Source of the DNA: Vermamoeba vermiformis
Lineage: Eukaryota
Assembly (NCBI GenBank): GCA_045837725.1
Contig: JBEWZL010000123.1
Location: 248,001 to 312,000, forward strand
Direction of reading: 5' to 3'
Length of the DNA stretch: 64,000 nucleotides
The translations under genes and the position numbers were made by a program. The notes under the pieces are model-generated. The model did no database searches. It saw nothing but the letters and a program-made list of their open reading frames with translations, and was not told where the DNA came from. Of this stretch, positions 1-64,000 are shown piece after piece; position 1 is the first letter of the stretch, and every line of letters begins with the position of its first letter.

Positions 1-219
1 TTCCTTCTTGGTCTAAAAATAATACTAATATTAGGACCGTGATATAAACCAATCACAACTATAATGGTGCATATTGTCATGCCATTTTTGCAATAAATAA
101 TCATTAATTCGCACCTCTTTTTTGTAGTAAGATAAAACGTCTCCTTCCAAGGCCATCCATCTCTTCTTCCAGGTTTTAATTTTACCACCTTCTTTTACGA
201 CCCAACCTGCTTTGCTCAT
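1..219 (-). CDS. PH-domain protein, 5' part (runs off the window)
   Basis: MSKAGWVVKEGGKIKTWKKRWMAL..LSYYK matches the PH beta1-beta3 pattern; GT donor near 115 and AG acceptor near 13. Confidence 0.8.
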
Positions 220-558
220 ATTGTTGTTTTTATAGTTGTATTAGCCTCGAGGCGTGTGGTTGTGGTGTTGCTCGTGTACAACAATAACGAAATAATTTTT
301 ATTCCACACGGATATTTATCCTGAAAACAACAGAAAGGGGACCTTTTAATCATCAAGCGCAATTCAAGTCACCTATCGTATTAGGTTAAACAATTGAGTA
401 GAATCTATCTGTCAGCGGAGGAATAATTTGTAAGTACTGATCGAGATTCAGCAACGGAATTCTGGATCCCTTTGCTATTACGCGAGCAATTCGCAATCTA
501 TACTGCTATAGTAGTAAACTAAGCCTTCTTTCTTAAATTTAGTCACAAAGGACGAAGG

Positions 559-3182
559 ATGTCAGGTGGCAAGTAAAAGTCTTTTAGTTGTTGGAGGCCA
601 TAATAATTATAATAATTTCTCGTGCACGTAGTTTATACGTGGGGCTGCGATCAAGGCAATTTAGGCAGCGACAACGGCGGATCTTTATTCAGATTGGTCG
701 ATTTTGACAACAGACCTATCAGACACGTTGCCGCAGGTCGTGCAGGTACTGCTGTGCTTACAGGTTAGTATTTTTCGATTTTTCCAATAAAATCTCCATT
801 GCGTTATTATTACGCAAAACGACGGTCCTAATAATAAGGAACTAACGAAAAAAACGAAACTTCTCAGAGGATGGTGAATTGTTTCTATTTGGCATGTTTG
901 GTAGATCTGGCGTCTCCATAAAGACTACCTCAAAGGATTTTATTCATGACAAGATTCTCGGCGTGTCATGTGGAATGGACTGCGTTGCCTTTTACACCGA
1001 GAAGAATGAAGTAAGACTGCATTACCATATGTAGCTTGCTTACATATAAAATTAACATATTGTGGTAGATTTGGGCTTGGGGTCCTTACATCAGCGAAGA
1101 TCCAGATCCCGCTATCATCCATCGATTTCCAAAAGACGTACTGATCAAGCAGATAGCTTGCGGTGGAATGCACTGTCTTGTACTTACTAACCAAGGCAAG
1201 CCCTATCATAAGTCTGAATATGATGACTCATATTTGCGTTAGGAGTGTACGCGTGGGGTGGGAACAACAACGGTCAGATGGGCACGGGAGATGTATATAT
1301 GCCAATGATGATGCATGCAGGGGCAGTACAGTACAAGCAATTGCTGCCTATAGTTGCCCTTAAGAACAAGAACATCGTTCAGATTGCTGCAGGAGGATAC
1401 CACTCGTTGGCATTGACCGGTAAGGGATCAGATCCAGGCAAGCGAGGCCGCTAATATATTTCCCAGACGCTGGTGAGGTTTACAGCTTTGGAGCAGGAGG
1501 ATACGGCCAGCTTGGCACTGGAAACAAAATCAATCAAACGGTACCAACTTTGGCACTAGAGCTCGCGAGCAAGAAGATCAATTTCATCGCAGCTGGACCT
1601 TCTCACTCGATCGCAATCTCGACTGACGGCAAGGTAAGTTAATACAATCCTATTGATCATTACTTATACTGTTATCCTAAGGCGTACTTGTTCGGTCGTA
1701 CAGAAAGCAAACAATGCAATTGCACCGCACCCGAGAATGCATGTCTTCAGCCTGTGGAAGTGTCAATCAAAGACGACTTCTTTGTCTACGGCGCAGCAGC
1801 ACATAGCTGCACATACTTAGTCACTGTTAGCGGCAAGATCCACGACTACGGAATGTTATGGGTAAGCCTCAGAACATTCTGTCAGACCTTTGTTAACATG
1901 ACGCAAACACAGCAAAATACCGAAAATGTGATGGTCGGGAAAGATGGAGGCGTGTTCAAAGACAAGATTGTTCGTCAAATATGGTGCGGTCATTACCACG
2001 CCGTGGCTGTGGTCGGTGAAATGAAAGTGAACATCAGTCCGTCAACGCTCATTGCCAACATGCAAACAGTGTACAACGACACACTCCACAAGGACATGAC
2101 ACTACAGACCTCTCAAGGTGAGAAGAAGGTTCACGGCGTAGTGCTATCGTCGCTCTCTGAAGTCGTTGCTCTGAAGGCACAGGCTGACAAATCACGTGTC
2201 AACATCGTTGAAGAGCTGAAACAACTGTCAGCAGAACAAGTTGAGATGTTGTTGAAGTACTGCTACGGCATCAGCAGCGAAGTTAAACCAGAAGATTTGA
2301 AGGCACTCCTCGATGCCGCTAAGAGTCTGAAGCTGCCGCACCTAGTACACGCACAAGGTATGAAAGAGTCGCTTTAAACAGTTGTCTAATGCCTGCAATA
2401 GAAGGATCGTTCGTAGTCATATCCACAGAGGGTCTGTCGTCAGCACTCAGCAAGACATTCAAGGCACAGGACCAAAGATTCAGCGACATCACGTTCACTT
2501 TTGACAATTGCCCCGACAAGTTACACGCACACAAGATCATTTTGTCATCACGATGCGAGTACTTCAGAGGTCTGTTCGACTTGGGAATGAAAGAGAGCAA
2601 ACAAGACACAATGCACATCAGTGAATGGAGCATGGAGTCGTTCAGAGTGATGCTCGAGTTCTTGTACAGCGATCAACTGTCGAGTGTGACAGGTGAGAAT
2701 GCATTGGAAGTGCTTCAATTGGCCACAACGTACTTGATCCAACGACTGATTGACAAGTGTGAAGAGTTTATCGTTGAGAATATGACACTTGACACTCTTG
2801 TTGACCTGTACATCTTCGCCGATACAATCAACGCCAAACAGATCCAGCGTGGCTGTCAGTTCCTACTGCGCAGAGAGGCACCTAAGACCGATCTTGGAAA
2901 GGTCCCAAATTACGATAAATTGACTCCATCTCAGAAGGCATTCTTGAGCAAAGATATTCAAGCCGAGTCTATTATTACAGGTAATTAGTTAATCACGGAC
3001 ATAGCTAGCTAGAATGCTCTGCGGTTAATAATTATGATTTATTGTTAGATGTCCGTGTGGAGATGACGCCGTACAAATTTATCGAGAAGATTAACGCCGA
3101 TGAAGAGCTACGCAATCCTTATCCTAGACCCAATAATAACAATAACCGTAATAACGATAAAAAACGATGTATCGTTAGCTGA
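559..3182 (+). CDS. RCC1-repeat + tandem BTB/POZ protein with C-terminal CaaX (copy 1), multi-exon
   Basis: RCC1 motifs (VYAWGGNNNGQMG, IAAGGYHSLALT, FGAGGYGQLG); BTB motif (SDITFTF..LHAHKIILSSRCEYF); last exon 3049-3182 ends KKRCIVS*. Confidence 0.9.
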
Positions 3183-3274
3183 GAGGTAAAATTCGGCAAG
3201 ATTTTCGGTCAACCGCAATCATACAGTATTTACTTTATATAATAATTATAATATATTTTGTTAAACAAAGCACC

Positions 3275-4311
3275 ATGAAGCTCTTATTAACTTTTCTACT
3301 AATTACTGCGCTCGCCGTTGTGTCTTCGAGGGCTCAATCCAACGGTACGTGCTACAACTACATTGTGTGCCCTAGCCACTGCCCTCACTTTGGTCAATTG
3401 CCTATGGTCGCTATTATGATACCGCTATTTACCTTCGACGACTTCAGATCGAACATGGATAGCGCGATCTCGTACGTCCAACAATATCCTGGCGTAATTA
3501 TGGATGACAAATTATTGTTGTTGCATACCTCATTGAATTGTAAGTACTAATACTCAGATTTATTATTTTTGGAATTATCTAAAATAATTCTGATTTTGTA
3601 CCGGACGCATCCAGCAACCAAAATCTAAATTACCTACAACGTCAACCCGCTTTGATGAATGTTAGTTAATTATATTGACATACCACAGATTTCTGCTGCA
3701 TGAGCGAATTTACGCTGATCAAGGTCGGAGCTTTGCTACTAGACTTCCCTTGGACTTCATTCAACGCTTCATTTACTGAGTCTGCTTGCAATTTTGATCC
3801 ACTCGCACCTGGCAAGAACTCAATTATTGCTTTCGCTGATAAACAAAGTCAAGTTACGATGGGTGCTGTTGCGGATGCGGTCGAAGAATACTTGCTCAAA
3901 AACGGTACGATATATACACTTCTTTATAATGTAGATCAATATCCACCATACCGATCCAACTCAACTTAATTTGGTTCTTTTTCGCGATCCGCTTTTACGG
4001 AAATTTCGTTAGAAAATTGCTTCCTTCAATCTTATTTGACCTTAGTACCTTAATTAGGCATTAAATTGATGTACCGAAGAAAACAACAAGAACCATTCCA
4101 CAGCACCTTGGCTCAAGTCACGATGGACTATCCAGTAGATCAAGTTATTCCAGCACTCAACGCCAAGTTCCCTTCGTACAATACTAATCCTTTGACTATT
4201 GAATTCGCGTTCCTGCCTGACCCTCCTATACCCTTCATATTCTCGCCTAATAGCACGAAATCGATGGAGCACTTGCGGATCTTCAATAAGTTGCCTGATT
4301 TTAAACGCTAA
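3275..4311 (+). CDS. Secreted protein with two HxT/S motifs, 2H-phosphoesterase (LigT-like) candidate, 3 exons
   Basis: Signal peptide MKLLLTFLLITALAVVSSRA; spliced product contains LHTSLNY and PFHSTLAQV at 2H-like spacing. Confidence 0.65.
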
Positions 4312-4560
4312 GGAGATTGTAATAAACTTAAGCAGACACCTATTGTCAATTTTTTGATGTTAAATTGTGCATGCGGAATATTGAACTTCAGTTTGACCAA
4401 ACATTGACTTTTTTTCGGATCTCGCTTGCCTCTGGCTACTGTTAACAGCTACATCATTCATTTAGGCGATAATGAAACATATAGTCCGCCTATAGTGCTC
4501 TTATATATCTGATCTTACTGACACTGCGACCGGAATTCTGAGTTTAGTCCGCATCTCAGA

Positions 4561-7290
4561 ATGTCGTCAGGTAACCACAACTCATTAAATAATATAATGA
4601 CTCCCGCATGCTAAATGATTATATCGTGTAGTATATACTTGGGGCTGCGGTTTTGAAGGCCGTTTAGGCAACGGCAATGCTGAAGATGAATGTCGAGGCT
4701 CGTTAATTCATATAGCCGAGCTTGAAAATAGGCCAATTAAATTTGTTTCTGCTGGAAGAAAAGTGACCGCTGTTTTAACTGGTAAGTATTGGCTTTTAAT
4801 AGTAAATTAATGCATTTTTGATTTTTTATTTGACAAGATCCGATATTTAAGTCCATAATAAATATCGTATTAATTATAGCTATACTGATATTTATTATTG
4901 TCTATTAGAGGATGGCGAATTGATAATTTACGGTGAAATTATATCTAATCAACAAAATCTTCGCGTGTCTATCAAAGAATTGATGCCCGAGGCTGTAGTT
5001 CGCGGTGTTGCGTGTGGATTAAATAATCTTGCATTTTATACCGAGAAAAATGAGGTAAGAATCAAAGACTAGTACTGTACAGATCTCAGATCCGGTCGTC
5101 CTCGATAATCATTGTAATATTAATGCTAGATCATAGGTCTATGTATGGGGCGATGCATTTAACCCGACAAAAGGACCAAAGAAAGTTCATCGATTTGAAG
5201 AAAATGTCAAAATTAAGCAGATCGCGTGCGGTGCTCTTCATTGCCTCGTATTAACCGATTATGGTAATAATAATTTAAATCATAGTCATTGGAAACAATA
5301 GATCACAAAGATAAGTCATTAACGGAAGACTCAATTTTACACTTACCGCATCTAGGTGTCTATGGCTTTGGCAACAATCACTCAGGTCAACTAGGTCTTG
5401 ATATGACACAACGTGGTATGGTGCCCAGAGGAAACGTGCAACACTCAGAACTGCAGCTCATTAAGGCGTTGACTGATAAGAACATTGTCAAAATTGCTTG
5501 TGGTGGATATCATTCGTTAGTTCTAACTGGTATGTACACTAAACTACATATAGTATTATATAATGTATTTTTTGTTATTTTGTTAGATTTGTTCTTACTT
5601 TTTTCTTGTAGATCAAGGTGAAGTGTTCGGATTTGGAGCAGGAAATTACGGCCAATTAGGCAACGGCAGTGTCATTAATAAATCGACAATAATACCTGCC
5701 AAGGCGTTAGCAGGCAAGAAGATCAATTTCATCGCAGCTGGACCTTCTCACTCGATCGCGATCTCGACTGACGGCAAAGTGAGTAAAGATAATCAATACG
5801 ATTTATTTAAATAAGACACTATCGCTAACCCTTCACATTAATAATATAGGCCTATTTATTCGGTCGTACAGAAAGCAAACAATGCAATTGCACAGCACCC
5901 GAGAACGCGTGTGTACAGCCTGTGGAAGTGTCTATGAAAGATGAATACTTCGTCTATGGCGCAGCAGCACATAGCTGCACATACTTAGTCACTGTTAGTG
6001 GAAGAATTTTTAGCTATGGAACGTTGTGGGTAAGTCTAAGTTCGAGGAAAAAAATTGGTGTTTAAAATCGATGCGGGACATCATCTTTGACCGATGTTGA
6101 TTATGTTTGTATAGGGCGAGGAGAAATATAACACCAATTTTATTGGTCAAGGACAGACCCTCAACGATAAATTCATTCATCAAATATGGTGCGGTCATTA
6201 CCACGCCATAGCCGTAGTCGGAGATATGCGCGTGAACATCAGTCCGTCAACATTCATTGCCAACATGCAAACAGCGTACAACGACACACTTCACAAGGAC
6301 ACGACATTAGTAACATCTCACACTAAGAAACAAGTCCATAGCGTCATATTCTCAGCTTTATCGGAGGTCATTCGGGCGAAATTATTAGACGACAAAATGA
6401 TCTACTTCAGCAACACCATTGATTTGACAAATGAACTAATAGACCTGCCACAGCACCTATTCGAAGTGATCGTTCAATATTGTTATGGAATCAGCAGTGA
6501 GATCAACAAAGAAGACTTGAAATTGTTAGTCAAAGTCGGCGAAACCTTAAAGTTTGAAGCACTCGTCAGCGAATGCAAGAGACTCGAGCCAACCAACGGT
6601 ACGGTATATTTGTAGAGCTCGGCAGGTGGTAGTATTATATTAATGATATCATATGTAGAGACATTCTTATCGATCCCACTAAAGTCCCTAAGTGAAGCAC
6701 TGGGAAGAATCTTCGCAGCACAAGACGCACGGACTTCAGATATCACGTTCACTTTTGACAACACCCCCGACAAGTTACACGCACACAAAATCATTCTGTC
6801 ATCTCGATGCGAGTACTTCAGAGGTCTGTTCGACTTGGGAATGAAAGAGAGCAAACAAGACACAATGCACATCAGTGAGTGGAGCATGGAGTCATTCAGA
6901 GTGATGCTCGAGTTCTTGTACAGCGATCAACTGTCGAGTGTGACAGGTGAGAATGCATTGGAAGTGCTTCAATTGGCCACAACGTACTTAATCCAACGAC
7001 TGATTGACAAGTGTGAAGAGTTTATCGTTGAGAATATGACACTCGATAATATCGTCGAGTTGTATTTGTTCTCTGAAACACTCAATCTTAAACAGATCCA
7101 GCGCGGCTGTCAGTTCTTAGTGCGCAGAGAAATGTATCAAAAACCAGTCGAGTCATTGCCTGGCTATGAAAAATTGAGTGCCGTCCAAAAAGAACAATTG
7201 AAACAGTTCTTGTCTGGCAAACCTGTCGGAGCTGATAATACCGATAATAATGACAAACCAACCGAATCGAGTCGATGTATTATCAGTTAA
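4561..7290 (+). CDS. RCC1-repeat + tandem BTB/POZ protein with C-terminal CaaX (copy 2), multi-exon
   Basis: Same domain order and largely the same intron positions as copy 1; ends SSRCIIS*. Confidence 0.9.
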
Positions 7291-7356
7291 TAATAACAAT
7301 AAATACTGGTCGTGTTGCAAACAGATCTTGTTTAGTTAGCAGATCTAGCATCAAAT

Positions 7357-10298
7357 TTATGCACTAAAGTCGTAAGCGTGAAACTTGGTGCTATAATAGC
7401 TTCCACTGCGCTGTATCAACAAGTACCTGTCATTGATAATAGGATACGTATTTAAATCCTGCTGTTCAAAAGGCTTCCAAATTCGTTCCCACTGCCGCGT
7501 TTTGAGATCCATTTGCACGGCCAGTTTGTATGGCCCAGTCTCAGCCAACATGCGTTGATTTCGAACATCAATACTGACACCATACATCGTGTTGACATTA
7601 CTAAGCAGCACTTGATAACGTTGTGCTTCTAACATTCTAACGTCGTATAATACAACTTCTCTAGTGAGCGTTCCCAAAGCCAAAGTGTGTTCGTCCATCA
7701 TGCCGTAATTTTGCGCAATGCCTAATCCGGTCATTGACTGCACGACAACCAAGTTCTCGTCGAAGATATTCACTGAATGCCAATTGTTGCCGACTGTCAT
7801 TGAGCGATTGAACAGATTGGGTATGAACTTTAGGCATTTCATTTCTTGCAGTCTTTGCAATGACTTTTTTAGCCGTTAAGTCGACAACTCGCACTCCTAA
7901 AAAAAAAAACTCGGTTAATATAATAATATTAAGATTGTTCTAAATGAGGTTAAATTTTCAATCTTTCTCAATATCGTATCAAATTTTCATGCCATCGAGT
8001 TATTCATTTTTGTCGCGGCTAAACCGGGAAATTTCATTCTTTTATACTTACTTCCGGGTATGATGACGCGGCCAGGGCTCAATGCATGAATATCACCAGT
8101 CTCGTAATTCAGTGGATGGTCAGCAGTCAGGAACCTGGTCATTGGCGACGTGCTACCAAGCCGTCCGTATAGCAACTCTCCTTGACTGCTATATATGGCT
8201 ACGGATGCTGGTGCTAATGGCGGTGACTCCAGCAAACAGTGACTGATACCCATGAAATTTGCAGGCCAGTCCATGTCATACTGCTGATCAGTATGCAAAT
8301 TCAGCCATTTAATCCTTCGCATTCCATGGCAGCTCAACCAATTATCGTCCAACGTGTAGCGTCGTACGTAATCCTGGAACTCTAGCAATATTTTTTCGCG
8401 GAATTTTCCTTTGCGCCAATTTCTTTTATACCTAAACCAAACAGAGGTTACATCAAATATAATATTATATGATAGTGATTACTTACTCTTCGGTGTTCAA
8501 AACGTATTTTTTAAGACTTCTCTGTCTGCATCGGAATATCTCCGGGAAGCGAGATTTTAGAGTTCTTAAGCACTGCCCTCCACAATGAATTACTGTCGAA
8601 TCTCTCAAACGATTGGTGCATTTGTTTTGAGATCATAAACAACCGCATAATGTCTTGTACCGACAGATCTGTCATTATTATCTCCAATATCTCGCTCGGG
8701 AGATTAACGAACTCAAAGGTCGTTTGTTCGTCACCTTTGAAATTTACTTCCGATAAAGTTTCTATGTTCGACACCGCTGTTATACTTATTAGGAATATTT
8801 CCTTAAATGGTCATTAGAAGAAAGTACGTACAGTCGCATTTGTGCCTGTCCAAATTTGGAGATTTGTACCCGTTCTGCGCCATAAAAGCACCAATCGCTC
8901 TGTCTTGCACTTTATCCACAAATTCTTGTAATTGATCGCGTTTGTCAAATTTTTCTATCGCTTCAATTACAGCCGCTAACAATACCAAATTAATACTCGT
9001 ACTATCGTCGTATATTATACTTACTGTCGTAGTATCTAAACCGCTCTCTGGCGGTCATATTCCGCATTAGGAAAGTGTTCAGCGCTCCGGCTCTAAAATA
9101 ATAGTAAATTAATTATGGCTAAAGAAGCGTTGAAATTCAAACATACAGCTGAGTATATATTTTTAATCTAGCGTCTTTCCATATCAATTCAAATTGCTTG
9201 TTAGTGCAGTAACTCATAATGTCCTTGCCGTCCTTGGATCTGACTGCAAGAAAAAAAAAGTTAATCTAACTGACCTTTCATTTAAAGTTCAACTTACATT
9301 CAGAGAAATCTTTGGGCCATACTACTGCATTGAATAACATGACGTAGTTGACCTTTAAGCAGTACACCGCTGGAATCAGTCCTTCAGGCCCGCTCGGGAT
9401 CTCGAACACTTGTTTATCGAAGTGCTGGATGAACTTGATCATGGCTAGCTTATAGTCTTTGTTTATTTTTGCCATTAGAATGTGCATTGGGATGGTATAG
9501 CCTACAATTAAAGTTAGCAATAACGCATCCAGTACGCGTTGACCAAAATTTGACCAAAAATGTAATCTCAAAGTCAATCTCGATATTAGCGACCCAACTG
9601 AGTTGAAATGATATAATATAGCATATAGTATGAAGCTCAAGTTCCATACCTTCAGGACTAAGGATCCGAAAGTTGTCATCCAAGCGCATGAAGGCCATAA
9701 AAGCGCCAGGTTGCTCAACGGAATCAAATACGGTCAATAATTTGCCGTAATGGTCTTTCACTACTTTGTAAAACGGATTTTCATATGATGTGGGCTGGAA
9801 ACGCGATCCTCCAGCATAAATGTGAGCACCGCTACCTCGTAGAGCACGTAAATTCCTCTTCTTGACTCTCCTCATAGCATAAACGGCATTGCCTATTCAA
9901 GTTAAATGGTTAACTTTAAAGACTAGATCTGCAGTAGTTACGTGCGTACCTAAGCACTGGCACCAAACTGATTTCGTAGCTATGATTTCACTCGGCTTCT
10001 TATCTCGTATATAATCCCACCCCAATACTTCATAGCACGCTAATATATTCGCGGCTTCAGTACAGCCGTGGACTAACGCCTGAAATAAAAATTGAATTTA
10101 ATGAAAGTAAATCAGAAAAATCCAAAATTAATTTATTACCGTCTCTAGAGCGCATAGATCGTCGATAAATTCTTTTCGAAGAGTTGCTGACCAGTCCACT
10201 CTTTGGTCGCCAAGAAGACTTATCAATTTTTCGCTATCATTTGACTTCGCCGCAGCGAATAAATCGGCGATAGTAGGCGTTCGGGAAGCAAGATCCAT
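7357..10298 (-). CDS. Ankyrin-like N-terminus + central F-box + C-terminal WD40-like beta-propeller, multi-exon
   Basis: Exons at about 9245-9147, 9092-9025, 8977-8833 and 8777 onward splice in frame; F-box FVNLPSEILEIIMTDLSVQDIMRLFMISKQM; beta-rich C-terminus (LALGTLTREVVLYDVR); ankyrin-like LFAAAKSNDSEKLISLL. Confidence 0.65.
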
Positions 10299-10427
10299 AG
10301 CCTCTATTTTGGTGGAAGTCGGATCCAATAAAAAATAAATGAGAATTTTGGGTGCGTAAAAAAATTGACCTTTCGAACAGCCTCCTAAAATACAGTTTTT
10401 AATTCTCTTTTGTAATGGTCGACACTA

Positions 10428-13419
10428 TTAGCTTAGACTGTTCCTTGGTGGTCGTTTAGTAGTTTCAATAGGCTTCCAAACCGGTTTCTTTGGTAGCGAC
10501 ACTGAAGGAGTCCGGTTGGCGCGTTTGAAAACAAACTTCTTTTCATCGAATGTAAATTGTGCTGCTTGTAGTACGTGCTCTTCGTCGTCTATCTGAGTAT
10601 CTAGTAAAAAAAATATATTAAGAGATGTTGGTGGTACCGTAAAAACTGGCGGATGTGGCAGGAGCAAAAAAAGATATTGGATTCATTGGAGGCAAAGTGA
10701 CGCATGATAGTCGTCCCTTTGTACTATGATGATCCTTCCTGGACATAGTCATGTCCTTCCGTAAAATTTACAACTTGATTATTGGGTCGTGGATCTGACT
10801 TCGTGCCAGCTCCGCAATCGACACTGAAAATATTATGGGTCCACTAATGACACCAAAAAAATTGCGACACGTCATGTACTTTTGCTTAAATATATCTATA
10901 TAAGCAAACTGAACGACTTACTGCCAGTGTATAATCCAAACCAGACTTTGTCTTGCGGTGAAATTTTCAACTTGGTCACGACAGTGTGAATAATGTCCTT
11001 CGCTTTGTGACTCGGCTTCACGTTCATCGTGATGAACTGTTTGCCTGAGAAGCCTTCTAAGTGAATACGCAGCAGCTGTGGCTTATCTTCGGTCGCGTCT
11101 GACCACTCGCTCTAAAAGGAAAAAAAAATGAGAATTTTTGACGGTAATTTGATATTCGTACCTCTTTTTCGAGATTAGGTGCCTTAGCGAGCAATAAGAA
11201 CAAATAAGGAATGACAATCATTTCGTCAACGAGGATCTTCTCCTTTAAAATCTTTGTCGGCGAGGTGCCTAGTTCCGGCGTGGTAACTGTTTTTCGAGGA
11301 GTAGGGACTTGAGTGGGTTTGATTTGCGGTGATATAGGCGGGCTGGTGGTATTAATACTCGATTGATTATTGACTACTGATGTCCTTCTAATCTCGCTGG
11401 AGGAATGCAAACGAGATCCAATGCTCACTCTGCTCAATTCGTTTTGCATCCACATTGTTCCCTGCATATCGTCACCGTCCTTTTCGACGAGAAAATCGCT
11501 GCCAAAGAGCAAATGTGGCACGTGGAATTTCTCCTCGGCGGTAGCAAATACGACTTCGAGATTGTACGCGTGATTGTCCTACACAAGCCTGGTTAGTATC
11601 GACGTACTTTCGAATTAACGCGTGTGCACTTACTCCTAATATGGTCATATCTACAGCCCCTGGTGCCATGCCATTCAATATCGCGGCAAAGGCAAGTCCG
11701 TCGGCAAAGCTAGTGCTACGTTAGCGCTTTGATTACATTTTTCTTCCAGTGCTTACCTAGTAGAGAAGTCATTGATCTCTACAGCAGAATTCTTCGCGCA
11801 GTTCTTGCACCAGTTCAGTAAATAATCGCGCTTGACAGGCTCAGCCACTACACAAGTATGTTAGTACTAGCGCCCTGGATAATAGCGTCAATGGCACGTA
11901 CTCTGTGCTGGCCCTGAAGTGAACATTATAATTGACCAGACAAGACCCAATATAGCGCTCAACTCGCCACGTACAATACCTAAACGACCTGTGAGAACGT
12001 ATTCATCGAATCACTACGTGATGCTTACCACTAGCAGTAACTTCCGGTCCAAGCATTCCACCTTCGTTTCTGAATATATCCAAGACAATGGAGATGTTAT
12101 TTATAGCTTGAAACTCGCTCTCGACCTCAACCATTGGTAATAACGGCCGTTGAAATAGAATTTCGAGCAAAGTCATTAATAGACGTCCATCAAACAAGTC
12201 TTTTCTGAAATCAATCACTTGTAGGTCTCGCTTCTTCAAGTGAATATTCATCCAATCTTGAAACACCTGTGCGATCATTAGCAATGCTAAATGTGCCATT
12301 TCCTATCGTACCCTAGCTCTATTTTCGATAATTCTGCGCTCTATTTCATCGGTTTTTCCGGGTTTCTTTTTGACAGTCGTGTTGAAGTCCTACGTGACAT
12401 GACGTTAACTCAACGTTGTTAAAGTCATAGGCTTCAAACCTTAAGCGTCAACAACCGTGCTTGAGGATGTATCCGACTAGCCGCTTCTCGTAGTTTATCT
12501 TGCCACCTATTATTGGTCAATATTAGACTGGTAGTAACGCGTCAAAAGCACGTGTCACTTACTGTATCAAATTCTTTTCTGAAGACGCTGCAAATATGTA
12601 CAACCCAGTAGCTATCAACAATTGTTAATAAACGTACATATAAACAATAATAATATTGGTGATACACAATAAGGTTATATAAAACGGTATCACCCCTTCA
12701 CACGGCGTTACCTGACACGAGCATAAATTTCGGAACGGTGGGCTTTGTCGTTAAAATAGAAAAGCCCAAATATGTAATAGGTATGACACCGAGCGGAGCT
12801 TCCTATATGATACAGAGATATAGATACATAATACATAGATCTGATTCTAATTTCAATCTCGACGTGCAATTGGCATCTCGTAGATTTGAGCAAATAATAT
12901 GACAGTAAATTGTATCATTCCGATTATTACCTGCGTCGGGTGCGTGTAATAGTGGATTCGATCCTCCAATAAAACTACGAATCTTTTCTTCCAGTTCTTC
13001 TTGATTTTCTTTTTCTTTAACCAGCCCATATGAATTGCATTTTTGTGATATTGACTGTAATCTCTTTCATCTTCAAGTAAACTGTCAAAGGCAACGGTCG
13101 TCCCAAGATCTTTCATAAATTCGTCGTCCGAGTCTGAGTCAGAAAACTAAATCATAAATATTAATAATATGTAGAAAAAGTGATTATAAGCGAAATAAGT
13201 GTAAAATGTAGGCAGGAGTGACAGATGAAATTTGAAAAATACTGCTTTTGGCATTCCTGCCCATAAATTAGTTTATATTAACTTTAATTGTATTATTTCC
13301 ATTATTTATACCGCAGTAATAATTATATTAACGATAAGTATCGAGCTACATACAATTTCAACCGGTTTTTCGTCCACAGGAGCGTACGAGGACACGCCCT
13401 CGAAATGAACGTTTGCCAT
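10428..13419 (-). CDS. PH + tandem calponin-homology (actin-binding) + RA/FERM-F1-like domain protein, multi-exon
   Basis: PH: HMGWLKKKKIKKNWKKRFVVL. CH1: VFQDWMNIHL..DLFDGRLLMTLLEIL..ILGLVWSII. CH2: LLNWC..DFSTSFADGLAFAAIL. Ubiquitin-like: FITMNVKPSHKAKDII..WFGLY. Start uncertain (13419 or 13254). Confidence 0.8.
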
Positions 13420-14274
13420 TTGTTAATATACAAATGCAAACAACTTTTAGCTCGTTTCGAATCAAGAACGGTTGTAGATCAGCACCGCCAGATGAGTGAG
13501 AATAAAACTCTCGACGCTATGCGCAGACTGCAAGAAAAAAAGCAGACGCAATGAGATAGTGGTATTGAAGTTGAGAGAATACGGTAGTTATAAGACTTGG
13601 AAAGGGTTGCAAAAATAAAGCAGAGGGAAACTACACGGAGATCTTAGATTTGATAGAAACTTGGGCAAAACGTTGCGACGAGGGTTCGTCATCGTTCATT
13701 TACTCGTTTATTTAAGTTGGATAGCAATGAAAGATTTGTTTTCGGGTATTGATTCGCGATTAATTAATTGCAAATCTATTGATGTGATTGTTTGGGTTCG
13801 TTAGCTTGAACCTGTATTGCCCAAAGCCGATTAATAATATAATTTCAAAACCTTACAGAACACAAGATTACGTAAACACGTACAAAATCTTTTGTGTCAT
13901 ATCATAATTTAATGCAATTTGCATAATTACAATTTTAAATATTCAAAAATATTTTTATATAGGTCCTATAATTATTCTCCGGTGCTGTATCGTAATTAAA
14001 AGTTGTTTCTGCCAGCTCAGCAGAGATTTCAGATGTGGATTAGACAGAAAAGTGACGGAAATGAAATTACATATTTTAAATTACTTGTACCAGATACGCC
14101 TCTCCTCTTATAAACGAGAGAAAATGATCTTTTAACGATAAACAAACCCATAAATTAAATCCGATCGAGCAAATATACCGACTAATTACACGTTTTATTA
14201 AGAAAAATCGCCTACAAAACAAGCTCTGTACATTGAAATAAATTAAGAGTTAAGATTAACAAAATTTGAATTGC

Positions 14275-15255
14275 TTAGACGCGAATAATTACGGGCTGGA
14301 GCTCTTCTTGACGCTTTCTAAGCAAGTAGCCCAGTGTAGTCTCAATCTCCTCAGGCAATTGATTGGTTCTTGTATTATAATCTTGAGGAATATTTTGAAG
14401 CAAAGCCATAATCTCCTTGTCCAGCTTACAGATGGTTCGGTACGGCCACTTGCGACATCTGACTGCTTCCTTCCAGCGCTTGCTAAGGGTCGATGTCGGG
14501 ATGCCAAGTCTTCGTGCGGCTTCCTTTTGTGGCATATTCAGATAAGGAGTAATGTCAATATAAGTGGCTTTAGCACCGCCGGGAGCCAGCGATCGAACCA
14601 CTCCAGGCGAGGCAGGAGTGATAGCAGTGGACATATTGTTGTTATTTCCAGAACCACTGTTGGGCGAGGAGACTTGAGCATTATTACCGCTAACAGGAGC
14701 AGGGGACTGAGGATTAGCAAGTCCGTTGGGCGTATTTCCATTGTTATCTTGAGAAACAGCTGATTGATCGTTCTGACCAGAAGAAGCGTTGATTACTTCA
14801 TCGTGAATATTCTTGTTGGTAGCAGTGCTCTGCTGGATTTGTGACAAGTGAGGGAACGAGATGATCGAGTTCGCAGAAGGGGGAGAAGTCATTTGACTGG
14901 CTTGAGAAAGCTGAGAAGGGACGAGGCCTTGATTGCTCATGGCCATGTTAGCCATAAGGTTCGCTTGCTGCTGTTGTTGAGGCGGAAACTGCTGTAGATT
15001 CGCAGGGTTTTGAGCCATACGGAAGTTGCCACCCGGCATGCCAGAAGCGGCTGAAAATTGCATTTGAGGGATTCCTGCTTGAGACATCATCGATACGGCT
15101 TGAGGGAAGAAAGAGAATTGTTGTTGCATGTCTTGTTGCTGAGGCATGGCATTTTGGACAGAACCAGGTTGCATCTTCGGATTCATTTGCCCTTGGAAGG
15201 GGAATGACTTTTTATCCATGTCACCGACATTAAAACCGTCCATCCTTTGGTTCAT
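14275..15255 (-). CDS. RWP-RK domain transcription factor with Q/N/S-rich N-terminus, intronless
   Basis: ITPYLNMPQKEAARRLGIPTSTLSKRWKEAVRCRKWPYR is an RWP-RK helix-turn-helix signature. Confidence 0.85.
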   Translation of the reverse strand: MNQRMDGFNVGDMDKKSFPFQGQMNPKMQPGSVQNAMPQQQDMQQQFSFFPQAVSMMSQAGIPQMQFSAASGMPGGNFRMAQNPANLQQFPPQQQQQANLMANMAMSNQGLVPSQLSQASQMTSPPSANSIISFPHLSQIQQSTATNKNIHDEVINASSGQNDQSAVSQDNNGNTPNGLANPQSPAPVSGNNAQVSSPNSGSGNNNNMSTAITPASPGVVRSLAPGGAKATYIDITPYLNMPQKEAARRLGIPTSTLSKRWKEAVRCRKWPYRTICKLDKEIMALLQNIPQDYNTRTNQLPEEIETTLGYLLRKRQEELQPVIIRV

Positions 15256-15364
15256 CAAACAGAAAATTCAAACAAAATAAGAATGGCGCGTGTTGCTCGT
15301 GGTTTTGTTGAACGTGAAAAGATGACAACCCGTAGAACGTTCGAAGAAATTTCTACACTGATAG

Positions 15365-15429
15365 CACGTGATTTTCTGTATTGGCCAATCAGCACGCTCC
15401 ATGAGAAAATTGATAGAAAACTGACGTGG
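15365..15429. promoter_or_regulatory. Cluster of candidate cis-elements upstream of the RWP-RK gene
   Basis: CACGTG 15365-15370, palindromic ATTGGCCAAT 15380-15389 and TGACGTGG 15422-15429, within a 300 bp intergenic gap. Confidence 0.4.
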
Positions 15430-15560
15430 ATTCTGTATTATTGATGTCGTTCTTCTATTTTGTACAACGTGTCTTAGTGACGATCGATGTGTATCTTTTT
15501 GTATACTTTTCGCTTCCAGAACGGAGATCGAGGTTTTGCTTGTTACCGTTACGCTTTGGT

Positions 15561-18517
15561 TTATTTATTGAAGTTCTCGTCGTGCTGTATGATTTCTGTG
15601 ACAATTTGTAGCGTGGCGAAACAATAGCCGTATTGCCCTCGAAGCATGTTCTCAGAAGCAAACTCCGAGATGACCTGCATCTCCGTGTAAATATTTGGGA
15701 CTGCTGCTTTAACTACCACGTAACAAAAAATAGGTACCAAGTCGTCCGCACCCCTAAAAAATTATAAATTAAATATCTGGTCTAACGACATTATGAAATC
15801 TGCTCGAAACTAGAAAATTGATCGAAAATATGCCTTATTGGTTTTAGCTCGAGAAGAATTGGGGTTTGAACGACTTACACTGCGATATTTTCCTCCTTAT
15901 TCTTCCAAAAATCTTTTATACACTGAATAGTCTCTTGCAGTGTCTTCAGCAAGATCTCCATCTTGCCTCGCGGGGATCGCATCCCAGGTAGCCTGCGCAG
16001 TATTTTGATAGCTTTAAGGTACGAGAGCTCGGACTTGAGCGCACCTTCATCTAAGTTTGAGTTGGAAGCATTACGCGAGTGCATAGGTGAGCTCCTGAAC
16101 GAGCCCGACGAGGCGAGTAACCTGGAGCGAGACAAGTCGTTCGGATCTAACGAGTTGGATATCTCTGCTGAGGCTTCTAATGAGGTAAAATCTGCCTCAG
16201 AGAAGGAGGTGTACGACAGAGCCAAGTCTAAGCCTTCGTCGTTGAGTAAAGGTGATAGCTGGATGCATGGGTTAGTCTCGAGGTAACACCTAACTAGCAG
16301 TGCTTACTCTATCAGCATGAATACTATTGCTTCTGCTTCTGTTCTTCTCTTCTTCTTTAGGCTTCTCGAAGGATTCCTAGCGGACGTGTTAACGATTACA
16401 ACTAGCAAGATCTTCGACATTCGAAGCTTACATCGTTCAGCCAGTACTTCCGATCAACATTTAAGTCGTTAGGAGTAATGCCTCTCTTCTTCAATTCGGT
16501 TATGCGTTCATTATAGCGGTCATCTGAGTCTTTTGTCTGTGCTTGGGTTAGTAATCAATTGACGCGCAAGTGGATCTTACCATTAATTTTGTCATTTCGA
16601 ATAGCGGCTCAAAGATCTTTGAAAAGAAGTAGGTCTGAATAGCCATATAGAGGAGTTCTCGCGTAGTATTGAATTCATGGAAGAATGATATGACGAACCT
16701 AAAAATATGACGTAACAGGCGAGTTAAGGAGTGACAAGAAACTGATATACGAGAAGTGTCTAATAGTAATAAGGATATGAAGTGTCGTCAATATAATCTT
16801 TTTCATCCTATCGAAGCTTTCTTTGGTTTGCGGTAGCTCACGCAGCTCTTTCAAAACCATTTCAACTCGTTCTCTAAACAGCTCGGCAAAAGGGTAAGGG
16901 TTGCCTTTTTGGCTAGATATGGACACGTTAGACTTTCATTAGTTAAATCACGTATTAGTACCTTAGTACGAGGTGTAGATAACGCACGATGGCTTTTCTA
17001 TCATTGTTTGATTTAAACACATTCTTCCTAAGTACGGCATTCGCGGACTAAATACACGTGTTAAAACGGCTGCTGAAGCACGAGAAGAAATTCTTACTTG
17101 GAAGTTTAGACTACTAGGTTGTACTATATATACATCGTTGGTATTAGAAATGACACAGTATCTAGATTTAACGGATTAGTTTCCTCGAATGCAAATTGAT
17201 GATTTGCGTACCTTCCGTTATCGGCCATGTACAGTAGCGAGGCCTCATTGGGAGCACGTATAATTTCATTATATACAGGGTCCATTATATTTTGAATCTC
17301 TACGAGATTACGATTCATTGTGAATATGAACGGGAAGCAGAATCCTAAAGAAATGTCAGCACGGTTCGAAGGTCAAGGCAAATTGACTTATAATGTACCG
17401 ATAAATGTCGTCGGAAGTGTCAATTTGATGACTTTTTCAAGCTTTTTTCCCGCGCCATTGAACAGCACGCATTGTTCTATAAAAATTATGTAAGTAAGTA
17501 ACAAACTCCGTGGGGAATATTAAATACGTACTATTATCGTTGAGAACTATCCTATCGTCGGGTAATATCTTCATAAAAGGAAATGTATTCCTTATTCTTA
17601 GTACATCAGCGACGTCGCCTGTTAGCGCATCCATCATCGAATACTCGTAAGCGAAACCGATGCATATGACATTTTTAAACCATGTTATAGACCGCGGCAT
17701 TTCAGGTAATGAATACCGCTGCGAGTAAATGTTAGCAGGTGATTTTTAGTAAAATTATTAGTACGTACCTTGTAGCATTCAATTTCTTCGTTTAAACTGT
17801 ACAATAACAAATTCTTTTTTGATGATACGCAGAGAGAAGATGTTAAAGAGAATTCGTCCGTGGTGCAATACGTATTCACTTCCCTATTTATATTCAATTA
17901 GTGGCGAGATTTCAAAGAATTAATTTGATACGTACTTGATGGTTGTTGGATGTTGTTCTATACTCGTTACATCCGTCGATACATTGTAAAAATATAATGT
18001 AGAATCCGAAAGAACGATTAACAAGTTCATTGGAGTTGTCATATGCGGATTCTGCCATGACAACAGCGAGATCTTATCGACTGGCTTGTTACTGATTTGT
18101 AGCTCGTGCTTAATGACCGATGAATATTGTGCCTGTAGAATATGATGTTAATATAGCCTTAGGATCGATGGCACAGTCTAGAACAAGCTGTCGATATTTA
18201 TGATATTTTTTTATTGAATTAGAAAAGGAATATTCTGCTGATTATGTGTACTATATCGACGATATTCGATATAAAACGATGTAAAAAATAGAAAAATAAT
18301 TTACCGAGCTCTCTTCGACTTTTTGTTTGATCTTGAAGATCTGCAGTAAACCGTTTTGAAGACCAACAAAGACGAACTTATCTGTAATAGAGCATATTGT
18401 TAGCATATATAAACACGAGTCATATTAGATTATACCCCAAACATATAAGCTGGTAATGGGATTTGACACAACAATTAGCGGATTCGCTCTGAACGATATG
18501 TGAATATCGTGCTCCAT
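15561..18517 (-). CDS. CNH-like beta-propeller + VPS9 (Rab5-family GEF) protein, multi-exon
   Basis: VPS9: SPRGKMEILL..GADDLVPIFCYVVVKA..GQYGYCFATLQ. N-terminus resembles Vps39/TGFBRAP1 CNH (FVFVGLQNGLLQIF, PRSITWFKNVICIGFAYEYSMMD). Confidence 0.8.
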
Positions 18518-18940
18518 CAATTATATGATATATAGTATAGTGTTATATTAATACATTATGTGTTCAATCAAATAAATAAACTAGAAGATTAGAGCAACTG
18601 AAAAATTTGTTTTTCAAGGCTTGTTTCGAACGAAGTTTCTATTTTTTACTTCCTATAACGTAAAAACAAGTAATTGAGAAGGATTTTATAGTCATTAGTA
18701 AGAGAGCACTCTTTGAACAGGTTATTCGGATGAGCTCCGAAATCTGACAGTTTTACGCCACATTCTAGATACGACGAATTGACTGCCTATAGTTTATTCA
18801 AATGTGGTTCAGAATTGACGTTAATAATTTTATTTTGTTTTCGTTTGTCTTTGCAAAGAAGAAAATAGCTCTTCGTTAAATTGCATTTTGTTGTTGAACC
18901 TGTGCCCCACAGTAGCATATTCAACTGTTATATTAGTCCA

Positions 18941-21240
18941 ATGTCGCAACAGAGAATATTAGCCGTGGCCAATAAGGCATTCAAAGCCGTTTCAAGACAG
19001 AACGTTGTTTCATCTGTTTCTGTTTTGAAAACTGTTGCTTCTTCCAAGCGCAGCTATTCGGCAGTAAATAAATCAAATATCAACAATAAAACCAAGGTAT
19101 GTATAATATTTGAAACAATGCAGATTCCTTAGAAAAATCAGATCTAATTAAATGTAAAAATATATCTTATATTACTTTAGGATTATTAATATCACCAAAT
19201 GACAATATTATTAATTACATTATCAGATAAATAAAACCGCCATTTTTGGCGCGACACCCAGATCCACCAAACGATACTTCGCATCAAATCCGTCTTCTGC
19301 CGCCGGTGGTGTCGTTCAATTCAAACTTGCCGATGTCGGTGAAGGTATTGCCGAAGTAGAAATTTTAAAATGGTTTATTGCCGAAGGAGATACGGTCAAC
19401 GAGTTCGATCCCCTATGCGAAGTACAGACTGACAAGGCTACCTTGCCAATTACTAGCAGATACACCGGCAAGGTCAAGAAATTGCATTACAAAGGTAATC
19501 ATAATTTTATATAATTTTAATAGGCCGAATTATTGAAACAGAAATGTCTTTCAAATATTTTGATGGCGCGTGGATCCGCTTTTGAATCACATCGAGTCGC
19601 TGACGTATATTATTATAGAGGGAGATGTGGCTAAAGTAGGAACATTTTTGATGGATATTGAAGTCAGTGGAGGTGCTGCTAAAGCCGATTCTCATGCCAC
19701 ATCCGCTCCATCTGCTCCTAAACAACAGCAACAAGCTGCTGCTAAGCCTGCTAGCACCACTGCTCAACAAGGAACTCCTGATTATGATAGCAACGTTATT
19801 GAAACTCGCTCTGGACCTCTGTAAGTTCACTTGACATTTTTTATTGAAGCTTTTAAACGTCTCAAAGAATGATAATAATAATTCAATAATGATAATATAT
19901 TAGTGACTCTAATTAGGATGAATATAGTTTAATGATAGAATTTATTATTAATAATAATATTTGTTTTGACCGATTTTACTATTTTTAGTAAGGTGTTGGC
20001 GGCACCAGCAGTGCGACACATGGCGCGCAAACACTCGATTGATTTGTCCAATTTGACTGGCACTGGTCGCGATGGCCGAGTGCGCAAAGAAGATTTGTTG
20101 AACTTCATTCAGAACGGTGGTGCTGCTCAACCACAACAACAACAGAAACAGACTCCAGTTGAATCTGCTCCTGCTGCCGGTACGTAATATTGCACTACTA
20201 TCATTATGCCTATAATAAGCAATCACACCACTTCGAGCCAATGTTCGAGTTAATTTTTGGATCCGTTCATAATCGCAACTATTATTATTAATTAGCCGAA
20301 TAATATGGCATAAATATACGGGGCATACTAGTGTTAATAATACTCATATTTATTATTCTGTAGCTGCTCCTTCAGTCTCGGGTACGGATCGCGTTGTTCC
20401 TCTTCGTGGCCACGCCAAGGTTATGGCTCAGACTATGACTGCTTCATTGAAGATCCCGCACTTCGGTTACTGCGATGAAATCCGCATGGATGGTTTGATG
20501 GAACTGCGCAAAAGAATGAAACACTTGGCTGAAGAGAAGGGAGTCAAGTTGAGCTACTTGCCCTTCATGATCAAGGCCGCTTCTATGGGTCTGAAGAAAT
20601 ACCCTATTTTGAACAGCAGTATCAACGAGTCTCTGACCGAAATTACATTCAAGGTACGTTTTCGGCATCTGATCCAAAAAATTTTAATTTCTAATAATAA
20701 TTCTATTAGGCTTCACATAACATCGGTTTCGCTACTGATACTCCTAACGGTCTTGTCGTTCCCAATATTAAGAACGTTCAAGACTTGAGCATTTTCGAGA
20801 TCGCTGCCGAATTGAACCGACTGATCAAGGCTGCTAAGGACAACAAATTGACCAAGAGCGATTTGACTGGCGGTACTTTTAGCTTGTCTAACATTGGTAC
20901 TATTGGCGGTACTTACGCTAAGCCTGTTATTGTCTCTCCGGAGGTAAGTTTAAAATTCTAAATTTTTAGATTGGATCCGATCCAGCATTTAATGAATTAT
21001 ATTATTGAGCGTAATTACCTTTATTAATGCTTTACTATACAGGTTTGCATTGGAGCTTTGGGCAAGATCCAAAAGCTGCCTCGTTTCGATGACCACGATC
21101 GTGTTGTTCCTATGCACCTGATGCAAGTTAGCTGGAGCGCAGATCATAGAGTTATCGATGGTGCTACTATGGCTAATTTCTCTAATTTATGGAAGTTGTA
21201 CTTGGAGCAGCCTGATCTGATGTTGGCTGAATTGAAATAG
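18941..21240 (+). CDS. DBT: Branched-chain alpha-keto acid dehydrogenase E2 (dihydrolipoyl transacylase), mitochondrial, multi-exon
   Basis: Lipoyl domain [23 protein letters not shown]3-binding [11 protein letters not shown]; catalytic [10 protein letters not shown] and [12 protein letters not shown]-terminal presequence. Confidence 0.95.
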
Positions 21241-21346
21241 AAATTTTGAAATGCGCTTTACATCCGGAAATATAAAATAACGATATTTACTCTTAATACG
21301 CTATATCTAATTCATACGATTACGATTCTACAAACAGATCCTTCTC

Positions 21347-22211
21347 ACATCTGTCATCTTCAGAAGCTCAACGAATGCTGAAGACTTGACAGGATTCAAC
21401 GGTGCTGGATTGTACGAGTCTGTTCCCTTATTTGGTGCTAGCTTGCACGATCCTCAACAAGTCGCTGCTGCCATTAAGAAAGTGTGGGCGAGTGTCTGGA
21501 ACGTGAAGTAAGTCACGAATAGCGTTCTAATACAAATTCTGATGATGTTCACAGAGCTGTGAAAGAGCGAGATCACTGCATGATACCGCACTGTGAAGTC
21601 AAGATGGCGGTCATAGTACAGCCCTTCATCGACGAGCACATGAAGAATGTCCAAGTGCACTACAACGGAGTGTGCATCACTCACGACATTTATCATCACC
21701 AGGTCAAGCATGGGTTCACCGTCAATTGGTATGTCTAAGCAATTGGCTCTTGTATTTATCGCTAATGAATATCATTTACAGCTATCCAGGATATTCACTC
21801 CGGGCCACTAATTACTACAAAGATGAGATCCCGGAGCAGACTATATTGCTGTTAGGTCGAGCGGCAAATTCTGTTGACGTCCAACTCAAGTCAACGGCTA
21901 CAGGACACCCAGGCTCGTTGATCACACAAGCGGACGCCGAGAAGATGGTGTCAGTCTTTGGCTCACTCCACACATCAATGCTCAACAAGCCACACAAGCT
22001 CGATGACACAGTGGCACTCGACATTGAGTTCATGGTTGTTGGCAGCAACAAAGAGCCCGGAAAGAGGGATATCGTCGTGCTTCAAGCCCGTCCTTACACT
22101 ATTAATGCCGTGGCTACTGATGCGCTCGATCAGGAGTTAAGAGTGTTCGCCATGGCCAATCCGTACTTTGCACATCACAACATTCGCAAGGTGTTCTTAA
22201 CGACCGCATAA
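21347..22211 (+). pseudogene. 5'-truncated copy of the dikinase-like gene (C-terminal ATP-grasp part only)
   Basis: Homology begins abruptly at TSVIFRSSTNAEDLTGFNGAGLYES about 100 bp after the DBT stop; both 3' introns retained; no His domain and no start exon. Confidence 0.8.
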
Positions 22212-22424
22212 CGCTTCTTCCATAAGATCTTTTCGTGCTATCAACTTTTTAGGCTAACTAGTAAATTAGATGGCTGAATCAAAAAATCAATCTGTATCGT
22301 TTAATTTATCAAATTTAATAAATAATTTAAACGATATTCTCCGAAGAGATTTCAGCCGGCATTACTGAAAGTAGTTATTTTTTAATAACGAGTTACTTCA
22401 CAAAGCACAAATCAAGTCAGTACC

Positions 22425-24835
22425 ATGTCTAGTTTAACAGGGCTGTTTATTTCATATTGCGAGCCTTACTACGAACCGTCAGCTGAGGAGATCGAGGCTC
22501 AAAGAAGAGCCATGGAAGAGCAACATGAGCGCGAAAAACATACGATATTTCAATACAAGTTCTTTCAATCAATTGCTCGTATTGAAGGAGAAAGTGGCGG
22601 TAAGTGTTGAAACGGATTCGCATTTATTTTGGTAGACACCGATGCCAAAATTATTTGGCGCTCGGGAAACTGAAATATATTTTAATGCAGGACATTAAAT
22701 CACATAATCATAATTTTTAATAATATTACAAGCCATCGGAGTCAAACTTCTTCGCGACAAGCAAGGTGTGCTGCACTTCATGAATACAAAAGTATGGCCA
22801 TTCCATTACCCTTTTTGCGTCAGTAACTTGAATGAAAAGAGGTAAGTCAGCGATTACGAGTTATTTAATCCTTGACGGCTCTGGAATTCTAAAACGATGA
22901 ATTCACAGGACTTTGCAAGAATTCAATGAGCAAGTTTACACTGGCAAAGACCGATCGATGATGTTTGCTACGATAGTATCCTACCCTGCCTCGCCCTTCC
23001 AAAAATACTTCTGTCTTGAGCTCAATCCAGCAGATCCGATGAACGAGCTCGATTCTCTCAATGGTTTCTTCCAACAGGTTAAAGAAAACTTTCTTGCCAA
23101 TGAAGGCGTCACATTATACTTCCATCCGACATCGGCAGTCCAAACAGAGGCGATAAAAGACAAAAGTCTTTGTTTGCCGGTCATCACCTCGGACAAGATC
23201 TACGGAGCTACGACGTACAAGATGATTCAGCCCGGTGAATTGCCTTACAAGAAGATACGAATCTTTGGAGATATTACCAGCGACAAAACGTTCTCTGAGG
23301 ACGAGCTGAACAAGTGGTTGTTACAACGTACCGAGGACGAAATTGTTGTCATACCAGCGGTGCCTAGTGACATCCCCGTTGTTGGTGGCGTGATCTGTGG
23401 TGAGATTATTCCGCCGTTGTGTCACGTGGCGTTGTTGTGTCAGAACAGAAAGACGCCATGCTGCTTCCTGAAGAAATGCATCTCAAAGTTCAGAGCACAA
23501 TTTAAAGAAAACGAAGTAGTTAACGGAGTTATAACGAAGGCAGGTTGCTTCGTGAAATTTGAAGGAGCCAAAGCTGACTCCGTCATCGACAAAAGCGAAG
23601 TACCAACGATCGAGATCATGCCAGCAGACACCTCTGTGGCCAACTTGATCGATATCCACGAAGACAAAGTGCACGCAAAGGACATCCAAGTTGTTGGTGC
23701 CAAAGCAGCACAGCTTGCCAATGTCGAGTCACATTACAGCCAACCAACCTTCAAAGGCACATTCGTCATTCCATTCCACCACTACAACAAGCACGTACAA
23801 GCGAGCGCGATTTCGAGTATAATTCCAGTGAAAATTAACCGTATGAAGCACTCGTACTTCACTTTCGACGAGTTCAAATTGGTCCAAGAGGCTATTCAAG
23901 AGGAGAAGGTCGATGACGAGCTTGTTCAGAGCGTGATCGAGAAGATCAAACAACACAACATGACATCTGTCATCTTCAGAAGCTCAACGAATGCTGAAGA
24001 CTTGACAGGGTTCAACGGTGCTGGATTGTACGAGTCTGTTCCGTTGACAGGAGATGACGTACACAGTCCTCAACAAGTGGCCAAGGCTATCAAGACAGTG
24101 TGGTCCAGCATCTGGAGTCCAAAGTAAGGACTGAACTTTATACAATAACGTAATCTGATTTGGGTATTAGGGCTGTTAAAGAGCGACAGCACTTCAAGAT
24201 TAATCATTCGAATGTCAACATGGCAATCTTAGTACAGCCCTTCATTGATGAGCACATGACAGACGTTAAAGTGCATTACAACGGAGTGTGCATCACTCAC
24301 GATGTAGCTCGTCACAAAGTCAAGCACGGGTTTACAGTTAGCTGGTACGACATTGCAAAGCGGGGTATTGTATGCGCATTATTAATGTTATCTTTACAGT
24401 TTCCCTGGCACCAAGTTACGAGCCACAAACTTCTACAAAGACCAATTCCCCGAGCTGACAACACTTCTTTTGGGCCGTCAAGCAAACTCCATTGACTTAC
24501 AGATCACAACAACGGCTACAGGACACCCAGACTCGCTGATCACACAAGAAGACGCCGAGAAGATGGTGTCAGTCTTTGGTTCACTTCACACATCAATGCT
24601 CAACAAGCCACACAAGCTCAATGACACAGTGGCACTCGACATTGAGTTCATGGTTGTTGACAACGACAAGTCGACCAATAAGCGCGAGATCGTGGTGTTG
24701 CAAGCACGTCCTTACACTGTTAATGTGGCATCCGTCGAACAGCTGGATGAAAAACTTCGAGGTTTCATGCAGAAAGCTGCGTACATGAAACTATCCCGAG
24801 AACGATTCGTTTATCACTATCCATTAGAATATTAA
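22425..24835 (+). CDS. PEP/pyruvate-binding (PPDK_N ATP-grasp) dikinase-like protein with upstream phospho-His swivel motif, copy A, 5 exons
   Basis: VGGVICGEIIPPLCHVALLCQNRKTP; VGAKAAQL; FRSSTNAEDLTGFNGAGLYES; MAILVQPFI; LDIEF..VLQARP. Confidence 0.85.
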
Positions 24836-24953
24836 ATAGAGTTTTCTCTCTCTGGCAAAAAATCTCTGCGTGATCTGGCCGTTTTTTTCGGTTCAAATTC
24901 AATTTTAGTTTCTAAAAGCAATCGAATTTAAATTTCTCATAGAGTAGCACATA

Positions 24954-25253
24954 ATGTCCAATTTAGCTGCACTTTTTCTTTCCTATTGCAATGAGACTTA
25001 CGAACCACCGCCTGCAGAGCTCGAAGAGGCACTTGACATTGAGTTCATGGTTGTTGACAACGACAAGTCGACCAACAAGCGCGAGATCGTGGTGTTGCAA
25101 GCTCGTCCTTATACTGTCAATGTTCCTACTTTGGACTCTGACCTGGATGCGGTTGTGAGAACGAATGCTTGTCAGGAGGCAATGAAAAGAAGCTGTGCTT
25201 TTGGTCGGGTGGATTTTGTACGAAATATATTTACGCTCTTCGAAAGCATGTAA
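24954..25253 (+). pseudogene. Internally deleted mini-copy of the dikinase-like gene (99-aa in-frame fusion of N- and C-termini)
   Basis: MSNLAALFLSYCNETYEPPPAELEE is joined directly to ALDIEFMVVDNDKSTNKREIVVLQARP. Confidence 0.8.
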
Positions 25254-25385
25254 CTATAAATAAACTTGTCCAAAAAAGGAAATAATTAACCTCGCTGCGA
25301 GATTGATAGCAATGCCATTTTTATTTTGTTGTCAACAGTCTTGGTACTTCGAATATCAACTTGAGCGACCACAAAGATCTTTACA

Positions 25386-27824
25386 ATGTCTAATTTAGCA
25401 GCATTATTTGTTCTTGGGTGCGGCTGTGATTATGAACCGACTCCCGAAGAGATCGAAGCTCAACGAAAATACATGGAAGAGCAGAAAGAAAGAGAAAAGC
25501 ACACGATCTTCAACATTTATCAATTTCAAACAATGGCAAGAGTTGGGGGAGAAAACGGAGGCAAGTTGAACGAACGGATTTAATAAATTTAAATTTTAAA
25601 TTTGGCTTGCGCTTCAAGCTCGGCTCGCATCTAAGAATTATAAATTAATCATTTAAAAATGAGGAATTATACCCAAATTAATCAAATCCGTTTAGCTCTG
25701 GGAGTTAAGGTTCTTCGTGACAAAACCGGCGTGCTGCACTTCATGGACACGAAAGTATGGCCATTTCATTACCCTTTTTGCGTCAGCAACCTCGATGAAA
25801 AGAGGTAAGTGAGCGATTACGAGTTATTTTTAAGGCTTGGCTCTGGAATTCTAAACCGTGAATTCACAGGACTTTGCAAGAATTCAACGAGCAAGTTTAC
25901 ACCGGCAAAGACCGATCGATGATGTTTGCGACTATAGTAAGGTACAACAGTCCCGACAATAAGGGCCATTACTGCTTGGAGTTGAATCCGGCAGATCCAA
26001 TGACGGAACTTGACGCGCTGAATGGGTTCTTCGAAGACGTCAAAAAGAACTTTTGTTGTCCTAATGGCAGTAGTGAACATGTTCTTCACTTTCACCCAAC
26101 TTCAGCGGTGCAAATCGAGGCGATCAAGGGCAAGAAGTTAAACTTGCCAGTCATAACTTCAGAACAGATCTACGGCAACATCAAGTTCAAGTTGGTTCAA
26201 GCTGGTGCAATGAAGAACAAGAAAGTGCATGTCTTCTATAGTAGGGAATACAAAGAGGAGGAGCTGAACAAGTGGCTATTGAAACGAACAGCAGATGATA
26301 TCGTGGTTATTCCGTCGGTGCCGAGCGACATCCCCGTTGTTGGTGGCGTGATCTGCGGTGAGATTATTCCGCCTTTGTGTCACGTGGCGTTGTTGTGTCA
26401 GAACAGAAAGACGCCGTGCTGCTTCGTCAAAAATTGTGTTGCTATGATCAATCGGGCAGGCAGTTTGATCCATGCGAAAGCGGCGAATGGTCTCATCACA
26501 AAGGCTGGATTCTACTTGGACGGAGAACACTTGGACAGCACTGCTGCTGTCATTCCAGAAACCCCTCTCAAGATCGAGATCAAAGCGCCGAACACCTCTG
26601 TGACCAAATTGATCGATATCCATGACGACGATGCCAAGGACATTCACGTTGTTGGTGCCAAAGCAGCGCAACTTAGCAAAATTGAAGCACACTACAGCCA
26701 GTCAATCTTCAAAGGCACATTCGTCATTCCGTTCCATCATTACGAGAAACACGTCTACAAAAATAAGGAGGTCGCTGACGATGTCGAAAAGAGGCTGCGT
26801 CTTCTGAAAGAGAACGCTGATCATATCAAAAACTTTTTCAGACTTCAAGAAGCTATTCAAAAGCAGGAAATCGATGGCGAGCTAGTTCAGAGCGTGATCG
26901 AGAAGATCAAACAACACAACATGACATCTGTCATCTTCAGAAGCTCAACGAATGCTGAAGACTTGACAGGATTCAACGGTGCTGGATTGTACGAGTCTGT
27001 TCCGTTGACAGGAAGCAGCGTACAAGATGTCCAAAAAGTCGGTGAAGCGATAAAGAAAGTGTGGGCCAGCGTTTGGAGCTCGAAGTGAGTCATTAGTACT
27101 TATTAATGTTATTTCGCGTACTAATTTGCTGATTGAAGGGCTGTGCTGGAACGCGAGCATTATCAGATGAACCACGAAAACGTCAACATGGCGATCTTGG
27201 TGCAGCCATTCATCGACAAACAGTTGCAAGGTGTCAAAGTGCATTACAACGGAGTGTGCATCACTCACGATGTGGCTCGTCACAAGGTCAAGCACGGGTT
27301 CTTGGTCAACTGGTACGTTCGAGTGCTACAGCGTTAGCTCTGTCTAATTATCTAACTGGGTCACTTGCAGTTTCCCCGGCAGCGAGCTCAGAGCCACAAA
27401 CTATTACAAAGGAAAGACTCCTGAACAAACAATGCTCGTGTTGGGTCGTGAAGCAAAGTCTATTGATGTGCAAATCATTACTACTGCTACTGGTGAGACT
27501 GGCTCAATGATCACGCAAGAAGACGCCGAGAAGATGGTGTCGATCTTTGGCTCACTTCACACATCAATGCTCAACAAGCCACACAAGCTCGATGACACAG
27601 TGGCACTCGACATTGAGTTCATGGTTGTTGACAACGACAAGTCGACCAACAAGCGTGAGATCGTGGTGTTGCAAGCACGTCCTTACACTGTCAACGTTGA
27701 GAATGCTGATGAATTTGATGAGAAGTTGCGTGAGTTCGCTACTCTTAACAGGTTCGCATACGTGTGGGCACACAGGATCGCATTCTATTATTCTACGGAT
27801 GAAGTTACTTCACCACCACAGTAA
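25386..27824 (+). CDS. Dikinase-like protein, copy B, 5 exons (first intron GC-AG)
   Basis: Same motifs and intron positions as copy A; reading frame intact after splicing. Confidence 0.85.
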
Positions 27825-28089
27825 AAAAATGCTTGGTTCAAATAAAAACCACGCTTACTTCCTAGCGATGAAAAGTTCAAACAATGCCAAAATATTAGAA
27901 GGGTATTAAGTGTGTTTTATTTTTGGTTGAAGATCCTCTACTACGGACAGCCCAGGCTTGTGAAAATCGTACGAAAAAGGAAATTTTTTTCATCTCGCGG
28001 GAGATTTAAGTCAAAAAACTATTGGCAATAAGTACAGCCAGCAGTCTTTTACTTATTCCAACAAAGAATAACACTACTCAGACCACAGA

Positions 28090-30562
28090 ATGTCGAATTT
28101 AGCGGCGTTATTCGTGCTGAGTTGCGGCAGTGATTACGAACAGACTCCCGAAGAGATCGAAGCTCAACGAAAATACATGGAAGAGCAGAAAGAACGAGAA
28201 AAACACACGATCTTCAGTATGTATCAATTTCAAGCATTGGCAAGAGTTGAAGGAGAAAGCGGAGGTAAGTTGAACGAACGGATTTACTTCCATAAAAATT
28301 TAAAAAAAAATTTAGAGGCCATTTTCTCGCCCAATAATTCTTTTTCACGCAAATCGAGTATGATCATAATTAAATTTCCTAAAATCAAAATTGTGGCTTA
28401 CCGTCTTTGCCCATCCGTTTAGCTCTCGGAGTTAAGGTTCTTCGTGACAAGACTGGCGTGCTACACTTCATGGATACGAAGGTATGGCCATTCCACTACC
28501 CCTTTTGCGTCAGCAACCTTGATGAAAAGAGGTAAGTCAGCGGTTATGAGTTATTTTTAGCTTACCGTTACTCCTTGTTGGCTCTGGAATTCTAAACGGT
28601 GAATTCACAGGACTTTGCAAGAATTCAACGAGCAAGTGTACACCGGCAAAGACCGATCGATGATGTTCGCTACTGTCTTGTCGTATCCTGGAAGCGATGG
28701 CAAAAGATACTACTGTATTGAACTGAATCCAGCAGATCCAATGACGGAACTTGACGCACTGAACAGTTTCTTCGAAGACGTCAAAAAGAACTTTTGTTCT
28801 AACGATGGAATACAATTCTTCTTCCACCCGACTTCAGCAGTGCAGACTGAAGCAGTCAAAGCTGGGAAGTTGACGCTTGGATGTGCTTAAGTCCGAGACA
28901 CTGTACGGCTGCATCAAGTACAAGTTGATTCAAGCTGGCACAATCGATCACAAGCGAGTGCGTGTCTTCGATAAAAAGAACTACAAAGAGGACGAGCTGA
29001 ACAAGTGGTTGTTGCATCGAACTGCTGATGAGATCGTGGTCATTCCATCGGTCCCGACGGATATTCCCGTTGTTGGTGGCGTGATCTGTGGTGAGATTAT
29101 TCCGCCTTTGTGTCACGTGGCGTTGTTGTGTCAGAACAGAAAGACGCCGTGCTGCTTCGTCAAAGACTGTATTACTATGTTCAGGAAGGGCAATTTGGCG
29201 GACATTGTCGTGGAAGGCGTCATCACAAAGACTGGATTCTACTTGGACGGAGCTGAAGGCTTTGAGAAATTGCAACACAAGGAGGCTCCAAAGATCGAGA
29301 TCAAAGCGCCGAACACCTCTGTGACCAAACTGATCGACATCCACGAAGACAAAGAGCACGCAAAGGACCTCCAAGTTGTTGGTGCCAAAGCAGCGCAGCT
29401 TGTCAATGTCGAGTCACATTACAGCCAACCAATCTTCAAAGGCACATTCGTCATTCCGTTCCATCATTACGACAAGCATGTCTACAAGAACAACGATACC
29501 ATAAGCACCATTAAAGTCAAGACGACACGAGCCAGGGGGAATGCGGAGAATTTCAACGAGTTCACTCAGGTCCAAGGAATGATACAGAAGCATAAGATCG
29601 ATGACGAGCTTGTTCAGAGTGTGATCGAGAAGATCAAACAACACAACATGACATCTGTCATCTTCAGAAGCTCGACGAATGCTGAAGACTTGACAGGATT
29701 CAACGGTGCTGGATTGTACGAGTCTGTTCCGTTGTTTGGTGCTAGCTTGCACGATCCTCAACAAGTCGCTGCTGCCATTAAGAAAGTATGGGCGAGTGTC
29801 TGGAGTCCGAAGTGAGTATTGATAATCACCTTGGTAATACTACGTCTTGCTTACCGATCTGTAGGGCCGTCAAAGAACGCGAGCACTACCATATGGAGCA
29901 CAAAAACGTCAACATGGCGATCTTGGTGCAGCCATTCATCGACAAACAGTTGCAAGGCGTCAAAGTGCATTACAACGGGGTGTGCATCACTCACGATGTA
30001 GCACGTCACAAGGTCAAGCACGGGTTCTTGGTCAACTGGTACGTCCTAATTAATTTTAGTTACTGCATAACAACCACTTTAGGTCTACTTTACGCACCTT
30101 CATAATGGACTAACGTGATCTCTTGTAGCTTCCCAGACTCTGAACTACGGGCCACAAACTATTACAAAGGAAAGACTCCTGAACAAACAATGCTCGTGTT
30201 GGGTCGTGAAGCCAACTCAGTGGACATGCAGATCATCACCAGGGCTACTGGTCAGATCACAATCGCTGATCACGCAAGAAGACGCCGAGAAGATGGTGTC
30301 GGTCTTTGGCTCACTTCACACATCAATGCTCAACAAGCCACACAAACTCGATGACACAGTGGCACTCGACATTGAGTTCATGGTTGTTGACAACGACAAG
30401 TCGACCAGCAAGCGTGAGATCGTGGTGTTGCAAGCTCGTCCTTACACTGTCAACGTTGAGAATGCTGATGCACTCGAAGAGAAGTTGCGCACGTTTGCCT
30501 TCTCACACAGATATTACTATGGCACTAACAAGTTTGCGTACCATTCGAATGAGGAGTATTAA
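28090..30562 (+). pseudogene. Dikinase-like protein, copy C, with two apparent +1 frameshifts (pseudogene or assembly errors)
   Basis: All motifs present; frame breaks near 28880 (LTL/DVLKSE) and near 30258 (TGQ/SLITQEDAEK). Confidence 0.65.
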
Positions 30563-30805
30563 ATAGATCAGAAATTTACCTTTCGAGATCCGTCAGTACA
30601 TCCTGGTAGTCAATATAAGATTGTCTTCTTAAGATTATTATGTCCAATCAACTGTAATACCAATAAATAAGTTCTTCGCGTTATTTAAATAATTCCGTAG
30701 TCTTTGGGACTAGTCCCCAGTGGTGGGACCAGAGAACCTTTGTCGCGTTTTTCGGTTTGTTGAGTTACGACTAATTCGATTAATATCAACAACATACAAG
30801 AGCGC

Positions 30806-31078
30806 ATGATGAGTAGTAGTACTTTATTACAATATTTTCGTCAAAAAGGTCTTTACTTACCGAATCTACTATTAGGTTTCATGTACATGTTTACAAGCGG
30901 CAAGAATCATAATAAGGACTTCGAGCCAGAGAAAAAACCTGAAAATAGATTTGGTTGGACCAGCACTATGCCCGAAACTAAGACCGGAGACGAATCTAAA
31001 CCTGACGTTAATCAAAGCGAAGCCAAAAATAATACAGAGCAACAAGGAAATACTAAAAGCATATTCTCGGGTAAATAA
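30806..31078 (+). CDS. Small hydrophilic hypothetical protein (possible short 5' intron)
   Basis: 90-codon ORF with a coding-like charged 3' part (DFEPEKKPENRFGW..); no recognisable domain. Confidence 0.45.
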   Translation: MMSSSTLLQYFRQKGLYLPNLLLGFMYMFTSGKNHNKDFEPEKKPENRFGWTSTMPETKTGDESKPDVNQSEAKNNTEQQGNTKSIFSGK

Positions 31079-31525
31079 TTAATATTTACGAGTTCACAAT
31101 ACCGGTATTTCAATTATGATAATATTTCATTTTTTTTGACCCGTGTATTTCCTCGTGCATGTAATAAATAGCTTTAGGATTGTTAATAATTCGAGTGGAT
31201 TATATCGCTCATAATTAAAGAGACGAGTGTTGTTTGAGATTTGACCCATCTATTCGTATGGTGTCACAAGAATCTTTTTTGATACTGAAGAGATATCAGA
31301 ATATTCCTAATTGTTGCTTTATTTTATCGACATTTACCTAGTTTGCCTAAAGACGTGTGTAGCGATAAATATTGTGTTGCAGTTACATTGCTGGATCTGG
31401 AAGAAAATTCAGTTTCCTATTTGCCGAGTTAGCAACGCGAAAAATCGTTCTAATTTCGTGAATTATCTGAAGCTTTCCTAACTTACTCATGTTTGTGCAA
31501 TGGTTCCATTTTTTCTACACGTTCC

Positions 31526-34500
31526 ATGTCGAGACAAGACTTCATGATGGGATCCGAACAAATGAGTTCGTTGGACTTAAAGGACGGCAGATCCACCATC
31601 TCATTCTCTCCTCGGAGAAAAAATAACATACTGGAGAGTCTTATATTCAATTTTTGGAGAACCAAAGAGATTGAACTAGCGCCGATAAAAGGTAAAACAC
31701 ATCTAAATTACTTGATGAATTCTAGTTCTTTTACTGAAGTATATGCGAAACAGAGGTGTCTCCCTCGCAGTCACAACAAAGTACGCCAGCAGTTACGCCT
31801 TCAATTGATCGAAGGGGTGCAACAAAAGAAGATCAGATCGACTCTACGCCTACATCTTTTGAATCTGATTCAAGTCCTCTTGAACGTTCAATGGCAGCAG
31901 CATCATTTTCCGAATCGTCTTTTGAAGTGTCACCTGTGACCGACAGACCGTTGCGCTGCGTCCAAAGCACAACTCAACTGATATATGACTCGAGTCCTGC
32001 TACGGATGTGCCTAAAAAAGAAAGTGCAGTCCACAAGACTCGTTCGGGCAGCATGTTGCTTCAAGTAGCGATTGCCGAGGCACTTAAGAAGAACAGACAG
32101 TCTATGAATATACAAAGAGGTGCAGAGGAAGAGCAAATTTTTAAAGAGAAAATGGCAGCCGAAGCTACATCCAAGAAAGAAAAGCGAAGGAGCAAGAGAG
32201 AGTCAATAACGCTGCCTAAAATTGACTTCGATGCATTAAACAATAACAAGAACGCTACAATTTCATCACCACGTCGTCCTCAAGAAGCAGATCCGTCTCG
32301 ATCACTTCCAGCCCTATTTAACCGACGCAGCCTTCAAATGAGCCCTTCAGATGCTGCTAAGGCTTCGCCTCGCAATGTCAGCCCTTTCAGTACGTTTCAT
32401 ATACTGCCGATAATCTTTCTATTGAATGTTTTACTCAGCTCGGAAATTTGACTTTTTTGTTTAATTTAAGTGTGTCTATTATTGCCACCCCGAATATTTC
32501 ATTTCAAGATCGTATCATGTTTATAATACGTATAATATAGGTGCTCGTATGGAGACATTTGTTCGCAAAACAAGCAGAGGTGCGTACCGGATCGTTTAAT
32601 GAAAAGTTTCGGATGTGGTTTTAACGTATTTGTAGGTAGCAGAAACTTTAGCGTACCATTATCACAATTGCCCTTATCACCGAATCAAGTGCCTTTAGTA
32701 TTAGAACAAGCTATTGACTTCTTGTGCAAGCGAGGTAACAAAATTTAAACGATTTCGTTGGAATCGAAGGAAATTTCAATATTTTAATTTGTACTCAAAA
32801 GGCAAAACAAAAAGAATTGCCATGTTTAATATTAGCTATATTTCCTAAATAAGTCCAGGTCTACAAATTGTATAACGAAACACGAACTGACAGATCTAAA
32901 TTTTATCCAGAGCTGGATCTCGATCTGTTGCTCGAACAAACAAAAGAGCATGTTGGCGCTGAATGGGACTATTTAGAACGTACCTTGATCGATAAGAAGG
33001 CATTGGTAGATTTTAGCGTATTGACTGAAGAAGATACGCCGCTTGTTTATCAAATCGTCAAATGGTTCATATCACATCTGCCCGAGTCTTTGTTGACCAA
33101 CAGAAAGATCGAGCCTGTTAAAGAAGCATTAGGTAAGATTCGATTGGTTATGAGCTAATTATAGCTCCGCAATATTAGAATTTCGTTAATTGATGAAAAT
33201 TTCTAGACATTGACGATGAAGAGCTGATCGCCTTAAATTTGCAAACAATTATCGCAACGCTTCCAGAACAAAACGAGCGCGTTCTAGAGCTCTTAGTTGG
33301 ATTTTTCCGCCACGTCATCAACTCGCTGGTCTCAAAGATGACTCCGACCCTCACCGAAAAACAACCCAAGAAAGAGAAAAAGAAGCCAAAAGTGACTAAA
33401 ACGCCCAGTACGACCTCTATTCAAAACATTACCATCGTAGTCGACAAAATCTGCCGCTTGTTCTCGCCAATTTTTTTCCCCGAAAGCGTGGTCGAAAAAA
33501 TTGACGGCGCAATGACCGAAGAAGACTCACTGTCCATGTCGCACAAATCGACCAAGTCTCAAAAAGCTAGTCCTAAGTCTAACAGACGCAGCACTAGTCG
33601 TAGAAACAGCATTGCGATGGATATTCCGCCTCCAACAAAGAGAATCCCGGCGGATCTAGTTGACACGTACGAGCGCCGTTTGTTGACTTTGTTTTGCAAT
33701 CACTTTGATATTATCTTCAGAGTAAGTACTTATAACTATAATTAGCCGCATCTAAATAAGGCAAATTCTGAATTCTAATGTTAATTTAGACCTATCTAAA
33801 ACGAGACATCGAGTTCCAAAAGTCCGATCAAAATGTCAGTATTGTCAAGCACGTGTCACCGGAGCGAGCTGTCATGTTGTGCCTTGACCAACACTATCGT
33901 AAGTTGAAATGTATAGTTATGTCCATAAGACTTGTACTAACTGAATTTTTTAGGCAAACACGATGGTAACTTTGTGGATGTGTTTTTGTCGACGCATACT
34001 TACTACTTGAGCCGCGTTCAATTCATCGAAAGAATGATCGAGCTTTATAAGAAGTATAACAACTCGAAGTTCTGGGAGGCTAACTTCCGTGAGAAGTAAG
34101 TTGCTTAAAAGTACCGGGCTCGATCTGCAGATCTAACCAATTTTTTAAAGCATTCTTGAAAGAATTAAGCGATGGGCTTCTATTGATATGCAAGTCATCA
34201 TCAAGGACAAGAAGATCTTGCAAATTTTGAGAAAATTTTTGACCGACACTGCGACCAAGAACACCATCACCACAGCCGAGCGAAGCATTCTTGACTCGAT
34301 TTCTGTCAACTTGCTTACCGCTCAAAAGGCCATGGTAAGTTATAGAAAGTATGATATATATATTTGCAAGTATTAATAGTACTGTAGGATTGTGCCAAGT
34401 TGAAGCGTCGATCGACTATCTGTTTGAAGCCCGAGCTCATGTTCAACGTGATGGCTTTTACGCCCAAAGCTGTGGCTCACCAGCTCTTGTTGTTGGACGT

Positions 34501-35648
34501 CAATATGTAAGTTATTTAGTGCTGTCATATTGGTTAGGGTCTCAGAAACTAATCGAACAACGACAGGATCCGCGAAGTTAAACCCTCAGAATTTCAAAAG
34601 AGTGCTTGGATGAAGCGAGATACTTCGCCAAATTATCACAAAATGGTCGATAAGTACAACCAGGTATGTATAATATATCATAATAAGACTTACCAGCAAT
34701 GTGCTAACGAGTTATCCAACGATACAGATCTCGAACTACGTTGCCTATAGTATTCTCGAGAAGCATAGTTCTATTGAAAACAGAATAGCTGCTCTTAGCT
34801 TCTGGATTAAAGTGGCTTCGGTAAGTTAAAGATGGCATTTTGGATCCGCTCGATGGCACGTACTTACGTTAACTATTCTAGGAATGTGTTAAAGTTGCTG
34901 ACTTCCACTCTGCTTGGACCATCTACTGCGGCTTGACTGTTACGCCGATCACTCGTTTGTGGCAGACTTGGGAGGTATGTAACGAACTCCAAGTGCTGAA
35001 GTTTGACGGTCAAATTCAGCAATTTTTGACGAGCAAAGTTAGCTTACCAATTGTACCTTTAGAAATTGCCCAAGAAGTACATGTCCCGCTATAAGAAGTT
35101 GAAGGCGCTGTTCAATATGAACTTCAACTTTGGAGAGTACCGAAAACTTCTTGCCACCGCCAAGCCCAAGCTGCCGATCCCTGTCTTGGCCATCATCACT
35201 AAGGACATCTTGAGGTGAGTAATCTAACTGAATAATAGTATTAGTACCGGGGCTAATGATACAATAGATACGAGGAAGACGATACCGCTAACAAGGAGGG
35301 CTTGATTGACTTCGATAAAATGCGCGGCATCTGGAACACTTATCAAGGGTAAGTCATATTTCAACATAAAATCAATATAAAATCAAATTCATACTTTGAA
35401 AAATACGTGGAATTGATATTAACTGTTCGTTGTTCAGATTCTCGCAAGGTCAACATAACATCTACTTGGCTTCCATTAAAAAGAAGGACGATCTTTACCA
35501 ATTGTTTGCCAATATGGCTCTTAGCATTGAAGAGTCCGAGTTGAACAAGATGTCGGTTAAATGTGAAGTCTTGGCAGCAACAAGAAGTAGATTCGATCTT
35601 CAAGTTTTAATTCGTCATGTGAATAGCTTCGACATTATTTATTACTAA
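31526..35648 (+). CDS. RhoGAP-like + REM + RasGEF (CDC25) protein, copy 1, multi-exon
   Basis: RhoGAP-like FSVPL..VPLVLEQAIDFL..VKWFISHLPESLL; REM FVDVFLSTHTYY; CDC25 AHQLLLLD..SPNYHKMVDKYNQISNYV..DFHSAWTIYCGL..ITRLWQTW. Confidence 0.85.
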
Positions 35649-35798
35649 TTATTTATGCTTGTAAAATATGCACGCGTTTTTGTAAATAGCACTGGATAGC
35701 AACAGAATTTTGTCTCTGAAATAAACTTCATAAAATGAAATTTTTCAGATTTGTGACGTCATCAACGCATTATCCATTTATTCACAACAAACACGAAC

Positions 35799-36815
35799 AT
35801 GAATAAGGTTGTCGCTTTATTAGTCGTTGTTACTGTTTGCTTGGTCGGTTTTGCCCGAGCGCATGACGATCACGACCACGATCACGAGGAAGAAGTTGTT
35901 CGTGAAGGTAAATGTCTAAAATAATTGCTTAATATTCCTGTCGTAATATAACATCTGAAAAAAAATTATTTCTAGCAAGGCTTGTGTTGGTGGAATTATT
36001 TGATATTTTTTAATTTCGGTTTGAATTATTGTATTTGACGTATTAACCTTATTTGCATCATTATAGAGCTCTCATATGTAACTTGTGGTTCAGTAATTAA
36101 ATTGCGACACGTTGCAACCAACTATCGTTTGCACAGTCATGGCGTCAATTACGGTAGCGGATCTGGTCAACAATCAGTAAGCTTCAAAATAGCGCTATAA
36201 TATTACGAATATTTTTTAAATAATATTTGATAATTACTAGGTCACTACTTTCCCTGGCAAAGACGACGCGAATTCTTATTGGGTCGTTCGCGGTAACAAT
36301 AAGGTTGGCCATTGCAAGACTGGGTAAGCTTTAAATATAAGGTATTCATAGTATAGAGCATATATTAATATGAATTGTAACGATAGTGAGAAGATTAAGA
36401 ACGGCGGCACGATCCGTTTGCAACATCTGAACACGAAGAAAAACCTTCATAGCCATTTGCACCCTTCACCGCTGACCAATCAGCAAGAAGTTAGTGCTTA
36501 CGGCGACAACGGCGTGGGAGATACCGGCGATGATTGGAAGGTCGAGGTGACTACTGGCACTCATTGGAAGAGAGGCGAGACCGTCAAGTTCAAACACGTT
36601 GACACTGGCAAATACTTGCAATCTAACCGAAACCAATATCGCAATCCTATTCCTGGTACGCCCTATAATATATAATAGCTTGATAGAGTGCGTTTGATTA
36701 ATTTAATGTCGGATCAGGTCAACAAGAAGTTGCTTGCACGACTAACAAGGATAATTTGATTGAATGGGCTGCTGAGGAAGGAATTTACTTCCCGACCGAT
36801 TTTTCTGATAAATAA
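35799..36815 (+). CDS. SDF2: Stromal cell-derived factor 2-like ER protein (3 MIR domains), multi-exon
   Basis: Signal peptide; VTCGSVIKLRH..RLHSHGVNYGSGSGQQSV; IRLQHLNTKKNLHSH..QQEVSAYG; C-terminal W.AEEGIYF. Confidence 0.92.
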
Positions 36816-36908
36816 GTGCATCAATAATAAATTTATCAATTATATTTGTAAACGGCTGTTTTGTCCTGTCACGTAGCTTTATTTTTGTTTTTCGTTCGAA
36901 CAATAACA

Positions 36909-39774
36909 ATGGCAACAAACGTTGTAGATCCTCAAACTTTATCTAACTTCAACGACGTTAGAGCTTTGCATTATTCACTTGAATTGACCGCTGACTTTGA
37001 TAAGAAGGTAAGTTAGAAAATTCTGGATCTTATTCAAAAGCCACAAAAAATATTATTTTAGGTTAATCGAAGTAAATTCGTTACAAATAAATTAAAATAA
37101 CCGCCGATTATGCTTAAATAATTTTATTTTATTTTATTTAAAATATCTACAATTTTTCTTGTCTAGATCTTGGTCGGCAGCGTTCACGTGAAGGCTAAAG
37201 TTCAAAAAGAAGCCAAAGAATTTGTTCTTGACTCCAAGGTTGTTGCCAAGAAGGCCTTGGTGAACGGTGCTGAAGCCAAAGTAAGTCTAATCCGATCGTG
37301 CCTTTTGGGGTTGTTTATTCAATGGTCCTATTGTAGTTTACTCTCGGAAATTCTCACCCCGTTTTTGGCGTCCCCATCCACGTTGCTTTGCCTGATGGTT
37401 TGACCGTTGGCACTGAAATCACCGTCACTGTCGAATACGAAACCACTGCCGACGCATCCGCTTTGCAATGGTTGTCTGCAAGGTACTTCAGCAAACGATT
37501 ATACCAATAATATAAATTAACTCACTGTTGAATAGCCAAACTGCTGGCAAGAAGCACCCTTACTTGTTCACTCAATGCCAAGCCATTCACGCACGCACCA
37601 TGTTGCCTTGCCAGGTCCGTATCTTACGCTAGTATATATTATCACCCATTGCTAATGGTAACAATTTATAGGACGCCCCTTCTGTCAAGTGTACCTATGA
37701 CGCTAAGATCACTGTGCCTGAGCCTCTCGTTGCCTTGATGAGGTGAAATCACGTGTTGACGAGGATTTGTAACGTGCTAATTTTGTTCTGTTAGCGCTCA
37801 ACGTGACGGTTCATCATCTGCTGGTGAAGGCAAGAAGGTCTATTTCTTCAAGCAACCCGTTGCCATTCCTGCCTATTTGATTGCTTTGGCTGTTGGTTTC
37901 CTCGAAAGCAAAGAGATTGGTCCTCGTAGCCGCATCTGGACTGAACCCGAAATGGTACTTCATTGTCGATCAATATCGATTATGAGGGTCCCTTATTAAC
38001 GTAATTGTTAGCTCGAAGCTGCCGCCTTCGAATTCTCCGAGACCGAGAAGTTCATTACTACTGCTGAGAGCCTTGTTGGTCCTTATGTTTGGGGCATTTA
38101 CGACTTGCTCATGTTGCCTCCTTCTTTCCCTTACGGGTACGCACTAATACTTTCCTTAATTAAACGTGGCTAATTAATATGTGATGCAGAGGTATGGAGA
38201 ATCCTTGCTTGACATTCGTCACTCCGACTTTGTTGGCTGGGGATCGTTCCAACGCTGACGTTGTTGCCCACGAAATTTCGCACTCATGGACTGGCAACCT
38301 TGTCACAAACGTGACTTGGGAGCATTTCTGGTACGTGTGACACAAGTGACTGTTGCAGAGCAGTGCTAACACACGTGCAGGTTGAACGAAGGTTTCACTA
38401 TGTTCCTCGAGCGCAAGATCCTTGGTAAGTCAAACAAATGGTACTAACACGTCGGTGGTAATAATAAGCGTGCTTACAGCTCGCATGCACGGTGAGAAAT
38501 ACTTCCACTTTGACGCGTTGTTGGGTCTCAACGGTGTGACTGACACCATCAACGAGTTTGGCGCTGAACACAACTTCACTGCGTTGGTGCCTAAGTACGT
38601 AACTTATTTATTGCAGGCCTTGTACCACATGTACTAACGAAATCCAAATAGTAGGTTGGAGAACGTGGATCCCGATGACGTGAGTTACTTCTATTTACTA
38701 TTAATGTAGTTGTCTAATCATATCGTATATTATAGTCTTTCAGCGACATTCCTTACGAGAAGGGTTTCAACTTTTTGTTCTATTTGCAAACTGTTGTTGG
38801 TGACATTGAACTCTTCGAGAAGTTCTTCCACGCTTGGGTTGACAAGGTAAGCATCCTGAAACTTAGCATAAATAAGCGCTTGTATTGATGTCATTATTAT
38901 TACAGTACAAGTTCAGCGTTGCAAGCTCTCAAGATTTCCACCAATTTTTCAACGACTACTTTGCCGGCAAAGTCGACGAGGCCAAGTTGAAGAGCATCGA
39001 CTGGAACGCTTGGTTGTACAAGCCTGGTAAGTTAAGGACAAACATACCTTTGAGTCAAAACCACTGCTTCTTTCGGATCCTAACGCGGGTTTTTTTTAGG
39101 TCACTTGCCTGTTCCTCCCAAGTACGACACTACCTTGAGCGAGGCCTCTACTAACTTGGCAAAGAAGTATGTAAAAATAATTGGTCGTAGATGTTTATTA
39201 ATAACGTCTTCTAGATGGTTCCAAGAGGGTGGAAACAAGGACGCATCCGCTGATGACTTGAAGGGTTGGTCCGCCAAGCAAATTGGTATGAATATAATGG
39301 TCTAATTATATACACAAGCAATTGCTAATATTTCGTAGTTTTCTTCTTGGAGTCTTTGATGCAATTGGGCGCCGTTCCGATCGCCACTTTGGAGAACATC
39401 GACAAAGTTTATAACGTAAGAGCTTACTATATATCATCAATATAGCTAATGCTTCGTTCAGATTTCTAGCTCTAAGAACGCTGAGATTCGCTTCAGATGG
39501 TACCAACTCGGCATCCGCGCCGAATGGGCCGCTATTGTTCCTTTAACCGTTCAATTCTTGGTTTCTCAAGGAAGAATGAAATACGTTCGTCCATTATACA
39601 GGTACGTTGTATTTAATATTATGCAGCAATTTTATTAATCTGATCCGCAATCGCAGAGAACTCGCCAAGAGCAAGGTTGGCCACGAATCCGCTGTTAATA
39701 CCTTCAAGGCCAACAGAGATATGTACCACGCCATTGCCCAAAAGATGATTGCTAAGGATGTCGGTTTGAACTAA
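36909..39774 (+). CDS. LTA4H: Leukotriene A4 hydrolase / M1 aminopeptidase, about 20 exons
   Basis: [41 protein letters not shown]; zinc motif [22 protein letters not shown]. Confidence 0.95.
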
Positions 39775-40104
39775 CTTGAAATCCTTTAAATTAAAATTCG
39801 TCGGCGGATGCCGGTACAAAATTCCAACTTAATCTAATTTTTCATATTAAGACTTTAACAACATGGTTTTGTGCTTTATAGCCTTTGATATTATTCGCGA
39901 TTCATTGCATTGGTTTTGAGCCTGCATTATTTTCGGGTACTGAAACGAAATTTCATGTGAATGCAAGCTAAAATTTATCAGCTCGTTACTTAACCAATAT
40001 TTTGCAGCGTTTCAGCACAGTACAATAGCTCATTATTAGGTTGATTGCGGAAGGCGAGATCCCGTCTGTATTGAAGATCCCAGAATAGCTCCGATTTTCA
40101 AAAG

Positions 40105-41609
40105 ATGGAGTGCTGCAGACGAGCAACGCCAGAGGACAAAGTAACTAAAAGTATAGACGACCAAATTAAAAGAGATCGAAAAGATGATTGCAAATCCGTT
40201 CTTCTGCTCGGTACGTGTTCGGATGGACAATTTCTGACTGAAAAATTGGCTTCGAATAATTAAATTTGGATTTTTAATTAATATTTATACGCTTCAGTAC
40301 TGATCTTTGAGTCTTTTCTATAGGCGAATCTTTTTGTACCCATGCTATTTTTAACAGCTACATTTTTATTATAATAGGCCCGGGAGAGTCAGGAAAATCA
40401 ACGTTATTCAAACAAATGAAAATTATTCAATTTTATGATGCCGGTTATACTGTGGAAGAGCTCAAATTATTTATTCCGATGATTCGGTGGAACGCAGTAA
40501 CGCAGATGCAGCAACTATTGAACGCGGGCCTACGACTCCAAATGTTAGCAGGAGCATTGGCCGTAAGTAAATTCGGGATAATTTAAATGAATTTTTTATA
40601 ATGGCAAGCCTAGGACCGAGCAAGAACTTTTACACAAATGAGCGACTCGAATTGGTCCCTGGATGTGGCGCAGTCAATCAAAGAATTTTGGTCCGATGCA
40701 TCTATTCAACGAGTATATGCGTTAAGAGACGCGGAGTTTCATTTGAACGAAACAGCTCATTAGTAAGTCTCTATACAATTTTTTGTACCGGATCGGATCC
40801 ACTAAATTTCTCTTCTCTTTGACAGCTTTTTTGAAAACGTTATTCGACTAGCAGAAGAAAATTATATTCCAACCGAGGCAGATATTTTGCGAGCCAGAAC
40901 TAGAACTACAGGCATTGAAGAGGCGAAATTCAGATTCGACGATATTACGCTAAGGTACGTACTGCTATAATATCTTGATTAGCGGGGAATGATACTAATA
41001 TGTTGATCGTACCTTTAGAGTGACAGATGTCGGTGGTCAGCGAGGTGAGAGGAGGAAGTGGATCCACTGCTTTACAGACGTGCATGCGATATTGTATGTC
41101 GCGGCATTGAGCGAGTACGATCAAGTGTTGTTAGAAGACAACAGTAAGAATAGGATGAAAGAGTCGTTAGAGCTATTCAGAAACGTAAGTAATGGATCCG
41201 TGAGTCCGAAGGTAACCTCTAACAACGATTATTTTGGAACCAGATCTGCGAGTCCCGGCAGCTAAGAAACGTGCCTATTATATTATTCTTAAATAAGGAA
41301 GATTTATTCGATAAAAAGATTCAGACTTCGCCGTTGAACAAAACTTTTCCGAATTATGAAGGTACATCCGCTAAAAACGCTTCTCCAAATTTTGTTATAT
41401 AATTTAACCATATTCTATCAGGTGGCAATGATGCCAAAAAAGGAAAAGAATATATTTTGGCGCGATATTTGGAGCTACTATCAATACGACAATCAAAAGA
41501 ATATTTCTACCATTTCACGTGCGCTATTGACACGAGCAACATTAAGAAGATCTTTGAAAATGTTAAAGGCATATTGTTGAATAAGACTATTGATGAGATA
41601 GGCCTGTAA
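40105..41609 (+). CDS. Heterotrimeric G-protein alpha subunit, multi-exon
   Basis: [44 protein letters not shown]; begins MECC. Confidence 0.93.
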
Positions 41610-41713
41610 CACCTACTTATTTTTGTCTATTTTTTTGCTTTGTAAAATAAAAAAGTTTGTTTGAATTAGATCCGCAGCACGCGAACACAAACAGTTGTAT
41701 TTAATACCTAATT

Positions 41714-42087
41714 ATGTCTGTATTTACAAAGAGAGGTCCTGTAGCGTTTATGGTCCTTGGCGCAATAGTTTTTGGAACGATCGGCTATAAATGGCAACTT
41801 TCGATTGAGGAAAAATTAGCAGTACGTGCTATAATTTAATTTTGTGTCAGTAATGCATATTACGACAAAATTCGGCTTAAACAATTTATTCTAAATTTTT
41901 AAAATAATTATTTTGATCCGATCTGATTATTTTCGAGCAGCAAAGAACGAAGCAAAGATATCTGAGAATAGCAGAGGAAATTGAACAGGAAGAACGACAA
42001 AAATTAGGTATTACTGAGTCAACCCAAAAAGTAGCGACCGAAGAAGTACTTGACACTGTTGATAAAAAATTAACGGGAAGAAACTAA
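41714..42087 (+). CDS. Small single-TM + coiled-coil protein (about 85 aa, 2 exons), PET117-like candidate; absent from the ORF track
   Basis: MSVFTKRGPVAFMVLGAIVFGTIGYKWQLSIEEKLA|QRTKQRYLRIAEEIEQEERQKLG; clean GT-AG intron 41822-41940. Confidence 0.65.
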
Positions 42088-42212
42088 CAATGTACTACTG
42101 GTGTAAATAAATATGTTAATAGTCGTATTCAAACTAACAATTGTTAGAAGAAGTAGGATCTGAGACTTCAGCGAGAGCGAAGGCCGCATGAAAAAAACTA
42201 ACGTACATTTAT

Positions 42213-43712
42213 TTAAAGGAGCATAATACAAGCGGAAACAAAAGCAATTCCAGGAATCAAAAGTTGAACGGATCCGCTAGTCTCAGCTTTCTTGAAGAAC
42301 GAAGAGCTGTCGATGACTTCATTAGCTTGCGCTTGAAGAGCACCGAAATCGAGCGAAGGGTTAGTAGCATCATCTGAGATAATAACGGTGAAGGTATCGC
42401 CATTCTTGGTCACAGTAATGAAGACTGGATCTATTCCAAGTTTGTTCGAGATAAACGTCTTGATGTCCGATTCTGAGAGGGCAAGTCTGGTAACAGTAAT
42501 TTCGATTTGGATTTCTAATCGTTCATTTGCAGGTACTTCTTCAGAGCAATCAGGGCCTCGCCAGAAGCCAGGAGAACAAACGGTTTTGTCGTTCCGGTCG
42601 CATCTCGTTCTTTCAGTGTCGCGGCAAGTTGGGCAGTAAGGACAGCATGTTCCATCGCGTTTAATCATGAAGTCTTCATCTTCAGCAGCCGGACAGTCGC
42701 CAGTGAATTGAGGGCACGAGATTTTGTCGCAGTAATCCTCGCTGCGGCAGATCTCGCAGCACTCGCCGTCAACACGTACGGCAATTTCACCATTAGTGCA
42801 GTTGAGCTTCGGGCAGGACTCGACCTCTTCGCAAGGATCGGGTACTGCGCACTTAGGGCAACAGCTGTTTTCAGAGTAGAGAATGCCTTCAGTGCACTCG
42901 AGCGCGGGACATTGGATCAGGCTGCAGTCAAGTTTGGCCACGCATACAGGACAACATCCGATGGTCACTTCACGTTCACCGTCACTGCAGTCAACTCGGG
43001 GGCATTCAATTTCGCAAGTAGCTTTGGGTACGCACACGGGACAGCAGTCGAGTTCAGTGCTCACGTCGATTTCTTCAGGGCCGCACTCTGATCGGAATTA
43101 TTCAGAATTGAACAACGAGTTATCCAATCTATGCTTCCTACCTGTTACTTTGCAGGGCTCGTATCGGTAGCATGCGGGAAGACAGGTTGGGCAACACAAG
43201 CCGGTCGGAATCATAGTTCGCTCGGGATCTTCGCAGGTAAGATTAACACAAACTGTATCCGTGCAGTCCATGGGTTCTATGCACATAATTAATATTGTAA
43301 GTAATTAAGACTATGCCTATTTACCTCTACAGTCGCACTTCAAGCAGCCGGTTTCCTCATCCACGGCGTAACCGTACGAACAATAAGAGTAACAGTCGCT
43401 GAGCGAGGGGCAATTATCTGCTATATTATTAGACTATTTAGATAACATTGTATGACGTACTAGTCGGGTCCTCATCCAGACAAACTTTGGCTCCTGCTTC
43501 ATTGATGAAGACGCGGTTGCATTGGCCGAGATGAATGCACTTCGAGTAGGTGCAATTAGAAGGTAAGTTGCGACTGCAAGGGTCAAATGGGCAGTCAGCA
43601 TCTATAATAATATTAATACGAGTGTATTTAGAACTAAAGGTTGGATCTTGCCTTGAGCGAAAACAGCGTTAAGGGTCAGGAACAATCCGAATAGCAATAC
43701 TAACTTCATCAT
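42213..43712 (-). CDS. Secreted cysteine-rich surface protein (VWC-like CCPxC repeats) with probable GPI/TM C-terminus
   Basis: Signal peptide MMKLVLLFGLFLTLNAVFA; repeated C-x4-C...CCPxC; EGF-like CSPGFWRGPDC; hydrophobic tail after SGS. Confidence 0.85.
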
Positions 43713-44127
43713 GCTGGTAGATTTGTGGTTGACGATAAGAGAGGTAATTGATCGAATAGTTTTTTCGAAAGGCTATTTATTTCTGCCTAGACAAGCCGAA
43801 AAAGGCAATAGAATTTTTTTGTCGCATGACGATGTACCAGATCTCACTCGTAAGTCGCCTTTAACTGCCTACCAAAATGCATATTGGCACACTATTATTA
43901 AGGCGTTGTAGTTTAAGATGACACTGGCTTTTCTTTATTTTACCTGCGGAGATCTGATCCCGAGACTTTGCCGGCAGTTTATTACTAAAATGTAACTAAT
44001 GCGACAATTCCTAGGAAGTTTACTGACTTATGCAATTACATTGTAGTTGCAAGTCGCGCGAGTACTTAGGACAAACTTATTTCCTCTCCAGAAAAATTCT
44101 CAGGTCAACAAGACTACAAGAAGTCGA

Positions 44128-45030
44128 ATGAATCATAATTTATTCTCAAACGAAGCTCTGTGCAGCGTTACAACAGCTGATAGCAATCGCATGCTACGGA
44201 CAAAGACCAACAAGTGCGAAATGGATGCGAATGTTGAGTTTAGCATTTTAAATGCTCTTTGCGAATTAGATGGCGCACTATTATACTCTATTCTCGGTTA
44301 CGTTGACGTAGGATCACTTATGGCGTTAACCAAGGTAAGTGGATCTGCACAAAGATTAAAATTTGAATATTTAAATTATTTAAAGAAATCGCAAACCGAT
44401 TGGCAAAATTATACGATACCTATTAATATTATTATTATTCAGGTTTCAAAATTTTATTCGGATTTCTGCAACGACCCGCACATGTGGAAAGCTAATTTTA
44501 AAAAGAGACTGGAGCTGGCCTCAACCAAAACGAGGCAAAGGCGCGAAGAAAAAACAAGAAAAAATATCAGAAAAAACAGTCAAAGAGCTGAAAAAGATTT
44601 ACCTCGATAAGCTGCAGGCCCAGGTTTTTGTACGAAATGAAATTGCCGCATTTTTGAAAAAGTACTTGATAAGCAAAACTTGCGATGGAGAATATAGATA
44701 TGCTAAAGGATGTTCCCATTCAAGCGCTGAGTAAGTTTCAAAAAGATCCAGATCCAAAAATTTCAAAAATATTAATTATTTTTTATTAGGTTTATGTACC
44801 ACTCAAAATTTACGACGCAAGTAACGTACTTTTATTGTGCTAATTGTACTATAAAAGTACCGTTCCGATCTGGCTGGGCAATTGAAACTTTACGAGATAA
44901 ATTGACAGCAGCTCGTCTACCAGGCCCAGTAGTCTTCAAAATGAAGAATTTATTTGATATGGCTAGCATGACTATTGAAGAACCATCCGAAGAGGATGAA
45001 GAGGACGAAAATGACGAAATTGAAGATTGA
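44128..45030 (+). CDS. F-box protein with acidic tail (start uncertain; one apparent frameshift in A-runs near 44560)
   Basis: LCELDGALLYSILGYVDVGSLMALTK|VSKFYSDFCNDPHMWK is an F-box; the downstream frame resumes at ELKKIYLDKLQAQ. Confidence 0.65.
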
Positions 45031-45408
45031 CGAAAATCCGTGCGATAGGACAGCAATTTGTTGCTTATTGGATTAAAGTTGTGTTAAACCTGTTAACACA
45101 CTACTTATGTGGGTTGAATTTTAAACTTTTGAGTCGCATCTGTTTGGTTTGCAATCTTCGCGGTCAAATTTTTTTGTTTTCGCTGCGAAGAGTGAACAAC
45201 TAACAAGGTGCGTTCCAATATTATATTGATAAATATTCGCTTTCACTATTATATTGCCTCTCGGATTCCACACAATGGTAAGGCGTGGTCATTTAATTGA
45301 ATTAATCTTCAGAGCTTTTTATGTGGTATTATTACTCCACTTATTACTAAAAATCTAACCAAATCAATATCACGATAATATTCAAGTACGAGTTGAATTT
45401 AATTTATA

Positions 45409-47149
45409 ATGCAGGAGAATCTTCCAGTCGAAATATTGCAACATATTTCGTTGTTTATGGACGACAGAACACGCAGATTTATGCGCCTCGCAAGCACAAA
45501 ATGGTTCAAAATAATTAATTATAACAATTTCACATGTTATTTTGTAAAATCTCTACAAAGCCTGAAGGAACTGAGCGCGAGATTATCAAAATATCAAAAT
45601 CAAAATATTTGCCTTGACGCTATTGAAGAGCTCACCAATCGACGAAACGCAATTAATCGATAACATCAGTATATTAACAAATCTGGTATCGCTCTCGCTT
45701 GACTCATATTTTTACGTTTCCCGCCACCGAGATCAATGGATCAAGCTGACATCCTTGACGAAGCTCAACTACCTCGATATCAAGGTTGAATATCCTATTG
45801 AATTAGCAAAAAGATTAACACAACTAACGAGCCCGAAGTTTGATCGTTTCAATCTGTCCTTTGTAGATGTAGCTGAAGTTTTAGCGCTCAACTCGAACAT
45901 ACAATCATTAGAAATAGCCACTAGATCTAGCAATCAAATCGATGTATTTGCATCGATAGCTAATCCAAGCATATTAACTAAGCTCAAAGTGGATTATTCA
46001 AGAACTCACTGGATCGAGCCAAATAACGAGTTCAGCATGTCAAAATTGATCAATTTGAAATGGTTAGAATATTATGAGTATCGCAATATAGAGAGATGTT
46101 TTCCAATTGGTAGTCTGACTTCATTAGAGTATCTCTCATTGACAGTAGATCAACATCTGTCCGAACAGTTCGACCAAAACACCAATCTTACGGGTTTGGA
46201 AATTACCAGCAAATACGCCACAGCGCAGTATCTCGAAAATATCTCCAAATTAACCAAACTCCAAAAATTATCGCTTAAAACACCACGCAACAGCTCCGCT
46301 TACAAATTTTTGACGGCATTGACAGTACTATCAGATTTCACTCTATGGTACTTTGCTCAAGATATTCACGAAACATTAAGTCTTATTAATACCGCACAAT
46401 TAACGCGCCTGTCGGTAACCTTCGCGCCAACCACTTCTACATGCGATCCGATCTGTCGCTTTACCAGCTTGCAAGAATTAATACTCCGAACTGATGCTAT
46501 TATCAATATTAACTACAGTTCTATAAGTACATTAACGAATTTAACAACGTTATACCTGCTATTGGAGGCTAATAACATCGACTGTTTACTACATCTGAAA
46601 AAGTTAAAACACTTGGTGATTGATTCAACAGACAATCAGCTATTGAATGGAGTCGATTTTAGATCATTACCCGATTTAGAAATGCTTGAAGGTCCTTTGT
46701 TGGACAGTAACACGTTCAACTCACTTGTGTCCGCGACCAACTTGACGAGTCTCAAGATCCATTTGTCGGATGAAATCAAGACTTACAACTATAGTATACT
46801 CACAAGACTGCCATTGCGAGAGTTTATCAATAACGCAAAGACTAATAACGATGATACATTGTGGCGAGCATTAGGTCAAATCACCACCCTTGAAGCGATC
46901 TCCCAACAAAGTCTCGATAGCGATGAAAAGATGCTGTACTTGACTAAATTGTCGCGTTTGACTAGCCTGAAGATTTTTCACTCGGAGAATATGACTGGAA
47001 AGCATTTGACAGCATTGACATCGATTCAAGTTCTCACGTTCAAATCGGCCAGATCCATCTTCAGCAGCCATAACGATCCCTATAAAATGCGCATTGAACT
47101 GGATAATTTAGAGATACACTTGCCTTATTTGTATAGTAAACAGTTGTAG
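45409..47149 (+). CDS. F-box + leucine-rich repeat protein, intronless (one apparent frameshift near 45610)
   Basis: MQENLPVEILQHISLFM..RLASTKW is an F-box; many LxxLTxLxxLxL repeats follow. Confidence 0.8.
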
Positions 47150-47218
47150 GGATAAAAATTCTTGCGGGCAAATTTTCTGCGATCGTGTCTCGTTTGGTTT
47201 AGTTTTGTACAATTAATA

Positions 47219-49646
47219 ATGAAGACCATAACGCTTGTGCTTGTTGCGTTGATTGCAATCAATGCAGTCCTCGCTGCAACAACCGTTAATAAGATCAAGT
47301 CAATGCCTGGGTTGGTAAGTGACCAAGATCGCGAGTAAAACTATAAGTGCAATAGAAATTAATTATTCTCCCAATATGGAGCAATTAGTTGATAAAATTC
47401 CAACCTCGCCAACCGCTAGATTTTTTATTTTAATTTTCGAGTTCAGAAAATCTGTAATAAAATTGCCAAGCATTTTACAGGCAACTAATGCGATGGTATT
47501 CAACATTTCTACATTAAACAATTATTTGTTGGACGCGACACAGAAATTTTCGATCTACTTTTCGGCTGCAGATTCCATTGCTTACGTTCCATTTGATAGC
47601 GGTCCAATCCGTTCACTATGTACTCAGGCTTCGTGCAAATCAATAGTGGCAAAAACCTCTTCTATTGGTTCGTGGAATCGCTGAACAACCCATCGACGGA
47701 TCCAGTGGTTTTATGGCTTAACGGAGGTACTATACCACTTTTAAATATAGCCAATTGTACCAAATATAATATACGACTGGCAACGACAGTTGATTAATAT
47801 ACTTTTTAAGGACCTGGTTGCTCTAGTCTCGGAGGATTTTTGGCTGTAAGTCACTGCCTCACAAAGAAATTACTCTTCAAAATCCTTTATCATTTTTGCC
47901 TAATAATATGATATTATAGGAACATGGCCCCTTCGCGCCTGATCAAAACGGAAATTTGGTTCTGAATCCTTACACGTACGAGATCCGCAATTAGTTTTGG
48001 TAGATTTGCTAACAGTTTTTTAGGTGGGCTCGTGTAGCGAACATTCTTTATTTAGAATCACCTGCTGGGTTAGTACTATAATACTAATACAATAATAGCG
48101 TTGAGTTATCTTATCGTGTCCTTTAGCGTTGGTTTCTCCAACTGGATCGGCGAAGAAAGATTCACCGATTTGATCACCGCGCAAGACAATCACGAATTCA
48201 TTACTAAGTGGTTCCAATTGTTCCCTCAATTCGCTCAGGTACCTATAATATTCCATTGAATGGATCCGAATCCCGATCTCACCCTCAATTTCTCAGAATG
48301 ACTTCTATATTTCTGGAGAATCATATGCAGGTTAGTACTGCGACTTCAGTTACATACATATTAGTATATTGAATGCTCGTATAGGACACTACATCCCAAC
48401 TCTCGTGAATCAGATCTACAACGCGACTAGCACTCAACCAAATGTGGCTCCTCAATCCAACTTCAAAGGATTCTTAGTAGGCAATCCTTCGACTAAAGTA
48501 AGCTATCAAAATAATATAATATAATATTTAAACTAGAATAACAAACAATTCGGTACGTCAAAAAAAAATGTGCTAACTTTTTATATCATTTCTAGTTGGG
48601 CTACGATAAGGCTGAGTCCTTAATCCTTTACTAGTAAGTAACAATAAGAGTATTGTATATGCACAACATTGCTAATATTTGTTTTTCAGCCAAACTCACG
48701 GCATGATCCCGATGAGCGCTCAGTACACTCCGACCGGAAACTTCGATGTGAGTGACTTAATTTAGCCAAACTAATTGTTCTAATATTTACTTGCCTAGCC
48801 TTATGATATTTTGAGTGATGTTTGCGAAGCTACTGCGTTGATGAACTACATCCGTTTCCCGAACCACATGAACGTGCTCGACTCTAAACGAGTTCGAAAT
48901 GTCCCTAATAGACCTGAATGCATTGAAACCTATGTGCATACCTATCTTAACGTACGTACACAGTATTAAATATTGAATCATTTTCGAAGAAAAATTTAGT
49001 TTGCGCGGGGTCATGTTTCAGACATTGAGTACGCTATACTAATTATTATATTATGCCTTCAGAGAGCTGATGTGCAAGTAGCCCTCGGCATCATCTCTTC
49101 TGATGCGGGTAATGCTACTTATCCTTGGAACCAATGCAATGAAATTAACTACTTATACGGTCCTGAGCCGATGATGCCGCTCTACATTACCTTTATGAAC
49201 AACACTAACTACAAGATCCTCGTATTCTCTGGTACGTATTAGCATATTATTAATCAAATAGAGGTTTAAAACAGTTAGTGATATTTAGTTTTCGAATTTT
49301 TTTCAACCACTGACGAAGATACTTTTCATGACAGGTGACCAAGACACAGTGATCAATTTCATCGGTACTGAGCAGTGGATCTATAATACTGGCCGTCCTA
49401 TTGTCGATGATTGGGCTCCTTGGTATTATTCACGTGATGGCTCCGAGAACAATCGTCAGTTAGGTGGCTGGATCGTCCGATTTGACCGCATCACTTTTAT
49501 GACGGTTAAAGGCGCTGGTCACATGGTACGATATCATAGCGTCATATTATAAGCATTATTAACCTCATATTTAATAATTTTAGGTTCCTTGGTCCCAACC
49601 TGCTCCCGCTTTAGAAATGTTCCGAAATTTCTTGTTCAAGTTCTAA
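47219..49646 (+). CDS. Serine carboxypeptidase (S10), secreted/lysosomal, many short exons
   Basis: Signal peptide; WLNGGPGCSS, GESYAGHY (Ser), SGDQD (Asp), VKGAGHMVP (His). Confidence 0.93.
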
Positions 49647-49740
49647 ATTATTTATTATAAACAGCTGTTTAAGGCTTAGAAAACATTGATTATATAATTT
49701 CATCATATATGATATTAGATTAGTAATTTAGACCGATTTT

Positions 49741-61485: not shown

Positions 61486-62949
61486 ATGGACCAGTTACTC
61501 GTCCATTTGATCCGGCCACCAGAGAAAGCAAACTACGGATTAATAAATGAGGCGATGATGAAAATAGAGTATTGTTCTAAATTACTGGATCAATTAGAAA
61601 AGAATGGTAGGTTTGAGGCAAATAAAATTCTTGCAGCAGATCGCAGGCGACATTTAATCGCCTACAAAAATTTCATCAGATGTTAATCCGTTTCGATGAA
61701 ACGTATTGATCTCTTTCCATCAGAAAAAGTCATGCCCAATCAAGAGGAAGATCTAGTGACGAAATTAAAAGTATGGCTAATGGAAAGCGAGACATTCAGC
61801 ATCAAAGTTATTCTTCATCTAGTTGTTGAATTAAGCCTCAAAGGTAACCAATTATAGCAACCGGAGAATCGTAACGGAGAACTTCTGTCACCGGAAGCAA
61901 ATCCACCGAGGGAATACTGAACCACATCCACTTTACGTCCTTATTATTAACGTATACATGTAGAAAATATATATGCCGAGTTATTTATCAAGCACGAATT
62001 CTTTCTGATTCTGGTTGGTTTGATCGATGTCAAGTTTGGACGAGATAACGAGATGTCGACCCTCTGTTGTTTAATCTTGCATAATCTATTAGCCAGAGGT
62101 GAGACAGACACCACTATATGTAAATTTATAATATTAAAAATTGATCAGGTTGTCCGCCATCGGATGTAATTCCAGATCTGCTGTCCCTCCTAAGCAATTT
62201 GGCTAAGAAGACGTCATCAGACCCAATGTTGAAAGTACTCGCCATGCAAGCCGTTGGGATGCTGAATACGTACAGTAAGCGCTCAAAACATAATTAGAAA
62301 AATTAACACAAATCCAACGCACGGAAGCCAAATTTCTTTCCCCGGAAATGAGAATCCCCAGAAAATTTAAAAGTAATCAATAGCCGCTAATAACCGCTGC
62401 TTTATAGATCCTTCGCCCGACATCTGCAGTCTAGTTTCCGACTTTTGCATCAATTTCAAGTGGGACTTCGCAGTCGATCCGGCGTTTTCCGTTTCACCCC
62501 AAGACTTGATCCGATTACTTGACTCGCATGTGCCTGAGCTGAATCACCTAGGATTATGGCTATTGGCGCACGGAGAGGCTAATTCACTCTTCGACTGGAA
62601 ATTTGTGGCATTGCAATTAGAGTCGATGTCTTGCCTCGATTGGGAAAAAACACACGTGCAGTATTTCCACTTCTATCATCTTGCAATATCAAACGTTAAT
62701 AACGTAACACCTGGCATCTGGAACAAAATTTTCAACTCACCCACTATCAAAGTACGAAGGCGATGCGAGTGTTTAAAATTGGTACCGCGTGGCTTTGCCG
62801 ATCAATTTATTATCATCGAGAAGCCTAAACCGATCGAAGACATCGAGAATAGGATTTTTGGCAATTATCCGCCCCTAAACAATAACAATGCCAACACGAA
62901 CGAAGAACATTCTACGAGTGAGACGACAGCGAGTGTGGAAGAAAGGTAG
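61486..62949 (+). CDS. Helical-repeat (ARM/HEAT-like) hypothetical protein, multi-exon, with probable 5'-UTR introns
   Basis: Exons at about 61486, 61724, 61964, 62149 and 62408 appear to splice in frame; amphipathic Leu-rich helices. Confidence 0.55.
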
Positions 62950-63528
62950 TGTTCGATCATCGGATCATCTCAAAATACATCGTGTACATCTTGTAATATA
63001 GAATTGAGCAAAGACTCAATCGCGAATAAACCGTGATAAATAATTGTGATCGAACCAATAATCTCTTGCGTTTATGCATTGGTCATTCTCTTTTCGATAG
63101 ATCATCGAAGTGTTTACTGCTTTTGGGAAGGGTTTCTCGTCGTGCGGAGCTTAACTTTTAGAAATCGAGTTTTCGGGTTGCGGAAGGGTTTGATGTGTGC
63201 CGTTCGCTTTCTAATGAGCTCTAATAACAATAATGAGATTGATTTATTGCATACTAGGAGAGGGAGTTTCCGACTTTCGGTTTTCTATAATAGGAATGAA
63301 AATATTATAATAACGCGTGCCAGCAATCTTCCAAAATCCTGTCACGCATCAAGCAGGCGTAGATTTAGATCTGATGGCATAGATCTATTATGGCTATTAT
63401 GCATCCTGAAACAGCGGACTTGCCTTGGATCACGATACTGAAACTACCCGTTGACGACCTTCATTAGAATCGTTCATTCACTTGTTTACGCTATAGACGC
63501 GCTTGACGTATAACATGCATTAGCTGAG

Positions 63529-63736
63529 TCATTCTTTTTTGAAGCTTAAGCGAATTGTTGACGACGGATCGTGCCTCTTCGTCAAAAATCTTTTGCGCGA
63601 ACGATCGAGTTGTTTCCATTTGACCAAGGGTGAGAGACCACATATAATAATGTTTGCAGTCAAGAATATCGCAAAGAAATTGGTGTCTGCCAAAAAAGTG
63701 GCACATCTGGTAAGATTAGGCTGGAATGGATCCTCC
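63529..63736 (-). CDS. Possible last exon of a membrane-protein gene entering from the right edge
   Basis: CAG acceptor followed by an open frame with a hydrophobic segment (FFAIFLTANIIICGL) and a basic tail; upstream exons unresolved. Confidence 0.3.
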
Positions 63737-64000
63737 TGTTGATTTTACGGTTTAAAAAATTAATTTAAGTGCACAATTATTTATTGTATTGAATGCCCCG
63801 ATGGAATATTAGAAGGGCGTGGCTGTTAATTTAATAGTTGTAATTGCAATCTGAATCTAGAAGCACCAGTTTAGAAAATTACTACGAATATCTCCAATGC
63901 AACGAAAAATATTTATTTGTAATATATACAATTTCTAACGTATATTACCTAATTTTTGTAGGCTAAATTACAAACAGCCGGATTCATGACCTCAAAGAAG

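Follow-up and report, generated by a model that had tools for sequence, protein, structure and literature searches.

Tandem genes in Vermamoeba vermiformis encode predicted His-swivel dikinases with the module order of GWD/PWD and a distinct N-terminal domain

In the starch-phosphorylating dikinases PWD/GWD3 (EC 2.7.9.5) and GWD1 (EC 2.7.9.4) a His swivel precedes a C-terminal ATP-grasp domain, and the available text of PMC12892837 reports no solved structure for this catalytic module. RPH is built in the order ATP-grasp, RIF-binding domain, His, according to the accessible part of PMC4844700. The array described here lies in a window of 64,000 nucleotides, the whole stretch of Vermamoeba vermiformis DNA that was analysed. 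Its genes likewise follow the GWD/PWD-like order of N-terminal domain (N-domain), His swivel and ATP-grasp, as a sequence-only reading had proposed: PF01326 is matched after the His, and the fold model of a full-length homologue (59% identical) agrees.

The PF01326 match exceeds its cut-off (c1 exon 3, E 2.5e-13), and structure comparison of the ATP-grasp ranks RPH 5hv1 first (Z 28.4, rmsd 2.5, 291 aligned), over chain residues 1-317 only. Residues K360, R452, S471, E640, Q659 and R661 of c1 correspond to the required Lys, Arg, Thr/Ser, Glu, Gln, Arg set, which is intact in both c1 and c3. The RPH residues K22, R117, T136 and E297 (PMC4844700, available text) have in-register counterparts in the amoebal family, the Thr being replaced by Ser. 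Residues 198-320 of the P0002 model match the swivel folds of 2e28 (Z 8.7, rmsd 2.9, 102 aligned) and of enzyme I 2wqd (Z 8.4, rmsd 3.3, 109 aligned). The His, placed at a swivel position by these models as had been suggested, is invariant in 110/110 aligned homologues and in register with the His of PEP synthase and PWD. Neither Pfam nor the fold models reveal a pyruvate-binding barrel or a CBM, again as anticipated, and a phmmer search of exon 3 against the PDB gave nothing real. With a swivel His and the features of a PPDK_N ATP-grasp, the family belongs by sequence and predicted fold to the His-swivel dikinase superfamily; dikinase catalysis is, by analogy, very probable.

The N-domain of about 160 residues forms a separate domain in the fold models. 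Conservation points to K63, H83, N101, Y105, R110, E132 and D137 (c1 numbering) as candidate pocket residues; in the homologues, R110, E133 and D138 of the N-domain are invariant. Pocket residues are identical in c1 and c3 and, read by eye, the same in the other paralogues. The domain was rightly called uncharacterised: no Pfam family is common to more than 2 of 68 members, there is no sequence match in the PDB, the best Foldseek hit has E 0.39, the VIA structure comparison peaks at Z 4.0 with none of 48,161 chains reaching Z of at least 5, and the best score in the atlas comparison is 0.79. The weak matches of the N-domain to human phosphohistidine phosphatase (Z 3.6) and to PPK1 chains (Z 3.2 and 2.9) were taken as noise, and Pfam gave no PPK match. 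As modelled, the N-domain appears to be novel, and the absence of matches is no proof of a new fold.

The sequence-only reading counted five head-to-tail copies. All units do lie head-to-tail on the + strand, separated by spacers of 118-265 bp, but only two of the five, c1 and c3, are intact genes, while c4 is frame-broken and c0 and c2 are fragmentary (Table 1). The motifs it listed are present on the + strand, with three occurrences of GAKAAQL, four of RSSTNAEDLTGFNGAGLYES and five of DIEF..LQARP, and the His codons it placed at 23423, 26381 and 29114 all read CAC.

Table 1. Coordinates of the dikinase array within the window
Feature	Position	Strand	Description
c0	21347..22211	+	3' fragment: end of exon 3, exons 4-5; second ATP-grasp half only
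c1	22425..24835	+	intact, 702 aa, open spliced frame, four GT-AG introns
c1 exons	22425-22599, 22733-22841, 22909-24123, 24171-24344, 24400-24835	+	
c1 N-terminal acceptor-domain coding region (putative)	22542..23215	+	approximately residues 40-197, spans introns 1-2
c1 phospho-histidine swivel domain	23222..23590 (approximate)	+	from fold-model matches
c1 catalytic His267 codon (predicted)	23423..23425	+	CAC
c1 ATP-grasp (PPDK_N) coding region	23633..24727	+	spans introns 3-4
c2	24954..25253	+	99-codon remnant: gene start fused to DIEF..QARP end, internal deletion
c3	25386..27824	+	intact, 708 aa, five exons; His266 codon 26381
c3 exons	25386-25560, 25696-25804, 25870-27084, 27139-27312, 27371-27824	+	
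c4	28090..30562	+	five exons, two +1 frame breaks (near 28880; at 30257); His codon 29114

The open 3' part of c0 comprises 255 codons, lacks the N-domain and the His, and is 91.6% identical to a full copy on contig C216; no exons were found in the 105 bp between it and the neighbouring gene upstream. Copy c3, whose intron 1 is GC-AG, shares 66% amino-acid identity with c1. The spliced length of c4 is 2093 nt. Base 30257, its second break, is missing in contigs of runs X1 (depth 427/812) and X6 (11.1/11.1), and over the first break (near 28880) the X6 contig is one base shorter. As the breaks differ in other runs, they may reflect errors of the assembly, or other strains may carry an intact c4. 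The proposed amplification extends beyond the array, to four more full-type copies (C216, C213, C156 and C30) and one divergent locus (C266) elsewhere in the genome. The motif blocks of the paralogues differ at synonymous sites by 0.05-0.18, compared with 0.4-0.8 elsewhere, and appear homogenised.

The copies are expressed in a close relative. In contigs of its run X6, introns 1, 3 and 4 of c1 are present as spliced joints and intron 2 as matching loose ends, and introns 1 and 3 of c4 are spliced, which bears out the description of the genes as intronised. Such joints are absent from X1, and none of the runs listed as holding the array is on record as RNA. The RNA runs X18 and X20, which share the species label of the best holder, contain only 28 and 17 reads, mostly partial, over the neighbouring housekeeping gene as well, and are thus silent on the level of expression. 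Bacterial contamination of the assembly is ruled out by the GT-AG introns, by the joints seen in X6 and absent in X1, and by the intron-bearing eukaryotic neighbours.

The family is no orphan, as it had been called. It has 2343 representatives at E<=1e-30, and its bacterial members are uncharacterised 'PEP/pyruvate-binding domain-containing proteins' of Bacteroidota, Myxococcota and some Proteobacteria. Homology between amoebal and bacterial members is full-length (26-33% over about 98% of exon 3) and includes the invariant pocket, His and ATP-grasp residues. By a heuristic that requires a hydrophobic stretch and a basic n-region, 202/239 homologues have a signal-peptide-like N-terminus, against 39/1258 internal control windows; by the same heuristic c1 fails both requirements and c3 has the stretch and no basic residue. 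Our literature search, thin for subscription papers and with supplements outside its scope, found no paper describing the family, and no member was found in phages, plasmids or viral contigs.

Eukaryotic rows, including an Echinamoeba homologue, fall inside the bacterial family beside a Myxococcota/Proteobacteria branch, a grouping that supports gene transfer. The earlier suggestion of acquisition from bacteria is favoured by two trees, of which the full-core tree comes from a quick search and has long branches to the eukaryotic rows. Judged from these sequences, transfer from bacteria is highly likely: an amoebozoan lineage would have taken up the genes from a Myxococcota/Proteobacteria-type bacterium, with intron gain and multiplication afterwards. 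When the eukaryotic alignment was used as query, no additional named eukaryote came up; since even close known members were missed, sampling of the eukaryotic range is poor.

On the model of RPH, PEP synthase and GWD, ATP would bind to the C-terminal ATP-grasp, His267 would attack the beta-phosphate, and AMP and then Pi would be released. The swivel would then turn and deliver the phosphate to an acceptor bound in the conserved K/H/Y/R/E/D pocket of the N-domain. Given the missing export signal, the amoebal enzymes would presumably draw on cytosolic ATP, and a conserved N-terminal helix with Cys12/13 might provide a tether. The dikinase would probably phosphorylate a sugar polymer or another target. 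We tentatively regard a sugar hydroxyl, either on a glycan or on a lipid-linked oligosaccharide, as the most likely acceptor, because the closest known kind of enzyme comprises glucan kinases and because signal-less relatives lie in flippase/EPS clusters. In particular, signal-less betaproteobacterial members of the donor branch adjoin an Acetyltransf_6 GNAT (7 loci) and an ABC exporter with PglK/MsbA/HepA as best models (5 loci), a link drawn from 7 related genomes and below-cut-off model matches, with mostly opposite strands. A further donor-branch locus (L064) belongs to a PEP-CTERM EPS cluster that also encodes a sugar transferase and a GT2. Some other family members adjoin the CotH-VTC-membrane-protein trio, which occurs in a Pel polysaccharide operon according to the available text of 10.1101/2024.04.20.589940. 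Against a glycan stand the absence of a CBM and an N-domain unlike any solved fold, carbohydrate-binding ones included. The 102 first neighbours at 57 loci are mostly unrelated, and none is common to the whole family. Moreover, periplasmic lipoproteins, cytoplasmic proteobacterial forms and amoebae all retain the same pocket, as would be more readily expected for a simple substrate present everywhere than for a glycan specific to one lineage.

The main rival of the glycan acceptor, with a limited chance of being correct, is interconversion of polyphosphate (polyP) and ATP, in which the N-domain would hold polyP and the His would carry a (pyro)phosphoryl group between polyP and AMP/ATP. In bacteria this could supply periplasmic ATP, made from polyP putatively exported by VTC, to CotH kinases; in the amoebal cytosol the dikinase could act as a polyP synthase or ATP buffer. 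It is the main rival because other relatives sit in CotH-VTC-DUF4956 operons, and the frequent signal peptides imply a need for an outside phosphoryl source. Gene orders include dikinase-CotH-barrel-like-CotH/beta-helix-VTC-DUF4956 (L140), dikinase-porin O/P-CotH-CotH-VTC (L144), dikinase-CotH-VTC-DUF4956 (L141), DUF4956-DUF2490-LTD-dikinase (L142) and dikinase-porin O/P-LTD (L081). Among Myxococcota matches, 13/73 have CotH, VTC or DUF4956 no more than 10 kb away, in 12 cases on the same strand. In 101 Myxococcota genomes, compared regardless of kinship and genome size, DUF4956 occurs in 30/38 with the family and 16/63 without, VTC in 24/38 and 14/63, and CotH in 31/38 and 20/63. However, all eight linked rows are placed in that half of the tree which does not contain the eukaryotes. 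VTC or DUF4956 is present in 7/31 donor-branch genomes, which does not exceed the phylum background of 38/101, so that a VTC link for the donor branch did not hold. The VTC-DUF4956-CotH set also occurs without the family (14/63 genomes), and the family is therefore not an essential ATP source. The pocket, in addition, has only two invariant basic residues. A Flavobacterium DUF4956 neighbour (23/80 loci) was rejected as operonic, the genes being convergent. An exon-by-exon search of the host genome, which can miss genes, matched none of VTC, PPK1, PPK2 and CotH; the SPX matches appear on inspection to be SPX-EXS transporters, apart from one low-complexity false match, and the DUF202 match a small stand-alone protein. 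Dictyostelium is described as having gained PPK1 from bacteria, and Vtc4 as missing from most eukaryotes anyway (both from the available part of PMC10657179). The extended proposal, in which the N-domain would be a new polyP-binding fold, the His a shuttle, the bacterial enzyme a source of extracytoplasmic ATP for secreted kinases and the amoebal one a recruited third polyP route in eukaryotes, we consider unlikely.

Tandem expansion with copy birth and death is typical of defence genes, in line with an RPH-type small-molecule kinase that would detoxify or activate some metabolite encountered as the amoeba feeds on bacteria, the copies diversifying the range of compounds. The ATP-grasp has RPH as its best structural match, and the invariant R110, E133 and D138 recall the Arg/Glu pair of the RPH acceptor site (PMC4844700, available text). 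Yet a pocket that is the same in c1, c3 and the other paralogues, together with homogenised motif blocks, is the opposite of diversifying selection; the RIF-binding domain is absent, the NCBIfam RPH model scores far below its cut-off, and we consider this kinase rather improbable. Transfer of phosphate from the swivel His to a protein docked on the N-domain, as in a protein kinase or phosphorelay, has a precedent in VadK, a PPDK-derived autophosphorylating regulatory kinase (PMC13400623, available text). Bacterial members have CotH protein kinases as neighbours and contain fused surface-display domains (LTD, fn3, Calx-beta, CarboxypepD-like, FG-GAP). A protein acceptor is nevertheless quite unlikely, as no conserved partner gene was found and the polar pocket is small and stays invariant between Bacteroidota and amoebae, features that favour a small ligand over a protein surface. 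Least probable is a PigC/RedH-type carboxylate- or carbonyl-activating ligase, or a non-catalytic relic. Weak NCBIfam matches to PigC and RedH over the ATP-grasp and the three of five array units that are broken or partial point in this direction, but these matches lie far below cut-off and are confined to the shared ATP-grasp, the N-domain seems too small for a two-substrate condensation site, and c1 and c3 retain their catalytic residues while spliced transcripts exist in a close relative.

Among bacterial proteins, the family is the closest relative found in this analysis of the catalytic module of the starch-phosphorylating GWD/PWD, and its putative acceptor domain is without match among solved structures. 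Being compact, signal-less and expressed in a close relative, the amoebal copies offer an easy route to the acceptor. With a glycan as acceptor they would add a second type of glycan dikinase and serve as a minimal GWD model, whereas polyP would make them a new polyP enzyme in a eukaryote.

Compared with their bacterial relatives, the amoebal forms have introns, a divergent C-terminal tail, no export signal, a Cys-rich PPLCH instead of QTPLSH in the His loop, and a host genome without CotH/VTC match. PEP synthase/PPDK share the PF01326 ATP-grasp and a swivel His in register, but their order is the reverse, they possess a pyruvate barrel that is absent here, and GAGLY replaces their S[FM]AGQ; membership was rejected on order, barrel and a TIGR01418 score of 31.6 bits (cut-off 739.75). 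RPH (PDB 5hv1, 5fbs) has the same catalytic residues and a three-domain swivel design with a dedicated acceptor domain, but its order is likewise reversed, its RIF-binding domain is lacking and identity is 15%; with NF041857 at 35.6 bits (cut-off 999) and 5hv1 matched over chain residues 1-317 alone, the amoebal proteins are no RPHs. GWD/PWD are the closest known kind. As the GWD-like module order had suggested, the family is collinear with the PWD-type P0276 over 427 columns (HHalign 99.6%), beginning only at the His domain. Of 69 family His domains, 21 match GWD1_pHisD (PF22973) and 1 matches PEP-utilizers at E<=0.1 (best GWD1_pHisD E 9e-6; P0046 26.7 bits, cut-off 27), with no match in the window copies' own His domains. 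The motif GAGLY[ED]S is common to the family and GWD-type proteins, where PEPS/RPH rows have S[FM]AGQ, and a 100/98 branch splits the family and GWD-like rows from PEPS/RPH. One GWD-like protein is fused to a GT5 glycogen/starch synthase. The family does not nest within GWD/PWD, however: in a tree that left out four GWD1 rows with a displaced motif, an AU test rejects a clade of the 11 eukaryotic and 3 GWD-like rows (p=7.4e-5). Membership was rejected on this separate clade and on the lack of starch-binding modules and of the long pre-His region. GWD/PWD, at 1250-1480 aa, carry CBM20/CBM45 and a long helical region, in place of which the amoebal proteins of about 700 aa have the unrelated N-domain, and the bacterial family members, unlike GWD/PWD, are mostly exported.

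The array in Vermamoeba encodes a predicted His-swivel dikinase whose putative acceptor domain is unlike any solved structure; none of the papers listed by literature searches describes this family. To the bacterial members, the window adds a spliced and amplified eukaryotic branch together with its donor group. The sequence-only reading had described five copies, of which two (c1 and c3) are intact genes, while c4 is frame-broken and c0 and c2 are partial. The motifs it named all lie on the + strand of the window, with the three His codons at 23423, 26381 and 29114 as placed. No additional dikinase copy occurs in the 10 kb flanking the window on each side.

Features of the dikinase array and its neighbours in the window
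Feature	Positions	Strand	Description
c0	21347-22211	+	ATP-grasp second half only
c1	22425-24835	+	intact five-exon gene, 702 aa, from spliced exons
c2	24954-25253	+	99-codon remnant
c3	25386-27824	+	intact five-exon gene, 708 aa, from spliced exons
c3 intron 1	25561-25695		GC donor; other copies GT
c4	28090-30562	+	same exon set as c1/c3, two +1 frame breaks
E2 gene	18914-21241	+	intron-bearing 2-oxoacid dehydrogenase E2 (PF00198), branched-chain type by appearance; spliced in run X6; ends 105 bp from c0
RWP-RK gene	14275-15267	-	Gln/Ser-rich protein, RWP-RK domain
Near-duplicate stretches	about 1600-1800 and 5750-5960	both	translated stretches

The proteins of c1 and c3 are 66% identical, and their synonymous difference is 0.05-0.18 in blocks around the catalytic motifs versus about 0.4-0.8 in most other blocks. 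This pattern points to gene conversion and to a single reaction common to the copies, rather than to copies diversifying their targets. Four further full-type copies with the exon layout of the array are found in the 43-Mb genome, on contigs C216, C213, C156 and C30 (the C30 copy is frame-broken once), and C266 carries one divergent family locus. Just beyond the end of the C216 copy, itself 91.6% like c0, lies a stretch in inverted orientation that is 90.7% like c1 exon 1 (locus L011:5083-5288, on contig C216 of the host genome G000). At 21348 and 22443, contigs of the DNA run X1 diverge from the window in their continuation. Strains or haplotypes seem to differ by rearrangements of the array. 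The same genome has at least five more PF01326 (PPDK_N) genes that do not belong to the family (C124, C179, C43, C98, C3), an unusual richness in dikinase-like genes, and the near-duplicate stretches at the window start suggest a second tandem gene pair.

In X6, a presumed RNA run from a close relative (95-99% alike), contigs omit exactly the introns predicted for copies of c0, c1 and c4 type, and the omitted pieces have GT..AG ends; none of these splice joints is present in X1. The joints are not always assignable to a single copy because the paralogues have near-identical blocks in common, and one connects c3-like with c4-like exons. Four reads of run X18 continue past the junction of exons 4 and 5. 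Both X1 (depth 427 of 812) and X6 (11.1 of 11.1) lack the extra base that c4 has at 30257, and an X6 contig spanning the first c4 break has 460 letters against 461 positions; the breaks in c4 are therefore probably either absent from other strains or errors of this assembly.

A His swivel ahead of the ATP-grasp domain, as had been claimed, is borne out by the fold model of the full-length homologue P0002 (59% identity over exon 3; mean pLDDT 88.7). Its residues 198-320 resemble swivel domains (Z 8.7 and 8.4), and its residues 331-662 the ATP-grasp of rifampin phosphotransferase, RPH (Z 28.4, rmsd 2.5, 291 aligned). In the family profile the His lines up with the PEP synthase (PEPS) His, and by motif register the RPH residues K22, R117, T136 and E297 (PMC4844700, in part) correspond to c1 K360, R452, S471 and E640. 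The N-domain, which the sequence-only reading had called uncharacterised, was modelled by itself with the sequence of a bacterial member (pLDDT 93.4); none of 48,161 chains matched it at Z>=5, Foldseek gave no match either, and no Pfam family was assigned to it. Seven residues, K63, H83, N101, Y105, R110, E133 and D138 (P0002 numbers), are kept in 92-100% of 110 sequences and all are present in c1 and c3; we infer that they make up one pocket. The amoebal copies have in common a short N-terminal helix with Cys12/13 at its end. Their His loop (23420-23465 and equivalents) is Cys-rich, with one Cys just before the His and more after it, a feature not in the bacterial consensus. Since GWD is redox-regulated via a disulfide near its His (PMC12892837, in part), similar control of the amoebal dikinases is possible by analogy.

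Of 8000 proteins scored in a search with exon 3, 784 were recovered: twelve are 49-67% identical to it, and the next, 600-700 aa long, are 26-33% identical across almost the entire query. The family profile has 2343 representatives at E<=1e-30; looser limits admit ordinary PEP synthases. Bacteroidota and Myxococcota supply most of the named loci and Proteobacteria some, and in even samples the family occurs in 38/101 Myxococcota and 6/121 Bacteroidota genomes. By a simple heuristic, a signal-peptide-like N-terminus is present in 202 of 239 Met-starting homologues (252 examined) compared to 39 of 1258 internal windows, and 64 of these homologues have a lipobox-like Cys; the amoebal copies do not pass it. 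Among the domains fused to family members are LTD, fn3, Calx-beta, CarboxypepD-like, FG-GAP and Kazal, and the giant surface proteins P0121 (3227 aa) and P0259 (2025 aa) each hold two dikinase cores between fn3/Ig-like repeats.

The ATP-grasp tree has 61 rows from 83 candidates, after removal of four GWD1 rows whose motif is displaced and of 18 rows that were redundant or long. Its 11 eukaryotic rows make up a single group (100/99) that joins a Myxococcota/Proteobacteria group (99/92); three GWD-like and ten PEPS/RPH-like rows fall outside the family. In a full-core quick tree of 48 rows, all six eukaryotic rows lie inside the Myxococcota/Proteobacteria half (SH-aLRT 99). Both trees thus agree with the proposed acquisition from bacteria, on long branches and thin sampling. 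The proposal had named nesting in a GWD clade as contrary to it; a tree that holds the eukaryotic and the GWD-like rows together is rejected (AU p=7.4e-5). One eukaryotic row belongs to Echinamoeba exundans, so the transfer to amoebae may be old, within the limits of the same branches and sampling.

Members in one half of the family are linked to an envelope module: their operons combine the dikinase gene with genes for CotH kinases, a barrel of phosphate-porin-like type, VTC and DUF4956. A CotH, VTC or DUF4956 gene lies within 10 kb of at least 13 of 73 Myxococcota matches (short contigs; 23 CotH rows fall outside the count). In raw counts that ignore kinship, family-bearing Myxococcota genomes exceed the others for DUF4956 (30/38 vs 16/63), VTC (24/38 vs 14/63) and CotH (31/38 vs 20/63). 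Among Bacteroidota, DUF4956 is found in 5/6 family-bearing genomes vs 31/115 others, and VTC in 3/6 family-bearing ones. CotH is present in all 38 VTC-bearing Myxococcota genomes; CotH also gives matches in four control genomes, and VTC and DUF4956 do so in three of these, Bacillus subtilis being the exception. A trio of CotH, VTC and a 4-TM/ACT protein is described for a Pel polysaccharide operon (10.1101/2024.04.20.589940, in part). The window adds that the VTC link does not reach the donor group. All eight module-linked rows sit in the tree half away from the eukaryotes, and VTC or DUF4956 occurs in only 7 of 31 genomes with Myxococcota/Proteobacteria loci (most loci placed in the donor half, the rest presumed there, two not). 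In the donor half, neighbours recur only next to betaproteobacterial members that lack a signal: a GNAT and an exporter of PglK/MsbA/HepA-like type. One of these members lies inside a PEP-CTERM EPS cluster. Exon-by-exon searches of the host genome found nothing that matches CotH, VTC, PPK1 or PPK2.

By comparison with RPH, PEPS and GWD, the ATP beta-phosphate would pass to the His, the swivel would turn, and transfer would take place at the N-domain. We tentatively favour a glycan hydroxyl as acceptor because of the kinship with GWD/PWD and the two separate polysaccharide contexts, a reading weakened by the absent CBM and the universal pocket. Polyphosphate would account for export and the VTC link but leaves the donor branch unexplained, and we consider it unlikely. 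A small molecule is slightly less probable still and a protein acceptor a shade below that; other chemistry or an inactive protein appears quite improbable, and a small remainder of the probability goes to none of these readings.

GWD-like proteins P0275 (a GT5 glycogen/starch synthase fused to the His/ATP-grasp module) and P0277 (Ig_N_CWD1, GWD1_pHisD and PPDK_N) are without plant targeting features and are possibly bacterial GWDs. In the GWD1-type proteins P0278, P0279, P0280 and P0282, the RSxxNxEDL..GAGLYES motif lies near the C-terminus, outside its usual order within the ATP-grasp. GWD/PWD have the GAGLY[ED]S motif and the His-before-ATP-grasp order in common with the family. At E<=0.1, 21 of 69 family His domains match GWD1_pHisD (PF22973) vs one of 69 for PEP-utilizers; those of the window copies do not match PF22973. 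HHalign gives 99.6% for a PWD-type protein against the family, but only 3.4% for a GWD1-type protein against the family N-plus-His alignment. With the root placed at PEPS/RPH, the family and GWD/PWD would be sister groups, in line with the common domain order, the His-domain matches, the motif and the HHalign result for the PWD-type protein.
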